Shown: positions 1-56,193 of the stretch, piece by piece
Layout of the letters: each line of letters begins with the position of its first letter
How positions within the stretch are numbered: the first letter of the stretch is position 1
IMG/VR virus record: IMGVR_UViG_3300033141_000787
Span: 1 to 56,193 of that record
Length of the DNA stretch: 56,193 nucleotides
Source of the DNA: a virus
Taxonomy: Duplodnaviria; Caudoviricetes
Reading direction: 5' to 3' (one strand)
Notes under the pieces: model-generated
Databases searched by the model: none
Told to the model about the DNA's origin: nothing
The model's input: the letters and a program-made list of their open reading frames with translations, nothing else
Translations under genes and position numbers: made by a program

Positions 1-114
1 GATGCAGTATCATGTACTCAGACCACTAAATCTGTAAGTAGGTGGATTCCTGATACAGACTTGGATACAGAGTATGAATACGTTGTATACGTTGATGATA
101 TTGAGGTAGGACGT
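1..114. repeat. Terminal direct repeat (circular assembly overlap), copy 1
   Basis: 1-114 is identical to 56080-56193 and lies inside a continuous reading frame. Confidence 0.97.
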
Positions 115-3100
115 ATACGAGGCTCTGACGCTACCGAGATATTCCGCCATGACGTAGCTATATATGGCGACCTTACTGTATCTGGTACTGTCAATGGTGA
201 TTCAATAAGTATACCTTACATAGGTTCAGCTACTTATACCGATTTACATGATTGGTGGAATACTATTCAATCAGCAGGCAAACTTACCGATGGTACAATA
301 ACAGACAACGGAGATGGCTCTGTTACTGTTGCGGCCGGTACCGGTATAATCAAAACTACTGATAGCGATGTAGGCGAGAGTAAGTTTTTCAACTGGGCAG
401 AGAACACGAATGTAGCATTGACTGATAACTCAATTAATTACATTTACGTAGAGTACAATTCGGGAAGTCCTCAAATTGCAGTATCGACTTCACTTCCTAC
501 TGACAATAATACAAACATCTTACTTGGTATGGTTTACAGAGAAGGCACAGACTTGCATATTACTACGGCAGGACAGTATATTGCTAACTATGCCAAGAAC
601 GACTTCTGGAAAGATATTGACGTTAATGGTAAGCTGCAGTGGTCGTCTGGCATAAAACCCTCTGAGAGTGGAACACGTTATCTTGCCTTGACGGAAGGTA
701 AAATATATGCAGGCTTGACACCTGTTACTTTTAATGCGTTTAATAGCTCTGCCACGGCAATAACAGGCTACTATTCCGACGGTGGAACTGGCTGGACTTC
801 AACATCTGTTAACCAGATTGATAACCAGTACTATGATGATGGTTCGGGCACACTTGCCTCGTTGACTAATAACAACTACACATGTAGATATATATACATT
901 GATAGTGATAATCATGTGTATATGGTCTATGGCACTTCTGAATATAATAAACTTGGCGATGCAATTGAGGAAGAACCGCCTGAGAGTATTCCCATCTTGT
1001 TATCCTCAATCGGAATGTTAGTTTCTAAGATTATTATAAAAGAAGGACAGACCAACTTTGAGCGGGTATATTCATACTTTGGTATAGATAGACCAGCCGG
1101 AACTGTTATCAATCATGATGAACTTGGTAATATACTTGGCTCTGGTGCTTATCATTTATCTGAAAGTGAGCATACCGAACTTACTGAATGGATGGATGAC
1201 GTTACCCTGTCAGACGGCGGGGAAGTTGACCTTGATAATAATTATATCACCTCTCTCCAGAATACCACAGATGCCGGAGCTGGGATAGTAGGGAATTACT
1301 ATTCGTTTGATGGGGTGGATGATTATGGGCAGATAGCGGATAATGATAATTTGGATATTACCGATGCAATTACGATTTCAGCGTGGGTAAAATTAGGCGA
1401 TATACAATTAGATGAAATAAGTGTTGTTGCTAAAAATAACGCCTATGCAATAGATATAAGAAAAAATGAAAATAAATTAAGGTCATTGGTTAAGACAGAT
1501 GGCACAAATGGATGGAATACTGACCACGATGTAACTGTTAATTGGCAAGCTAATAAATGGTATTATTTAACTTTTACTTATGACGGTAATACGGCAAGAG
1601 ATTATTTAAATGGCGTAGAAATAAATAATTATACCGTTACTGGAAATATTAATGTTAATACTAATAATTTATGGTTAGGTGGTAATGAGGTATATGATTT
1701 TTATCTTAATGGCTCAATCTCTGATGTCCGTATCTATAACACCGCCCTCACCGCAGACGAAGTAAAAGCACTTTATAGTGGTGCTCCTGTTCCTTATAAG
1801 TATGTAGGAGCGAGTCAGACAGAGTTGGTTACTGATGGAGACATGGAGACTAACCCAACAAGTAATTGGATAGCTGCCGGTTCACATACACTTGCAGTAG
1901 AAACTACTATTGTACGTGGAGGTTCACAGTCATTAAAAGTAACAAATGATGGTGCTACTGCTGGGTTGGTGACACAGAGTATATCATACACTCCATTAAA
2001 ATATTACCGGTTGACTGGTTGGGTATATGTCCCGTCTGATTGGGATGGTGGGAATATATATCTAAATCTGAACCCCGATGCAGATATTAAATATACAGTT
2101 AAATTCCAATATCTACAGGGAACGAGTCCCACTGATACTTGGGTTTATATGGAAACAATAGTGGCAACTACCCAGAGCAGTGTATTAAGAGTTAGAACTT
2201 CATCTATTCCGACTGCTGGCAAAATAGTATACCTTGATGATATATCAGTAAAACAAATCGGCTGTGTCCTCAACCTTAACAAATCCAAAACATCAGACAC
2301 ATGGTACGATGAAAGCGGCAACAACTTAGACGCTACCATGCACGGAGCTACCTTAGTAAGTAATAACAAGTATGGTTATTATGAGAGAGGGCTTAAAATT
2401 GGTGGTAATTTACAAGTGGATGGTACTGGTGATAGTTATGTGATGGGGAATTTGGGGATAGGGACGGCGAGCCCAGGGGTAAAATTAGATGTGCAAGGTG
2501 GTGATATTCAAACTTCTGGAGATTTTATAGGAGGGTGGAATATTAAGATGACAGGTTCTGATAGGTATCTTTATTCTTCTACTGATGGAAGTAATTTTAA
2601 TATTCGTACTACGGGAACTGGAAAATTGATGCTTCAACCAACATTAGGAACAGGAGATGTGGACTTTTTTAATGGCAAAGTAGTTATAAAAAATACTGGC
2701 AACGTCGGCATCGGAACGACAAGCCCAGATACTAAACTCCACATAGATGGCGACATCAAGCAAGAAGTCCATACCTCCGATGTCTCCAATCCTCCCACAG
2801 ATGCAGAACTTGACGCTTTATTTACAAGTCCTTCAAGTAAGGGAGCCGGATGGACAGCTTACGTAAAAGACTCAGATACCGACAGTATGTATCAGATTAC
2901 CTCAGACGGTACTAACTGGCAGATAGTAGCTATGACACCAGCAGATACAGCAAGTAGTTCATCTACGGCACTATCAAACGTAGCATTTGCTGAAGGCAAC
3001 TATTTCCCATCTAACATGGTCTTAATACGTAATGAGGAAATGGATAATACCTTAGATACTGCAACAGGTACTGAAATTACTGTAAGCAGTATAGATACAG

Positions 3101-4359
3101 CAAATGATACTATAACACTTAGTTGGCTACCATATATACCAAGTATATGGAGCCCTGGCACTGGTGCAAAGTGGGGTCTTATTAACTTAGAGAATACTAC
3201 AGGAAGTGCAGACCCAGCTATTGATGGTGATTATGATGAAATATTTATAATAGATAGTGGTACTTATTCTACCAAAACACTCAACTATACAGTAGCTAAC
3301 GGAGCAGACACTAACTGGTCAGTAGGGGATAAGGTAGCCTTATATAATCCATACCGCTCTAATATAGAGTTTTATGATGGTAACCCAGTATTCTTGAATG
3401 GTTCTGGTATATACTCAGTATATGCTAATCCTGGTGATGGCTTCTACCATAGTGATGGCTCTTATGTGCTTCTTGTTAATGGTTCTACAGGCACTAACGT
3501 AGGGGAAGTTGGAGCATACAAATCAGATGGTGTTGATTGGTTTACTTGGACACAGGTAAATAGTGGTGCAGCCATATTTAATAAAAGTGGCACTGCATCT
3601 GACTGGCGTGAAGATAAACTGGTAAATGCTCAAGTAATTAAACTCCCAACCGAAAACAGGTATATAGGCTATTTTTCAGGATATAGTAGCACTGATAGTA
3701 AATGGCGTATAGGCTATATTAAGTTTGATGAAGACTTTACATCTGATAGTATAGAATACTCAAGCAGTGAGATTATTGATAGTTCAGCAAGCTCAAACGG
3801 CTTACAGCTTGGCTCAGTAATCTATTATGGCGGTAAGTGGCGTATGATGTATATAGATAGAGTAGGTGGTACTGTTACTGATTGGATGGTAAAAGAAGCA
3901 TTCTCAGATACCCCTGAAGGCCCATTCGCATATTCAAGCACCATTGTTACCGGAGGTAGTACTAACGATGGTATATACTACTCATCACACTCAGACGGAA
4001 CGTATTACTTTATATGGAAGGGCAGACTATATGCTTGGATAGCTGGAACTTCTCGATACTTGGCATCAGGTACAAGAGCTGATAGAATATGGGGATTATG
4101 GTATCTTGATGAATTGAGCGGTACTGATACATGGGTAGAGATAAAATACAATCCGGTATTCATTAACCCAATTCAAGGTAATCATACTTGGGCTGGTGTT
4201 GATGACTGGATGTCAGACCACATGGGTCGTCAGCTCTCTATGGCAGTAAACAACTATGATGGTAAATTATATATATTCTTTAACGCAGGTAGTGGTACTG
4301 ATACATACCAGGGAGGTATAGCCACAATGGATTTACCTGCATTACTTGAAAACTATTAA
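1..4359 (+). CDS. Multidomain tail fibre/spike (LamG, CBM-like domain, fibre repeats, C-terminal glycoside hydrolase-like beta-propeller); true start at 55981 across the junction, about 1485 aa
   Basis: LamG motifs FDGVDDY...ISAWVK...ISDVRIYNTALTADEV; CBM-like GDME...SLKV...YLDDISVKQ; GNLGIGTASP/GNVGIGTTSP repeats; propeller-like WRIGY, SDTPEGPF, NPVF. Frame is open from ATG 55981. Confidence 0.8.
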   Translation, partial: DAVSCTQTTKSVSRWIPDTDLDTEYEYVVYVDDIEVGRIRGSDATEIFRHDVAIYGDLTVSGTVNGDSISIPYIGSATYTDLHDWWNTIQSAGKLTDGTITDNGDGSVTVAAGTGIIKTTDSDVGESKFFNWAENTNVALTDNSINYIYVEYNSGSPQIAVSTSLPTDNNTNILLGMVYREGTDLHITTAGQYIANYAKNDFWKDIDVNGKLQWSSGIKPSESGTRYLALTEGKIYAGLTPVTFNAFNSSATAITGYYSDGGTGWTSTSVNQIDNQYYDDGSGTLASLTNNNYTCRYIYIDSDNHVYMVYGTSEYNKLGDAIEEEPPESIPILLSSIGMLVSKIIIKEGQTNFERVYSYFGIDRPAGTVINHDELGNILGSGAYHLSESEHTELTEWMDDVTLSDGGEVDLDNNYITSLQNTTDAGAGIVGNYYSFDGVDDYGQIADNDNLDITDAITISAWVKLGDIQLDEISVVAKNNAYAIDIRKNENKLRSLVKTDGTNGWNTDHDVTVNWQANKWYYLTFTYDGNTARDYLNGVEINNYTVTGNINVNTNNLWLGGNEVYDFYLNGSISDVRIYNTALTADEVKALYSGAPVPYKYVGASQTELVTDGDMETNPTSNWIAAGSHTLAVETTIVRGGSQSLKVTNDGATAGLVTQSISYTPLKYYRLTGWVYVPSDWDGGNIYLNLNPDADIKYTVKFQYLQGTSPTDTWVYMETIVATTQSSVLRVRTSSIPTAGKIVYLDDISVKQIGCVLNLNKSKTSDTWYDESGNNLDATMHGATLVSNNKYGYYERGLKIGGNLQVDGTGDSYVMGNLGIGTASPGVKLDVQGGDIQTSGDFIGGWNIKMTGSDRYLYSSTDGSNFNIRTTGTGKLMLQPTLGTGDVDFFNGKVVIKNTGNVGIGTTSPDTKLHIDGDIKQEVHTSDVSNPPTDAELDALFTSPSSKGAGWTAYVKDSDTDSMYQITSDGTNWQIVAMTPADTASSSSTALSNVAFAEGNYFPSNMVLIRNEEMDNTLDTATGTEITVSSIDTANDTITLSWLPYIPSIWSPGTGAKWGLINLENTTGSADPAIDGDYDEIFIIDSGTYSTKTLNYTVANGADTNWSVGDKVALYNPYRSNIEFYDGNPVFLNGSGIYSVYANPGDGFYHSDGSYVLLVNGSTGTNVGEVGAYKSDGVDWFTWTQVNSGAAIFNKSGTASDWREDKLVNAQVIKLPTENRYIGYFSGYSSTDSKWRIGYIKFDEDFTSDSIEYSSSEIIDSSASSNGLQLGSVIYYGGKWRMMYIDRVGGTVTDWMVKEAFSDTPEGPFAYSSTIVTGGSTNDGIYYSSHSDGTYYFIWKGRLYAWIAGTSRYLASGTRADRIWGLWYLDELSGTDTWVEIKYNPVFINPIQGNHTWAGVDDWMSDHMGRQLSMAVNNYDGKLYIFFNAGSGTDTYQGGIATMDLPALLENY

Positions 4360-4374
4360 AAGGAGGACAGGAAC

Positions 4375-4605
4375 ATGAAAGACATCAAAGGTAAAATTGA
4401 GAGAAGACTTGAGTATTTAAAGAAACGTAGAGAAGAATTACCTGGTTTAGTACAGGAGCTTGAAGGTCAGATTGTACAACTTCGTACAGAGTATCTTGTT
4501 GTAACTTCTCAGCTCGAAGAACTTACAAAGCTGATAGAAGTGGATACTACTCCTGACAAGCCAGAGCCTGAGAAAGCAACAGATAATAAGAAGGAAGACA
4601 AATAA
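4375..4605 (+). CDS. Small coiled-coil protein, possible fibre chaperone
   Basis: AGGAGG RBS, heptad pattern, directly after the fibre gene. Confidence 0.5.
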   Translation: MKDIKGKIERRLEYLKKRREELPGLVQELEGQIVQLRTEYLVVTSQLEELTKLIEVDTTPDKPEPEKATDNKKEDK

Positions 4606-5264
4606 TGTCATTTACAGTAGATAACATATTAGAGCGTGTAAACAGTAATGAAGTAGGTAAGGTCATTGCCTACATTAGAGACTTCTATATGGAGGCTGCT
4701 AAACGTAAAGCATTAAAACCTGCTGTAGTCAAAAAGGACATCACAACTAACGTAATACGTTATGAGCTTCCAAATGATGCTGTAATAAGTAAAGTATCTA
4801 CGCTGTATGAATCTAATAGCTCTGAGCTTCTTAATAGTGATGACCAGACTATAGAGACGACAACTAACTGGACTAATACAGACTTTGCAAGTTTCTCAGT
4901 AGCGTCAGGAACTCTTGATGTAACAGCAGATACCGCCAATCAGTCTTGCTATTTAGATGATGACGGTATTACATCAGGCTTGCAATATAATCTCAGATAC
5001 GACGTTACTATAAGCTCAGGTACATTCAGGTTGCTTACTTATGATAACGACTATATATTAGGTACATTTGACTCTGGTACTAACAAGGTAATGACGTTTG
5101 TAGCACCTGAAAGCAGTAAGCTCAAAATAGTATGTGTCTCTGATACAGGCACTGCTTCATTTGATAACTTTAGTTTAAAACAGGCTGCTCTTGATAAGTA
5201 TAAATCTATCGGCTACCTTAAAGGTGATATGCCTGCTGATTATTTTGATGATGAGGAGTATTAA
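4605..5264 (+). CDS. Virion structural protein (adaptor-like) with an inserted CBM-like domain
   Basis: Structural operon; central beta-rich segment ending FDNFSLKQ resembles the CBM-like domain of the fibre. Confidence 0.5.
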   Translation: MSFTVDNILERVNSNEVGKVIAYIRDFYMEAAKRKALKPAVVKKDITTNVIRYELPNDAVISKVSTLYESNSSELLNSDDQTIETTTNWTNTDFASFSVASGTLDVTADTANQSCYLDDDGITSGLQYNLRYDVTISSGTFRLLTYDNDYILGTFDSGTNKVMTFVAPESSKLKIVCVSDTGTASFDNFSLKQAALDKYKSIGYLKGDMPADYFDDEEY

Positions 5265-5266
5265 TT

Positions 5267-5656
5267 ATGTCTACAACTTATGATTACTCATTCGCATATT
5301 ATGTTAAAGGTAACTATCTGTATTTATTTGAACTTAATGAGTCAATGGAATATGTACCACCTACAGTAGACATTACAGATGGGCTTAAAATAGAGTACAC
5401 TTCAGCCGAGAACGCATTTGTAGATAGCTCAGGAAATGTTGTAACTTCACCTGATGAAGACAGTTACATTAACATAAGTGATGTATATAAAGAGGCTCTA
5501 ATATATTATGTTAAGGCTAAACTTGCTGAGGATACTGATATAAAACTCAAGGAGTATTATGAGCGAGAATTTAATACTAAGTTTGCTCAAGCCAAACATG
5601 CTCAAAATCCATCTCCAAGACAAAGTATACCAGTATACCCTTATGCAATAAGATGA
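5267..5656 (+). CDS. Putative head-tail adaptor/structural protein
   Basis: GAGGAG RBS; helical C-terminus EALIYYVKAKLAED...EYYEREF resembles adaptor proteins. Confidence 0.5.
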   Translation: MSTTYDYSFAYYVKGNYLYLFELNESMEYVPPTVDITDGLKIEYTSAENAFVDSSGNVVTSPDEDSYINISDVYKEALIYYVKAKLAEDTDIKLKEYYEREFNTKFAQAKHAQNPSPRQSIPVYPYAIR

Positions 5657-5669
5657 GGAGGTTTATAGT

Positions 5670-5975
5670 ATGAAGTTATGGACTGAAAAGAGTCATACCG
5701 GAGACGTCACACACGCTGCCGAAGGTCATGCAAGGCACGTAGTGTTCACAGCTACTTTTTATAGCGATACTGCTTCAATATGCTATATCCAGGATGGTAC
5801 AAACGAGGTTTGGAGAACTATGCTTGAGGCAGGTAAACCATTTCATGTAACATTTAATGGTGGTGCAATGAGGTCATCACCAGGTAACTACATCAGGGCT
5901 TACGTAGAGACTGGTACTACTAAGTATGTAGCTTTGACTGGGGGCTCATACGGGAGTTCTGAAGGAACTGTATAA
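5670..5975 (+). CDS. Hypothetical beta-rich structural protein
   Basis: GGAGG RBS; operon context. Confidence 0.55.
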   Translation: MKLWTEKSHTGDVTHAAEGHARHVVFTATFYSDTASICYIQDGTNEVWRTMLEAGKPFHVTFNGGAMRSSPGNYIRAYVETGTTKYVALTGGSYGSSEGTV

Positions 5976-5993
5976 TACTATAGGAGGTTAATT

Positions 5994-6203
5994 ATGGCTT
6001 GGAAAGAGGCTGCTAACTTGATAGCTGCACCGGTTGTGGCTGCTGCACTTGGTATCTATCACAAATATATTGTACTACCTACACAGAATAAGGTATCACG
6101 GCTTACTGAAGATATAGGTAGCCTCAAGCAGGATTTAGTTGAAGTTAAAACAGATATTAAATGGATAGTCAGAGCTATGAAAAGTAATGGCTACAAGGAG
6201 TAA
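5994..6203 (+). CDS. Holin/antiholin-like membrane protein (one TM plus coiled coil)
   Basis: Hydrophobic N-terminus followed by a coiled coil ending VKTDIKWI. Confidence 0.5.
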   Translation: MAWKEAANLIAAPVVAAALGIYHKYIVLPTQNKVSRLTEDIGSLKQDLVEVKTDIKWIVRAMKSNGYKE

Positions 6204-6393
6204 AACAATGAAGATAGTAGGAACACGTAAACTTATTATGTGTATACTTGGTCTTATAGTGTTTCTGGTAGTTGCACTTCACAATGCTAATGTTAATTAC
6301 TTTGCCCTCGGCAGTGGAATTTTAATGGTTATAGGCCCTGCCGTTATAGCTAACTTTGGTGAGTACTTAACTAAATGGAAGAGCCAGCTATGA
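6187..6393 (+). CDS. Putative two-TM holin (start possibly 6208)
   Basis: RK-led first TM, second TM, short basic tail. Confidence 0.55.
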   Translation: MATRSKTMKIVGTRKLIMCILGLIVFLVVALHNANVNYFALGSGILMVIGPAVIANFGEYLTKWKSQL

Positions 6394-6758
6394 AATATAC
6401 AATAACTATATTGATTATAGGCATTTTGTTAGGCTTTATACTTGCTGAATACTTGTTACAGCCTGAACCTATTATAGCCTCTAAACCTGTTATTATTAAT
6501 AGGGTTACAGCACGTGTAGATACTATTTATAAGGTTATATACAAGGATAGGCCAATTATAGTAGCTTCAGCAGATACTATGTTAGGTAAGTGGGGCTTAC
6601 TACACGCTAAGTATTACTTCCCGCCTAACAACTATTTTGATTTTAAGTTTGAGCCTAATCGTAATATATTTAAACCAAGGTGGTATCAGACAAGGACATT
6701 TGGATTTGTGGCCGGAGTGGCTACAAGTGCTTTAATTATAGGACTTACAAGAAAATGA
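6390..6758 (+). CDS. Membrane protein, spanin-like
   Basis: N-terminal TM, DTIYK-type linker, C-terminal KPRWY plus hydrophobic segment; follows holin-like genes. Confidence 0.45.
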   Translation: MKYTITILIIGILLGFILAEYLLQPEPIIASKPVIINRVTARVDTIYKVIYKDRPIIVASADTMLGKWGLLHAKYYFPPNNYFDFKFEPNRNIFKPRWYQTRTFGFVAGVATSALIIGLTRK

Positions 6759-6821
6759 TTGACGCTGTGCTACATTGTTCCCTCTGCATTTGTGCTCTCT
6801 GTTTGCTCTCCTGTCTCCTCC

Positions 6822-6856
6822 AGCGTGCCGGCTGGGCTTTACTCGGTCGGCACGTT
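6822..6856 (+). terminator. GC-rich hairpin (terminator/attenuator) after the lysis genes
   Basis: CGTGCCGGCTGGG-ctttA-CTCGGTCGGCACG stem; no clean U-tract. Confidence 0.5.
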
Positions 6857-6875
6857 CCCTCCATAATGAGAGGAG

Positions 6876-9509
6876 GTGGCTATGCCTAAAGCAGTATTTA
6901 CATATAACGATTTCAGCGGAGGTAGATGTACAGGACTTGACAGTACAAAACTACCACGCAATTATATCAGTGATTCTTATAACGTTATAGTAAACAATAC
7001 AGGTAGAATAGAGAGTATTAAAAGATTTAATAATAGTGCATACTGGGATGACTTAGATATGTCATATACCATTGACAGCTATGACAAAATATATCTATAC
7101 AATGCTCCATTTAAGTTTAGCTATCTCACTACCGGAGATATTACTGATAGTAGTGGTACTGCCTTAGTTACTACACCAACTGCTCACGGACTGTCAACAG
7201 GTGATACAGTAATTCATACTGGGTTTAGTGAACTATCATATAATGGTATTTTCACAGTAACTAAAATATCTAATACCACTTACACATTTGGGGTATCCTA
7301 CGTAATAACCGATTCGGGCGTACTACGTACAATAGTTGATACCACCTCTGATGTCCCAATGCTTGTAACTACTGTAGCCAATAGTAACGGCTATATTAGT
7401 ATATATCAGCTTGATAATACAAGCGGTGTGATGGAGGATATAACATACTTGTACAGCGGAGACGGTATAGTAACTATGTATAATGGTGATAACCATTTAT
7501 ATATATCTTACTTTGATTCTTCCGATACAGCAAATAATATTAGAAAACGCATATCAAGAGTAAATCATACAATATGCAGTACAGACACTATAGATACAGT
7601 AGATATTAGTAGTGTTACATATAGTGCCCCTACTAACTCTTTAATGGGTGAGATACCTAATAGCTGGAGTACTGCTTTCTGTATAAATAATGTAGATACG
7701 ACTAATAGTACTCAAACAGAATTATACTCAGCTGATATGGATGACTATAACATTGGTGGCTTTCCTACCGAAACTTACTATTTGTATTACTATAATGGAT
7801 TCGAACCTTCGACTGGTATATATAGTATAATTAGCCAGACGTATGATAGTGGTGCTGGGGAATACTATATAACAACTGATACCCGTGTTGGTAGTACGAT
7901 AAGCACGAGTGATAGATGGTTTGTATATCCTCCGGCGGGTAAGGGTATAGGTGTCTATATGCACCCTGTAGATACCGTGGGTGGCAAAGCAGGTACTTGG
8001 GATATAGGAGACTATGAAGTAGCTACGAGCTTCATATATATTGATGGTGCAGAATCCGAGCCTGTAAAAGTAGACGGCACTAATAAAACTACACTAAGTG
8101 GTAGTAACTCCGTAATGTCTGTAGCAATAGTCCTGACTTTACCATTCCCAAGTACTATAATTGGTAGTAGGGTATACTATAGGACTTACGGTAGCTCAGA
8201 AGAATGGAAATTACTGATTGATATAGACTTTACTAAAGGTTACAGATTAAGTACAAACACGGACTATTTAGGTACGTGGACGGTACAAGGTACACATAGT
8301 GGTTGTACCCTTATGAAATTATATGGAGGAATCACTGATTATCAGCATATAGCGGTATATAATCCAAGTGCCGAAACTTATAGAAGTATTAACGGTTATA
8401 GAGCTGACGAAGGTAGTGTAGAATTAGTCCCTAAATGTGTTGCAGTAGGGGGTAACAGAGCTTGGTTTGGAGCACCTACTATAAAAGACGTTGATGATAA
8501 TACCACCTATCATAATAGTAGAGTTTATTACAGTCCTATAGGTAAATACGGTGTTACCCCAACTTCCTATTATGTAGATATTATGCCTACAGATGGTAAG
8601 GAAGTAACAGCAATACTGTACTATGAGGGTAAGCTATTTATATTTAAGGGCACACTTGTATACATAGTAGACGTATCATCAGGGAACCCTCTAACATGGT
8701 ATGTACAATCTCATTTTGATTGTGGTGGTGATGACTCTATAACTGATAATAATATAACAATAACTGATTATGGGCCTGTTTGGGTATGCTCTACAGGATG
8801 CTATATATATAATAGCAATGATGGTACTATTAACAACCTTGTATATAGAGCTATTAATGGTATAGATGTAATGACTCAGAACGATTGGGGTTCATACGTA
8901 TCAGCTCCTAATAGCAGGGTTGGATATAATAAGTACTATAAGGAACTAATAGTTATAGGGAATTATGACTTTACCTTAAACACTGATAGAACATATATAC
9001 TTGATATGTCAAGTATGGCATGGGCTATTGGTGATGCTACTGGAGAATCAGCAATTAAGTATACTAACATGATAAACTACAATCAGCATCTATTTACTAT
9101 AGGTCAGTCTGGCTCTTCAAAACCAGAAGTAATGTACTGGGGTATCAATAGTTTAAGTAGTTCTAATTCTATGACTATATATACTAAGATGGAAGACTTT
9201 GACCTTCCAGATAAAGCAAAATACATATACTCGGTACGGTTAAAACATGGTAGTACAGCTTCTATAAATATCAGTGTATCTTATAAACGCATAAATACAG
9301 ACGGTACTGAAGATTCTTCTTATACAGCCATTAGTACAGAAGCTATAAGTGCCGATGGTTATACAATATATACATTAAGCACACCAATAGTGTGCCAAGC
9401 TATACAATTCAAGGTATCTATAGAAAGTGTTATACCATCAACCTATGATTATCACTTAGATGAAATAGGTGTGGAGTATAGAGCGATTTATAAATCAATT
9501 CCAACGTAA
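6876..9509 (+). CDS. Tail nozzle/stabilisation-like protein (start probably ATG 6882)
   Basis: N-terminal NDFSGG motif, propeller-like C-half (SRVYYSPIG), located between adaptors and internal proteins. Confidence 0.6.
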   Translation: MAMPKAVFTYNDFSGGRCTGLDSTKLPRNYISDSYNVIVNNTGRIESIKRFNNSAYWDDLDMSYTIDSYDKIYLYNAPFKFSYLTTGDITDSSGTALVTTPTAHGLSTGDTVIHTGFSELSYNGIFTVTKISNTTYTFGVSYVITDSGVLRTIVDTTSDVPMLVTTVANSNGYISIYQLDNTSGVMEDITYLYSGDGIVTMYNGDNHLYISYFDSSDTANNIRKRISRVNHTICSTDTIDTVDISSVTYSAPTNSLMGEIPNSWSTAFCINNVDTTNSTQTELYSADMDDYNIGGFPTETYYLYYYNGFEPSTGIYSIISQTYDSGAGEYYITTDTRVGSTISTSDRWFVYPPAGKGIGVYMHPVDTVGGKAGTWDIGDYEVATSFIYIDGAESEPVKVDGTNKTTLSGSNSVMSVAIVLTLPFPSTIIGSRVYYRTYGSSEEWKLLIDIDFTKGYRLSTNTDYLGTWTVQGTHSGCTLMKLYGGITDYQHIAVYNPSAETYRSINGYRADEGSVELVPKCVAVGGNRAWFGAPTIKDVDDNTTYHNSRVYYSPIGKYGVTPTSYYVDIMPTDGKEVTAILYYEGKLFIFKGTLVYIVDVSSGNPLTWYVQSHFDCGGDDSITDNNITITDYGPVWVCSTGCYIYNSNDGTINNLVYRAINGIDVMTQNDWGSYVSAPNSRVGYNKYYKELIVIGNYDFTLNTDRTYILDMSSMAWAIGDATGESAIKYTNMINYNQHLFTIGQSGSSKPEVMYWGINSLSSSNSMTIYTKMEDFDLPDKAKYIYSVRLKHGSTASINISVSYKRINTDGTEDSSYTAISTEAISADGYTIYTLSTPIVCQAIQFKVSIESVIPSTYDYHLDEIGVEYRAIYKSIPT

Positions 9510-9518
9510 GAGGTCACT

Positions 9519-9734
9519 ATGGGGGCTACACTTAATGTTACAAAAAGGGAGTTAGAGGCTGTTAAAAAACAGCTTACTATAACTAAACAAGATAGGATAA
9601 CTACTACTACAAGTATACCGACTGTAAGTAATATCGGCGACGACGAACTTAAATTTGTATTAGAGGGGGGTGTACTGTACTTGTACAGGAAGGTCAATGG
9701 TGAGCTGTATAGAGTAGAATTTACAAAGGTATGA
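9519..9734 (+). CDS. Small structural protein
   Basis: GAGG RBS; LYLYRKVNGELY beta motif. Confidence 0.55.
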   Translation: MGATLNVTKRELEAVKKQLTITKQDRITTTTSIPTVSNIGDDELKFVLEGGVLYLYRKVNGELYRVEFTKV

Positions 9735-9757
9735 TAATGAAGATATTAAATTTATAT

Positions 9758-9786
9758 TTGACAATGTTACATTGTATTTGTATACT
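9758..9786 (+). promoter_or_regulatory. sigma70-type promoter for the internal virion protein genes
   Basis: TTGACA-17 bp-TATACT in an intergenic gap. Confidence 0.75.
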
Positions 9787-9822
9787 AAAGATAGAGGAAT
9801 ACTATTATATAAGGAGGTTATT

Positions 9823-10377
9823 GTGGCTACAGCATCAGCGTATAACAGGTTAAGTACTGCGTATGCTAAGTATGCAGGTGTTAAACGTAGTACTATGTCA
9901 TTAAGTTCTCGTATAGCCGAGATAAGGCGTAAAATCAAAGAGGACGAGGAGCGGTTTAAAGAACGCCAATTGTTCTTAAAGGCTGCTTATAATGTGGCTA
10001 CTATGGCAAGTGAACGTGCCCAGCGTAGTGCTGATTATGCTGCTGGAACAAAGGCATTAGGTATAGATACTAAACTTAGTCTTACAGATAGATTAGGTAT
10101 AACATCTGCTGTACCTAAAGGGCCTACTATAGGAGATATAACTCAATATGGTGATGTAATAACACCTCCAACAGAACCTCAAGTTACCAGGACAATACAA
10201 GATGAGTTTATGAAACCGAGCCCAGTACCGTCAAGTATGAGATATGCTACAATACCTACATATAGTACAAGTCTCGCTGTTCAGCTTGGGGCATCTAAAC
10301 GTACTGGAGGATTATTAAGTGATATACTTGAAGAACAGTTAAGAAGAACAAGTAAGCCTATAAGTGGTTTACAGTAA
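9823..10377 (+). CDS. Putative internal virion (ejected) protein
   Basis: GTG start after AAGGAGG; the ORF-track start at 9772 lies inside the promoter. Confidence 0.5.
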   Translation: MATASAYNRLSTAYAKYAGVKRSTMSLSSRIAEIRRKIKEDEERFKERQLFLKAAYNVATMASERAQRSADYAAGTKALGIDTKLSLTDRLGITSAVPKGPTIGDITQYGDVITPPTEPQVTRTIQDEFMKPSPVPSSMRYATIPTYSTSLAVQLGASKRTGGLLSDILEEQLRRTSKPISGLQ

Positions 10378-10389
10378 GGAGTGGTTAAT

Positions 10390-10911
10390 ATGGCACTACC
10401 TTTAATAGTAACACTTGGGTATATGGGATTTCAGATAGGTAGTTCTATTCTTTCAAGCTATAAACAAGGATTACGAGAGAAAGAATTACGTAGCGTATAT
10501 CTTAAAGGACTCCAATCTTTAACGGAGGCTAAGAAACCTATAGAAGAAATGTATGCTGCCCGCAAAGATATAATATCATCACAGCGTGGCACTGCACTTG
10601 GTCAGCTCACTGCTACAACAGGGTATAAATTCCGAGATATAGGTACTGAATTTAGTAGTATATTAGGACGTAGTGGATTCGCTGAATCAGGTATTGCCCG
10701 ATTAATGCGAGAAGATAAGGCTGAACGTCTCGGGGCACAATATTTGTACGGCAGAGGTACATTACTCGATAAATTTAATGAACAGCTATTAAGTGCGTCA
10801 CAGGAATATCAAGATAGGCTTAGTGAATTAGCTTCCGCCAGAGCAGAGTTAGAGACAGGCTATGTATCAGCAGGCGGTAGCCTTAAAGCCTTAGAAAGTT
10901 TATATAGATAA
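10390..10911 (+). CDS. Putative internal virion (ejected) protein
   Basis: Hydrophobic Gly/Ser N-terminus and helical body with GRSGFAESG, typical of podovirus ejection proteins. Confidence 0.55.
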   Translation: MALPLIVTLGYMGFQIGSSILSSYKQGLREKELRSVYLKGLQSLTEAKKPIEEMYAARKDIISSQRGTALGQLTATTGYKFRDIGTEFSSILGRSGFAESGIARLMREDKAERLGAQYLYGRGTLLDKFNEQLLSASQEYQDRLSELASARAELETGYVSAGGSLKALESLYR

Positions 10912-10934
10912 AATTAATGAAAGGTAGGTAAGTT

Positions 10935-12182
10935 ATGGCTTTAGGAACAGCAGCTCACGCAGCAGAGGTTATGCAAGCTATAGCCGAAGTTGGCAACAGG
11001 AGCGTTAGAGCAGCAGAAATTAAAGATGAACAGGCTCTAAAGATTGCTCTTACATTATATGCTGAACAGTCCGAAAGTCAGCGTAGAGCTTACGAAATGC
11101 AGTTAGCTACTGCACTTCAGGAATATAGTAACATACAGGCTCAGAAACGTGAGGCCTTGAAATCATTAGCCAAGATTGGCTTAATGGATAAGGCTAAGGG
11201 GAATCTTGATACTGTAAGTGCTGACTTCCAGGCTATACTTAATAAAGAGGTTGATAATAAAGAACTTAAGTTAAGCACATTGGCTCAGCAGGAATCCTTC
11301 TATCAGGGTAAGATACATGCTGCATCACAGCTTGTTAGTAGGGAAGCTGCTAATTTGAATAAAGCACTTAACCTGTTGAGTGCGTATAGTAGAGGACAAA
11401 GAAGTCCGTTGCTTGGTGAGGCTATTAAAATATCTACTGCTGATAGAGATTTTATAGCTGATAAGAAGGAAGTTGAAGCTATTGTAAATATGGCTAAGAA
11501 GGCAGGTTACAGCGATGCAGAAATACAAGGACTTACAAGTCAGTTATCTGAAGCCTTAGCTAAGGCACAAGAGGCAAATATTAAACAGCAGCAGATAGAC
11601 TTAATGAAACAGCAATTAAGTATTGAAGCTCTTAAATACGGGCCAGAGGCTAAACCTGATATTGGTAGACTTACTGAGATTGCTAACACTGCACTTGCTT
11701 CTCGCCTATCTTTGATTCCTAAAGAAGATATAGAAGCCAGAAGACAAGCGTATAGTGAATGGGAGACTTGGGCTGATAGGTTATACAAGCAGTATGGATA
11801 TAAAGGATTACCTACAGGTATGTTTGATACCAGTAGATTACCTGTTACCGAAAAAGAGCCATCAATATGGGCTAAAATATTTGGCGGTGAAACAACTACC
11901 GAGGCTGCGATTAACATGTATCAGGACGTATATGATTACTTTAAGAGTGGTGGATTATTCAAATATCTATTTGATAGCAATGCAGCAACTCCTACTAAAG
12001 AGCCTATGGTAGGGCCTACAATACCACGTGATATATTAAGAGAGCGTAGTAGGCCAAGGAAAAAGACTAAGAGTACTACCACTAAAACTACTAAGACTAA
12101 AAAGAGTACACCTTCTACAAAGCAGAGATTGATACAGGTTGGTCTTAATTATCATACAAATGGATTAAAGGGGTTATTCTAA
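10935..12182 (+). CDS. Putative internal virion protein, alpha-helical
   Basis: Ala/Gln-rich coiled coil; position in the cluster. Confidence 0.55.
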   Translation: MALGTAAHAAEVMQAIAEVGNRSVRAAEIKDEQALKIALTLYAEQSESQRRAYEMQLATALQEYSNIQAQKREALKSLAKIGLMDKAKGNLDTVSADFQAILNKEVDNKELKLSTLAQQESFYQGKIHAASQLVSREAANLNKALNLLSAYSRGQRSPLLGEAIKISTADRDFIADKKEVEAIVNMAKKAGYSDAEIQGLTSQLSEALAKAQEANIKQQQIDLMKQQLSIEALKYGPEAKPDIGRLTEIANTALASRLSLIPKEDIEARRQAYSEWETWADRLYKQYGYKGLPTGMFDTSRLPVTEKEPSIWAKIFGGETTTEAAINMYQDVYDYFKSGGLFKYLFDSNAATPTKEPMVGPTIPRDILRERSRPRKKTKSTTTKTTKTKKSTPSTKQRLIQVGLNYHTNGLKGLF

Positions 12183-12187
12183 AAAAA

Positions 12188-15100
12188 ATGCCTGAGAGCT
12201 ACGTAGATATAGATAGACTATTAGAGCATACTATAATAGGGTACGACTATCCTAATAAGAAGTATGTGCCTGATAGGTCATTCTTTGTAGACGCTTTTAA
12301 TACAGTTGCAGCAGGCGGACTTGATGCTGTGGAAATGGTAGCTAAAGCTTTATCTTCTGCTGGTATACCTGCTGAGGGCGTAGTTAATTCAATACGTCAA
12401 TATAAAGCTTCAGCTACTTGGGACGACCCTTCAAGACAGTATTATGAAGATGGTGCAAGACGTACTGTAATGGATATATTACGCTCTGCGTCTCAGAGTC
12501 TTGGTACTCGGAGTATTGGTATACTTGCCGGTGGACTTGCAGGATTGGTTACAGCAGGCCCTGCTGGTATGGTAGGTGGAGCTGCTATAGGAGCTACCGC
12601 TACAGGAGGCCCTGTATACGGCTTATCTACCTATTATGATTTTATGGAAGACGCCAAGAATCATGGAATACCTATAGATACAGTACGTAATGATGCTATC
12701 CTTGCTGCCGTTACTGAGGGTGGTTTGGAAATGGCTTCAGACCTTATATTTGGTAGGTTGATGGGTCTATTTGGCAAAAGCGGGAAAGAGGCTACTAAAG
12801 GATTTATGAAGTCATTAACTGAAAAGACAACAGTATCACAGTTTACTAAGAAGTTCTTACTGTCCTATGCCAAGGTTGCATCAGAGGAAATACCTACCGA
12901 GTTAGCACAAGATTACTTTGGCTATCATATTAGAAAGAATGCAGGATTGCCGGTAACTACTGACCTTGCCCAGAGCCTTAAACAGACCGCCGTAGTTACC
13001 GCTGGTACATCAGCCTTGTTTGCTCTTGGTGGTCTTGGTGGTTTAGAGCTTAGGAAGAAATTTATAAAGTCTCAGATTGATGCAGCGGCGGTACTTAGTG
13101 AGATAGCAGATAATCCAGAGGCGGAACTTACAGAGCAGCAAGTAACTAAACTACAAGAAGTTAATCAGGTACGGGCATTAGCAATAGATGAGTATAATAA
13201 GTATAAGGAAGACCAGGAAAAAGGCCGTAGAACTTTAGTTGACTTAATAGCTATAGCAAGTAGGTTAGGACCTGTACTGCTTTGGGACTTAAAGTATAGA
13301 CCGGTTAACGCAAAGGGAGAGCCTGTATTAGGATTAGCCTTTAAAGGACGTGGAGTTGCCACATTACCACACCCTCTTGTAGTAGGTCATGAGATTGGCC
13401 ATAGGATGGTTGACCATAAACTGCTTGATTACAATAAGCCTGGAATACCTAAAAATGAACTTATACGTGTAAGCAGACTACACAGGAAGTCGGTATATAG
13501 AGGTATGTATCCAGATGCACCTCAGTCAGCTATTAATAAAGAAGTTGATAAACGTGCATATAAAGGACAGGAAGACCAGGACTCAATCAGTGAAGCTATC
13601 GGAGATTTTGTAGGGCTGTACCTATATATGCCTGAGATAGTCAGTAAGATGGCTCCAAGAACATCTGAAGTATTAGGGCCTCAAATTGACAGAATAACAC
13701 GCATTCCTCAAGACTATGCTGAAACCAAGGCTATGATTACTGAATATAGTGCACGCATAGCCAGAAGGTTTGTCGGCTTTGCCATGGAGGTTAAAGCCAA
13801 AAAGCAGGCAGATAAGCCATTTGCTGCACCTGAAGAACCTACCTCGAAAGACGTATTTAATGAGGAGCTTAATAATAGGGTAGGCCCTCAAGCGTTCGCT
13901 GAGGATATAGCTGATGAATTTGATGCTGTATCTAAAATCATTCAGGACGAGTTAGGAATAACTGATGATGCTAAATTAGGCTTCATGGCCAATACCATTA
14001 TAAAGCGTGGAGGATTACCAGAAGAAGCTACCGCACGTAAAAGATATTTACAGACTGTCGAATGGGCTGCAAGTAAGGTAATAAAAACTCAGAAGAAAGG
14101 TATTACTAATCTGTTTAATCCGTGGGTATCTATACGATATGGCTTTGCTGACCTTGAAGCTAAGACTGGTGTAGTTGGTTTACATAAGGACGCCAAGAGC
14201 TTTATGTATAAAACCGGGCAGTCCCATTATAATAGCAGTACACGTATAGATAGAATGTTCAGAGATAATGATATTGACCCCAGTAAGTTAGCTGATGACC
14301 CAGAGACTATTAAACAGGTAGTAGATTGGCTTTACGAGAAGGACGATAAGAAACGTGAAGCTATAACTTCAAAAATGAGCCCTTACGCATTAAAGGTAGC
14401 CAAGGTAGTACATAATGAATTGCAAGGTGAAACAGCTACTAATATAAGAATATCAAGGTGGCTTATGTGGCGTAGTATACCACGTAAGACTCTTGAGGAA
14501 TATCTGCAATTATATCATAGAGTTACAAGTAATAAAGCCTCACGTGAAGATATAAAACGCTATGGTAAGCTCCAAGGATATTTTGAGTCAATACTTCCTC
14601 CTGACTTAAAACCGGAATACGGAGTAGCTACAAGAGGGGCAAACTCAGTAATTATAAACCGTGGACTTACCTTAGAGGAGGCTAAAAAGGAAGCTGGAAA
14701 AGATAAGAAAGCATATAAGGTAGTACAGCTAACATCAGGACTTGAGGAATTATTAGACGCCGATGCTGTATATGAATCAGAGGGTATGGAAGGTTTACGT
14801 AAGTTCCTAAGTACTAAAACTTGGGGTACTCGTAAACATTACTATATGAGTAGTATAGAGCTTGATAATGCGTTAGAGCAGTTTGTTGGTAATATAACCT
14901 CGCCAGGAGTCTTAGGTAAGCATACAACGCCATCAGCACGTCCTGGAGCAAAACTTAGGGAATCTCATACAAGAACTACAGAAGGAATACCTAAAGACGC
15001 TGAAACATTCTTACCTGACCTGTACAACCATATTCAGCGTGCTGCTATGATAGCAGATGTTGGTATTGATATGTTGAAGCTGTCTGACAAGTTTATGACA

Positions 15101-16507
15101 GCAATGCCTAAAACCAGAGATGCTAACAGTCAAATACGTGTATTTAAAAGATTTGTGATGAATGCTATGGGGCTTGATGAATCTGCTCCGGTAGCTGTAA
15201 GAACAGTTGAAAAGATTAATAGATTCTTCTGGCAGACTTACCCACTTGCAATAAGCCGTATATTATGGTACTCATTCAGAAACTTGGCACAGAATATGAT
15301 TGCCGGCGGACAGTTAAATATCGGGGAGGCTGTCAAGTCAGGTCTCACAATAGCTACGTCTGGGCCAAGCGACTTGTTAAGAAAGCACTTCTCACTCAAC
15401 TTTAAATCTACTATATCACAGAAATTACCTATCTTCAGGCACTTTATGATGATGGAACATGATGTAGTGGATAAAAAATATAAACGGAAGATGACAAGAA
15501 TACTCGATACTTTAGGGCAAGCTATACCATTCTCAGATGAAGTTAACAGAATGCTATTGTTCCCTATAGTACATGATATAGCTGAGCGTAATATCAATGC
15601 TTACAAAGAGGGTAAGATTAATTTTGAACAACTGGCTAAACGTGCCGGACTTAATAACTTACACCCACAAGAGCTATTAGATATACAGGATTTACTTAAA
15701 CAAGGTAATTACGAAGATGCCATATTTGAGATAGCTGCTACCAAGGTAGCTAATACCCACTTCAGATATAGAGTAGCTGAACGTTCAGGAGTAGAACAGC
15801 ATAGAACTGCAAGACCATTAACAGGATTATATAACTGGCCTCGTGGACTTGTTGAATCTCTGTACTACAATGGAATAAAGCCATTTGTTGTAGGTATGGA
15901 AACTAAAAATTATAATGTGGCATTCTCAGGATTAACAGCACTTACTAAAGTACTTGGCGGTATGTTTGTAGCACGTGAACTGCTCAAAAAGATATTAGGT
16001 AAAAAAGATGAATATGGAGCATACGATACCTTTAATACTATATTCGGATACGCTCCTGGTAGTGCCGGACTCGGATTAGCAATGAGTGTATTTGAAGATT
16101 TCAAACGTGCACATGATTACGCTCGTGATGGTAATATAGATAAGGCATTCTTTACCTTATTAGATAGAGCAGCTTACCACTTGCCTTTAATAGCTGATAC
16201 TATTAATGCTTATGAAGCCTTACATGATAGGCGTGGAGTTAAGATGATGAGGCTTCTTGAAGCTAAAATTTATAAAGCCACTAAAGAGCCCGGTAAATCA
16301 GCTAAGAGGACTGCCGTAGAGAAATGGCAGCATATACTATTTGGTACTGAGGAAATACCACAATCTGAGGAGGCCAGGAAGCTGGCCAGAGAAAGAGAAA
16401 AAGCATTAAGGAAATTATATAGACAGTTAGGCATAAAATCTCCACTACTGAGTGCTGAAAATGCACTTGATATAGATAAATTGCTTAGACGATATAGTGT
16501 TATATAG
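12188..16507 (+). CDS. Large internal virion/DNA-ejection protein with a HExxH zincin-like motif
   Basis: 1439 aa; Gly/Ala-rich hydrophobic hairpin near the N-terminus; VGHEIGH and downstream SEAIGDF; last gene of the late arm. Confidence 0.6.
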   Translation: MPESYVDIDRLLEHTIIGYDYPNKKYVPDRSFFVDAFNTVAAGGLDAVEMVAKALSSAGIPAEGVVNSIRQYKASATWDDPSRQYYEDGARRTVMDILRSASQSLGTRSIGILAGGLAGLVTAGPAGMVGGAAIGATATGGPVYGLSTYYDFMEDAKNHGIPIDTVRNDAILAAVTEGGLEMASDLIFGRLMGLFGKSGKEATKGFMKSLTEKTTVSQFTKKFLLSYAKVASEEIPTELAQDYFGYHIRKNAGLPVTTDLAQSLKQTAVVTAGTSALFALGGLGGLELRKKFIKSQIDAAAVLSEIADNPEAELTEQQVTKLQEVNQVRALAIDEYNKYKEDQEKGRRTLVDLIAIASRLGPVLLWDLKYRPVNAKGEPVLGLAFKGRGVATLPHPLVVGHEIGHRMVDHKLLDYNKPGIPKNELIRVSRLHRKSVYRGMYPDAPQSAINKEVDKRAYKGQEDQDSISEAIGDFVGLYLYMPEIVSKMAPRTSEVLGPQIDRITRIPQDYAETKAMITEYSARIARRFVGFAMEVKAKKQADKPFAAPEEPTSKDVFNEELNNRVGPQAFAEDIADEFDAVSKIIQDELGITDDAKLGFMANTIIKRGGLPEEATARKRYLQTVEWAASKVIKTQKKGITNLFNPWVSIRYGFADLEAKTGVVGLHKDAKSFMYKTGQSHYNSSTRIDRMFRDNDIDPSKLADDPETIKQVVDWLYEKDDKKREAITSKMSPYALKVAKVVHNELQGETATNIRISRWLMWRSIPRKTLEEYLQLYHRVTSNKASREDIKRYGKLQGYFESILPPDLKPEYGVATRGANSVIINRGLTLEEAKKEAGKDKKAYKVVQLTSGLEELLDADAVYESEGMEGLRKFLSTKTWGTRKHYYMSSIELDNALEQFVGNITSPGVLGKHTTPSARPGAKLRESHTRTTEGIPKDAETFLPDLYNHIQRAAMIADVGIDMLKLSDKFMTAMPKTRDANSQIRVFKRFVMNAMGLDESAPVAVRTVEKINRFFWQTYPLAISRILWYSFRNLAQNMIAGGQLNIGEAVKSGLTIATSGPSDLLRKHFSLNFKSTISQKLPIFRHFMMMEHDVVDKKYKRKMTRILDTLGQAIPFSDEVNRMLLFPIVHDIAERNINAYKEGKINFEQLAKRAGLNNLHPQELLDIQDLLKQGNYEDAIFEIAATKVANTHFRYRVAERSGVEQHRTARPLTGLYNWPRGLVESLYYNGIKPFVVGMETKNYNVAFSGLTALTKVLGGMFVARELLKKILGKKDEYGAYDTFNTIFGYAPGSAGLGLAMSVFEDFKRAHDYARDGNIDKAFFTLLDRAAYHLPLIADTINAYEALHDRRGVKMMRLLEAKIYKATKEPGKSAKRTAVEKWQHILFGTEEIPQSEEARKLAREREKALRKLYRQLGIKSPLLSAENALDIDKLLRRYSVI

Positions 16508-16512
16508 CAATC

Positions 16513-16821
16513 TTAATTCCTAAGTTTATCAAGTTTTTCTTTATGCTCAATCATTAAATTGAGCAATCTCTTATAGATACCATGAGGTAGGTTTTCCTGC
16601 ATCCATGTAAATATCTTCTTAGCTTGATATTCCAGAAACTCAGGGCGTCTTAACTGCTCATAATCAGTAGACTTCATATATATATGAAGATTCCTGGACT
16701 CTGTTGGAAGCTCAGCAGTACTATATCCGTACTTACGCTTTAGATTCCTCGGCAGTTTGCATAATCCAGCCATTTCCAACACTATATCGTCTTTTATTTC
16801 ATGTCTTCTTGACTTACTCAT
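16513..16821 (-). CDS. Hypothetical protein
   Basis: Coupled to the upstream ORF by a TAATG overlap. Confidence 0.6.
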   Translation of the reverse strand: MSKSRRHEIKDDIVLEMAGLCKLPRNLKRKYGYSTAELPTESRNLHIYMKSTDYEQLRRPEFLEYQAKKIFTWMQENLPHGIYKRLLNLMIEHKEKLDKLRN

Positions 16822-17165
16822 TACTTTTTCTTCACTGCCCTTATGGATTTAGTTGGTTCATCTGATTTAATAGTAGCTACTTCCATAGCCTTATTAACAA
16901 CTTCTGGAGCTACTCCGTTTTTAGCCAATTCCATACGGAGTACATCTTTATCGAATTTAGTACGGTAAGTATTACTAACAGAAAACAGATTAGGTACTAC
17001 CAAATCTTTGTATCCGAGCTTACGCATAAGTTCAAGTATTTCTTTCCTGTAAGATTCCTTTATATCCTCAAACTCTTTGCATTTCTTATCAGCTCGCTTA
17101 TACTCATGATACAGACGTTCAAACTTCTCTTTGTCTGTTTCTTTTACTACTGTTAGGTCTGCCAT
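16821..17165 (-). CDS. Hypothetical basic coiled-coil protein
   Basis: AAGGAGG RBS. Confidence 0.6.
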   Translation of the reverse strand: MADLTVVKETDKEKFERLYHEYKRADKKCKEFEDIKESYRKEILELMRKLGYKDLVVPNLFSVSNTYRTKFDKDVLRMELAKNGVAPEVVNKAMEVATIKSDEPTKSIRAVKKK

Positions 17166-17195
17166 CTTATACCTCCTTATTATGATTGTTAATCA

Positions 17196-17651
17196 TTATG
17201 TTTGCCGAACATCATATCTTAATTCTTTTGCTAATCTTTCAGCTCGTGAACCTACTTGTTTAGCCCATTTACTGTCTAACATTTCATGGCTTGCATTGGT
17301 ATAGTCCTTATTCCTGAGATACTTAATCATCTTCTTGAATGACTTTATTCTGTAACCAAGGTTAAAAGCCATATTAATAAATACTCCTTTACGTATATCA
17401 CTAAGCTCATGCCAGTGAGGTATAGTACCTTCGGCTATAAAATAAGCTCTGTATATATCATGGTGTAACATAATCTCAGCTTCGGTCTGGTCAATGCCGT
17501 TATCTTCTATGTTACGTCCATAACCGATAGTAATTTTACCGACTGAATCTTTATAAGGATAGGTTCTATAACCTTCATCGTGCATGATTGAGTCTATTAC
17601 ATAGTCGAATGATATTTTTGGTACTATATATATTTCACTATCGAATATCAT
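17196..17651 (-). CDS. Endolysin, T4-like lysozyme (GH24)
   Basis: DEGYRTYPYKDSVGKITIGYGRN (E-x8-D-x5-T triad), NMAFNLG, EMLDSKWAKQVGSRA. Confidence 0.92.
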   Translation of the reverse strand: MIFDSEIYIVPKISFDYVIDSIMHDEGYRTYPYKDSVGKITIGYGRNIEDNGIDQTEAEIMLHHDIYRAYFIAEGTIPHWHELSDIRKGVFINMAFNLGYRIKSFKKMIKYLRNKDYTNASHEMLDSKWAKQVGSRAERLAKELRYDVRQT

Positions 17652-17663
17652 AGTGGTATCCTC

Positions 17664-18047
17664 CTATTCAAACATGGAATTACTTTCATCACTATAGTCT
17701 ATCTTCTTTTGAGGTTCAAGTATTACATCATTATTGTTTACAAAAGTATGAATTATCCAACTATAGGAACTATTAAGTTTTATTATATTATATAGCTTAT
17801 ATGGGGGTATTGGTATTTCCACCTCCTCACAGAACTCCATGAGGTCAACTATACCCATTACTTTCTTGTCATAGATTGAAACATATTTATCATCTGTTAT
17901 TTTAGGCTCACTAAATTTTAGGTCTTTAGGGTTAGGTCTGTTATTACTAATATGGATTGAGACTTTCTCCATAACCTCTTTTAGTTCTGAGAGGAAACGT
18001 TCTTTTATACGTTCTATCTCCTCTAATAATTGAGTGTATTGACTCAT
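17664..18047 (-). CDS. Hypothetical protein
   Basis: AAGGAGG RBS. Confidence 0.6.
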   Translation of the reverse strand: MSQYTQLLEEIERIKERFLSELKEVMEKVSIHISNNRPNPKDLKFSEPKITDDKYVSIYDKKVMGIVDLMEFCEEVEIPIPPYKLYNIIKLNSSYSWIIHTFVNNNDVILEPQKKIDYSDESNSMFE

Positions 18048-18058
18048 GTAACACCTCC

Positions 18059-18796
18059 TTATAACTTTATAACAGCAGTGTATTTCTTACCATCCTTTAC
18101 CAAAGTAGCACTATATAATTGGTATTCAATAGTTCCGGTAGGCTCTCCTCTGCCATCTAAGTCTCCATTAAATAATAGGTTATCTCCGGCTTTAATTACG
18201 TCAGTTATAGTAAATACTGTAGCCGTCTTGCCGTCATTATTAGTTCCTACATCTGGATTACTTTTAGCTCCCTGTATCCAATCTACTCTCTGATTCAATG
18301 ATAATTTAATATCTGATATAGTATTAGCAGTATTATTAGTTATAGTACACTTAAACGAATCGTATATGTCCGTTACTTCTATACATATTGTAATGCTTTG
18401 CTCTAACTCCGCTTTTGTTGCTGACCTTAATATCGGAGCTGCCGGAGTACCAAACACTACTACTACAGGTTTTATTTTAAGGTCTACCTTAGCTATATTA
18501 CTAAGTTCAGATTCTTCGGTAGGGTTAACAGCAGTCATTGCAAAATATACTGTAGAATCCTGACTGGTAAATTGTATACTGCATGTAGTGTCAGCTTTTG
18601 GTATATCATCAAGTATAAGTATCCTGTAAGTACCATCAATCTGATAAATTCTAAAATGAGTTACTGATGAGTCAGCTTTATAATGTTCCTGAGTATCGGT
18701 ACGTGGAGTATATTTATCCCATTTAAAATCAATACGTACTGATTGTGCTGATAGTATTACAGGTAATACCAATAATATTAATAGTTTACGTATCAT
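18059..18796 (-). CDS. Exported protein with signal peptide and FN3-like domain
   Basis: MIRKLLILLVLPVILSA/Q signal; FKWD...HFRIY...YFAMTAVN...ESELSN FN3 pattern; second beta domain. Confidence 0.7.
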   Translation of the reverse strand: MIRKLLILLVLPVILSAQSVRIDFKWDKYTPRTDTQEHYKADSSVTHFRIYQIDGTYRILILDDIPKADTTCSIQFTSQDSTVYFAMTAVNPTEESELSNIAKVDLKIKPVVVVFGTPAAPILRSATKAELEQSITICIEVTDIYDSFKCTITNNTANTISDIKLSLNQRVDWIQGAKSNPDVGTNNDGKTATVFTITDVIKAGDNLLFNGDLDGRGEPTGTIEYQLYSATLVKDGKKYTAVIKL

Positions 18797-19092
18797 TCTG
18801 ATACCTCCTTATCTTTCCATCCCCATTGGAATATTATTGCATCCGCAGTCTTAGATAAGTATTTACGGTTTTTATACTTAAATCCCGTTAGCTTGAGTAC
18901 TGTATCAGGATGTGAATGTAAATACTGTATAAGCCATTTCCTGAACTTATTACGCTGTTTCTGTGACCAGCTATGCGTATGAAACCAGAATGGAGCACCA
19001 TAGTCTATTGTTTTATGGTCTACTCCTATAATACTACACTGTTTTTGTATTATAGGTTTCATAATATCTGGTATCATATCAAATGTTCTCAT
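18793..19092 (-). CDS. Hypothetical Trp-rich protein
   Basis: GGGAGG RBS; ATGA overlap with the next gene. Confidence 0.6.
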   Translation of the reverse strand: MRTFDMIPDIMKPIIQKQCSIIGVDHKTIDYGAPFWFHTHSWSQKQRNKFRKWLIQYLHSHPDTVLKLTGFKYKNRKYLSKTADAIIFQWGWKDKEVSE

Positions 19093-19237
19093 TGTTACCT
19101 CCCTTAACGGTGTTACGCTCTTGTTTCCTTCTACGTTTACGCCACTTCTTATAAGCCTTCATTGTTCTAAACCCTATGGCTTTAGCTAATAATTTTCTTG
19201 CACGCCGGTGAGGATTTACTAACTCATTCTTATTCAT
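19079..19237 (-). CDS. Small basic protein (52 aa, not in the ORF track)
   Basis: AAGGAGG RBS; MNKNELVNPHRRARKLLAKAIGFRTMKAYKKWRKRRRK... Confidence 0.55.
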   Translation of the reverse strand: MNKNELVNPHRRARKLLAKAIGFRTMKAYKKWRKRRRKQERNTVKGGNNENI

Positions 19238-19274
19238 TATATCCTCCTTACTTAAAATTCAGCTTCATATAGTT

Positions 19275-21788
19275 TTAGCCTAAGTTGACCCATGATTTAG
19301 CTATAGCAGTATCTACCTTCAAAGGTACTGACAGCCTATAACAGTTTTCCATAGTCTCCTTTATTAACATCTTTGCCTCTTCAAGCCGGCTCTCATCTAC
19401 CTCAAAAATAAGCTCATCATGTATCTGCATAATAGGTTTTATTGTAAAGTCGACTGTCTTATATATCGGGGTTAGATCATTCATAGCTATCTTTAGTATT
19501 CCTCCTGCTCCTGATTGTATTGGTGTATTACGGCAATACCTCACGCCCTGCTCATATATCTTAGAGTCTTGTGAATATATTTCAGGTATGTACCGTATTC
19601 TCCCAAACATATCACGTACAAATCCATGCCTCTTAGCATAATATACAACATTTTTCATGTAAGATGCAACACCTTTATACAAATCGAACCATTCTTTTAT
19701 AAGATTATCGCAGTCATCTTCTGACCAACCATGTAGTCTTGCAGCCAACCCTTTAGCTGTTATACCATATAGTACTCCAAACCCTACTGCCTTAGCTGGT
19801 TTACGGTGCTTCTTATCATCAAGCTGATGTAAGGGAATTCCGAATATCTTACTTGCAGTATAGGAGTGTATATCTTCATCATTAAGGAATAACTTGATGA
19901 GCTTATCATCATTAGATACATGAGCTGCAACTCGCATTTCTATTTGGGAGTAATCTGCTCCTAACAGCATATTACCTTCAGAGGCCACGAAGGCTTTACG
20001 TATTGCAAGCCCCCGTTTAGTCCGTACCGGAATATTCTGTAAATTAGGCTCTTTACTTGCAAGACGGCCAGTAGCAGTACGTGTTATAGTAAGCTCTGTA
20101 TGTAGTCTATTATTACTATCTATCATGTACTGTAATGGTGTAGTATATGTGGATACAAGTTTATCTATCTCTCTGTATTCCAGTATCTTACCTATAATTG
20201 GGTGTTTATCTATTTCAGCTACAAGATGTTTATTCTCTGTTGACCGTCTTTTACTATTCCATATCTTCAGCTCATTAAGTATATCTCGTACTTGGTCACT
20301 TGAATTTGGATTTATTATACGCCCTACCATAGCTTCAATATCACTTAACACTTTAAACATGTCAGTACGGTATTCCTCATCAAGACTGCTTAGTACTGAG
20401 GTATCTATCATAAAGCCATTACGTATCATATCAGATACCATTTCTATTATACCAAGGTCGATGCGTAGTATATCTTCTAAGTTCATAGCTTTTATCTTAT
20501 TATGTAATGTCTGATGTACTTGATATGTGACTATAGCGTCAAGACAGGCATAATGTACAGCATCTTGTAGAGGAATATCATTAAGCTCACCCATACGCAT
20601 AACTCCAAGCTCCTGCTCTACTATCCTACGTTCTGCAATAGGTATCTTGTACCATCTTTCATAAGGATTGGCGTCTCTGGTAAATGCATCATGTATTATC
20701 CGTATTGCTTTCTTCTGTATATTTTGTGGCTGTTTATACTTAATCTTGCCATTCTCTATCTTAGCTATCTTAGCTGCATTAGGCCATTCTCTGCCTGCTA
20801 CTACGGATAAATAATCTATAGCCTTATCAAATGTGGCAGGAGTAATAGTGTCTACATAAGAATCCATTTTAATATTAAGAAGTCTATAAGCCAAGTCTTT
20901 CAATCCTTGTGGCTCTGTCTGTAGTAAGTAAGCCATAACCATAGTATCAGTAAATCTTTTAGGATGTATGCCTACATCATGTAATAATGGTAAGTCAGCA
21001 AGAGCATTATGAAATATAACAGTACCGTCATAGCTGTTAATATAATCTACCGTAGCTTGTAATACCTCCTCGTTATCTGTTAGTATAAAGGCAGCATCTG
21101 TATCATCAAGAGCAATCTGAATAGACCATAACTTGTTGTCTACAGTTTCAGTATCAATAGCCATAAAATCGCCGCTGTGAGACGTTTTATAATTTTGAAG
21201 GTCTCCTCCTATACTACTGATGATGAGTTCGTTGAAGGACGCCCCCTCTATGGCGTTTCTTGGGCGTATTTTACCGTCCAATACGTCTCTGATTACGGCA
21301 TAATCATTACGTGTATGCTGTAGAAACCGTGTAGAACCATGCAAGCTTGCTGCTGGGTGATATACTGGTATAATAATTCTGCCATCTACAAGCCATGGTA
21401 TACCATGGTCTAAACTCATTTTGACTTCACGGCCTAATAACTCCGAAGCTGCAAGACGACCTACTGCCACAATTATTTTAGGATTAACTATATTAATCTC
21501 GTTAATTAGCCGGTCGTGACAGCAGGCTATCTCCTCTAAGGTAGGGTCTCTATTATCAGGAGGATGGCACATAACTATGTTCGTAATATAGCAGTCCGAT
21601 TCGTCTATACCTACCTTTAAGAGAAATTGAGCTTGGTCTCTACCTGAATCTCCTACAAAAGGTATTCCCATAGCAGCCTCTTGACGACCAGGAGCTTCAC
21701 CTATTATCATAATATCTGCATTAAGATTACCTCTTGGCTTTATACGCCGTCTATTATGTAGTGTACAATTACTGCAATCAAGACACAT
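19275..21788 (-). CDS. polA: Family A DNA polymerase with N-terminal family-4 uracil-DNA glycosylase domain and 3'-5' exonuclease
   Basis: UDG: CxxC, GEAPG, FVG, TNIVMC, YHPA. Exo: DTET, HNALADL, YACLDA. Pol: TGRLAS, DYSQIEMR, KAVGFGVLYG, QIHDEL. Confidence 0.95.
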   Translation of the reverse strand: MCLDCSNCTLHNRRRIKPRGNLNADIMIIGEAPGRQEAAMGIPFVGDSGRDQAQFLLKVGIDESDCYITNIVMCHPPDNRDPTLEEIACCHDRLINEINIVNPKIIVAVGRLAASELLGREVKMSLDHGIPWLVDGRIIIPVYHPAASLHGSTRFLQHTRNDYAVIRDVLDGKIRPRNAIEGASFNELIISSIGGDLQNYKTSHSGDFMAIDTETVDNKLWSIQIALDDTDAAFILTDNEEVLQATVDYINSYDGTVIFHNALADLPLLHDVGIHPKRFTDTMVMAYLLQTEPQGLKDLAYRLLNIKMDSYVDTITPATFDKAIDYLSVVAGREWPNAAKIAKIENGKIKYKQPQNIQKKAIRIIHDAFTRDANPYERWYKIPIAERRIVEQELGVMRMGELNDIPLQDAVHYACLDAIVTYQVHQTLHNKIKAMNLEDILRIDLGIIEMVSDMIRNGFMIDTSVLSSLDEEYRTDMFKVLSDIEAMVGRIINPNSSDQVRDILNELKIWNSKRRSTENKHLVAEIDKHPIIGKILEYREIDKLVSTYTTPLQYMIDSNNRLHTELTITRTATGRLASKEPNLQNIPVRTKRGLAIRKAFVASEGNMLLGADYSQIEMRVAAHVSNDDKLIKLFLNDEDIHSYTASKIFGIPLHQLDDKKHRKPAKAVGFGVLYGITAKGLAARLHGWSEDDCDNLIKEWFDLYKGVASYMKNVVYYAKRHGFVRDMFGRIRYIPEIYSQDSKIYEQGVRYCRNTPIQSGAGGILKIAMNDLTPIYKTVDFTIKPIMQIHDELIFEVDESRLEEAKMLIKETMENCYRLSVPLKVDTAIAKSWVNLG

Positions 21789-22017
21789 TATCTGCTCCCT
21801 CTGTAATACTCATTAATTCTTTTGCTACTCTGTTGCGTGCCTGTGTTATTGTTTGTATTCTCACAAGATGATTCAGTATATCATTATATTTTATGCCTAC
21901 AAATCTGCCTTGCAGCGAAAGTTCTGCTATAGCCGTAACAAGCAGGTTTATAAGGTCTGATGCTGTCATTTCCATAATATCAATACTTTCGTTATTCATT
22001 GTCAGGCTCCTTACCAT
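21778..22017 (-). CDS. Hypothetical protein, paralog of 21992-22207
   Basis: LINLLVTAIAELS...DILNHLVRI aligns with LVDLLLTSIALLT...DVLEHINRI. Confidence 0.6.
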   Translation of the reverse strand: MVRSLTMNNESIDIMEMTASDLINLLVTAIAELSLQGRFVGIKYNDILNHLVRIQTITQARNRVAKELMSITEGADNVS

Positions 22018-22207
22018 ATTTGCTTAATTCCTTGCGTACATAACCGCAAGCTCTCACCAAATTACTGATGCGGTTAATGTGTTCTAATACATCTTTTGGA
22101 TGAACACCGGAAAGTTTGCTGTTATGTTCTGTAAGTAGTGCTATAGATGTTAATAATAGGTCTACAAGTTTTTCTTTTGATAGTTTCATTAAGTTGTCAC
22201 TCTGCAT
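21992..22207 (-). CDS. Hypothetical protein, paralog of 21778-22017
   Basis: GGAGG RBS; shared pattern with its neighbour. Confidence 0.6.
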   Translation of the reverse strand: MQSDNLMKLSKEKLVDLLLTSIALLTEHNSKLSGVHPKDVLEHINRISNLVRACGYVRKELSKYGKEPDNE

Positions 22208-22655
22208 TGTTAAGTTCCTCCTTCTTATTATTAACTATGTCACCCTCTAACAGATGCTTAATTAGCTGTGCAGCTATAAAGTTAAATATATTGTGTATAG
22301 TAGACTCTATACTATCTATACTTAATAGCATTTCAAGGTCTGCAGCATACTTAATATGATAAGTATCTTTAGTTCCTGCAAATTCTACCGCTATATGATA
22401 TAGTCTCCTCTCGAAGTCTGCTTCACCACTTACTTCTGTAATAAACGGTATATTAATAGAGCCCCTACTATTAGTATATAGTGACTGGCTATTAAGTACA
22501 TTAACATTATTAGTTATAGGGGTAGCATCTATTATCTTACTACACTTAGTACCATAACGTATAAGCATTGCGTTGTATTTACGTAGCATAGTATTCTCTT
22601 TATCGAGTACAAGCATTTTCTGCATTAGCCCCGCATCTGATTTTGTATTACTCAT
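22197..22655 (-). CDS. Hypothetical protein
   Basis: Overlap-coupled ORF with RBS. Confidence 0.55.
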   Translation of the reverse strand: MSNTKSDAGLMQKMLVLDKENTMLRKYNAMLIRYGTKCSKIIDATPITNNVNVLNSQSLYTNSRGSINIPFITEVSGEADFERRLYHIAVEFAGTKDTYHIKYAADLEMLLSIDSIESTIHNIFNFIAAQLIKHLLEGDIVNNKKEELNNAE

Positions 22656-23367
22656 TATTAAGTTCCTCCACTATACGTTTAGCTATTCCTTTACCAATAC
22701 CCGGTATCTGCATGTATTCATAAGCAGACGCAGTTACTAAGGCTAAAGGAGTCTTGAAATGTTTGGCTATTTCCATAGCCTTCTTAGCTCCTATACCAGG
22801 CAGCTGTAAAGCTATACGATAAGTCATAGGCTGTCTTGTAAGCTGTATCGGTTGTATATCTTTAACCTCGGCACTGGTATGCTCCTCAAGATTCTTTGAA
22901 GTCCACCAATGATGAAGGCTAATAAGATAACGTGCTGTCTCTGTTTTGCCAGTTGTACGTATTACTATAACGTTCTTAGTAACTGATAAGGTATTAAGTA
23001 CTCCGACTATCCGATTCACTTTATAAGTTGTTTTGCCATATTGTACAGGAATCCATGACTTACCTACTCTATGCATTACATTACCCGACTTCAGGTCATA
23101 CTTGAACATACCCTCAAGTATTATATATACCGTATTATAGTTGTTCAGTAGGCCTGGAAGCTGATGGTTTATAAGACGGCCTGAATTTATAGACTGTACA
23201 AAATCAGATAATGTCTTACGTTCTATACCGACTAAGTGAGCTGCACCATCATAGCCTTTGCCTTCTATCATAAAATCGGCATATTCTAAGAAGGTGACCT
23301 CACATATATCTTTCGGCAATAGCTTCGCAAACTCCGCAGAGCCTACCCTACTATCTACAAGTATCAT
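22648..23367 (-). CDS. ERCC4/XPF-family structure-specific nuclease with HhH motifs
   Basis: VDSR, ADF, ERKTLSD, SGRL..Q; two PGIG HhH motifs. Confidence 0.88.
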   Translation of the reverse strand: MILVDSRVGSAEFAKLLPKDICEVTFLEYADFMIEGKGYDGAAHLVGIERKTLSDFVQSINSGRLINHQLPGLLNNYNTVYIILEGMFKYDLKSGNVMHRVGKSWIPVQYGKTTYKVNRIVGVLNTLSVTKNVIVIRTTGKTETARYLISLHHWWTSKNLEEHTSAEVKDIQPIQLTRQPMTYRIALQLPGIGAKKAMEIAKHFKTPLALVTASAYEYMQIPGIGKGIAKRIVEELNNE

Positions 23368-24089
23368 TACACCCAGTCCTCCGGTGAAGTATCGGGGAAT
23401 ACAAGAGATGCAAGCATAGGGAATGAGCAGAGTTCGCCTGACAAGTGTTCTCCTACAAGTTTGTTATTAATCCTTGACTTCTCTATCTTTATAGCGAACT
23501 CATCGTCATCATTTTTGTAATGCCTTATTTCAACCTGTACAAGAAATCCAGTATCTTTATAGCCGGCACGTACATATTGTCCTGTGGCTCTGTCGTCTAT
23601 ATATTCGGCCTTTACCTTGCTAATCAAGATAACGTTTTTGTCATGGAGTAATGCTTCATGTATCATTGCATTTACTTGACTATTTACTTTAGAATAGTAG
23701 AACGGTAATACTTTTTCAAGTCTGCCGAACTCAGCAAGTCTAACAAGGTCATACATTTCAGTCCATGTATCTACTACTATCGTTCGGAGCTTCTCAGTAC
23801 GGAGAGCATCATAGAAGTCGTCTTTGGCATTACTCCATACACGAGCATATTCAGCCTCATCACCAATATCCTTATTAAAGATGTAGTCTTGATACATAAT
23901 AACTTTGTCATTAAACTTGTCTACCACTCCTTCAAGACCCATATCAATATTGAGTACTGCAATTGGACCAGGAGCTGTAAGACTGAAATGAGTTTTACCT
24001 CTACTTTCACGGCCCATAGAGCTTAGTACTAAGCGGTGTTTTATCGCAATCTCATTTGCATTATTGAATCTACTCATGATGTCTGTCAT
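23367..24089 (-). CDS. AAA ATPase (Sak4/AAA_24-like recombination protein)
   Basis: Walker A GRESRGKT, Walker B IVVDT, C-terminal KSR. Confidence 0.75.
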   Translation of the reverse strand: MTDIMSRFNNANEIAIKHRLVLSSMGRESRGKTHFSLTAPGPIAVLNIDMGLEGVVDKFNDKVIMYQDYIFNKDIGDEAEYARVWSNAKDDFYDALRTEKLRTIVVDTWTEMYDLVRLAEFGRLEKVLPFYYSKVNSQVNAMIHEALLHDKNVILISKVKAEYIDDRATGQYVRAGYKDTGFLVQVEIRHYKNDDDEFAIKIEKSRINNKLVGEHLSGELCSFPMLASLVFPDTSPEDWV

Positions 24090-24091
24090 AA

Positions 24092-24595
24092 TTACTCTCC
24101 TTTCTCGTTGTCTTTTGTGTTTATAGCTGTAATAATATCTATTATATCTTTCTTTATAGTGTCCCTTAAATCCATAGTTGTATTACGTACTTTACGTAAC
24201 ACATTAGGTGTAATCTGTTTAGCTATATACATCTTAATCATGGTATCACGGGTTGGCATAATCGTACCAATTATAAAAGTGATTAAACATATAATAGCTA
24301 TACGCCTGCCCCATTTGACACCTGATATTATTTCATCTTTCTTGTCATCATCAAGCTCATCAAACGGTGTCTTCTTATAGCCAGGATATTCTTCTACTAC
24401 TACACCGTTGATACGTAAGCGTTTATAAAATATGTACACATACGTAAATACACTACCTACAAGTAGACCTAATATCATAAACCAAAAACCGAACTTAGGT
24501 ATAATATCCAATAGATATATAAACAGTGGACTTACTATAGGATTATCCATAACTTGTCTCCTCTCATTATTTAATAAGGTTATGCTGTTTGGCAT
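24092..24595 (-). CDS. Two-TM membrane protein
   Basis: Two hydrophobic segments. Confidence 0.6.
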   Translation of the reverse strand: MPNSITLLNNERRQVMDNPIVSPLFIYLLDIIPKFGFWFMILGLLVGSVFTYVYIFYKRLRINGVVVEEYPGYKKTPFDELDDDKKDEIISGVKWGRRIAIICLITFIIGTIMPTRDTMIKMYIAKQITPNVLRKVRNTTMDLRDTIKKDIIDIITAINTKDNEKGE

Positions 24596-25142
24596 AATTT
24601 AGTATCATAGTCCAGTTATCAATAATCTCATGCTCTCCAAATGTAATTCGGTATACTTTGTATATATGTTTAAAAGGTCTGGTATAGTCTCCATTATAGT
24701 ATAATACATGAAAGTCGACAGTATCTGTACCTGTAGCATAACAGTAGGATGATGTCTGTAAGAGCCATCTCTGCACATCAAGAGGTGTCTTTCTTGATGA
24801 CGTAGCCGTGAATTTATATTCCTCTACTATTAGCTTGTTACCCTCAAACTTAATACCGTCTGGGGATAATGCAATACCGTCAACTATAATCTCACCAGGG
24901 CGGTAACCTAACATCTGTACCCAGGCTCTACTTAGGGCTTCTTCCCATATAAATCCGGCCTCCATAGCAAGACGTGTCTGTTCATCAATAGGATTATCTT
25001 TTTTGCCATATAAATCATTAAGCAAACCTTTTATAACATCGCTGACGTGCACGCCCTCAGAACGCCATATCGGTGGGCGGAATGGAAACTCTCTATTAAG
25101 TTCTTCAAGATGTGGCATTAGTTGCCTCCTTATCATCTTCAA
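24567..25142 (-). CDS. PD-(D/E)XK exonuclease (Cas4/RecB-like)
   Basis: HVSD, G..WE, SPDG, EEYK, Q..SY; lacks the four-Cys Cas4 cluster. Confidence 0.75.
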   Translation of the reverse strand: MKMIRRQLMPHLEELNREFPFRPPIWRSEGVHVSDVIKGLLNDLYGKKDNPIDEQTRLAMEAGFIWEEALSRAWVQMLGYRPGEIIVDGIALSPDGIKFEGNKLIVEEYKFTATSSRKTPLDVQRWLLQTSSYCYATGTDTVDFHVLYYNGDYTRPFKHIYKVYRITFGEHEIIDNWTMILNYAKQHNLIK

Positions 25143-25419
25143 TATATGCTTTCTTTATAAGAGCAGATGGAATATAAAACATGGCATTACATTTAGGAGA
25201 ATTCCTAGACACTTCATATAAATCAGTTACATCTGTCATACCTACAATAGACAAATCAGCTCCCGAGTTAAATACCATGTCCCAACCATGTAGTGGTATA
25301 CCATAGATATTACCACCATCTTCAATATAATTACTAAGCTCCTTATCTTCTCGAATTTCATTAAGTGTATAAATATCTACTTTTGCTCCTATATACTTCT
25401 TATCGTACTCTATGCTCAT
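25105..25419 (-). CDS. Hypothetical protein
   Basis: AGGAG RBS. Confidence 0.55.
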   Translation of the reverse strand: MSIEYDKKYIGAKVDIYTLNEIREDKELSNYIEDGGNIYGIPLHGWDMVFNSGADLSIVGMTDVTDLYEVSRNSPKCNAMFYIPSALIKKAYIEDDKEATNATS

Positions 25420-25441
25420 CTTGTTGTCTCCTCTTTAATAT

Positions 25442-25493
25442 GGGCGGAAAGGAAAACACACGCCCTGAGACGCATGCTTTCCTGTTTCCGCTT
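25442..25493 (-). terminator. Long hairpin downstream of 25519-26238 (terminator or processing site)
   Basis: GCGGAAA-GGAAA...TTTCC-TG-TTTCCGC extended stem. Confidence 0.55.
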
Positions 25494-25518
25494 GTGTGGG
25501 GGTGCTAAATGTTCTTAA

Positions 25519-26238
25519 TTACACAGCCTTAATTACACCTTTCTTATACGTCCACCCCTGTTCAGACGCCAAGAAATCTTCCTCTAACATTCTCTTGAGG
25601 ATTGCGTTTCTATTAGGCTCGGCTTTAAAATCTGTATTAGCCATAAGTTTTGCTGCAATAGCAGACTTTTTCAACTCACCATTCTCGGACAGCAAGATTG
25701 TAAGATATGCAACTGCTTCACCATCTACATCGGATGTCGCTGTATTAGGTGAGCCGCCTTTCTTTTCACCAGGAAGTGAAATAAGTGATGACAGGATAAC
25801 AACTGTTTTGTCGTAGCCTTTCTCATTCTTCTGGTCAATCTCACGTTTAGGAGCGTACTGTACCCAGACACCTTTTAGTCCTTCTATAGCAGAGAAGTCT
25901 GCTCCGAGAAGCTCTGCCGGAACTCCATTATCTTTAAGTGAATTTACCCAAAGACCGAAGTTGCTTGATGACTTAATGCCTATTCCCTCTGGACCGTCAA
26001 GTGATTTACCATTATCTGCTATAGTACATGCTTCCTGTACTGTCTTACCAGGAGAATAATATTGAGTATGCTCAGTACCTTCCTCATCGGTATAAACTAT
26101 CTCTGCAAAGATAGCAGAACCAAATCTGCTTTTGCCATTGTAATCCCACATTACCCATCTTGCTTTAGTAATCTCTGCTACTACATTGTTAAGAATTCCG
26201 CCTGTGCTTTCTTTGACGTCTCCAATGTTAAGTTTCAT
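25519..26238 (-). CDS. Putative ssDNA-binding/recombination protein
   Basis: Beta-rich, aromatic N-domain plus small C-domain; heads the nuclease-ATPase-ERCC4-polymerase operon. Function inferred from context. Confidence 0.4.
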   Translation of the reverse strand: MKLNIGDVKESTGGILNNVVAEITKARWVMWDYNGKSRFGSAIFAEIVYTDEEGTEHTQYYSPGKTVQEACTIADNGKSLDGPEGIGIKSSSNFGLWVNSLKDNGVPAELLGADFSAIEGLKGVWVQYAPKREIDQKNEKGYDKTVVILSSLISLPGEKKGGSPNTATSDVDGEAVAYLTILLSENGELKKSAIAAKLMANTDFKAEPNRNAILKRMLEEDFLASEQGWTYKKGVIKAV

Positions 26239-26309
26239 AGAATACTCCTTTCATTAAGGTTAAAATTATTGATTAAATAATCCAGATAATCTGCAGATAT
26301 GATGCTAGC

Positions 26310-26625
26310 CTAAGTCATATAACCTCCTTTCTTATGACATAGAATGACATAAGTGACAAACAATGACGCTGTTTTTAAAAACCTCTCTATATATTAATAT
26401 TTTTGTTAAAAGGTATAAAAAGTTTGTCATGTTTGTCACTGGGTTTTGCATGTTATTGTAAATAAATGAGTTACGATATGACATACGTTTGTCATTTTCG
26501 GCATTTTGAATGTCACTGCATGCAAGAGTACCCCAAAAAGTGTTCAATTTCTGAACACTTTCGTATGACAAACAACCTATTCTTTTGTCACTAATGACAT
26601 AAAACGGCAAATCGTATGTCATCAT
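26310..26625. repeat. Iteron-like cluster, putative replication origin
   Basis: About 14 TGAC/GTCA cores (mostly RTGACAWA) in both orientations around an AT-rich tract, plus the inverted repeat AAAGTGTTCA-n5-TGAACACTTT. Confidence 0.7.
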
Positions 26626-26870
26626 TTTACCACCTCTAACATTTGGTCTGTCCAGAACCATGCACGCCTGTCTATTGCCAGGAAATACCTTATCTTGCTT
26701 GGGTCATGTTTACCTTGGATGACTGATATAATAGTAGTCTCTTTACCGGCATAGCGTCTCATTTCTGGTGATACATGTACTCCATATTTGTCTATCTTCA
26801 TGTCTTTAATAGATTGCTTAATACGTACTTTAGTTCCGGCCTCTAATATTTTTGGCTCCATTCCACTCAT
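26622..26870 (-). CDS. Hypothetical SH3/KOW-like protein
   Basis: GTKVRIK...EMRRYAGK...WFWTDQML. Confidence 0.55.
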   Translation of the reverse strand: MSGMEPKILEAGTKVRIKQSIKDMKIDKYGVHVSPEMRRYAGKETTIISVIQGKHDPSKIRYFLAIDRRAWFWTDQMLEVVK

Positions 26871-27070
26871 GAGGGTTCTACCCAATCTGATGTTTCAAAG
26901 TCAAATTCCATCTGTTCTGGTACATTAGCAGAACGAGTAGGAATATACTGATTATTTTTCACTAAGTCAAGTACTGATTGTATAGCAGCGTTCCACATCT
27001 TTACTGCAATGTCGTACTTAGTGAACTCATCAATGTCGAGTTGGTTAAATACTTGTTTGAATTTACTCAT
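26867..27070 (-). CDS. Hypothetical protein
   Basis: RBS; coupled ORF. Confidence 0.55.
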   Translation of the reverse strand: MSKFKQVFNQLDIDEFTKYDIAVKMWNAAIQSVLDLVKNNQYIPTRSANVPEQMEFDFETSDWVEPS

Positions 27071-27072
27071 CC

Positions 27073-27381
27073 TTATTCCTCCTTCATGTCTGTTTTGTCA
27101 CTTAAAGGTGTAATAGTGTACTTAGGTACTTCATATCCTGTATGCAGGTTTCCTTTGCTGTCGTCAATATTATGTATAATAGAATATACTGTAGACAATA
27201 GATTCATTAATACTCTGACACGTTCTAATCTGGTAAGAGTTAAATCTTTGTAACTGACATCTCTTGTAGCAGTTACGTCTTCCTGCAATTCGTTGACTGT
27301 AAGGTCGAACAGTCTTTTAATACTCTCTGGTACACGCATATCAAGCTCACCTCCTTCCATGTTAGTAATCTTCCTCGTCAT
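27073..27381 (-). CDS. Hypothetical protein
   Basis: Probable start at an internal Met after GGAGG. Confidence 0.55.
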   Translation of the reverse strand: MTRKITNMEGGELDMRVPESIKRLFDLTVNELQEDVTATRDVSYKDLTLTRLERVRVLMNLLSTVYSIIHNIDDSKGNLHTGYEVPKYTITPLSDKTDMKEE

Positions 27382-27649
27382 CGTTCTTGCGTCTTATAAG
27401 TTTAGCTCCGTTATTTAATTCACCTCCCTTCAAGTCTGCTAATATTCCATCTTCCTCTATTTGGTCTATTATCTCTGATACAACAGGCCATATATAATGA
27501 CGCTCGTTATATGGTTTTTTAGACTGCTCGTAATCAAAGTGTAGTAAGTTAGATATTAACGACCATGACAGTACTATATTGATTTCATACTCAGCGTCAT
27601 TAAGTCCTAATGAATTGTCAGTTACTCCTGGCGGTAAATTGTTAAGCAT
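27362..27649 (-). CDS. Hypothetical protein
   Basis: AAGGAGG RBS; NLPPGV N-terminal motif. Confidence 0.6.
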   Translation of the reverse strand: MLNNLPPGVTDNSLGLNDAEYEINIVLSWSLISNLLHFDYEQSKKPYNERHYIWPVVSEIIDQIEEDGILADLKGGELNNGAKLIRRKNDDEEDY

Positions 27650-27896
27650 TATTATCCTCCTTACTTTTTGGCAGGTTTAATATAGCTTCCCACGATTCTC
27701 TATCACAATCATCTCCTATATAGCCCCCACTTATAGCTTCATTAATCTCTTTATGTACTAATGTCCGCATATACTCAGGTAACTCGTCCCAATTATTCTT
27801 TACTTCGTTAGCTATAATATCTACTATATATGTTCTTCTACCAAGAGCATAACGGAATGCACACATTAATATTAGTGTATCACTACTGAATTTCAT
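27642..27896 (-). CDS. Hypothetical phage protein (AFRYALGRRTY motif)
   Basis: AAGGAGG RBS; motif recurrent in phage small proteins. Confidence 0.65.
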   Translation of the reverse strand: MKFSSDTLILMCAFRYALGRRTYIVDIIANEVKNNWDELPEYMRTLVHKEINEAISGGYIGDDCDRESWEAILNLPKSKEDNNA

Positions 27897-28218
27897 TTTG
27901 TATTTATCCTCCTTGTTATATCATTGATTACAAGTATCTCGATAATTTATCGACTTAGATGTAATAACTTTGATAGTTTACCTGTTTATTATTTTTATTT
28001 CTTACTTGTCCTCCTTATCTTCATTACCATTATTCTCGCTTTTATAGTTGATTACATCCTCGCAACTTTCAACATCATTATTTTTCTGAAATAAACACAT
28101 ACCACTTAGGACACAATATTTACATGCTTCATGGTAATTCATTAATAGTCCTCCTTATTCAATTTCAATAGTTATTTTGGCTTTTAATGGCGGCCAATCT
28201 TTTTCACCCCAATCTGCT

Positions 28219-28431
28219 TTATTCCTTTACTTTACATTTATAAATAAATCGGTCTGCGTACTTATTCTTGTCTAAATCTTTAGTAATGTTGTTAGCAAGA
28301 GTATCATAAGGAAGTATCTCATTAAAAACCGCCTTCTCTGCATCTGGTCTTTTAGCAAATACACCTATTATATAACCTCCCATATAATTATTATCATTTA
28401 CTACATATACATACATTATAGACCTCCTCAA
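28219..28431 (-). CDS. Hypothetical protein, paralog of 28706-28903
   Basis: VYVVNDNNYMGGYIIGVF versus VYVVIDDTYIGGLILGVY. Confidence 0.65.
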   Translation of the reverse strand: MRRSIMYVYVVNDNNYMGGYIIGVFAKRPDAEKAVFNEILPYDTLANNITKDLDKNKYADRFIYKCKVKE

Positions 28432-28450
28432 TTAACAATAATACTATATA

Positions 28451-28687
28451 TTATTTAGTATGTACCTCCCGTTCACACTTAAAACAGTACATCTGTTTTG
28501 GCTTGCCTGGGTCAGCAATATTCTGGATATTACGGTGTCCGAGTATTCTGCATCCGATTATCCTGTTCCAATATTTTCCGAATGAATCATGCCAGAAATA
28601 ATTTCCCTTAAATGAACGGAGAAACGGTTTCCACCAACCTCTTTTCAGATAATACCAAATATCATTTAATTCTCTACATGTTCCCAT
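28451..28687 (-). CDS. Hypothetical protein (C..GH...CxxC)
   Basis: AAGGAG RBS. Confidence 0.6.
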   Translation of the reverse strand: MGTCRELNDIWYYLKRGWWKPFLRSFKGNYFWHDSFGKYWNRIIGCRILGHRNIQNIADPGKPKQMYCFKCEREVHTK

Positions 28688-28705
28688 TTTAATTCTCCTT
28701 TCGTA

Positions 28706-28903
28706 TTATTTTACAGACTCACGGTGAACATAAGTATGATACATGTATCTACGTTTTTCCGTTTCAGTACTAAATTTATCCATTATATGTTTTGGCGGTA
28801 TTATATTATCTATCGCACAATCAATGGCATCGTCTTTATGTTCATATACTCCCAATATTAAACCACCTATGTAGGTGTCGTCTATAACAACGTACACATT
28901 CAT
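28706..28903 (-). CDS. Hypothetical protein, paralog of 28219-28431
   Basis: AAGGAG RBS; shared motif. Confidence 0.65.
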   Translation of the reverse strand: MNVYVVIDDTYIGGLILGVYEHKDDAIDCAIDNIIPPKHIMDKFSTETEKRRYMYHTYVHRESVK

Positions 28904-28951
28904 AACTTCATTCTCCTTATATTAATTTATACTATATAACTCAATCGTATA

Positions 28952-29989
28952 TTACTTGACATAAATCTGATGCACACCTGTCTTACCGAGTGTCTTTTCT
29001 ATGAATATCAAGGTCTGTGATGGTTCTCTATATAGAGCCTTTATCTGTTTAATAGCGAATAGGTTATGACCTATTAAGCTGCCGTTGGTAATCCATATAT
29101 CACCATCATAGTGCTGATGATAATGGCCGAATATGTCCAAGAATGCAGGTATGCTTCTATTCCATGCTGTTACTGCCTTGTTTGCAGGTATAAAGATACC
29201 GCCAGTACCACCTCTATATCTTATACCGTCACCGTGGTGCATACGTATAGTTCTACCGTATACATCTATATAGCCATGATAACCATTTTCAACTTGGATA
29301 TTAACCTCTTTGGTATCTTTATAGTGCTGCTTAATATGTTGATACAATAACCATTCATAACTATGTTTATAACCGAGCTTAACCCTGGCCTGGGCAGTAG
29401 TCCTACCGTGATTGCCAAATAGACAGATAACATGTATCTTTTTGAAGCCGCCATTATTGAGCAAGAAATCAATACCACCTATAATACGTTCAGTTACCCA
29501 CAATGAGGCTTCGGTTGGTGACATGAAGTTGCTCTCAGCAAAGTCCTCATGAATGTAACCATTAATCATATCACCAAGTATCCCTATTACAAGGTTATCT
29601 ATCTTAGTGTCCTTACGCCATATACTTATTAGCTTGACAGCTCTATTGAACAGTTTTGATATTCTGCTATCTGCAATGTCGAGGTTATATTCATTAAGAT
29701 TATTTACAGTAGTCGGCTCTACCCGTTCTTCTACATGCCAGTCACTCAATATCAATAATGGTGTAGTCTCTGATTTACTGTTACCACGTGACGGCTTAAT
29801 CTTAATGGGCTTTGCCTTGCCAAGAGTTAGTATAGCTGCCAGTCTGTCTTCGGAGCTTTCATATTGATGCTTCCAATACTTAATACTTAGTCTCTGCTCC
29901 CTTATTAGTGTCTGCAAGGTTAGTATATTATCCTCAAGACGTATTATTTTTTCTTGCTCTGGTGTTATTGTTAACTTGTTTTTATCCAT
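28952..29989 (-). CDS. Calcineurin-like metallophosphoesterase with N-terminal coiled coil
   Basis: SDWH, GDMING, GNHGR, HHGD, GHYH motifs. Confidence 0.88.
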   Translation of the reverse strand: MDKNKLTITPEQEKIIRLEDNILTLQTLIREQRLSIKYWKHQYESSEDRLAAILTLGKAKPIKIKPSRGNSKSETTPLLILSDWHVEERVEPTTVNNLNEYNLDIADSRISKLFNRAVKLISIWRKDTKIDNLVIGILGDMINGYIHEDFAESNFMSPTEASLWVTERIIGGIDFLLNNGGFKKIHVICLFGNHGRTTAQARVKLGYKHSYEWLLYQHIKQHYKDTKEVNIQVENGYHGYIDVYGRTIRMHHGDGIRYRGGTGGIFIPANKAVTAWNRSIPAFLDIFGHYHQHYDGDIWITNGSLIGHNLFAIKQIKALYREPSQTLIFIEKTLGKTGVHQIYVK

Positions 29990-30167
29990 GCCCTGTTACC
30001 TCCAAATCAAGTTATTTAATAGACCTATCGTCTTTAAACTTAATATCCTTTTCAATTCAATAATGTAACTAACTCCGCCTTAATAATAAAGTTGGAGATA
30101 GTTACCTTGTTTTACTCTTTATCCTATTTCCATATATCATCTATATTGTACCCAGTATACATACAGT

Positions 30168-30470
30168 CTAAATACGCTTGTCTTTTATTTCCTTAATAAC
30201 TTTCGGGTCACCGAATACTCTATATTTAGTACACTTATACGTATAGTCATCTCCTATACGTCTTGCAAGCTCATCTGACTTAAAGTTAAATCCATATTGT
30301 TTTAGCTCAACTACTGTAAATACTTCGTCAGTATGCTCACTAAGGAATTTCTTTAATAAGTTAATACTTGTGCTCTCTAACCTTGATACTTTCATGGCTT
30401 TACCTCCTATTTTTACACTATTCAGCCAACACAATATAATCTTCATAAATATAAGTAAAAGGCGGCTCAC
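30168..30470 (-). CDS. Hypothetical protein (probable start at MKVSR)
   Basis: AGGAGG precedes the internal Met; upstream of the phosphoesterase. Confidence 0.55.
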   Translation of the reverse strand: MSRLLLIFMKIILCWLNSVKIGGKAMKVSRLESTSINLLKKFLSEHTDEVFTVVELKQYGFNFKSDELARRIGDDYTYKCTKYRVFGDPKVIKEIKDKRI

Positions 30471-30675
30471 CGTTATGATAACAGCCTGGAAGGTCGGTAG
30501 TTACCCCATATTCGTATGTATCTTTCTCGCTTGTACCACTTGCCCTGATTACAGATATTGTAGCTTCAATTTCATTTTTAAATTTAAGCCCCGTTTTGTC
30601 ATCTTTTGTTATTATTTCGATCTTAACAACCTGTCCTATCTTATATTTAGGTTGGTGCTCTAATCTATAATTCAT
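30418..30675 (-). CDS. Hypothetical SH3-like protein
   Basis: PKYKIGQVV motif; AAGGAG RBS. Confidence 0.6.
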   Translation of the reverse strand: MNYRLEHQPKYKIGQVVKIEIITKDDKTGLKFKNEIEATISVIRASGTSEKDTYEYGVTTDLPGCYHNGEPPFTYIYEDYIVLAE

Positions 30676-30691
30676 AACACTCTCCTTCTTA

Positions 30692-30925
30692 CTATAGTTT
30701 TATCTCCTTTAACCAATCATCAAGAGGGCAGTCATTAGGTATAGTATTACTATATACTTTATGCCCAGTTATCTTACAATAAATATGCTTTACATTATTA
30801 GTTGCGAATGCACCCCCTATGTATGTCATAGTTTCTTCTCCCTCAACTATCTTATAAGGGCAGTCATTACATGTTCTAACTACTATATATGCTTTCTTCA
30901 TGTTATAGTCCTTTCGCCCTTTCAT
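30692..30925 (-). CDS. Hypothetical Cys-motif protein
   Basis: CNDCPY...C...IPNDCPL. Confidence 0.6.
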   Translation of the reverse strand: MKGRKDYNMKKAYIVVRTCNDCPYKIVEGEETMTYIGGAFATNNVKHIYCKITGHKVYSNTIPNDCPLDDWLKEIKL

Positions 30926-31106
30926 TCTCTGTTCTTATAACTTTTAACCTTTGACCACATTCACGACATCTAAATATCTCAACAGTCCGGCCAATATTAT
31001 CCCCTTCAATTGTTGTCTTACAGGTCGGGCAAGTATATATGGTATATATATGTGATGCTTCTTTATAAATTATTTTTACTGGCTTTGCTTTCTTGGTTAC
31101 CTTCAT
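30903..31106 (-). CDS. Zinc-ribbon protein
   Basis: CPTC...CRECGQ; AAGGAG RBS. Confidence 0.65.
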   Translation of the reverse strand: MKVTKKAKPVKIIYKEASHIYTIYTCPTCKTTIEGDNIGRTVEIFRCRECGQRLKVIRTENERAKGL

Positions 31107-31131
31107 ATTACTTAACTCCTTTCTTTACTAT

Positions 31132-31259
31132 AGGGGCAACGGGCTACTATTTGGGAATTACTATCAATTCCCCAAAGTCATAGGGCTTTTATATTGCGGT
31201 AGCCCGACACACTCGATAGCGGTATGTAGCATAACCGTCAATTTTTACACGTTGCCCCT
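31132..31259 (-). ncRNA. Structured element A (multibranch, closed by an acceptor-like stem)
   Basis: AGGGGCAACG/CGTTGCCCCT outer stem; GGGCTAC/GTAGCCC and TTTGGGAATT/AATTCCCCAAA inner stems. Confidence 0.6.
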
Positions 31260-31513
31260 GTTTCTGTTATTATCAACTCAACAACATCAAGTTTATCCAT
31301 AATCCTATTTATCCAACTCCTTAGGTTTGTTTTGCCACTTATAACTTTTGCGTTTTCTTCCGTGCCAGTTAAAACTATTCCTGAAGTTCCTTTGTTTGAA
31401 GAATAAAATCCCGTTGTCGGCAATATCTGAGTATTAAATTCCTCGCCTTCTCCGGCAAAATATAAACCATTAATTTTTATTATGTATTTCTTCATTTTAT
31501 TCACCGCCATCAT
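31238..31513 (-). CDS. Hypothetical protein flanked by 14-bp direct repeats
   Basis: TATAGGGGCAACGG at 31129 and 31527. Confidence 0.6.
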   Translation of the reverse strand: MMAVNKMKKYIIKINGLYFAGEGEEFNTQILPTTGFYSSNKGTSGIVLTGTEENAKVISGKTNLRSWINRIMDKLDVVELIITETGATCKN

Positions 31514-31526
31514 TGTTCTTCTTTGT

Positions 31527-31558
31527 TATAGGGGCAACGGCAAAGACTCGAATTTTGC
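31527..31558 (-). repeat. tRNA-like 3' fragment B (T-arm plus acceptor 3' strand)
   Basis: - strand GCAAAA-TTCGAGT-CTTTGC-CGTTGCCCCTATA parallels the 3' end of element C. Confidence 0.65.
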
Positions 31559-31599
31559 AAAACAAGTATTCGCAATTAAGAGAAATATAATCATTCGCT

Positions 31600-31893
31600 T
31601 CATTTCTCTTCCCCCTTCCTATTAAACCACATTATAAAAATTATACAACATGCCGCATGCGCCAAATGTGGTAATCCAGATTCATTATCTTTTATTTCAC
31701 CGGATTGATACGCTTTTATATGTCTCATCATTGCAGCAAAATATCTGTTCTCCGCATTCGGAACATGTTGCCATTGATTGGGAGCATATTTTATTGCGCC
31801 AAAACTTAATACTTTTACAATCTCCTCCACCTGTTCAAGTGGGAGCAAATCCCACCTCGGTTTACCATTATCGCTTTTTCGTCCCTTTTTCAT
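31600..31893 (-). CDS. dATP/dGTP diphosphohydrolase domain protein (DUF5664-like)
   Basis: GRKSDNGKPRWDLLP, FGAIKY..NQW, RYFAAMMRH, DNESGLPHLAHA. Confidence 0.85.
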   Translation of the reverse strand: MKKGRKSDNGKPRWDLLPLEQVEEIVKVLSFGAIKYAPNQWQHVPNAENRYFAAMMRHIKAYQSGEIKDNESGLPHLAHAACCIIFIMWFNRKGEEK

Positions 31894-32019
31894 ATTTCTC
31901 TCCTATCTTAATTGCTCATAACTGCTCAATTAATTCTTTTCCCATTTCTATTAGTCTCTCCTTTTATTTTTTTTTTTATAAACCAACTAATTCCACCAAA
32001 TAATATTAGTTGGAAATAG

Positions 32020-32271
32020 TTACCCCATTATCCTGAATCTAACCACATTCTTAATTATCAACTCTCTACCATCTTCTAATAAAATAGAAGCATCTGTTTT
32101 ACCATGCCCACAACAACTTGCTTCTGTTTTGATGTTCGCAGCATTCAAAGCAGCAACTATATCTGCAATACAGAAATCAATATATCGTACTCGCCCGTTA
32201 ATCGGCATAGGGGTTTGACATTTATAAGTTCCAACGCCCGAACATTTTTTAAGTCTTATATTCTCTGACAT
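32020..32271 (-). CDS. Hypothetical protein with D.CIADIV.ALN...T.ASCCGH motif
   Basis: GAGGAG RBS directly after an attC-like site. Confidence 0.65.
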   Translation of the reverse strand: MSENIRLKKCSGVGTYKCQTPMPINGRVRYIDFCIADIVAALNAANIKTEASCCGHGKTDASILLEDGRELIIKNVVRFRIMG

Positions 32272-32285
32272 AGATACTCCTCAAA

Positions 32286-32363
32286 AATTATAACAAAACG
32301 TTGCATCCGACTGTGCCACGCTGCGCTTGCACAGTAGGCAAGCTTAATTTTAGCCCGTTAAAT
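32286..32363 (+). mobile_element. attC-like site (degenerate)
   Basis: TAAC-AAAAC-GTTGCATCCGAC-TGTGC..GCACAG-TAGGCAAGCTTAAT...GTTAAAT. Confidence 0.55.
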
Positions 32364-32574
32364 TATCCCTCAACATTATTAATCGTTCTTCCAATTTGCT
32401 GTCGTCCTGTAAAATAAAATCAATAGCATCTAATATTTCACCCCTTAATAACCAATCACCCTTTATGCTTTTCACGCAACCATAGTTGCCAGCGGTATAT
32501 CTACAAGGGGCTAAATCATTCAAGCCGACCGCATCAGCGGCGCAGCTCTTTGTGTCTTCATTGGTTGTAGCCAT
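32350..32574 (-). CDS. Hypothetical protein starting inside an attC-like site
   Basis: The N-terminal AVGLNDL is encoded by the attC arm. Confidence 0.5.
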   Translation of the reverse strand: MATTNEDTKSCAADAVGLNDLAPCRYTAGNYGCVKSIKGDWLLRGEILDAIDFILQDDSKLEERLIMLRDNLTG

Positions 32575-32628
32575 ATCATTTGCCCTTTCATAGTTTACTC
32601 TGGCGGCGGCTTAATTCCGTCGTTATAA
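32509..32628 (+). mobile_element. attC-like site
   Basis: ATT[C]AAGCCG[A]CCGC pairs with GCGGCGGCTTAAT, leaving two extrahelical bases; then TCCGTC-GTTATAA. The R'' box is damaged. Confidence 0.7.
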
Positions 32629-32997
32629 TTTTGGTTCAAAGTAAACACAAGTATCATCTTCTTTTTTATTTACTACAGAATCTGGAATAGCAATACATTT
32701 TCCAGTTGAACCGTTACCACTCCATCCATTAGAACAAAAAACACCATAATCATGTCTGAAATAAATACAATTCTTGCATTTTCTTTCTAATGGCTTTTCG
32801 TGACAAAGCACATCAGGCCAACTTAATATTTTCTTTAAACGATTACCAGCTTCTGCTGCTTCTTTTGCATTTTTTCTTGTTTTACCGTGAGTTGCGATAT
32901 GTTGTTTACCACTCTCATCAACACCAAAAATTACAATATGTGTTAAATTTAAATTTTTACGTATTTCCTTGATTTGCGAGATTTTTATTTTCATCAT
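32623..32997 (-). CDS. Hypothetical Cys-motif protein whose stop codon overlaps the attC core
   Basis: AGGAGG RBS; CKNC...C...C; ends TAA-C. Confidence 0.65.
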   Translation of the reverse strand: MMKIKISQIKEIRKNLNLTHIVIFGVDESGKQHIATHGKTRKNAKEAAEAGNRLKKILSWPDVLCHEKPLERKCKNCIYFRHDYGVFCSNGWSGNGSTGKCIAIPDSVVNKKEDDTCVYFEPKL

Positions 32998-33043
32998 ATC
33001 CTCCTGTTTTAACTGTATTTTTCAATTTCTTTATCAAAGCTGT

Positions 33044-33165
33044 GAGGGCAACGGCAAGGACTTGAACCTTGCATATTAACCTCTCAAACCCGCCGCACGG
33101 GAATAATGATGGAGTCGAACCATCTTGCGGTTTCAAAGTGTCTGCCGTTCCGCCACGCTGCCCCC
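33044..33165 (-). ncRNA. tRNA-like RNA C (non-canonical, no standard anticodon arm)
   Basis: GGGGGCAGCG/CGTTGCCCTC stem, Leu-like D region TGGCGGAACGGCAGAC, T-arm GCAAGG-TTCAAGT-CCTTGC, extra T-loop hairpin GATGG-TTCGACT-CCATC. Confidence 0.65.
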
Positions 33166-33167
33166 AA

Positions 33168-33722
33168 TTACTTACCCAAACGTCCTTTTAACCATTTCAA
33201 ATTTCTCAGTGCAGCATTGTACGCTGTGATGTAACTATTAAAATTTTCTGGCATGCTATCATCCTGCGCATCAATCGCACATAGTATCTTAAAATTTTCT
33301 ACAGCAAAACTTGGTGATGGTATTATAAATGTTTTCACTACGATGTCAGTATCGCCTATCATTTGTATCCAACTCCTGTGAAAAAATACTGGCGTGATAA
33401 TAGGTAATGTATCAGTTTGGCCATTCGGTATTATCATGGTGATATGTTCCGTATCATTTGGCATTCCTGATTCCAGATGGAAACCAAGTTTTTTAATGAC
33501 AGTCCCATCCTTACTTTCTACAGGCTGTACTGCCTGTTCTTCCATTATCAGTATACCATAGTCAGGTATTATTTTGTGTGGTCTGTATTTGTGGTATTGG
33601 TATATTGCATGAAAGCCAACATTCCCGGATAATTTAATTACCAATCGCTTCTTTGCTAACAGATACTTACCATATGTATGGAGGATGATTGGTGATATTT
33701 TCTCTTCAATCCTCAAGCACAT
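33168..33722 (-). CDS. Hypothetical protein
   Basis: AAGGAGG RBS; MCL start and GFH motif seen in phage small proteins. Confidence 0.6.
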   Translation of the reverse strand: MCLRIEEKISPIILHTYGKYLLAKKRLVIKLSGNVGFHAIYQYHKYRPHKIIPDYGILIMEEQAVQPVESKDGTVIKKLGFHLESGMPNDTEHITMIIPNGQTDTLPIITPVFFHRSWIQMIGDTDIVVKTFIIPSPSFAVENFKILCAIDAQDDSMPENFNSYITAYNAALRNLKWLKGRLGK

Positions 33723-33780
33723 TTTGTTCCTCCTTATTATTATTAAGCCTGATTAATCTTTCTTAGTTGGAAGAAGACAC

Positions 33781-33978
33781 TCAATGTTTAGCTTTATCTA
33801 TTTTAACTGTATAAATCCAAAATCTTGAAAGCCCATTAAGGTTTGTCTTCATTTCAATATTAATTATTTTCTCGTTATCCCCAACAAGTTCAGTAATTGT
33901 CTTGTTGAGAATTTTGTCTATAGTATTAAGGTCACATTCTAACCAGCTTTCGCTCCTAATAATGTTTACTTCTTGCAT
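33781..33978 (-). CDS. Hypothetical protein
   Basis: GAGGAG RBS. Confidence 0.6.
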   Translation of the reverse strand: MQEVNIIRSESWLECDLNTIDKILNKTITELVGDNEKIINIEMKTNLNGLSRFWIYTVKIDKAKH

Positions 33979-34014
33979 TATTATCTCCTCTTTTTAATTC
34001 CTGCCCCCGAATAA

Positions 34015-34188
34015 TTATTCTTCTAAGATATTTCTAACTATTTTGGCTAATGCTGCTATAGCTGCTCCTTGGTTGCCAAAATATTCAGCAACAGTCTTGC
34101 CGTTAAATGGTTTCCCATCAAAGGCTTTTGCATCAGCTTCCATGTCAGCTTCTATCATTTTCAAAATCTCTATTTTGCTTCTTGTCAT
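34015..34188 (-). CDS. Small protein (57 aa, not in the ORF track) flanked by 13-bp direct repeats
   Basis: AAGGAGG RBS; MTRSKIEILKMIEADMEADAKAFDGKPFNGKTVAEYFGNQGAAIAALAKIVRNILEE. Confidence 0.7.
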   Translation of the reverse strand: MTRSKIEILKMIEADMEADAKAFDGKPFNGKTVAEYFGNQGAAIAALAKIVRNILEE

Positions 34189-34210
34189 TCTAACCCTCCT
34201 TTATAATTAC

Positions 34211-34350
34211 TATTCCTGCCCCCGCTCTTGACGCTTGGCATTCGGCTTTTTACATCTTTGCTGATGGTTAATCAACCACGGAGGATTAATGCCCCTAATA
34301 TAGATAAGGAGGCAACTCATATAAAAAGAACGTCAGGGCAGGAATAATTA
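34211..34350 (-). ncRNA. Structured intergenic element D
   Basis: TATTCCTGCCC/GGGCAGGAATA outer stem, with TGACG/CGTCA inside. Confidence 0.55.
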
Positions 34351-34506
34351 CATATATCGATACCCTATATTGTAATAGTTTACTAAAGCAAGCTGCTGCA
34401 TAACGAATATAGCGTCTCGTATGGATAGTTTAGATACTTGTAGCATTAGATTTACAGTAAGTAGCTGTTCTGGTGTGATAGGTATGTATATATGTTCTTT
34501 CATCAT
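34348..34506 (-). CDS. Small protein (52 aa, not in the ORF track)
   Basis: GGAGAG RBS directly after a sigma70 promoter. Confidence 0.5.
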   Translation of the reverse strand: MMKEHIYIPITPEQLLTVNLMLQVSKLSIRDAIFVMQQLALVNYYNIGYRYM

Positions 34507-34520
34507 TGCTCTCCATGCGT

Positions 34521-34549
34521 AATATAATGAGTTATATTGTTAATGTCAA
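34521..34549 (-). promoter_or_regulatory. sigma70-type promoter at the head of the accessory island
   Basis: - strand TTGACA-17 bp-TATATT. Confidence 0.7.
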
Positions 34550-34707
34550 GTACTTTATACAATATTCTCACGTAGTAATTTCATGACACGTATACACTCT
34601 TTCGTATTATCCTCTTATCTTGCTTGGTTATTGCTTTAATACTTTTCATAATGCTCTCCTTTTAGTCTGTACTTATTAATTAATTACTTTACAATACTGC
34701 TTAGCAA

Positions 34708-35103
34708 TCATAAGGTTGCTATAAAGTCTCTCCACTTGTGAAGCATTTGTATTCTTTCATTACGTACCTTAGTAATATTATCGTCATCCCCAAGTATTAA
34801 GGTATGGAAGTCTATTGACTTAGAAGTTTTAGTTGCTAACCACATATTACATGTAGTTTCTTCAAGTATATACCATAAACAATGATAACATCTAATAACA
34901 TAACTCGGAACATTTTGTAATGGTGGAGTCAGTGTACACTCTTTATCCCGTATTAGTTTATCGGCATGACATATTGGGCAATGCCTATTATAAGATTGCT
35001 TTTCATATATTGAAAGCTGTGAATTAATGGCATCCAAGTATATATGTTTATACTGCCTTAATACCCTACGCTTATGTTTGCTAAGTTCGTTTATATTTTT
35101 CAT
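34708..35103 (-). CDS. Cys-rich protein, paralog of 37025-37504
   Basis: CxxC...CxxCLW..E.TTC..WL...RI.ML..W. Confidence 0.65.
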   Translation of the reverse strand: MKNINELSKHKRRVLRQYKHIYLDAINSQLSIYEKQSYNRHCPICHADKLIRDKECTLTPPLQNVPSYVIRCYHCLWYILEETTCNMWLATKTSKSIDFHTLILGDDDNITKVRNERIQMLHKWRDFIATL

Positions 35104-35130
35104 AAGATTTACTCACCTCCTTTACTAAAA

Positions 35131-36480
35131 TTATTCATCTGCCAGTTCACTAAGTACTATCTTGCTGGCTATACCTATACCACGCCAGAATCGTTCTTTA
35201 CTACTCCTGGCTTGTGTAATTCCTTGTCTTGCCATTATGAACTTACCAAAACTTCTTTTATCAATAGGCTTTTCCATATTATGTCTACACCATTCAAGAT
35301 ACTTCTCGTACAGCAATTTAATCGGCACGGTAGCCTCTGGATGTATAAAGCATGTGTCTTGCAGGAATGGTCCAATAATATCCATCTCCTCTTGATACTC
35401 TCTGGTAGCTAAGGCTATCTCTTCTGGGGTATCTAAGCCTTCAGATTGCCATATTAAACAGCCTTCAACAGCCCATCTTAATATACCTTCAAGCTCATTA
35501 TGCAGTAGTTCTTTCATATTAGGTACTTTCTTACGACCTTTAAACGTAGCATCAAATGGTATTAGTACCATTCTTCTCCATATACCATAGTCAATCCCCT
35601 CAATAATAGGTCTATGATTAGTACTAAGCCAGACCTTCCAAGTCGGCCTAAACTCAATATTTTCTGAGTATAAATATCTGGCAGTTATCATATCATCTCC
35701 GGTTATCTGTTTAATCATAGTCTCATCAAGTTTGCCTTTACCAGATGTTTCAACCGCACTCACAAACCTGCTTCCTTGTAGTCTGGCAATATCATTACGT
35801 ATAGCCCCTCCAGACTGAATCATTAATGTTTTTGGATTAGACGCCTTACTGTAAGTGCCTAATAAATCCCTTATAGTCTCTATAAAGGTTGACTTACCAT
35901 TAGCCCCAGAGCCGTACATAATAAACATTACTTGCTCTGAGACTGACGCAGTTAAGGTATAACCTATTGCTTTCTGAAGGAAGTGTACAAGATTTTTACG
36001 GCTACACATTATATCGTCCAGAAACCTTAACCAGGTAGGACACTGTGCCCTTGTATTATACTTTATAGGTATCAAGTTAGTGGAATAATCTTCTACATTA
36101 TGAGGCTTAATTGTACCTGTAGCCAAGTCAATAACCCCATTAAGTACATTCAGTTTCATCTTACTGTCTACATTGAAATCAGTAATATGACGTACTATCT
36201 TGCTATCCATCTTGGCAAGGGACAGCATAGCATCTATAGCCTGTTTTGACTCACTATGATATGCCCACTTACGAGCTTCTGGGCTATTAGCTGTACTATG
36301 TAATCTGTCTATTACTTCCTTTACCACTACTTTAAGAGTTCCAGTATCTTTTACCCATTGTTTACCATCATAACTATACCATGTACCGCTTTTACCCATA
36401 TCAGGACAGTATAATAATCTGTCTTTGCATAAATCGGCAAATAGTTGAGCATTACCAAGGTCAGTAAGATTATACTTCAT
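35131..36480 (-). CDS. D5/P4-type SF3 replicative helicase (D5_N plus ATPase; no primase domain)
   Basis: TDLGNA, LNGVIDL, GSGANGKST, TGDDMITARYLY, TNHRP, GIWRR. Confidence 0.92.
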   Translation of the reverse strand: MKYNLTDLGNAQLFADLCKDRLLYCPDMGKSGTWYSYDGKQWVKDTGTLKVVVKEVIDRLHSTANSPEARKWAYHSESKQAIDAMLSLAKMDSKIVRHITDFNVDSKMKLNVLNGVIDLATGTIKPHNVEDYSTNLIPIKYNTRAQCPTWLRFLDDIMCSRKNLVHFLQKAIGYTLTASVSEQVMFIMYGSGANGKSTFIETIRDLLGTYSKASNPKTLMIQSGGAIRNDIARLQGSRFVSAVETSGKGKLDETMIKQITGDDMITARYLYSENIEFRPTWKVWLSTNHRPIIEGIDYGIWRRMVLIPFDATFKGRKKVPNMKELLHNELEGILRWAVEGCLIWQSEGLDTPEEIALATREYQEEMDIIGPFLQDTCFIHPEATVPIKLLYEKYLEWCRHNMEKPIDKRSFGKFIMARQGITQARSSKERFWRGIGIASKIVLSELADE

Positions 36481-36595
36481 TTGATGCTACCTCCGATATG
36501 AATTTAATTTTACGGCCTGCATATATGCTAGCTGTTCCATTACGGTGTATAGTGTACCAATCTTCCATATCTACTTTACATAATAATTTACACAT
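36470..36595 (-). pseudogene. Internally deleted paralog of 36615-37022 (41 aa)
   Basis: MCKL...ASIYAGRKIKFISEV matches only the two ends of its neighbour (MCNL...SEVYAGRHIKILTEV). Confidence 0.55.
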
Positions 36596-36614
36596 AGTTA
36601 TCACCTCTTTCTTA

Positions 36615-37022
36615 TTAGTCGACTTCTGTTAATATCTTAATATGTCTTCCTGCATATACTTCAGATGCTCCATACTTACCCTTCATTAAGTCTTCAGACA
36701 ACTCCACTACTAATATAACTGGGGTGTAACCTTCTTCTACCAAGTCAATATGAACTCTCTTTTCATTTACAGCATCTAAATAGTCGGAATATCCTGCTGT
36801 TCTACCTATCATATTTTCTTCAAATATGTTAGGATTTATAAGTATATCGTTAGCATGAACTCTGCTTAAACGGTTTTGTCTTCTAACACGTCGTATATTA
36901 CCGTCTTTAGGATATTTAGATCCCATAGCTAATGAATAATACTCTTGGGTGCCCTTCTTTTTAGCTGCTAACTTAAATACTATAACTTTGTCATATTTTA
37001 GTTCTGTAGTTAGATTACACAT
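36615..37022 (-). CDS. Hypothetical protein
   Basis: AAGGAG RBS. Confidence 0.65.
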   Translation of the reverse strand: MCNLTTELKYDKVIVFKLAAKKKGTQEYYSLAMGSKYPKDGNIRRVRRQNRLSRVHANDILINPNIFEENMIGRTAGYSDYLDAVNEKRVHIDLVEEGYTPVILVVELSEDLMKGKYGASEVYAGRHIKILTEVD

Positions 37023-37024
37023 AT

Positions 37025-37504
37025 TTATTTCTCCTTTAATAATTTACTATATACGGATATGAAATCAGTACTATCTATCCGCTTATCCCACTCCTCAAGC
37101 ATTTTAATACGTGTTTGTATAATAGCTATTGCTTCATCATCTCCTCCGATTGCACGTCCTCGTAATTCACTATAAGCCCAAGCATCTTTGTAAAGTTTAT
37201 TACTGTACTTATCTAACCAATCCAGACAAGTCGTAGATTCATATACTTGCCATAAACATACACTACATCGACCCTCAGTATTTATAATACCTCCGCCTCC
37301 TCTTAACCCCAATTTTATATATGTTGCTGTATCACATAGATAGCATGTATTCATTATCTCGTCTGTAAGAATACCTATACTATGTGCAATAAGTATATTC
37401 TTATATAATTCTATCTGGCTCCTGACACTTTTATGCCATAAACGTCTTATTTGTTTGTTATCCATGATAATTCTCCTTAATAAACCTTTTATAGATAGAG
37501 ACAA
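37025..37504 (-). CDS. Cys-rich protein, paralog of 34708-35103
   Basis: Shared Cys/Trp pattern; probable start MDNKQ. Confidence 0.65.
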   Translation of the reverse strand: MSLSIKGLLRRIIMDNKQIRRLWHKSVRSQIELYKNILIAHSIGILTDEIMNTCYLCDTATYIKLGLRGGGGIINTEGRCSVCLWQVYESTTCLDWLDKYSNKLYKDAWAYSELRGRAIGGDDEAIAIIQTRIKMLEEWDKRIDSTDFISVYSKLLKEK

Positions 37505-37506
37505 AA

Positions 37507-37689
37507 TCAGTCTTCCTTATTTGCCCCTTCCATAGCCGGGTCACTATAAGTTATATCGGCTATATCAATATAAGCCCTTATTGATGTATTACCTTTAATC
37601 ATTACTACAAGAACCTTATTGTCAGCATCTTTATATACTGCTGCCACCTTGCTGTCTTGTAATAATGTGGTAATTTCGCTATCTGTCAT
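37507..37689 (-). CDS. Hypothetical protein
   Basis: GAGGTG RBS. Confidence 0.55.
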   Translation of the reverse strand: MTDSEITTLLQDSKVAAVYKDADNKVLVVMIKGNTSIRAYIDIADITYSDPAMEGANKED

Positions 37690-37707
37690 TACATATCACC
37701 TCACTTC

Positions 37708-37983
37708 CTACTCAGAATTATTATCATCTTGGTCATCTGATAACTTATCTATTAATATATCGGCTGCAATTTCTCGTAATACTTTATCAGTGTCTATCAC
37801 ATCTATTAACCAGTTAAATAGTATTAATATTATTATTCTGTTGTCCAATTCCTTCCTTATTCCTGTAAGATTGCATGATATACCTACAGCCTCTGGGTCG
37901 TCTTCTGCTTCTATGGCCAAGATGTATCTAACTCTTTCGTTATTTAACCTGTCTGTCAATGCTTCTATCTCACTCTTTTTCAT
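37708..37983 (-). CDS. Hypothetical acidic protein (paralog family with 38133 and 38623)
   Basis: AAGGAG RBS; E..AL...L....V.(Y/F)I......D.....G pattern. Confidence 0.6.
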   Translation of the reverse strand: MKKSEIEALTDRLNNERVRYILAIEAEDDPEAVGISCNLTGIRKELDNRIIILILFNWLIDVIDTDKVLREIAADILIDKLSDDQDDNNSE

Positions 37984-38132
37984 GATTTAAGCTCCTTTGC
38001 CTTATATTGTAATTTATGTATGATTACTACTATCTTGCCGATTGCTTCGTATTTGTTACTGGCATTTAATATATATCGCTTATTTTTAATATCTATTACA
38101 ATGGTCATAGCCTGCTTACCTCACTTTTGTTT

Positions 38133-38390
38133 TCAGTCCTCCTTATCTTCGGAGTCTTTATTACCTAATTTACTTGCTAACATTATAGTCATCATAAGTT
38201 CAGGAGATTGTACAATTCTTTCAGTCAATATTTTGTATAAATGAATTATCATAGCTTGACCGTCAACATCCCTTAGATTACTTGCATAGCCTGCTGCATT
38301 ATCTTCATCCTCTACCGAAGCCATTATTATAAACTGTACTTCTTCTTCTCTGAGTTTATTTACTAATGCTGTGAACTCATTCTTAGTCAT
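38133..38390 (-). CDS. Hypothetical acidic protein (paralog family)
   Basis: AAGGAGG RBS; shared pattern. Confidence 0.6.
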   Translation of the reverse strand: MTKNEFTALVNKLREEEVQFIIMASVEDEDNAAGYASNLRDVDGQAMIIHLYKILTERIVQSPELMMTIMLASKLGNKDSEDKED

Positions 38391-38392
38391 GG

Positions 38393-38620
38393 TTATTCCT
38401 CCTTACTATTCGCCCATTCGTCAAATACATAGTGGGGAAATCCCGTTATATCTTCCTCATCTTGTAGGTCATACCATTGTTTAATATCTTGCATCAATAA
38501 GTCAAAATGGTAGTCTCTCCCACCATAATAATCTATTTTCCTTGAGGCAAGCATGCCTATACACAGCATACCTGCTAAACCGCCTATTAAAAATATAGCT
38601 AAACATAATGCAAAACACAT
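38393..38620 (-). CDS. Small membrane-anchored protein
   Basis: N-terminal TM and acidic tail. Confidence 0.6.
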   Translation of the reverse strand: MCFALCLAIFLIGGLAGMLCIGMLASRKIDYYGGRDYHFDLLMQDIKQWYDLQDEEDITGFPHYVFDEWANSKEE

Positions 38621-38622
38621 GG

Positions 38623-38859
38623 TTATTTCTCCTTATTGTTTATAGGTTGTGTCATCTCTTTAAATGTTTTCTCTATTACTGAGCCTAATTTCTTATACAG
38701 CTCTATCATAATATCAAAACCGGCCTCACCATGCAGCATTGCAGCACCAGTACTAGTATAATTATTAGAATCCTCATCAGTAGCTACACTTATTATGAAA
38801 CTACAATCAGCAGCTTTTAATTCCTCTATAATCTCCTATACTCTTTCTGGAGTAATCAT
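38623..38859 (-). pseudogene. 78-codon gene with an in-frame TAG at codon 8
   Basis: MITPERV*EIIEELKAADCSFIISVATDEDS...; RBS present; similar to 38133-38390. Confidence 0.6.
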
Positions 38860-38885
38860 CTTTAGTTCCTTTCTTTTTAATATTA

Positions 38886-39248
38886 TCAGTCAAATTCTAT
38901 CTTTATATCTTGTAGTTTATCTAACAGAAATCCCTTTATTCGTTCGTATATAGATTCTGCTATTTCGTTAATCATCCACTCATCATCATCTTCATCTTCT
39001 TCTGTACTCCAAGTTTCAATTCCAGCAAGTTCAAGAGCACCTGGCTGCCATGAATTATTTGAGAGCCAATCTCCAAAACTAAGAGAAAGCTCGATTTCCT
39101 CTTTTATTGTGAGAGCTTCTTCCAGTTCTTCTATGCTGTCAAATTCTTTTGCATAGATAGGGATTCTCCACCCTGTCCATCCGAAATTTTTGGCTATCTT
39201 AATTTCATCTTGTAAGCCTTTAGTATGGATATATATTTTCTTTTCCAT
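38886..39248 (-). CDS. Hypothetical acidic protein
   Basis: AAGGAGG before MEKKIY; the longer ORF-track start overlaps another gene. Confidence 0.6.
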   Translation of the reverse strand: MEKKIYIHTKGLQDEIKIAKNFGWTGWRIPIYAKEFDSIEELEEALTIKEEIELSLSFGDWLSNNSWQPGALELAGIETWSTEEDEDDDEWMINEIAESIYERIKGFLLDKLQDIKIEFD

Positions 39249-39264
39249 TTTTATCCTCCTTATA

Positions 39265-39492
39265 CTATAATAAGTTATAGTTCTTATTAATGTAATTAAT
39301 GCAGTACTCGACAGCTTCGGGCATGTCCACAATAAACTTCCCTCTTGCAAGCTGTGAGCGTATACAAGCAGCGTATGCAATATTACGAATATATTGTTCT
39401 ACAGTCTCATATTTAATTCTGGGAATCTCCTGTACCACTCTATCACAGTGGTTGCGGAGACTGCGACGTTGGTTCTTGTCTATTCTATACAT
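39265..39492 (-). CDS. Hypothetical protein
   Basis: GGAGGAGG RBS. Confidence 0.6.
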   Translation of the reverse strand: MYRIDKNQRRSLRNHCDRVVQEIPRIKYETVEQYIRNIAYAACIRSQLARGKFIVDMPEAVEYCINYINKNYNLL

Positions 39493-39639
39493 TATTACCT
39501 CCTCCTCTTATTTCTTTTTATACTTACTACCTTTAACCGGTATAATTGCCAGTTCTCATCAAACTCTTTCCTGATTAGCACCGTCTTATTGGTATATTTA
39601 TCCAGTTCTCATAGCTTGGTCTTCTATATATATATTTAG

Positions 39640-39855
39640 TTAATAAATAATACAGGTAGTATGTGGGTCGTTTTTATACTCTTTAACAGCCTTATTAACA
39701 TCAGCGTCAGGACTTATACTAAGACTAACACCGTTAAAATTAAAATGCACGTAAGAGATATTAAGTTTCTCAGCTAACTCTTTTGCTTGTGTTACAGCTT
39801 CCCTTATACTTGTACCTGCTAAGAAACTGACTGATAACGTTGCACGTAGTCTCAT
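39640..39855 (-). CDS. Hypothetical protein
   Basis: AAGGAG RBS; AGTSI..A...A..LA.KL...V.FNFNG motif. Confidence 0.6.
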   Translation of the reverse strand: MRLRATLSVSFLAGTSIREAVTQAKELAEKLNISYVHFNFNGVSLSISPDADVNKAVKEYKNDPHTTCIIY

Positions 39856-39924
39856 TGTTTAATTCTCCTTGTTATTTGTTCCTGTTAATTTGATTGCATA
39901 CATTCTGATGCCTTCTTCATGTTT

Positions 39925-40467
39925 CTATTCTAAGCGTCTTGGCATTATTAACCCTTTAATATCACCCATTTCAAACTCGACAGCCTGGTATTGCTCTCTG
40001 AACGTAAATACTACGCCAGAGTCGTTATTACCAGCCTGTTTGAGAGCTTTGATAAGACTCTCCAATACGCTCAGCGTGAAGGCAGTTTTGTATTTAATAT
40101 CTCCTTCTGGCCAGATTGCATCTATTTGCGGATAATCACTTACACTTTCTGTAAGTAATATCTTGTCCTCACATTCAACGGAGATATTGCTGCCTCCAGT
40201 CTCCTTAATAGTTAGTTGTAAATCTTTATTTCGTTTGCCTTTTACCGACTTTATAAGCTTTATTAAGCTCTCTTTGTTTAAATGTATGGGTTCTTTCAGT
40301 TTGTTGCCTGTTGTTGTACTACCTGTATATGGCACTTCAATAAGTACGTATCCATCAGTACTTACGCTTTTACCCTGTTCAAAGCGGATACACTTTAGGG
40401 CTTTGTGTGGATGCTTCTTGTCAGCTACTACTGAACATTTAACATTTCTTGCTGTTGGATTTCTCAT
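39925..40467 (-). CDS. Truncated beta sliding clamp-like protein
   Basis: STDGY (cf. ATDGHRL), DYPQIDAIWP (cf. FPDYxxVIP), C-terminal GLIMPRR (cf. vIMPmr). Confidence 0.65.
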   Translation of the reverse strand: MRNPTARNVKCSVVADKKHPHKALKCIRFEQGKSVSTDGYVLIEVPYTGSTTTGNKLKEPIHLNKESLIKLIKSVKGKRNKDLQLTIKETGGSNISVECEDKILLTESVSDYPQIDAIWPEGDIKYKTAFTLSVLESLIKALKQAGNNDSGVVFTFREQYQAVEFEMGDIKGLIMPRRLE

Positions 40468-40673
40468 TATAACACCTCCATATTTATTGTACCATCTTCA
40501 CTTACTATACCATTTTCAATAAGGCTTCTTGCTGTACGTCCATAGAAGCCTTGTAAAGTCCAAGCCTTTCCTGTACGTATCAATTCAGCGAACAGCTCAA
40601 CAGCCTCCGACTCGTTAAGTTCTCCATTTTCAAATCTGATTATTGAGTCTATTATATCGATATTATTATTCAT
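40467..40673 (-). CDS. Phage early protein (IIRFENGEL...AWTLQGFYGRTA motif)
   Basis: Recurrent phage motif; RBS present. Confidence 0.7.
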   Translation of the reverse strand: MNNNIDIIDSIIRFENGELNESEAVELFAELIRTGKAWTLQGFYGRTARSLIENGIVSEDGTINMEVL

Positions 40674-40794
40674 AGCTTATCTTCCTTTGGCACTAATTTC
40701 TCGTTCTTGTATTCATAGTTCCTATTAATAAATTCTATACTATCTATAAAATAAGAGTTATTTTACCTATTGTGCTCATTTTAAAGCCTTCTTA

Positions 40795-41124
40795 CTAAGC
40801 AATTTTTAAGTTGTATACAAACTTGGCAAAAGCTCCAATAGTCCTGAACCAGTATATTTCATCTATATGCTCAACTATAAATTCCATAAGTTCATCTATG
40901 CTATACTTGAAAGCATTATCGTGCATACCGTTAGGATTATCAATCATTATCATGTTATATCTTATATCTGCCGGATTGCTCGTGTACTTAGCTGCATGTA
41001 TTAAATAAAAATCATGTCTGTTATACCAGACAAGCACACCATTATTTGTATCGCTTTTGAATTTTTCCTTTAGCTTACTAAGAGTGATTACAGCCTCCGG
41101 CTTATCATCTTCTATTATCTTCAT
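40795..41124 (-). CDS. Hypothetical early protein
   Basis: AAGGAG RBS. Confidence 0.6.
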   Translation of the reverse strand: MKIIEDDKPEAVITLSKLKEKFKSDTNNGVLVWYNRHDFYLIHAAKYTSNPADIRYNMIMIDNPNGMHDNAFKYSIDELMEFIVEHIDEIYWFRTIGAFAKFVYNLKIA

Positions 41125-41138
41125 GATAAGGTCTCCTT

Positions 41139-41396
41139 TTATTTAGTTATAGAATTATAGTATTCTACTTCAAATGTCCCACTAAGTATATTCGCTTTAA
41201 TAACATCAATTGTTAGGCCAAGATTATTATTCCCTTTAAGCTGTTCATTTCTTAGATAGGTAAGTATCTTGTAGTAAGTCTTATCTGATATGTTGTTATC
41301 AACTATGAAATTAACTAACTCATTGACCTTGTCGATACCTACACGTTCAATAAGACTATCTTCAAGGAATTGCATAGTTTTATAGATACTGTTCAT
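41139..41396 (-). CDS. Hypothetical early protein
   Basis: GAGGAGG before MNSIYK. Confidence 0.55.
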   Translation of the reverse strand: MNSIYKTMQFLEDSLIERVGIDKVNELVNFIVDNNISDKTYYKILTYLRNEQLKGNNNLGLTIDVIKANILSGTFEVEYYNSITK

Positions 41397-41418
41397 AGTT
41401 TGCCTCCTCTTAATGTTA

Positions 41419-41661
41419 CTAATAATACTTCTTGATAAGATATACAGGGATAGTATAGTTCTTTGTATCTGTAATTTCCACATACTCTTTTGAGGTATCA
41501 TCATATTTTACTTCGATAATATCTTTAGATATTCTTTTCCAGTCCTCTTCGGAAATGCCATAAACAGAGGATTTTGGAAATAATTTATGCTTTGTTTTAT
41601 TTGTATTGTTTTTATGATACAGCTTCACAGCTATTTTATGCGGATATAATTTCACTTTCAT
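41419..41661 (-). CDS. Hypothetical early protein
   Basis: AGGGAG RBS. Confidence 0.55.
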   Translation of the reverse strand: MKVKLYPHKIAVKLYHKNNTNKTKHKLFPKSSVYGISEEDWKRISKDIIEVKYDDTSKEYVEITDTKNYTIPVYLIKKYY

Positions 41662-41715
41662 ATTAAAGTCTCCCTTGTCTTAATGATATTAATTAATCCC
41701 TTAATGTTATTGGCA

Positions 41716-41889
41716 TTATGGCATGGTAAATGTACGTATTATCTGCCCTATCTCATAACTACTTACTTGATAGGGACAGTTGCCGGAAATTCTATCTTCT
41801 TGATACCAGACCTGTCCGCATCTGGTACAGATATAAACCACGTGACCGGATAAATCGTTTATTTTTATTATGTTATGCTTTATTTTCAT
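41716..41889 (-). CDS. Small Zn-finger-like early protein
   Basis: H...CTRCG...C; GGAG RBS. Confidence 0.5.
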   Translation of the reverse strand: MKIKHNIIKINDLSGHVVYICTRCGQVWYQEDRISGNCPYQVSSYEIGQIIRTFTMP

Positions 41890-41913
41890 TCTTTTGACTC
41901 CGTTTTTGGTTAT

Positions 41914-41943
41914 AGGAAAGCCCTGTCTCATAGTAGGACAGGG
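41914..41943 (-). terminator. Hairpin, possible early terminator
   Basis: CCCTGTC/GACAGGG stem with a short U-run on the - strand. Confidence 0.45.
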
Positions 41944-41978
41944 CGTATGATGGATGATTTTAGACCGGTTGACCGGTT

Positions 41979-42149
41979 TTAAAGCGGTAAGGATAGTGAC
42001 ATATCATGCCCGCTTGTTTGTAGTTCCTGCAGTTGGTCGTAATCATAACGTGTTAACGGTCTATGTACTATCTGGTTGCAGTCCGTGCAGATGGTAATTA
42101 TCCGGCCGGATGGGAATTGTAGTTCTTTAGTGTGTTTATGTTTGCACAT
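41979..42149 (-). CDS. Small Zn-finger-like early protein
   Basis: MCKH...CTDC; GGGAG RBS. Confidence 0.55.
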   Translation of the reverse strand: MCKHKHTKELQFPSGRIITICTDCNQIVHRPLTRYDYDQLQELQTSGHDMSLSLPL

Positions 42150-42251
42150 TGTTCGTTGTCTCCCATGTCTGACCTGCCTTACTAACAAGGCAGGATGCCG
42201 GCACTGCATATAAACAGCACCGGCATTGATTAGTTGGTTGGCTAAAGCGGT

Positions 42252-42599
42252 TTAAATGTAGTCAGCCGGATTGAATCCGTCCGGTTTTACCGTACCGGTT
42301 TTGTACTTTCCGGCATCTAATTTCTCGTACTCTTTTATGGCTTTTGCCAAGAGTTCGTGGATTGCTTTTGCCTTGTTCAATTTCAACCTGAGCAATGTTT
42401 TTGTGTACGGCCTGTCTTCAATCATCGACGGGAACATGTCGAATAGGACGATTTTAGGCGTTGTCTCATCATAAGACCTTATATTACAGGCTGTAACGCC
42501 CCCGTTGCTAAACGTCTCTTTGAATCCTATCGACTTGAGAACGACGTCTTTGTTTACATCATAGTCGCTTTTCTTTTTGCTTGCTTTTGTACGTGCCAT
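42252..42599 (-). CDS. Early basic protein, possibly PC4-like ssDNA-binding fold
   Basis: AAGGAG RBS; beta strands with IRSYD..PK followed by a long helix. The fold is inference. Confidence 0.45.
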   Translation of the reverse strand: MARTKASKKKSDYDVNKDVVLKSIGFKETFSNGGVTACNIRSYDETTPKIVLFDMFPSMIEDRPYTKTLLRLKLNKAKAIHELLAKAIKEYEKLDAGKYKTGTVKPDGFNPADYI

Positions 42600-42680
42600 C
42601 TTACTTCTCCTTACGTTTTATTACTCCGGCACTATTTCCTTACATGCTTAGCCGGTATATAGCATGCAAGTATCTTATTA

Positions 42681-42860
42681 TTATATATATTCTTTAAAGA
42701 TATGTTTAAGCATGTCGTATGCTTCATCTCTAAATATTTCTCTTGTATCAGTCCTGTTATTTATTATTGCAATTTGTTTCAGCCGATTATTAATCATTAT
42801 AGTATAGCAATAGTCAACGTCTGTTATAGTTATTTCAATACTATCAATTGTCTTTTCCAT
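42681..42860 (-). CDS. Small early protein (59 aa, not in the ORF track)
   Basis: GAGGTG RBS; MEKTIDSIEITITDVD... Confidence 0.5.
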   Translation of the reverse strand: MEKTIDSIEITITDVDYCYTIMINNRLKQIAIINNRTDTREIFRDEAYDMLKHIFKEYI

Positions 42861-42901
42861 AGTTGCACCTCTTTTCTTGTTACGTTACTATACTGTTAGT
42901 G

Positions 42902-43060
42902 TTATTGTATATGTAGTACTGCTTTTATTATCTCATCTTTGTCTACTTCCTCAAATTCAAGCATTATCTTGCTGATATTAATTCCGTGTTTTTCCGTAAA
43001 TCTAATAATATCAACAAGTAACTCTGCTGCATTACCTTTTATAAACATTAGCTTTTCCAT
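42902..43060 (-). CDS. First early ORF (52 aa, not in the ORF track)
   Basis: GAGAGGG RBS; MEKLMFIKGNAAELLVDII...; directly downstream of the sigma54 promoter. Confidence 0.55.
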   Translation of the reverse strand: MEKLMFIKGNAAELLVDIIRFTEKHGINISKIMLEFEEVDKDEIIKAVLHIQ

Positions 43061-43122
43061 AATATACCCTCTCTTATTAATAATACTTTATATGTTGTCT
43101 GCCGTGCCACGCTCACATATAC

Positions 43123-43138
43123 AGCAAAGCCCGTGCCA
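43123..43138 (-). promoter_or_regulatory. sigma54 (-24/-12) promoter
   Basis: - strand TGGCACG-GGCT-TTGCT, an exact TGGCACG-N4-TTGCW match. Confidence 0.75.
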
Positions 43139-43168
43139 AACTTTCGGCTGACTGCCTAACCTTAGCAA

Positions 43169-43392
43169 AAACAACCGCTTAGCATTTTATTACTTTATAC
43201 TTGTATATTACATAAAAAGGCCAATTTTAGGCCATCTATCCGATTTTTGTCCAGCCCGTCTTTATTCGTTCGGGCATAATATAGACCGCTTGCGGCTTCG
43301 GCAAGATGCCCGCTCCGATGTTCTGCCCGGTCGATTCCAGCCCGTGTGGTCGATTCCAGACCATGCCGTAAGTCCTTGAAAAAGAAGGCTTT
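43169..43392. promoter_or_regulatory. IHF-like sites and repeated enhancer/pac-like boxes
   Basis: AAACAACCGCTTA (43169) and TTTCAAGGACTTA (- strand, about 43369-43381) resemble WATCAANNNNTTR; GTCGATTCCAG occurs twice with related boxes nearby. Confidence 0.45.
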
Positions 43393-43527
43393 ATGAAAAA
43401 TAACGAAAATCTAATATACGAAAACCCGATTTTACGGGGGCGGGTGTTGTTATGGTATATCCCTCTCTTAAAACATATATATATTTACATTAACATTCGT
43501 ATCTGCTAAAATATATTATTTATTTGC

Positions 43528-43555
43528 TTGCATATTTGAATAATAGTAGTATATT
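43528..43555 (+). promoter_or_regulatory. Possible sigma70-type promoter of the packaging arm
   Basis: TTGCAT-16 bp-TATATT upstream of the first + strand gene. Confidence 0.45.
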
Positions 43556-43593
43556 ATCTTAGTAACGTGTATAACAGTATAAAGGAGGGGATT

Positions 43594-43950
43594 ATGTTAA
43601 AATTACTTGTAGGGACGTTCTTATTATTAGCTGGGCTGTTGCATTACAGTCCGTCATTTAGAATGTCTTATGATACCTTAGCATTTACTGGTGATAAGAT
43701 TCAGCATTGTGCTGGCTCATATATGCTGACCTTGGCGTATTGGAAGGTATTTAGCTTATCGGCCGCAGATGCTGCGTATTTGGCCTTAATATCTGGTACT
43801 GTATGGGAAATTAAGGATGCCTATGTGCCTTATGAGAAGCATGGTTGGATAGGCGGAGATGGATTCTCCACTAATGACCTCATAGCAGACACAATAGGTA
43901 TCTTTATGGCTCTAATAACTATCTTAATATTACATACTTTAGGAGTATAG
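43594..43950 (+). CDS. YfiM/DUF2279-like membrane protein
   Basis: DKIQHC, WEIKD, GFSTNDLIADTIG motifs; several TM segments. Confidence 0.7.
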   Translation: MLKLLVGTFLLLAGLLHYSPSFRMSYDTLAFTGDKIQHCAGSYMLTLAYWKVFSLSAADAAYLALISGTVWEIKDAYVPYEKHGWIGGDGFSTNDLIADTIGIFMALITILILHTLGV

Positions 43951-43951
43951 T

Positions 43952-44713
43952 ATGTATACTAAAAGGATTAAAGGCGAGCTTAACTATATATTTGATACGG
44001 TTGATGAATTTGTGCAGCATTTTAGTCCTGATGTGCCGGAGTTATGGGACGATTGGCGTACTGCTCCGGTTGGGGCATGGGTAAAGTCTGATGACGGCCG
44101 GATATGCCAGATTATTCATAGGGGTAAGCTCAGAGATGGCGAGTATATAAGGACTATACTTGGAGCTTATAACTGCAATTCGCCGTCTGAATTCTTGGAT
44201 ACAGACCCATTGCAGCACTCAAACAGGTTCTCATTTGGCAGAAATAGATGGATAGGCGACTATGCTACACGCTCAGAAAAGCGGTGGATATTCTTTATGA
44301 TGAATGGAGCAGACCCTATAGTAGCTTACAAGATGGCATATCCAAAGGCAAAAAGCGAGAATTATATATATAAAAGAGTACATGATTTATTAACATCAAG
44401 GAGAATAAAAATGGCTATGAAACGTGAAGCTAAGGAGGCTGCTGATAAACTTGGTGTCAGTGCCGAATATGTAATAAACGGATTTAAGAAGCTACACGAA
44501 AAGGCAAAGCACGAGAAGTATAAATTGGACGCTCTTAAAGAGCTTGCTAAAATAGCTGACGTATATCCAGATGAACCTAAGCAAAAGGGCTGGACTCCAA
44601 TAGACGGAGGAGGTATAATAGATGCTAACGAGATTGAAGATGTAAACCAAGAGCTCTTAGATGCACCTAATGTACCGAGTCTTAATCCAGCGAAAGGAGT
44701 TAACGATGCCTAA
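43952..44713 (+). CDS. Putative terminase small subunit
   Basis: AYKMAYP HTH-like segment and oligomerisation helices (AEYVI...KLDALKELAK); upstream of TerL. Confidence 0.65.
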   Translation: MYTKRIKGELNYIFDTVDEFVQHFSPDVPELWDDWRTAPVGAWVKSDDGRICQIIHRGKLRDGEYIRTILGAYNCNSPSEFLDTDPLQHSNRFSFGRNRWIGDYATRSEKRWIFFMMNGADPIVAYKMAYPKAKSENYIYKRVHDLLTSRRIKMAMKREAKEAADKLGVSAEYVINGFKKLHEKAKHEKYKLDALKELAKIADVYPDEPKQKGWTPIDGGGIIDANEIEDVNQELLDAPNVPSLNPAKGVNDA

Positions 44714-44876
44714 AAAGTTAGAACGTAAACTTAAAAGAGAAGCTAAGAAGAAAGGTCTTACCGGAAAACGTGCAGATGCTTACGTATATGGTACTATGCG
44801 TAAACTCGGTTGGAAGCCGAGCAGAGAAAAGAAGAGCAGTAAGAAGCACGTTAAAAAAGCACGCAAGAAGAGATGA
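44706..44876 (+). CDS. Small, very basic protein
   Basis: AAGGAG RBS; MPKKLERKLKREAKKKG...AYVYGTMRKLGWKP. Confidence 0.7.
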   Translation: MPKKLERKLKREAKKKGLTGKRADAYVYGTMRKLGWKPSREKKSSKKHVKKARKKR

Positions 44877-46516
44877 CTGTAAACACTTTCAACATTACCG
44901 CTCCTCCAAAACAGTTAGCTAAGGAGGAGCAATTACTTGAGTTAGGACGTACAAACTTAATAGCCTATGGTAAGCTGTTCCTGCCTGGCGACTTCAAGAA
45001 AACCAAGACCCCGTTCTTTCATTATGAAATAGCGGACGCATATCTTGATGAATTAATACGCCAGCTTGCAGTTATCATAGCTCGTGGGCATGGTAAGACT
45101 GTGCTTACTAAGGCTTTTCTCCTTCATAAGATAACTTACTACAATCCCAAAGAAGGTCCTCCTCCATTAATGGCTTGGATAGCAGACACTATAGATAAGG
45201 TCTATAACAATATGGACTATATAGATAAACAGATAAGATTCAATAGCCGTATAAGACGCTATTTTGGAGACCTTAGTGGTAAACGTAGAGGCCTTAAATG
45301 GTCAGAACATTATAAGGAATTCGTTAATGGTGTAGCTCTGATAGCACGTTCTAACACAAAAGGCGTACGTGGTGAAAGTAAAGGTAATGTATTAGGAGGT
45401 TCTGAGCGTTTCCACCTTATTGTACTTGATGACATAGAGAACGAGAAGAACACTATAACGTATGAAGCCCGTGAATATATTAAGCGTGAAGTAACAAACG
45501 CTATATTCCCAGCTTTAGAACCTAATATAGGCCGTCTAATATTTAATGGAACTCCGGTACATAACGACTCTCTATGCCAGAATATACTTGACGGCTGGAA
45601 TAAAGCAATACGTGATGGTACAACAGACAACTATTCCTGGAAGGTTATTAGCTATAGTGCTACTCAGCCTAATATGCCTGGTGGTGTATTATGGCCTGAC
45701 TACTTTCCTAAAGAACGGCTTGAGGAACGCCGTAAATTCTATCTTGATACAGTCGGCTCAGACGCCGGTTACTACCAAGAGTACGAGCTTAAAGTCATTA
45801 GCGATTCAACCCGTATATGGGGCAGAGACCATTACAAGATACATAATTGCAGTTACTACTATGACGAGGAACTACAGCACAGTTTCTTAGTAAACGACCA
45901 TGGAGTAAAGATACCAGTACATTGTTTTCTTGGTAGTGACCCTGCTACAGATATAGATACAAGAAACAGCGATAAGAACGTAATCTTAATAATAGCAGTA
46001 GACAAAGATACCAATATCTATGTATTAGAGTATGTATCAGAACTTAGTATACCAGAAGTAGGTATATATGACGCTAACGGTAATCTTATAGGTGATAAAG
46101 GAGTAACTGAGCATATAGTCGAGCTTTATGACCGTTATCATTGCAAGAATGGAACATTGGAAGATGTAGCTATGACCCGTGGCGTATGGAATAATCTTGA
46201 CGCCTATAAGGTACGTCATAATAGGCATGATATATTAATTATACCAGAGCAGCCACAAGGCCGTGAAAAGTTAAATAAGATACAAGCCGGACTTAGTACT
46301 CACTTCTCACACCGTAGAATATATCTCAGAGAAGATATGTGGGAATTAAGAGAACAGATAGAGTCATTCGGCAAATCTATGGCCCATGATGACGTAATAG
46401 AAGCACTCTATTTTGCTACACGTAATATGCAAGCACCAAATGAACTCGAAAATAAATACGGTGTATATAAACGTAGACGCCGTAAATTTCATATAAAAAG
46501 CTGGACTGTATTATAA
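44873..46516 (+). CDS. terL: Terminase large subunit
   Basis: ARGHGKT Walker A, LIVLDD Walker B, GTP coupling motif, GSDPA and HDDVIEA nuclease motifs. Confidence 0.93.
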   Translation: MTVNTFNITAPPKQLAKEEQLLELGRTNLIAYGKLFLPGDFKKTKTPFFHYEIADAYLDELIRQLAVIIARGHGKTVLTKAFLLHKITYYNPKEGPPPLMAWIADTIDKVYNNMDYIDKQIRFNSRIRRYFGDLSGKRRGLKWSEHYKEFVNGVALIARSNTKGVRGESKGNVLGGSERFHLIVLDDIENEKNTITYEAREYIKREVTNAIFPALEPNIGRLIFNGTPVHNDSLCQNILDGWNKAIRDGTTDNYSWKVISYSATQPNMPGGVLWPDYFPKERLEERRKFYLDTVGSDAGYYQEYELKVISDSTRIWGRDHYKIHNCSYYYDEELQHSFLVNDHGVKIPVHCFLGSDPATDIDTRNSDKNVILIIAVDKDTNIYVLEYVSELSIPEVGIYDANGNLIGDKGVTEHIVELYDRYHCKNGTLEDVAMTRGVWNNLDAYKVRHNRHDILIIPEQPQGREKLNKIQAGLSTHFSHRRIYLREDMWELREQIESFGKSMAHDDVIEALYFATRNMQAPNELENKYGVYKRRRRKFHIKSWTVL

Positions 46517-46532
46517 ACATAAGGAGTAGATT

Positions 46533-48785
46533 ATGGCTAAGAAATTATCTAAGAAGGAGAAAGCCAAGACCAACTATACGTTATATAAGAATATACGTAA
46601 TGGGCCTTGGCAAAAATGGCGTGAGGACAGCCAGGAGTCTTACGACTTCAGCCTCGGAGACCAGCTTACTAAAAAGGAGCTGGACGACCTCAAAAAGGCT
46701 GGTATGCCTACTTTTATTGTAGACAAGATAAGCCAGTCTATTGAAGTACTTAAATACTTTATTACCGCTAATAATCCTGAGTTTACAGCTATCGGCACAG
46801 AGCTTAGTGATGACAGGTTAGCTCAAGTACATCAAGCAGTATTAAAGCATATCATGTATACATCAGGATTTAAGGGAGTATTCGGTAGTGTAATATCTGA
46901 TGCCTTATCAAAATCCGTTGGTTATCTGATGTGCTATATAGACCCTGACCTTGATAATGGAAACGGTGAAGTACTGATACGTAACTTAAACCCATGGGAC
47001 GTATATCCTGACCCGTCAAGTGTAGATATTATGTACAGAGATGCAGAATATATACTTGTCAGGAAACTATTTACCAAGAACACCCTTATAAATATGCTGC
47101 CAGACTATGAGTCTGTTATAAAGAAAGCTATACCTGGGGATATAAATAAGGAAGATTATTCTGGTAAAGACTCGGACGAAAGCAACTCTATACAGCCTTG
47201 GGATATATCAAATACAATAGATAAGGAAGGTTCTACGCAGACATTAATAGATTACTATGAGAAATACTTCAAGAAACGTGTCAAATACTGGACTTTAACT
47301 ATACGAGAGGAGCTTGATGAATCTCAGCTTGAACAAGTTAATAAGAACATAGAAGCTGAAATGGCTAACTTCCAGAGACAAATCATGACTGAGGTTGAAA
47401 GTAAGTCAATAGATATTAAAGATGCCATGAAACGTGGTGATATATCTAAGGAACGTGCAGAATTTGACCTGAAGCAATTACAGGAACAGGCAGCTCAGAT
47501 GATTGAGCAGCATAGAACCGACCTAATTAATCAGGTTGTAGCTTCAATAAGTAAGACTGAAGTGCGTGTAATAAGTGATGATGAGTACAAGCTGCTCATT
47601 AAAAACAAAGACTTAAAGGATAGAATAATAAAAGCTGTAGACTATTGGGAAACTCGTATTGGGGTAATTGCATCGGTAGGAGCTGACACCTTCTTATATG
47701 AGACTACCTTACCGATAAGTGATTACCCCATTGTACCTATACCTTATACGCATACTGGTACTCCATACCCAATCTCGGCAGTACGCAAGGTAGTAGGTAA
47801 ACAGCGTGAAGTTAATAAGACTCATCAGCTTATGGTATATAATGCGACTCTCGGTTCTTCATTACGCTGGACTCACGAACAAGGAGCTATACCAGATGAA
47901 GAGGAATGGGACGCCAAATCCTCTGTTCCTGGTGCACGTCTTGTATATAATAAGGGATTCAATCCACCTACACCTGTACAGCCTATGCAATTAAACTCAG
48001 CTTTCTATGATATAGCTACTAAGGGAGAACGTGATATAGAGGAAGGTCTCGGAGTATCTCCATTTAGTATGGGAACTGAAGTACCTTCACATATACCTTA
48101 CCGTGGTTTATTGCAATGGGACGAGGCTTCAACACGTAGAATCCGTGCATGGGTAACCAACGTATTAGAGCCTGCCTTAGAACAGTTTGGTAAAGTTCTT
48201 ACTCAATTTGCTCAATATCACTATGACACCGAGAAGGTAATACGTCTTGTAGACCCAGACACAAGTAATATCGAGGAATATAAGATTAACGTGCCTGTAT
48301 ATGATTCTTTAGGCTCAGTAGTATCTCGCTATAACGACTATCAGTCAACACGCTTTGACGTAAGAATAGTATCCGGCTCTACCTTGCCAAAGAATAGACG
48401 TATGGAAGCTGCTGAAGTTATGGAATATTATAAACTTGGAGCTGTTGACGATATAGCTTTACTTGCTGCATCAAGTATACCAAATAAGGAGGCTATCATA
48501 GCACGTAAATCAATGTACTCACATCTGAAAAGCATGAATGATGCTCTTGAGCAGCAGGTCAAAGAAATGGCCGGAACTATAGAAACACTAAAACGCCAGT
48601 TAGTACAGGCCGGTATTAAAGTCCAAGTCAAGGAAGCTGACGCAGAACTTAGCAAGATAGTAGCTGACCATAAAGCAGCTCTTAGAGCAGCCGAAGCTCG
48701 CTATAGAATGGAGCTGCGTACAGCAGGCTCTGAGGCAAAACGTGTCGTAAAGGAGGCTAAAATTAATAAAGCTAAGAAAGAATAA
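46533..48785 (+). CDS. Portal protein (P22-like, with C-terminal coiled coil)
   Basis: GDQLT, PWDVYPDP, YPIVP, QREVNK motifs; follows TerL. Confidence 0.85.
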   Translation: MAKKLSKKEKAKTNYTLYKNIRNGPWQKWREDSQESYDFSLGDQLTKKELDDLKKAGMPTFIVDKISQSIEVLKYFITANNPEFTAIGTELSDDRLAQVHQAVLKHIMYTSGFKGVFGSVISDALSKSVGYLMCYIDPDLDNGNGEVLIRNLNPWDVYPDPSSVDIMYRDAEYILVRKLFTKNTLINMLPDYESVIKKAIPGDINKEDYSGKDSDESNSIQPWDISNTIDKEGSTQTLIDYYEKYFKKRVKYWTLTIREELDESQLEQVNKNIEAEMANFQRQIMTEVESKSIDIKDAMKRGDISKERAEFDLKQLQEQAAQMIEQHRTDLINQVVASISKTEVRVISDDEYKLLIKNKDLKDRIIKAVDYWETRIGVIASVGADTFLYETTLPISDYPIVPIPYTHTGTPYPISAVRKVVGKQREVNKTHQLMVYNATLGSSLRWTHEQGAIPDEEEWDAKSSVPGARLVYNKGFNPPTPVQPMQLNSAFYDIATKGERDIEEGLGVSPFSMGTEVPSHIPYRGLLQWDEASTRRIRAWVTNVLEPALEQFGKVLTQFAQYHYDTEKVIRLVDPDTSNIEEYKINVPVYDSLGSVVSRYNDYQSTRFDVRIVSGSTLPKNRRMEAAEVMEYYKLGAVDDIALLAASSIPNKEAIIARKSMYSHLKSMNDALEQQVKEMAGTIETLKRQLVQAGIKVQVKEADAELSKIVADHKAALRAAEARYRMELRTAGSEAKRVVKEAKINKAKKE

Positions 48786-48810
48786 ACTAAAATAAATAAA
48801 TTAAGTTTAC

Positions 48811-48839
48811 TTGACATACGCTTAATACGTATGTATATT
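48811..48839 (+). promoter_or_regulatory. sigma70-type promoter for scaffold and capsid
   Basis: TTGACA-17 bp-TATATT with an A-rich UP element. Confidence 0.75.
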
Positions 48840-48906
48840 GTGTTAGTACTAAATGTTTAAGTAGTATCTTATAATAGGATACTACAGAAATCTTAAGGAG
48901 GTTAAT

Positions 48907-49800
48907 ATGACAGCAATAACGGATAAAGGTGATGCCCAAAAGGTTACACCTCCCGTAACAACATCGACTGGAACTGGTGATGACAGCACCAAAAGTGCAG
49001 GAATAATAACACCTGAGCCAGTTAAAGACGGTGACAAACAGAACCAGTACACAACTGAAGAACTGTTAAAGCTGTACTCCGAGTCTTCAAAAGAGGCTAA
49101 GAGATTATATGCTTTAACGAAAGAGCAGGAAGCCAAGCTCAAAGAATTCGAGAACGCTATAGAACAGATGTCAAACAAGTATCAGGAAGTAGAACCTTGG
49201 CTTAAAGCTCTTGAAAACCCTGATTTTGTTAGATACATTAGCAATTATGACCCCCAAAAGGGGACTGCTGATGTAAAACCCGATAGTACTAATTACGGTC
49301 TTGGCGATAATTTTGAGGATTTTGAACCACGTGATATGTGGAATCCTACTACGCCATCGGGAAAATTCTTTGCTGACGCTGTTGCGAAACAGGTCAAAGA
49401 TATTCTTAACCAAGAATTATCTGTACGTGATGAGCAGGCAAAGGAGGAAAAACTTAGAGAAAGAGCTGCTGTAGAAATAGAACGTCAGATTGATGACTTT
49501 GTCAAAGATAATCCTCACATTAAACGTGAAGATGTAGAAGCTGCTTTAGAAGCTGCCAAAAGCAGACCACTTACAGTAGCTGACATCTATTATACAATTA
49601 ATAGAGACAAAATAAATGAGGAGATAAGACGTTCTACCTTGGAAGAGGTACAGAACAAACGACTGAAAACAGTCGCCACTCCGTATCCGTTAGCAGTTGC
49701 TGCCTCTGATGGTGATGATGATAAAGCTCCGCCAGACCGAATGTATGATATGTTGGCCAGAAATTTGAATGTAATGGGTATTACACCAGAGGCTATCTAA
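48907..49800 (+). CDS. Capsid scaffolding protein
   Basis: Acidic, helical, located between portal and capsid. Confidence 0.7.
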   Translation: MTAITDKGDAQKVTPPVTTSTGTGDDSTKSAGIITPEPVKDGDKQNQYTTEELLKLYSESSKEAKRLYALTKEQEAKLKEFENAIEQMSNKYQEVEPWLKALENPDFVRYISNYDPQKGTADVKPDSTNYGLGDNFEDFEPRDMWNPTTPSGKFFADAVAKQVKDILNQELSVRDEQAKEEKLRERAAVEIERQIDDFVKDNPHIKREDVEAALEAAKSRPLTVADIYYTINRDKINEEIRRSTLEEVQNKRLKTVATPYPLAVAASDGDDDKAPPDRMYDMLARNLNVMGITPEAI

Positions 49801-49844
49801 ACCGATTGTAGCCTCCTTACTAATACCCTAATAAGGAGGTTAAT

Positions 49845-51374
49845 ATGACTACACCTTACACTTCTTCGGACTTTAACGTAACAGATAATGACGCTACGTT
49901 AAATGTTGGAGACCTTAGGCGTGGGTATGCGTTTACATCTGCAAAACTTGCAACACTTAACGTAAACCAGGATAAGCTGTTCCATATTCTTGCGACTATG
50001 CGTAATGAGCCTACTCCTGATTCCCAGTTTAAGATTCTTGAGGAAAGACCATTCCATTGGCGTAGATATGGTTATGTAGTAGCACATAAAACATGGACGG
50101 GTTCAGGTAGTGTTCCCGTAAGTGGCTATTCTGCTACTGCTGATATTTCTGCCCACAGCCTGGAAACCGCTGGAAGCTACGTAGCCCTTAAAGTAGGTAC
50201 TGACTATAAGTCTGAGGGTAATGTAGGAAACATCTTTGGACAGTCAAACAATAAGGTTGCAGTAGGTGATGCTGGTACATTACCCGTATTTTTTACAAAG
50301 AACCAGAATATTAAAGTTTGTACTTCAAGTGCTGTAGATGACTTACTACCTGACGATTACTTTATAGCTAAAGTATTAGATGTTCAGACATCAGGTAACT
50401 ATGCTTATATTGGAGTTGAAATAGTTCGTCCACTTGCTGACGCCAATAATAAGTACTTGTGTTCATTTACAGATGCCACAACTCCAATATCTAATACATA
50501 CGCTTATGCCCACGGTACTACAGTAGGCGATACCAAGAAAGCACTTGATGGTATGAAACTTACTATTGTAGGTAATGCTTACGCTCCTGGTAGTGGTCTC
50601 CCTGATTACTACAATGACCAGCCATTCTCAACCCGTTATGGCTATACTATGATTTTGAAATGTGCTTACGGTATGGATAATACTGCTCGTGCTACAGAAT
50701 ACAAGATAGTCAAGAACGAGTTTGAGCGTAACTGGACTCGTACCTTAATGGCGTTTAAATGGGATATTGCTAATGAAATCTACTTCTCTACACTTTATAG
50801 AGAATCTGATGGAACTCAGCATACCCAAGGAATTGTTGATTGGGCTATAAACTACGGTAATGTATTCCAGATGGATTCCACCAAGTCAGAAGATGATTTC
50901 ATAGAAGATTTCTCCACACTGCTTGACCCAAGATTTAATCCTATTAGCAATTATCTGTTTGTAGTTCCTACTTACTGGTTTAATTTCTTCTTCAAACTTG
51001 GAACAGGCGGATACAACTACAATACTCTGATGCTTGGAAACGCTACAGATAATCGTGGTGCTCTCTATGGTATTAACTTCGCAGGTAAAGCAAGAATAGG
51101 TAATGCTCAGATATTCCAGTACAGTACATATCATGGTACAATAAACGTTATGGAAGATATTCATTTGAACGGTACTCCTGTAAAGATGCTTGCTATTCCT
51201 ATGAATAACATCAAGTATCGTCCTCTTAAAGGTAACGGAATTGACCGTGACGTTTATATCATAGAAGGTATTCAGACTCTTGAGAAAACAGGAGTAGATG
51301 CCTATGTAAACCATGGTATTGTTGAGTTTGGTATTGAGACTGTATTGCCTGAAACTTGGGGAATCTGGTTATAA
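49845..51374 (+). CDS. Major capsid protein
   Basis: 509 aa after the scaffold, strong RBS; NTARATEY, FKWDI, HTQGI HK97-like elements with a large inserted domain. Confidence 0.8.
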   Translation: MTTPYTSSDFNVTDNDATLNVGDLRRGYAFTSAKLATLNVNQDKLFHILATMRNEPTPDSQFKILEERPFHWRRYGYVVAHKTWTGSGSVPVSGYSATADISAHSLETAGSYVALKVGTDYKSEGNVGNIFGQSNNKVAVGDAGTLPVFFTKNQNIKVCTSSAVDDLLPDDYFIAKVLDVQTSGNYAYIGVEIVRPLADANNKYLCSFTDATTPISNTYAYAHGTTVGDTKKALDGMKLTIVGNAYAPGSGLPDYYNDQPFSTRYGYTMILKCAYGMDNTARATEYKIVKNEFERNWTRTLMAFKWDIANEIYFSTLYRESDGTQHTQGIVDWAINYGNVFQMDSTKSEDDFIEDFSTLLDPRFNPISNYLFVVPTYWFNFFFKLGTGGYNYNTLMLGNATDNRGALYGINFAGKARIGNAQIFQYSTYHGTINVMEDIHLNGTPVKMLAIPMNNIKYRPLKGNGIDRDVYIIEGIQTLEKTGVDAYVNHGIVEFGIETVLPETWGIWL

Positions 51375-51398
51375 TAAAGCCCAATTAAGGAGGTTATT

Positions 51399-51794
51399 AT
51401 GGGTAACGTTTATCTTGACGGAAAGAATGGATTTGCTATAGATGAGGATAGGCTGGCTGATTTTACAGTCTGCCCTCGGATTAGTGCTGAAGTTGCCCTG
51501 GACGCTACAGGAACTACTAACTTGATAGAAGTTCCGCCAGGGACATTAATTACTAAGGTAGCATTGTGGAATAACAGCGATACCGCACTTGGTGGAGCTG
51601 CTGATGTAGATGTCGGACTCTCAGGAGATACCGATAAATTCATCGACGGCCTTGCAGAGCTCGTAGCTAACGATATAACAATATCTTCAACCGGAGCTTA
51701 TACCGCAAATGGTGATACGGTTTCTATTACAGTTAATACTGCTGCTGCTGCTGGCTCTACTGGTAAAGTGTTGGTATGGTATACACATCCTTAA
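51399..51794 (+). CDS. Head decoration/cement-like protein
   Basis: Small beta-sandwich (VPPGTLI...DVG...GKVLVWY) directly after the capsid gene. Confidence 0.55.
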   Translation: MGNVYLDGKNGFAIDEDRLADFTVCPRISAEVALDATGTTNLIEVPPGTLITKVALWNNSDTALGGAADVDVGLSGDTDKFIDGLAELVANDITISSTGAYTANGDTVSITVNTAAAAGSTGKVLVWYTHP

Positions 51795-51799
51795 TATAG

Positions 51800-51909
51800 T
51801 ATTGGTGTGAATGACGTAGGGCATTTTATCTTAAAATACCCACAAAGCCGCGATGACCTGACTGATTTTAAGTCAGACTTTTATAACGCTCTACGTCATA
51901 TCACCAATA
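51800..51909 (+). ncRNA. Long-stem structured RNA element after the capsid genes
   Basis: TATTGGTG/CACCAATA plus ATGACGTAGGGC/GCTCTACGTCAT enclosing CTGACT/AGTCAG. Confidence 0.6.
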
Positions 51910-51931
51910 TTTTTAATAGAGTGAGTAAATT

Positions 51932-54904
51932 ATGGCAATTGATTTAGATACAAGAGTTACTCAGCTATCAGGTAGCATAATTGTAGACTCTAATACATTA
52001 CATCAATGGTATGTTGATGCAAGCATCGATATTATCAATAGACTTAAAGTTATTAACCCAGCGGAGCTTAATAACTTTGGTACTACTACATACGATATTA
52101 CTGATGCCTCTGGAGTTGTAGTATTTGACTATGGTGGTTTAGGCGGCATAGACCTATTATATGTATCACGTAATGGCTATATCTGTACTAAGATACCTGT
52201 TACAATGAAACAGAAGGCTGCCGACCCTAACTCTATATATTATGCTACTAAGAAGCACCCAGTATATTATGTCGAGAATAGCCGTGTATATGTATTACCT
52301 ACACCTACATCGTCTGAGACTGCTTCGGTAGTAGTGCTCGATACACCAGACTATCTGCCAGTATCAAGTACAGAGGATATACAAAATGTTCCTGATAAGT
52401 TTAACTACTTAATAGTCTTATATGCCGCTATGCAGAATGCTTTGAGCCATATCAGCAATATATCTATACAATCAGATATTACAGTACCGAGCGTTCCAGT
52501 ATTTGATGGCTTATCTACTACAAGTCAGTCATTACCTACTATGGAAACAGTAGATAGACTTGTATTACCTGTATCACCTGATATAACTGATATAGATTTT
52601 AGTGAAGTTGACTATACTCCAGTATTCGTACACCCTGTAGCAATATCGCTGCCTACACTTTCATTAGGTGATGACCTTACAATAGCTTCATTTACGCAGA
52701 CAACTATTGCACCTACTCCTCCAAGTATAACAATAGGTGATGGAACTGTAGCAGAATTTGATACTCCTCCTACATTTAATCCGCCCGTATTGACTTTATC
52801 TGATGCTCCTTCACCTACGAATATTACATTGCCGTCGTCTCCTTCAATAGACTCTTATATTACTGTAACTGAGTCTCTGCCTACTTGGACTGTTGTGAGT
52901 GCACCTACTCTGCCTACTGCCCCCGCTGATGCGGATATAGATTTCTCGTCTATACCTTCTACTCCGAGCTTTAGTCCACCCTCATTATTGGTATTGCCTG
53001 CTGTACCTGATATTGATATTAATGTTACTAAGAGCCTATCAAGTATAGCATCAATAGGTGATATAACCTTGCCTGCATTGACATTGCCGGAAAGTCCAAC
53101 AATTCCAGCTTTGAGTGTAACTGCCACAGTCCCGACTACTCCTTCAGACCCTAACTATACTGATTATGGTGTAATAAATATTAGCCACTCACTACCAACA
53201 TACAATGCTCCGACTCCTCCTACATCATTTAGTACGTTAATGTCATCTACTGATACCTATATAGATACTGATGAAGATATTGAATTGGCTACAGCTAAAC
53301 TAAACCAGTTAAAAGAGGATATAGACGCTTATATATCAGATATTAAGAAAGAGCTTGATAGATGTAATACATCAATAATGTCTTATAAGGCCGAAATAGA
53401 TTATGGTATAGCTGATTCAAGTAGACAACTCACATACGAGGATAAGGAATATTTAGCTAAACTCTCTAAATTTAGTACTGATATTAGCAGGTATCAAGCT
53501 GAGATTAATGAGCAAGTAGCTGAATATGTCAACACCTATCTGAATGGGACACTTAAAGTATGGGAAATACAGACTCAGGCTGCTATTGCCGAATATCAAG
53601 CTAAGGCAGGAGCTGAGATACAGAAGTATGTAGCTGAGTCTAAGGCCGGTACTGCCGAAGTAGAAGCTCTGATATACAGTACTGAATTGCAGAAAGAATC
53701 CGCTACTAATACCCTTAAACTGCAAAAATATAGTGATGTTGTTGCAGCTAAGATAAATGAGTATAAAGCTGAGCTTGATAAAGCAGTAAATGAGTATACA
53801 GCTTCATTCAAGAATTGGGAAACTGAAATTACTAAGGCTATAAGTACTTATCAGGTTGAAACAGGATATGACCTTAGTAAGTACTCTGCTGAGGTGCAGG
53901 CCGTACTTGGCGAACATTCAGCCAATCTTAATAACATGGTACAAGAGTTTAGAGCTGGACTTGATAAGTATATCACTGACTTACAGTACGTAAATACCAA
54001 TAATGATAGAGTCCTAAACAAATATCTGGCAGACATTAACAAGTATAATATTGAGGTTAATAGCACACTACAGAAATGGTCTCTGGAAAATATACAGTCA
54101 GCACAGACTAATTGGATTACTCAGAGACAGACTGATATTAGTAAATTCCAGCTTGATATTCAGAATGCCTTAAATGAATTCAATGAAGCTAATACTCAGT
54201 ATCAGGCAGATATACAGAAGAAAATACTTGAAGCTACTAACTCAATGACAAGTGATATTGAAACAGTACGAGCAGAGCTTAATAAATACTCCGAACAGTT
54301 AGCTCAGTATCAGATTGATGTTAACACCGAGCTTCAAGAGTATCTACAGAAGGACGTTCAAACTGCATTATCTAAGTGGGTAGAAAAGCGTAGAAATCTT
54401 CTTGACGAGTTCAGGATTAAGTCCGATAATGCTATTAACAAATATAACAGCGAGCTTAACGAAGCCATTAATAAGTACCAGCTCGATATTCAGGTATGGG
54501 CTAAACAGATAGATAAAGCATTAAATGACTATAGTATCAAAACAGGCCTTAACGTTGATGTATACAAAACTGAAGTACAGGCCATTATTAGCAAGCATAC
54601 TGAAGATATTAACAACGTAGCTGCTACCTTCAATGCAGAACTTAGTAAATACACCGCCGAAATTAATAAGATAGATGCAGAGAATAAGAATAAACTTGCT
54701 GAGTATGCTGCTGATATTCAGCTATTTAATGGCCGTGTAAATGCTGAAGTAAGCAAGATGCAGCTTAATCTTCAGAAAGTAAATATAGAGCAGGCTAAAT
54801 ATACAGAACTTTATAGGTCATTACGTACACAGTATGAACAAGGCTTCTTGCCATTCCAGATACGGAATGATAGAGGCTATCAGTCTATAAATCCAATATT
54901 ATGA
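51932..54904 (+). CDS. Adaptor-like virion protein with long Pro/Thr/Ser-rich and helical-repeat extension
   Basis: Adaptor-like N-domain (SIYYAT..PVYY...VLP; LIVLYAA), then a P/T/S tract and KY..E helical repeats. Confidence 0.6.
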   Translation: MAIDLDTRVTQLSGSIIVDSNTLHQWYVDASIDIINRLKVINPAELNNFGTTTYDITDASGVVVFDYGGLGGIDLLYVSRNGYICTKIPVTMKQKAADPNSIYYATKKHPVYYVENSRVYVLPTPTSSETASVVVLDTPDYLPVSSTEDIQNVPDKFNYLIVLYAAMQNALSHISNISIQSDITVPSVPVFDGLSTTSQSLPTMETVDRLVLPVSPDITDIDFSEVDYTPVFVHPVAISLPTLSLGDDLTIASFTQTTIAPTPPSITIGDGTVAEFDTPPTFNPPVLTLSDAPSPTNITLPSSPSIDSYITVTESLPTWTVVSAPTLPTAPADADIDFSSIPSTPSFSPPSLLVLPAVPDIDINVTKSLSSIASIGDITLPALTLPESPTIPALSVTATVPTTPSDPNYTDYGVINISHSLPTYNAPTPPTSFSTLMSSTDTYIDTDEDIELATAKLNQLKEDIDAYISDIKKELDRCNTSIMSYKAEIDYGIADSSRQLTYEDKEYLAKLSKFSTDISRYQAEINEQVAEYVNTYLNGTLKVWEIQTQAAIAEYQAKAGAEIQKYVAESKAGTAEVEALIYSTELQKESATNTLKLQKYSDVVAAKINEYKAELDKAVNEYTASFKNWETEITKAISTYQVETGYDLSKYSAEVQAVLGEHSANLNNMVQEFRAGLDKYITDLQYVNTNNDRVLNKYLADINKYNIEVNSTLQKWSLENIQSAQTNWITQRQTDISKFQLDIQNALNEFNEANTQYQADIQKKILEATNSMTSDIETVRAELNKYSEQLAQYQIDVNTELQEYLQKDVQTALSKWVEKRRNLLDEFRIKSDNAINKYNSELNEAINKYQLDIQVWAKQIDKALNDYSIKTGLNVDVYKTEVQAIISKHTEDINNVAATFNAELSKYTAEINKIDAENKNKLAEYAADIQLFNGRVNAEVSKMQLNLQKVNIEQAKYTELYRSLRTQYEQGFLPFQIRNDRGYQSINPIL

Positions 54905-54911
54905 GGTAGTT

Positions 54912-55412
54912 ATGTCAGATGTAGTAAGATATAGTATAAGTGTTGAGCCAAGAGAGGAACTGACCACAGAGAATGGAGGTACAGAAGTTGTACTTGCCAG
55001 TGAAGTTAATAAAGTCCTTGGTGGTAGTGGCAGTGCCGTAACAACTGACTATTCAGGTACAGCAGTCAACCAAGGCTATAAGGACGGCTCAGTAAATTAT
55101 TTAGAATGTACAGATGATGCTGCTGTAGCAATATCTACTGAGGCTACTGCTTCGTTTGTGTTTATAAAGAATACGGGCTATACATATAGTTCGGCTACAG
55201 CATTAGGTGCAGCTTCATCTAATAGTGTCAAGGTAACCATAGTAAACAGTACTACTACCTTGTTGGGTATTCTTGACGCTGGTGAGTGTATGGTATTTAA
55301 AGATGATAATGCTGGAATCGACTGTACTAAGATATTTGTACAGACTGTAACGAGTTCTGGTGGGGCAGTAACTGACGACCATCTTGCAGTAGAATACTTG
55401 GTAGTTGATTAA
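54912..55412 (+). CDS. Structural protein, paralog of 55424-55978
   Basis: Shared ASEVN, QGYKDG, NTGY.YSS, LAVE.LV. Confidence 0.65.
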   Translation: MSDVVRYSISVEPREELTTENGGTEVVLASEVNKVLGGSGSAVTTDYSGTAVNQGYKDGSVNYLECTDDAAVAISTEATASFVFIKNTGYTYSSATALGAASSNSVKVTIVNSTTTLLGILDAGECMVFKDDNAGIDCTKIFVQTVTSSGGAVTDDHLAVEYLVVD

Positions 55413-55423
55413 TTGAGGTTACA

Positions 55424-55978
55424 ATGAGTAATTCTGTAAGGGCTAAAATAGGAGTATATCCAGTAGAGATTCTTGCTGATAACGATGGTAACACTCACGA
55501 AATACCAGCAAGTGAGGTTAATCATAACTTATCAGGCGAGCTTACTGTATCCTTAGAGTATCCATTTACAGGACGTTATGATTACCAGGGATATAAAGAC
55601 GGCGAACCCTATTACATAGAAGCCACAAGTAGTGCTCACACTAATCCGTTACATGAAGCTACAGCATCATCAATACTTATAATTAATACCGGTTATAAGT
55701 ATAGCAGTTTTTCAGAGCTTGGTACACTTAATGATGGCACACTGCTTGAGATAGCAGTAGATGGAGTAGTAATAGCAAGACTTAACAAGGGTGAACCGAT
55801 ATTGCTCAAAGACGCTAACGCATTATTGGACTGTACCGATATATCAATGCGTACAGTAAAATCGGATGGAACTGTGGATACCTCATTAGATTCATTGGCT
55901 GTAGAGTTCTTGGTTACTCACGTACCTGACGGGTTGTATGGCCTTGTTGAGACAATACTTCTTGAATTAGGAGCGTAG
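55424..55978 (+). CDS. Structural protein, paralog of 54912-55412
   Basis: Shared motifs as above. Confidence 0.65.
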   Translation: MSNSVRAKIGVYPVEILADNDGNTHEIPASEVNHNLSGELTVSLEYPFTGRYDYQGYKDGEPYYIEATSSAHTNPLHEATASSILIINTGYKYSSFSELGTLNDGTLLEIAVDGVVIARLNKGEPILLKDANALLDCTDISMRTVKSDGTVDTSLDSLAVEFLVTHVPDGLYGLVETILLELGA

Positions 55979-55980
55979 TT

Positions 55981-56193
55981 ATGGCTACATGGACTAAAGA
56001 TAACATAGTAATACCTGTTGTATCAACTACAATTCCTTCCTACGTGAAAGTTGTAAGGGAGGATTTAACATATCCTGCTGATGCAGTATCATGTACTCAG
56101 ACCACTAAATCTGTAAGTAGGTGGATTCCTGATACAGACTTGGATACAGAGTATGAATACGTTGTATACGTTGATGATATTGAGGTAGGACGT
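55981..56193 (+). CDS. N-terminus of the tail fibre gene (continues into 1-4359)
   Basis: AGGAG RBS; MATWTKDNIVIP... in frame with the first ORF. Confidence 0.85.
   Translation, partial: MATWTKDNIVIPVVSTTIPSYVKVVREDLTYPADAVSCTQTTKSVSRWIPDTDLDTEYEYVVYVDDIEVGR
56080..56193. repeat. Terminal direct repeat, copy 2
   Basis: Identical to 1-114. Confidence 0.97.

Follow-up and report, generated by a model that had tools for sequence, protein, structure and literature searches.

The window (the whole stretch of DNA that was analysed, 56,193 nucleotides) is the complete 56-kb genome of a lytic-type phage for which one relative is known, and the core genes of the two phages share 75-83% nucleotide identity and 45-57% identity at four-fold sites. 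Ten co-oriented ORFs of 52-184 aa are encoded on the minus strand from 34506 down to 30903, each with a Shine-Dalgarno-like sequence on its 5' side, in agreement with the original prediction of about ten co-oriented small genes (Table 1). The nine intergenic gaps of this array measure 36-170 nt each and 892 nt in sum; the early genes neighbouring the array are mostly packed within about 25 nt. The consensus-type promoter that had been proposed to drive the array was confirmed, and it is the top-scoring intergenic minus-strand match within 28-44.5 kb; sigma70-like matches overall are at chance level (49 versus 45.3 expected), this one being the sole intergenic match of 11/12. No terminator-like site was found on the minus strand at any of the structured elements described below, nor is a T run present after any of D, C, B and A. 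The phage also encodes a Sak4-like annealing protein and an exonuclease, in agreement with the earlier suggestion that it has annealing proteins of its own.

Table 1. Features of the minus-strand early array, in order downstream of the promoter (window positions)
Feature	Position	Strand	Description
Promoter	34521..34549	-	sigma70-type, TTGACA-17-TATATT; 11/12; both hexamers identical in the relative
g2	34348..34506	-	52 aa; first gene after the promoter; 45% amino-acid identity over 51 aa in the relative
Element D	about 34211..34346	-	long irregular hairpin, arm TTCCTGCCC...GGGGGCAGGAA; 3' half conserved; fold z -3.5
g3	34015..34188	-	57 aa; window-specific; D on one side, D' on the other
D'	33997..34017	-	collapsed copy of D: 9 nt preceding D (left flank) joined directly to the 12-nt 3' arm of D (right arm)
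g4	33781..33978	-	65 aa; window-specific
g5	33168..33722	-	184 aa; ORFan; one GCGC site inside
GCGC island	31659..33269		holds every GCGC site of the 56-kb genome (five)
Element C	33046..33178	-	tRNA-Leu-derived tRNA-like element; fold z -2.2
C 5' module	33178-33140	-	acceptor strand and D arm
C 3' module	33074-33046	-	T arm and acceptor strand
g6-g9 block	31600..32997	-	window-specific; between C and B; four of the five GCGC sites
g6	32623-32997	-	window-specific
g7	32350-32574	-	window-specific
g8	32020-32271	-	window-specific
g9	31600-31893	-	dATP/dGTP diphosphohydrolase N-terminal-like domain; window-specific
Element B	31519..31559	-	solitary 3' module; fold z -2.6
g10	31238..31513	-	91 aa; window-specific; final 7 codons and stop within the 5' arm of A
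Element A	31121..31258	-	126-nt structured element (31258-31133) and conserved tail TATAGTAAAGAA
g11	30903..31106	-	67-aa zinc-ribbon protein; adjoins A in both phages, conserved

Folded elements had been said to separate most of the genes, and this held in part: the existence of D, D', C, B and A was confirmed, but only four to five of the nine junctions carry one. The reported overlap of stop codons with elements was also observed, with the stop of g10 inside A and those of g2 and g5 lying 2-4 nt ahead of D and C, respectively. Element D is non-coding, because it differs from its counterpart in the relative by indels of 27 nt and 1 nt. Its 3' half is 85% identical between the two phages, and in the alignment 13 closing pairs are invariant, including two that are U.G in the sense orientation, while a double change from A-U to G-C is seen at an inner pair. 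The duplex comprises about 20 near-continuous pairs in the window, the closing stem in the relative has 13-14 pairs, and D contains a 9/12 sigma70-like match. D' was not found in the relative. Two end motifs are over-represented, with three occurrences of CCGTTGCCC (0.07 expected) and four of GGGGGCAG (0.61 expected), three of the latter within 33158-34223.

Element C derives, to judge from its sequence, from a tRNA-Leu, of which the acceptor stem, D arm and T arm are kept and the anticodon and variable region are lost. The 17-nt word of its D arm is identical to that of phage tRNA-Leu genes: it matched 90 IMG/VR stretches (80 loci among the matches listed), and 67 of the 82 matches examined lie inside an ARAGORN-called tRNA-Leu. 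C further resembles these genes in its 7-pair acceptor core and its T arm (loop TTCRAGT), so that a class II D arm and a canonical T arm, CAAGG-TTCAAGT-CCTTG, are both present; with the GG of the D arm and the TTC of the T loop retained, the two arms would form the tRNA elbow, the feature recognised by tRNA-processing enzymes. Unlike the phage tRNA-Leu genes, C has no anticodon arm (no 5-pair stem with a 7-nt loop occurs at the expected place) and instead has a lineage-specific insert of about 65 nt. C departs from a canonical RNase P substrate: its acceptor stem is extended to 9-10 pairs, it encodes no CCA, and an additional base separates the T stem from the acceptor strand. Neither ARAGORN nor Rfam called C at standard thresholds, Rfam giving a weak tRNA-like match only, and relaxed ARAGORN searches with introns gave conflicting calls, the window copy being typed as Gln and Pro and that of the relative as Cys, Leu and Ile. 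No canonical tRNA gene was found in either genome. Compared with the relative, the 5' and 3' modules of C are 90% and 97% identical, and the middle of about 65 nt, inside which lies a second T-arm-like hairpin, is unrelated between the two phages. Three changes fall in the stems of C, all of which keep pairing through G.U, and both C and B fold better on the sense strand than on the antisense strand.

Elements A and C share an extended acceptor-stem frame, GGGGCAAYGTG...CCGTTGCCCC, around unrelated interiors, and thus the same frame is kept around three interiors, namely that of A and those of the two versions of C in the window and in the relative. A is identical between the phages at 123 of 126 positions (97.6%) and differs by a 10-nt indel in an unpaired stretch, which excludes coding. 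A, the C modules and the 3' half of D are conserved far beyond the level of the core genes. Its fold is supported by z scores of -3.5 and -3.2; 41 of the 42 predicted pairs are invariant, one changes from A-U to G.U, and the remaining two substitutions, like the indel, fall at unpaired positions. In A and C together, four one-sided changes fall in predicted stems and every one retains pairing by way of G.U, although such covariation counts are tiny because they come from two genomes only, and RNAalifold picks the best-fitting structure. The zinc-ribbon gene beside A is 85% identical; its four-fold identity is 71% (n=17) and it is more alike in nucleotides than in amino acids, so part of the identity of A may reflect recent exchange rather than constraint. 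Element B is chimeric, with C-type sequence joined to A-type sequence: the T-arm part is similar to C (86% over 28 nt), and the tail agrees at 20 of 22 nt with A's 3' end together with the sequence before the next ribosome-binding site. B was not found in the relative.

The repeated 3' module (CCGTTGCCCC plus TATAG...) could in principle be a promoter, placed before g10 and g11, for a phage-specific RNA polymerase or sigma factor, and it does lie directly upstream of ribosome-binding sites in three contexts and before three different genes. This is very improbable, however, since the only three copies all sit in a single early operon, the module is base-paired to a 5' strand that is itself conserved, and a T arm precedes it in C and B. 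A search for the single-subunit RNA polymerase family gave no match, but the control rang nowhere and the result is uninformative. Scans of IMG/VR with words from the termini and interiors of the elements returned only the relative and six unrelated chance hits, and blastn against INPHARED returned no further copies. That copies do not extend beyond two phages also bears on whether the elements entered the two genomes as miniature (MITE-like) non-autonomous mobile elements that have GGGGCAACG/CGTTGCCCC as their terminal inverted repeats. Inverted-repeat ends, sharp homology boundaries and a near-identical A in two phages would fit such an origin, but with no transposase or homing endonuclease family match, no target-site duplication seen, and A and C at the same syntenic positions in both phages, we judge it highly unlikely.

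The elements might alternatively be decaying remnants of an earlier phage tRNA gene cluster that have no present function, their high identity being due to recent recombination between lineages and not to selection. The lack of a canonical tRNA gene in either genome, the missing anticodon arm of C and the disagreement among its relaxed ARAGORN calls, the existence of the fragments B and D', and the raised four-fold identity of the zinc-ribbon gene, with nucleotide above amino-acid identity, are all in keeping with decay. Decay nevertheless seems unlikely, because A is far more similar between the phages than its adjoining gene, a single frame is retained around three different interiors, all one-sided stem changes preserve pairing, and C keeps the D-arm GG and the T-loop TTC; moreover, the ends of C are conserved while its middle was replaced, which is unexpected for a decaying pseudogene.

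When the stretch from the primase gene to the exonuclease gene is compared with the relative, conservation is confined to islands: the promoter, D, the two ends of C, element A, and the zinc-ribbon gene. Among the array genes, only g2 and g11 have syntenic homologues; seven of the eight genes g3-g10 have no match in the relative, and for g5 the only match there is weak and non-syntenic (27% over 142 aa). On this comparison of sequences nothing but the modules is conserved among the rapidly changing accessory genes, A and C occupying the same syntenic positions in both phages. Homology starts and stops abruptly at element edges, which bears out, for the one relative, the expectation that breakpoints fall at the elements; however, beside A there is an indel of one gene whose borders are copies of the ribosome-binding sequence AAAGGAG and not a hairpin, and the tightly packed, element-free early region at 36.5-41.7 kb is equally variable (13 of 16 ORFs without a match in the relative). 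Equal turnover in that region indicates that the modules are not needed for gene flux. Furthermore, with all the genes between two elements different, breakpoints are bound to lie at the elements, and their coincidence is weak evidence that the elements cause exchange.

Direct repeats of element ends flank three units, D-g3-D', C-g6..g9-B and B-g10-A, and a departure from GCGC avoidance, which had been noted earlier, was confirmed in the same region. Genome-wide, GCGC occurs five times against 29 expected, with none in the other 54.5 kb; within the island of 1.6 kb, observed and expected numbers agree (5 versus 5.2). Random placement of the sites gave a cluster this tight in 0 of 200,000 trials, and from its span and length we estimate the chance of such clustering at about 3e-6. 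This distribution of sites points to the island as a recent import. The island spans C, and its ends thus need not coincide with elements.

The flanking repeats of g3, g6-g9 and g10 and the GCGC island agree with the shuffling of cassettes proposed in the original prediction; the swapped units are mostly multi-gene blocks, however, and the integron-like, site-specific mechanism attached to that proposal was not supported. Under that mechanism the hairpins would be attC-like single-strand sites at which a host integrase moves single-gene cassettes behind a common promoter. The array does resemble integron attC arrays in having one strong promoter upstream of promoterless small genes, folded sites between them and gene content that varies between conserved elements, and g3 lies between D and D' and AAC...GTT occurs in element ends. 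Integron attC sites end in the consensus RYYYAAC ... GTTRRRY, of which no pairs 40-130 nt apart were found on either strand of 30800-34800 (shuffle mean 0.34). The three spacers that had been described as attC-like (32272-32349, 32575-32622 and 33723-33780) are unstructured, with z scores of +0.4, +0.7 and +0.07 that are no better than shuffles, and have no counterparts in the relative. As for an enzyme, PF00589 had no match at E<=0.1 anywhere in this complete genome (the control was positive in 14 of 14 genomes), and the resolvase, serine recombinase, Y1 transposase, HNH and GIY-YIG families gave none in the phage, so no IntI is found and the earlier statement that no recombinase was recognised is upheld. 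In addition, the elements are heterogeneous and present at four to five of nine junctions only, A and C are multi-branched tRNA-like folds and not simple imperfect hairpins, and the sites lie in a lytic-type phage and bound mostly multi-gene units. Taken together, these data leave the integron-like explanation with very little probability.

The explanation we favour, to which we give about an even chance, is that this is a hyperplastic early region punctuated by lineage-specific RNA modules whose ends may also serve as homology patches. The early region would be transcribed leftward, at least partly from the one host-type promoter, and the small family of structured modules would act first as RNA: host RNA-maturation enzymes, of RNase P/Z or RNase III type, could bind or cleave folds in the polycistronic early RNA, with the effect that cistrons are separated or stabilised or that small stable RNAs are released. 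Processing of the mRNA by the predicted folds, as originally suggested, is plausible. The repeated module ends of 12-28 nt could then provide homology patches for general or annealing-protein recombination, by which gene blocks would be swapped, inserted or deleted with no site-specific recombinase. A more specific version, which we consider quite unlikely, is that the tRNA-Leu-derived frame, with its extended acceptor stem, is a portable RNA scaffold whose interior is excised by host tRNA-maturation enzymes and whose ends double as homology patches. If so, the products might be stable small RNAs, such as decoys for tRNA-directed host defences, or regulators, and the array would be an RNA-defined, recombinase-free cassette system.

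Several known phage systems resemble parts of this arrangement. In phage T4, the ends of RNAC and RNAD pair like an acceptor stem. [quoted passage not shown] The early polycistronic RNA of T7 carries RNase III processing signals, as stated in PMC3867540, and the likeness is one of position (structured, intercistronic, and within the host-polymerase early transcript of a lytic phage); T7-type signals, however, are compact hairpins with about two turns of duplex and an internal loop, whereas D measures 100-135 nt and A and C are multi-branched. A parallel in layout is with the PeSLs (promoter-early stem-loops) of T4-type phages, for which PeSL-mediated modular shuffling has been described (Arbiol et al. 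2010, PMC2839356; Comeau et al. 2014, PMC4122927). PeSLs are likewise short conserved intergenic modules, repeated in a region that is hyperplastic for small, non-essential early genes. In both systems it is at the modules that close relatives differ (here, one relative), and direct module repeats flank genes; exchange among PeSLs is homologous, not site-specific, as is proposed here, and adjacent PeSLs can recombine into mini-circles. PeSLs differ in that they contain a strong sigma70 promoter and a terminator stem-loop and occur in many copies, whereas the present array has a single promoter, its elements have neither a promoter nor a T-run terminator, and the modules, in three full and two partial copies, are tRNA-derived or large multi-branched folds.

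Downstream of a consensus sigma70 promoter, about ten co-oriented small genes had been predicted, and both the promoter and the genes were recovered. The promoter (TTGACA-17-TATATT) scores 11/12, both of its hexamers are kept in the only known related phage genome (hereafter the relative), and ten ORFs of 52-184 aa (g2 to g11) follow, each with a Shine-Dalgarno-like sequence. All nine inter-ORF gaps in the array measure 36-170 nt, while the neighbouring early genes mostly abut. Comparison with dinucleotide shuffles upheld the folded elements D (z = -3.5), C (-2.2), B (-2.6) and A (-3.5) that lie between these genes; however, three spacers that had been called attC-like were unstructured (z from +0.07 to +0.7). 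The g8-g9 spacer gave a z of -2.8. One of the three attC-like spacers was considered as a fragment of C and rejected, its 10-nt identity to the C 5' module being, by estimate, about chance level in 4 kb. The g8-g9 spacer contains a 9-pair hairpin (CCAACTAAT...ATTAGTTGG) followed by a run of 11 A, and the 10-nt word TTCCAACTAA of this hairpin region is found again in the g4-g5 spacer. The 97-aa product of g9 matches, as a stand-alone protein, the N-terminal domain of dATP/dGTP diphosphohydrolase (PF18909, E 1e-34; phrog_801), and its gene lies within the GCGC island. For the g5 product (184 aa), a search of 5.8 billion proteins returned the query alone, and GenBank phages gave no match.

Locations of features in the window and in L003, the locus stretch of the relative (own coordinates)
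Feature	Sequence	Position	Strand
Gene for 1439-aa protein	window	12188-16507	
Zinc-ribbon gene (g11)	window	30903-31106	-
g9	window	31600-31893	-
GCGC island	window	31659-33266	
g8-g9 spacer	window	31894-32019	
Hairpin and A run, g8-g9 spacer	window	31985-32012	
Spacer considered as C fragment	window	32272-32349	
tRNA-like Rfam match, C 3' end	window	33096-33048	
g5	window	33168-33722	-
Sigma70 promoter	window	34549-34521	-
Element-free early region	window	36.5-41.7 kb	
Conserved non-coding stretch	window	43379-43475	
Gene with partial duplicate	L003	12789-12991	
Partial duplicate	L003	13290-13400	
175-aa ORF	L003	15996-16523	

At 56,193 bp and with direct terminal repeats, the window is a complete virus record of IMG/VR, and its lineage has hardly been sampled. 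When IMG/VR and metagenome contigs were scanned with the primase, they yielded a single relative of 56,737 bp, plus one 27% match. Between the window and the relative, primase identity is 88% at the amino-acid level and 79% at the nucleotide level; the next-best primase in the collection of 5.8 billion proteins is 48% identical, and no closer phage was found in GenBank, where all 936 matching records fell below 60% identity (37-39% among those listed). With one relative only, all comparative statements made here rest on two genomes.

Short end motifs of the elements recur more often than expected. The word CCGTTGCCC is present in three copies against 0.07 expected and GGGGGCAG in four against 0.61, and the 22-nt tail of A is found again at B with two mismatches (0 expected). 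D', the collapsed copy of D, links the 9 nt just before D to the 12-nt 3' arm of D; B consists of a C-like T-arm piece (24/28 nt) fused to an A-like tail (20/22 nt). The relative lacks both B and D'. A and C share the frame GGGGCAAYGTG ... CCGTTGCCCC, and the interior of A is unrelated to C. The 3' module was also considered as a phage-specific promoter and set aside; a search for a T7-type polymerase gave no match, but its control also gave none.

The ends of C resemble those of a tRNA. A 17-nt word at its start matched 90 IMG/VR stretches, and across the 80 loci listed it lay inside an ARAGORN-called tRNA-Leu in 67 of 82 matches, spanning the end of the acceptor strand and the D arm of those genes. 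The 3' end of C is a canonical T arm plus the acceptor 3' strand; Rfam returned only a weak tRNA-like match there, the one meaningful hit among four weak matches at E<=5 in 30800-34800, and no match at gathering thresholds in the whole window. Between flanking ends that are 90% and 97% identical, the middle of C (~65 nt) is unrelated between the two phages; the window version has a second T-arm-like hairpin there, and that of the relative a 7-pair hairpin which by our reading of the sequence includes an apparent decayed anticodon loop. C was rejected as a real tRNA gene because relaxed ARAGORN searches with introns gave conflicting identities, and ARAGORN at default settings called no tRNA genes in the window or the relative. 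A bolder and unlikely reading is a scaffold of tRNA origin that carries exchangeable RNA cargo.

At four-fold degenerate sites, core genes of the window and the relative are 45-57% identical, while A is identical at 123 of 126 positions, apart from an indel of 10 nt located in unpaired sequence. Pairing counts are small, and the consensus structures were fitted to the same two-genome data: the four stem substitutions of A (one) and of the C closing stem (three) all keep the pair via G.U, which holds for the sense strand only; in D, 13 closing pairs are invariant, including two U.G pairs, and an inner hairpin shows one A-U to G-C double change; and the T stem of C compared with B shows one compensated and one broken pair. 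Coding was rejected for A and D because of indels of 10, 27 and 1 nt. The zinc-ribbon gene beside A, whose Pfam zinc-ribbon matches are weak and below cut-off, is about 85-86% identical to its orthologue in nucleotides and 78% in amino acids, with a four-fold identity of 71% (n = 17) against the 45-57% of core genes. This pattern suggests that the gene was exchanged recently and that its protein then changed fast, and the identity of A may in part be due to recent exchange.

When the primase-to-exonuclease interval was compared with the relative by blastn, the sole matches were the promoter (78%), D (85%), both ends of C, A (90% including the indel), the zinc-ribbon gene and one further gene (71%). 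Seven of the eight genes g3 to g10 had no tblastn match in the relative; the remaining one, g5, had a weak match (27% over 142 aa) at a non-syntenic place. Breakpoints had been expected at the elements, and homology does start exactly with the first G of A and ends with the last bases of C and D; however, every gene between two anchors differs, so that breakpoints at the anchors are close to unavoidable. The exchanged units are mostly multi-gene, contrary to the single-gene cassettes of the original prediction. The gene g3 lies between D and D', the g6-g9 block between the C 3' module and B, and g10 between B and the A 3' module, and thus each is flanked by short direct repeats. In the relative, an extra small gene right after A is bounded by a repeated AAAGGAG ribosome-binding sequence. 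In the element-free, tightly packed early region, 13 of 16 ORFs (>=40 aa) had no match in the relative, and by this sequence comparison the region is as variable as the element-bearing array. The relative also carries an apparent partial duplicate, without a start, of the C-terminal part of one of its own genes, possibly a gene remnant left by recombination. A 175-aa ORF of the relative has an NPPY-type motif typical of adenine methyltransferases, and no counterpart was seen at the syntenic place in the window.

The array was further said to break an avoidance of GCGC, and this was confirmed: the genome has five GCGC sites, all of them in one island (5.2 expected there) and none in the remaining 54.5 kb, against a genome-wide expectation of 29. 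The island runs across C and is still without GATC and CTAG. The window is also strongly depleted in GATC (3 vs 146 expected), CTAG (4 vs 160) and CGCG (1 vs 17). In the relative, avoidance of GCGC is far weaker, if any (24 vs 36.5 expected); GATC (6 vs 121) and CGCG (0 vs 20) are depleted and CTAG much less so (109 vs 184). These differing profiles suggest different restriction pressure or hosts. The simplest reading of the island is a recent import from a phage without GCGC selection, in which case restriction-site avoidance can date gene imports within one phage genome.

The window encodes a family-A DNA polymerase, a P4-type primase, an exonuclease, a Sak4-like annealing protein, a terminase and a portal. 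No recombinase had been recognised, and six-frame searches agreed, with no integrase, resolvase, Y1 transposase, HNH or GIY-YIG family in the window. The attC end consensus motif was used for the integron-site search, and no end-consensus pairs were found in 30800-34800. With no recombinase, no attC consensus pair and heterogeneous elements, the integron-like integrase mechanism did not hold, and the system is not an integron. The mostly multi-gene units, the extent of the GCGC island across C, the AAAGGAG-bounded gene of the relative and the equal variability of the element-free region likewise argue against dedicated machinery for cassettes. The closest known analogue for modular shuffling is the promoter-early stem-loop (PeSL) modules of T4-type phages (PMC2839356 and PMC4122927). 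However, the modules here have neither promoters nor terminators, and tRNA-derived RNA folds stand where PeSL has promoter-terminator units; by its defining features the system is not a member of the PeSL family.

Altogether, the evidence best supports a hyperplastic early region in which conserved structured modules, derived in part from tRNA-Leu, act as punctuation, and there is no new kind of recombination system. The modules probably function as RNA, in processing, stabilisation or small-RNA release, and their repeated ends likely serve as homology patches for modular shuffling. Two precedents for the RNA role are the RNase III signals in T7 early RNA (PMC3867540) and the small RNAs of the T4 tRNA region, whose role is unexplained (PMC3014915). 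If this reading is true, accessory-gene shuffling at short conserved regulatory modules would reach beyond T4-type phages into an unrelated, barely sampled lineage, and there would be a clear example of a tRNA gene that has become a scaffold with an exchangeable interior.

No further copies of D, C, B or A were found beyond the two phages in IMG/VR, INPHARED or genome contigs. A first frame-pattern scan was too loose, returning at least 119 stretches of which none resembled the region by blastn; a tighter scan returned the relative and six other stretches, which were judged chance matches, with no similarity in the interior and a GC content of 37% to 65% across their loci. Scans for one word from the 3' part of C and one from the interior of A matched the relative alone, the genome-contig scan gave one match that is not a tRNA, and INPHARED blastn with the region, A and C gave nothing but one 24-nt match (E 0.4). 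Elsewhere in the window, a 1439-aa protein of the structural module had no Pfam, PHROG or PDB sequence match, and a 990-aa protein had none in a PDB sequence search. A 97-nt non-coding stretch, 86% identical to the relative and probably regulatory, lies close to where the early genes, which run leftward, diverge from the rightward late genes.

Follow-up and report, generated by a model that had tools for sequence, protein, structure and literature searches.

The complete IMG/VR virus record IMGVR_UViG_3300033141_000787 (56,193 bp with direct terminal repeats; analysed at its full length and hereafter called the window) contains a site that, on the evidence of sequence comparison and covariance models, is truly related to attC sites of the aadA type and comes from integron attC DNA. 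This site (site 2, positions 32504 to 32632, + strand) and an attC-like palindrome (site 1, 32284 to 32363, + strand), which has family-type end motifs and a hairpin, cover two intergenic stretches on either side of a small 74-aa ORF (ORF74, 32350 to 32574, − strand). The original prediction had spoken of attC-like sites in the plural and of an integron origin; both claims held for site 2 by sequence and by model, but site 1 failed the attC models. We read the locus tentatively, with a confidence that falls a little short of even, as a decayed remnant of integron gene-cassette DNA located among the accessory early genes of a virulent-type phage. Site 2 itself is best read as a true attC homologue that has lost its R'' box, a decaying remnant of cassette DNA, and the route by which it reached the phage is one that we infer.

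The phage genome has a GC content of 37.4%, and among its gene products are a large terminase, a portal, a DNA polymerase of family A, a primase-helicase, and an exonuclease. Six-frame searches of the phage gave no match to the tyrosine recombinase profile PF00589 at E ≤ 1 (the control was positive in 14 of 14 genomes) and no match to the serine recombinase profile PF00239; thus, the phage looks virulent, and the absence of an IntI noted in the original prediction was upheld. With no tyrosine recombinase, the locus is not a complete integron, in which intI stands beside the attC sites. Megablast of positions 31000 to 34000 found no close relative among cultured phages, distant blastn of the locus against phages returned only chance-level matches of 26 to 35 nt, and cultured phages, from many hosts, offered only distant relatives of the terminase and the DNA polymerase (<40% identity). 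From approximately 17 kb to 43 kb, every gene lies on the − strand. The upstream neighbor of the locus (32623 to 32997, −; 124 aa) is a gene of unknown function whose stop codon is the TTA inside the R' box of site 2, and no relatives were found via its protein; the downstream neighbor (32020 to 32271, −; 83 aa) is likewise of unknown function, and its RBS lies directly next to the left arm of an inverted repeat described below. Both sites are located in a variable accessory segment of approximately 1.8 kb (31258 to 33046), because the sole close relative, genome G001 (primase 88% identical), is colinear with the phage on both sides of this segment and has approximately 800 bp of unrelated DNA in its place. 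ARAGORN found no tRNAs, and Rfam had no match at the gathering score, with neither site matched by any of its models; at E ≤ 1, three weak Rfam matches were obtained over 31400 to 33300, none of them on either site. The 10-mer GCAGCGTGGC is common to the loop of site 1 and a tRNA-like element near 33150, and one such 10-mer is no evidence of a link.

The relationship of site 2 to integron DNA was apparent without any prior pattern. A blastn search with 32500 to 32640 as the query against 72,556 plasmids matched 434 records, and all 20 listed matches fell on the 3' end of aadA16, that is, on its attC (88% identity over 33 nt; E = 5, which is weak alone). The aadA16 attC was then taken from plasmid NZ_CP023943.1 (L002) as a reference and aligned locally to 3742 segments of the phage on both strands; site 2 came first with a score of 24 (mean 6.95, SD 1.33; 30 of 34 positions identical), the right arm of site 2 second (16), and site 1 third (13), and the background maximum was 12. 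A search of IMG/VR for the shared blocks yielded 104 matches in 98 loci, many of which are cassette arrays, and after de-duplication 56 of the matches constituted one attC family with the consensus yCTAAC-AATTC-ATTCAAGCCGAC-loop-GCGGCTTAATTC-AGGC-GTTAgrc. Site 2 holds 31 exact consensus positions, arranged in three blocks in the correct order.

Two covariance models were built here, R1 from the 56 family sites and R2 from 143 model-collected attCs of 59 to 130 nt, and the attC covariance-model check that had been suggested for the locus was run with them. Searched unfiltered against the 56-kb window, R1 had its sole match at E < 0.1 at 32516 to 32621 (+; 26.2 bits, E = 2e-4), and R2 had its sole match at this threshold at 32504 to 32632 (+; full length, 27.7 bits, E = 1.6e-4), these E-values being rough and the seed pattern of both models stemming partly from the window's own sites. 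The next-best matches in the window scored 13.2 to 15.7 bits (R2 runner-up 13.2 bits, E = 0.73), and R2 had no match on the − strand at site 2. On the 98 loci, R1 gave 272 matches, with 60 to 93 bits for top strands versus 21 to 33 bits for the reverse strands of the same sites. Outside its training set, R2 assigned 28.2 bits to the dfrA27 attC, which is of a different sequence type, and 75.4 bits to the aadA16 attC. In phage TJE1, it found exactly three sites, all on the gene strand (30.1, 31.3, and 45.9 bits), and a fourth row (19.6 bits) was the reverse strand of the best one; this count agrees with the three TJE1 attCs reported in the legend of Fig. 2 of PMC9892861. On the whole relative genome G001, the best R2 score was only 15.6 bits (E = 0.19). 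The decayed-remnant reading is favored by, among other results, the pattern-free blastn, the top local alignment, the sole R1 and R2 match, and the absence of the segment from G001, and one of the points against it is that only one attC is model-supported, as site 1 fails both models.

The attC pattern predicted at 32518 to 32628 was recovered in both arms of site 2, which match the aadA type: the left arm is TCATTCAAGCCGAC (32516 to 32529), and the right side consists of GCGGCGGCTTAATT, a 5-nt spacer, and GTTATAA (32603 to 32628). The R2 alignment resolves the site, on the + strand, into the left arm L'' (32516 to 32529), a variable loop of approximately 73 nt (32530 to 32602), the right arm L' (32603 to 32616), a spacer (32617 to 32621), and the R' box GTTATAA (32622 to 32628), which lies 6 nt after L' as in aadA16. 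Within L'', C32521 and A32528 are unpaired, which correspond to the extrahelical G and T on the bottom strand that had been foreseen. Thirteen of the 15 L-box pairs are formed, all of them canonical, as is expected of an imperfect attC stem, and R' keeps the GTT of the core GTTRRRY with its G|TT crossover point and fits it at two of the four RRRY positions. The damage foreseen at one end of this site is real: the R'' region (32506 to 32515, +) is without AAC, the R2 alignment having a 3-nt deletion that takes the C of AAC and two spacer bases, and three of the seven R-box pairs are non-standard, so that RYYYAAC pairing is lacking. Site 2 has a GC content of 0.478 and a length of 129 nt as aligned to R2, compared with 59 to 130 nt for the family members in their loci, and it falls within the range of 57 to 141 nt known for attC sites. 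An L' duplication caused by insertion into a short attC was considered for GCGGCGCAGCT (32539 to 32549) and GCGGCGGCTT (32603 to 32612); R2 instead takes the whole stretch between the arms as loop.

Compared with the aadA16 attC, site 2 shares the left arm ATTCAAGCCGAC, the right arm GCGGCTTAATTC, both extrahelical positions, and a right spacer of equal length, and it keeps G|TTA; however, its R'' is without AAC, and its left spacer is 3 nt shorter. Relative to the aadA family, the loop is much longer (approximately 73 nt, compared with 3 to 8 nt in the family and approximately 30 nt in one member, L036), the surrounding DNA has 37% GC rather than the 43 to 66% of the family loci, and the neighboring gene is encoded by the other strand, with its start within the loop. 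The predicted orientation opposite to that of normal cassettes was thus found, since the top strand of site 2 is the + strand and all ORFs here are on the − strand, whereas gene and attC share one strand in the aadA16 and TJE1 controls. We suggest that site 2 descended from an attC of the aadA-cassette sequence family; the stem of L'' and L' is retained together with the two extrahelical bases, the right spacer, and the R' G|TT, and the R'' box has been lost. Integron integrases need the R box of an attC, and site 2 has no R stem; thus, site 2 alone is probably no longer a substrate for them.

The loop of site 2 also serves as the beginning of a gene. As originally claimed, ORF74 starts within the loop, with its ATG at 32572 to 32574 and an RBS-like AAAGGG, both on the − strand, and site 2 encodes residues 1 to 15 of the protein. 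We regard ORF74 as a real small gene. It matched no Pfam or PHROGs family, a word-index search returned only the protein itself and no close relative, and none was confirmed when viral, genome, and metagenome contigs were scanned. A HMMER scan of 1.84 billion representatives gave six matches at E ≤ 1e-3, namely ORF74 itself, three repeat proteins that were set aside, and two metagenomic proteins, P0002 (100 aa, 54% identity) and P0006 (81 aa, 48% identity). The core common to ORF74 and these homologues runs from residue 16-19 or so to residue 72 (residues 16 to 72 at its widest), and residues 1 to 15 are not common to P0002 or P0006. The conserved N19-D20 and L21-A22-P23 are encoded by 32505 to 32519, which overlaps the first bases of the left arm of site 2 and the place where R'' is expected. 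Because this stretch encodes N-D-L-A-P in alignment with the homologues, the "damaged R''" may, as far as these sequences suggest, be gene sequence that replaced R'' or that was never R''. ORF74 and the attC may also differ in origin, because codons 21 to 74 of ORF74 have a phage-like GC content (0.367, compared with 0.374 for the phage), whereas the loci of the attC family have 0.43 to 0.66. On our reading, a decaying attC loop was taken over as the 5' end of an opposite-strand gene as a by-product of the junction rather than as a designed module.

Site 1 is less well defined. On the + strand, it consists of an R''-like TTATAAC (32288 to 32294), the spacer AAAAC, GTTGCATCCGAC (32300 to 32311), a 7-bp hairpin (ACTGTGC/GCACAGT), AGCTTAATT (32341 to 32349) with CGTTA six bases on, and GTTAAAT (32357 to 32363). 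The last of these lies inside the coding sequence of ORF74, within codons N71-L72-T73, which are common to the homologues. R1 and R2 gave no match to site 1, and the best score within 32265 to 32385 was 5.7 bits, from a trivial alignment. The left-end pattern TAAC-N5-NTTNNANCCGAC (TTATAAC, a 5-nt spacer, and xTTxxAxCCGAC) occurs once in the window versus 0.02 expected. The right-end pattern GCTTAATT-N3-7-CGTTA occurs twice in the window, exactly at the two sites, which are 267 nt apart on one strand; it occurs in 0 of 100 shuffles and is absent from G001 and TJE1. With at most one mismatch, GCTTAATT itself is found 87 times in the genome versus 87.2 expected, and its further exact copies at 22022, 22256, and 36105 were rejected as sites since they are not attC-like. 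The TTATAAC of site 1 pairs perfectly with R' of site 2 and at five of seven positions with its own GTTAAAT; the arms beside the site 1 R boxes do not pair, the hairpin being in another register, and the folding energies of native sites 1 and 2 are ordinary compared with shuffles (z from −0.76 to −1.34). Site 1 could be either a much more degraded attC of the aadA-type family or a phage palindrome with attC-like ends, and it is a doubtful partner of site 2.

The two sites are connected by a perfect inverted repeat of 11 bp. Its left arm AAAATTATAAC (32284 to 32294) and its right arm GTTATAATTTT (32622 to 32632), which contains the R' box of site 2 as well as the stop codon of the − strand ORF 32623 to 32997, are complementary at all 11 positions, as had been claimed for 32284 and 32622, and they fall exactly at the R'' of site 1 and the R' of site 2, extending exactly the TAAC of the former and the GTTA of the latter. 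Perfect 11-bp inverted pairs within 400 nt are uncommon, with 19 overlapping ones in the whole genome, at approximately 12 separate places, or approximately 0.1 per 350 nt. A second pair is formed by TTTAGCCC (32349 to 32356), which overlaps the stop codon of ORF74, and GGGCTAAA (32508 to 32515), complementary at eight of eight positions; it may represent the pairing between R'(N-1) and R''(N) of neighboring cassettes, and it carries little weight because 8-bp inverted pairs within 400 nt are common here (714 in the genome, approximately 4.4 per 350 nt).

Insertion by an integrase at the G|TT of a palindromic site would produce an arrangement like that of the 11-bp repeat. We therefore considered the locus to be a possible, although unlikely, footprint of such an insertion into a virulent phage, in which a host IntI put a 265-bp cassette (32358 to 32622) at the G|TT of the palindrome. 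Under this route, which is the one that we favor and infer for the arrival of site 2, the landing site would be the phage's own attC-like palindrome, composed of R'' AAAATTATAAC, a hairpin, and then G|TTATAATTTT, and the integrase of an integron-bearing host would insert the cassette there. The insertion would have split the R box of the palindrome, whose halves would now stand on either side of the unit, and as a result the R'' of site 1 would be a perfect complement of the TTATAATTTT that stands after the G in site 2. The sequence at each proposed junction is CG|TTA, and removal of 32358 to 32622 in silico gave a single hairpin with an 11-bp outer stem (z of approximately −3.5 against mononucleotide shuffles). 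Against this route, R'' of the inserted cassette should complement TTAAAT (32358 to 32363), and no such complement exists in site 2.

Cassette insertion by IntI at GWT sites outside integrons, from which SALINs were defined, is described in the relevant part of the preprint by Loot et al. (10.1101/2022.09.11.507474), which also notes that attCs so inserted can decay or be lost ("domestication"). A CALIN consists of at least two model-supported attCs within a few kb without an integrase; here one of the two candidates passes, and the single supported site fits a SALIN rather than a CALIN. Like the SALINs (attG insertions) in the part of that preprint that describes them, the locus has a single model-supported attC with no integrase nearby, and its right junction reads G|TT and is followed by recipient-like AT-rich DNA. 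In contrast to the SALINs of bacterial genomes described there, the target here would be an attC-like palindrome in a phage, and R'' of the inserted unit is mismatched to the left junction.

Alternatively, the phage might have gained part of a bacterial cassette array (attC, cassette, attC) without integrase action on phage DNA, through recombination of the illegitimate or homologous type, both sites having since decayed, which we consider rather improbable. Both sites have the family-specific right-end motif, 267 nt apart, on the same strand, and in none of the 100 shuffles, and the sequence on the right of site 1 (GCTTAAT..TTTAGCCC) complements that on the left of site 2 (GGGCTAAA..ATTCAAGC), as in consecutive attCs of an array; illegitimate recombination is, moreover, discussed as a route in section 3.4 of Qi et al. 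(PMC9892861). However, this explanation does not account for the full 11-bp complementarity of the site 1 R'' to the site 2 R', the 8-bp complement that it invokes belongs to a class of pairs that is frequent in this genome, the composition of ORF74 is phage-like, and site 1 fails the models.

The original prediction had inferred that the phage taps host integron recombination. In such a case, a host IntI would load or unload cassettes during infection, and the locus would be a working CALIN or SALIN. Activity of this kind would be conceivable in that site 2 keeps its L box, extrahelical bases, and G|TT, that an R stem of 11 bp spanning the unit could arise from pairing of the site 1 R'' with the site 2 R', and that five of six phage attCs tested recombined with attI1 according to section 3.4 of PMC9892861. 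The L-like arm beside R'' of site 1, however, does not pair with L' of site 2, and the composite would be 349 nt, far above known attC lengths. With no integrase in the phage, no R'' in site 2 for its own R' (AAC lost, three of seven R pairs non-standard), and a site 1 that fails the models, present-day use of host recombination was not borne out, and we regard active sites as distinctly unlikely.

It is very unlikely that the sites are not integron-derived and are phage intergenic hairpins, either terminators or regulatory elements, that resemble attC by chance or convergence. Like phage intrinsic terminators and intergenic hairpins, they have GC-rich hairpins and T-rich runs between short genes, a terminator scan found a hairpin with a T-run at both (32325 to 32343 and 32601 to 32625), and attCs are thought to be weak terminators in section 3.4 of PMC9892861; the blastn E of 5 and the conserved N-D encoded by part of the left arm are also in line with this explanation. 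However, the terminator-like hairpins occur only on the + strand, antisense to all genes, which is not where terminators of the local operon would lie, and such sites are not distinctive here (7 in the region versus 3.9 expected). A terminator, furthermore, has no need of likeness to one attC family, which in this case is sequence-specific and extends to the 31 exact consensus positions in three ordered blocks and to a model score that equals those of real attCs, and the relative G001 has nothing similar.

The original prediction had also suggested that attC sites were domesticated as reusable translation-start modules. The RBS and ATG of ORF74 in the site 2 loop agree with this suggestion, but they constitute one case only: site 1 has no start codon, R1 and R2 found no further attC-like site in the genome, the attC-encoded residues 1 to 15 are not shared with the two homologues, and in the word-index search the N-terminus of ORF74 was found in no protein besides the window's own, all of which makes the idea highly improbable. 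An assembly chimera, in which attC reads from a bacterial integron were joined into a phage contig, hardly deserves credence, even though the contig was assembled from a metagenome and data of this type are rich in the attC family, since the attC piece of approximately 110 nt sits between AT-rich phage-like ORFs, one reading frame spans the junction, the upstream gene ends with a stop codon inside R', and the ORF74 protein is recorded from two contigs.

The decayed-remnant reading places the phage beside those already known to carry attC sites. In the passages of Qi et al. (2023, PMC9892861) that deal with phages, 17 CALINs are described, those of virulent phages included, and one phage has attCs in divergent directions. 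Since attC clusters in virulent phages were published in 2023, the phage here is a further example of a described phenomenon, and the current picture of integrons is unchanged, because both phage-borne attC clusters and cassette insertion outside integrons are already in print. Our results add an uncultivated low-GC phage of virulent type to the short list of phages carrying attC sites, and they show that a phage site is related in sequence to the attC family of the aadA cassettes, which are of clinical importance. Should the insertion footprint be real, integron integrases would act on phage DNA during infection and phages would be able to move cassettes between hosts; cassette exchange would then involve lytic phages directly, as recipients and carriers, and phage palindromes would serve as secondary att sites. 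The CALIN phages named in the corresponding part of PMC9892861 (Tetrasphaera phage TJE1, Pseudoalteromonas phage PH101, as well as Polaribacter phage P12002L) likewise have attCs among small accessory genes and no integron integrase. TJE1 has three model-supported attCs along its genes, whereas the present phage has one, which runs against the genes and has lost its R''; the R2 score of this site (27.7 bits) is nevertheless close to those of the weaker TJE1 sites (30.1 and 31.3 bits).

The variable segment that holds the attC homologue and the attC-like site around ORF74 is flanked by tRNA-like elements, which are both intergenic and lie on the minus strand at window positions 31529-31610 and 33040-33170. 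A long hairpin was enclosed by an acceptor-like stem (GGGCAGC/GTTGCCC), a stretch resembling a D-arm, and a pair of perfect T-arms, and the 3' part of this tRNA-like element recurred as a 28-nt direct repeat with 86% identity at window 31532-31559. A tRNA-like element was also observed in the relative phage (L003 13677-13810), where the acceptor, D, and T parts were 90-97% conserved and the central hairpin differed in sequence. No tRNA was called by ARAGORN in either the window phage or its relative, and a search of the element against Rfam returned just a weak match (22 bits) to mascRNA, a tRNA-like family.

Within the same segment, a 97-aa ORF on the minus strand (window 31600-31893) matched PF18909 with 118.7 bits; the match covers only the N-terminal domain of a dATP/dGTP diphosphohydrolase, and the rest of the enzyme is absent. 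Downstream of the 83-aa ORF that neighbors ORF74, the intergenic stretch at window 31966-32013 contains a run of 11 Ts and, after it, a perfect palindrome of 9 bp (CCAACTAAT/ATTAGTTGG), a possible terminator or operator. Among the HMMER matches to ORF74 itself, three long repeat proteins (P0003-P0005; e.g., 401 aa composed of ~66-aa units) matched residues 6-36 in several stretches; these resemble translated DNA repeats and were set aside. Elsewhere, the structural half of the genome carries two plus-strand ORFs of ~1,430-1,450 aa (window 1-4359 and 12188-16507).

Long integron cassette arrays were observed in several contigs filed as viral in IMG/VR (L086, L082, L019, L068, L071, L033, and others), with up to ~20 attC matches in <10 kb and a GC content of 0.55-0.65; rather than being phages, these contigs appear to be chromosomal integrons of bacteria or elements that bear an integron. 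In Tetrasphaera phage TJE1 (L110), our home-made covariance model R2 recovered three plus-strand attC sites (239-297, 1011-1079, and 1457-1523) located directly past the annotated terminator of the record, across the circular junction, and this number equals the published one (PMC9892861).
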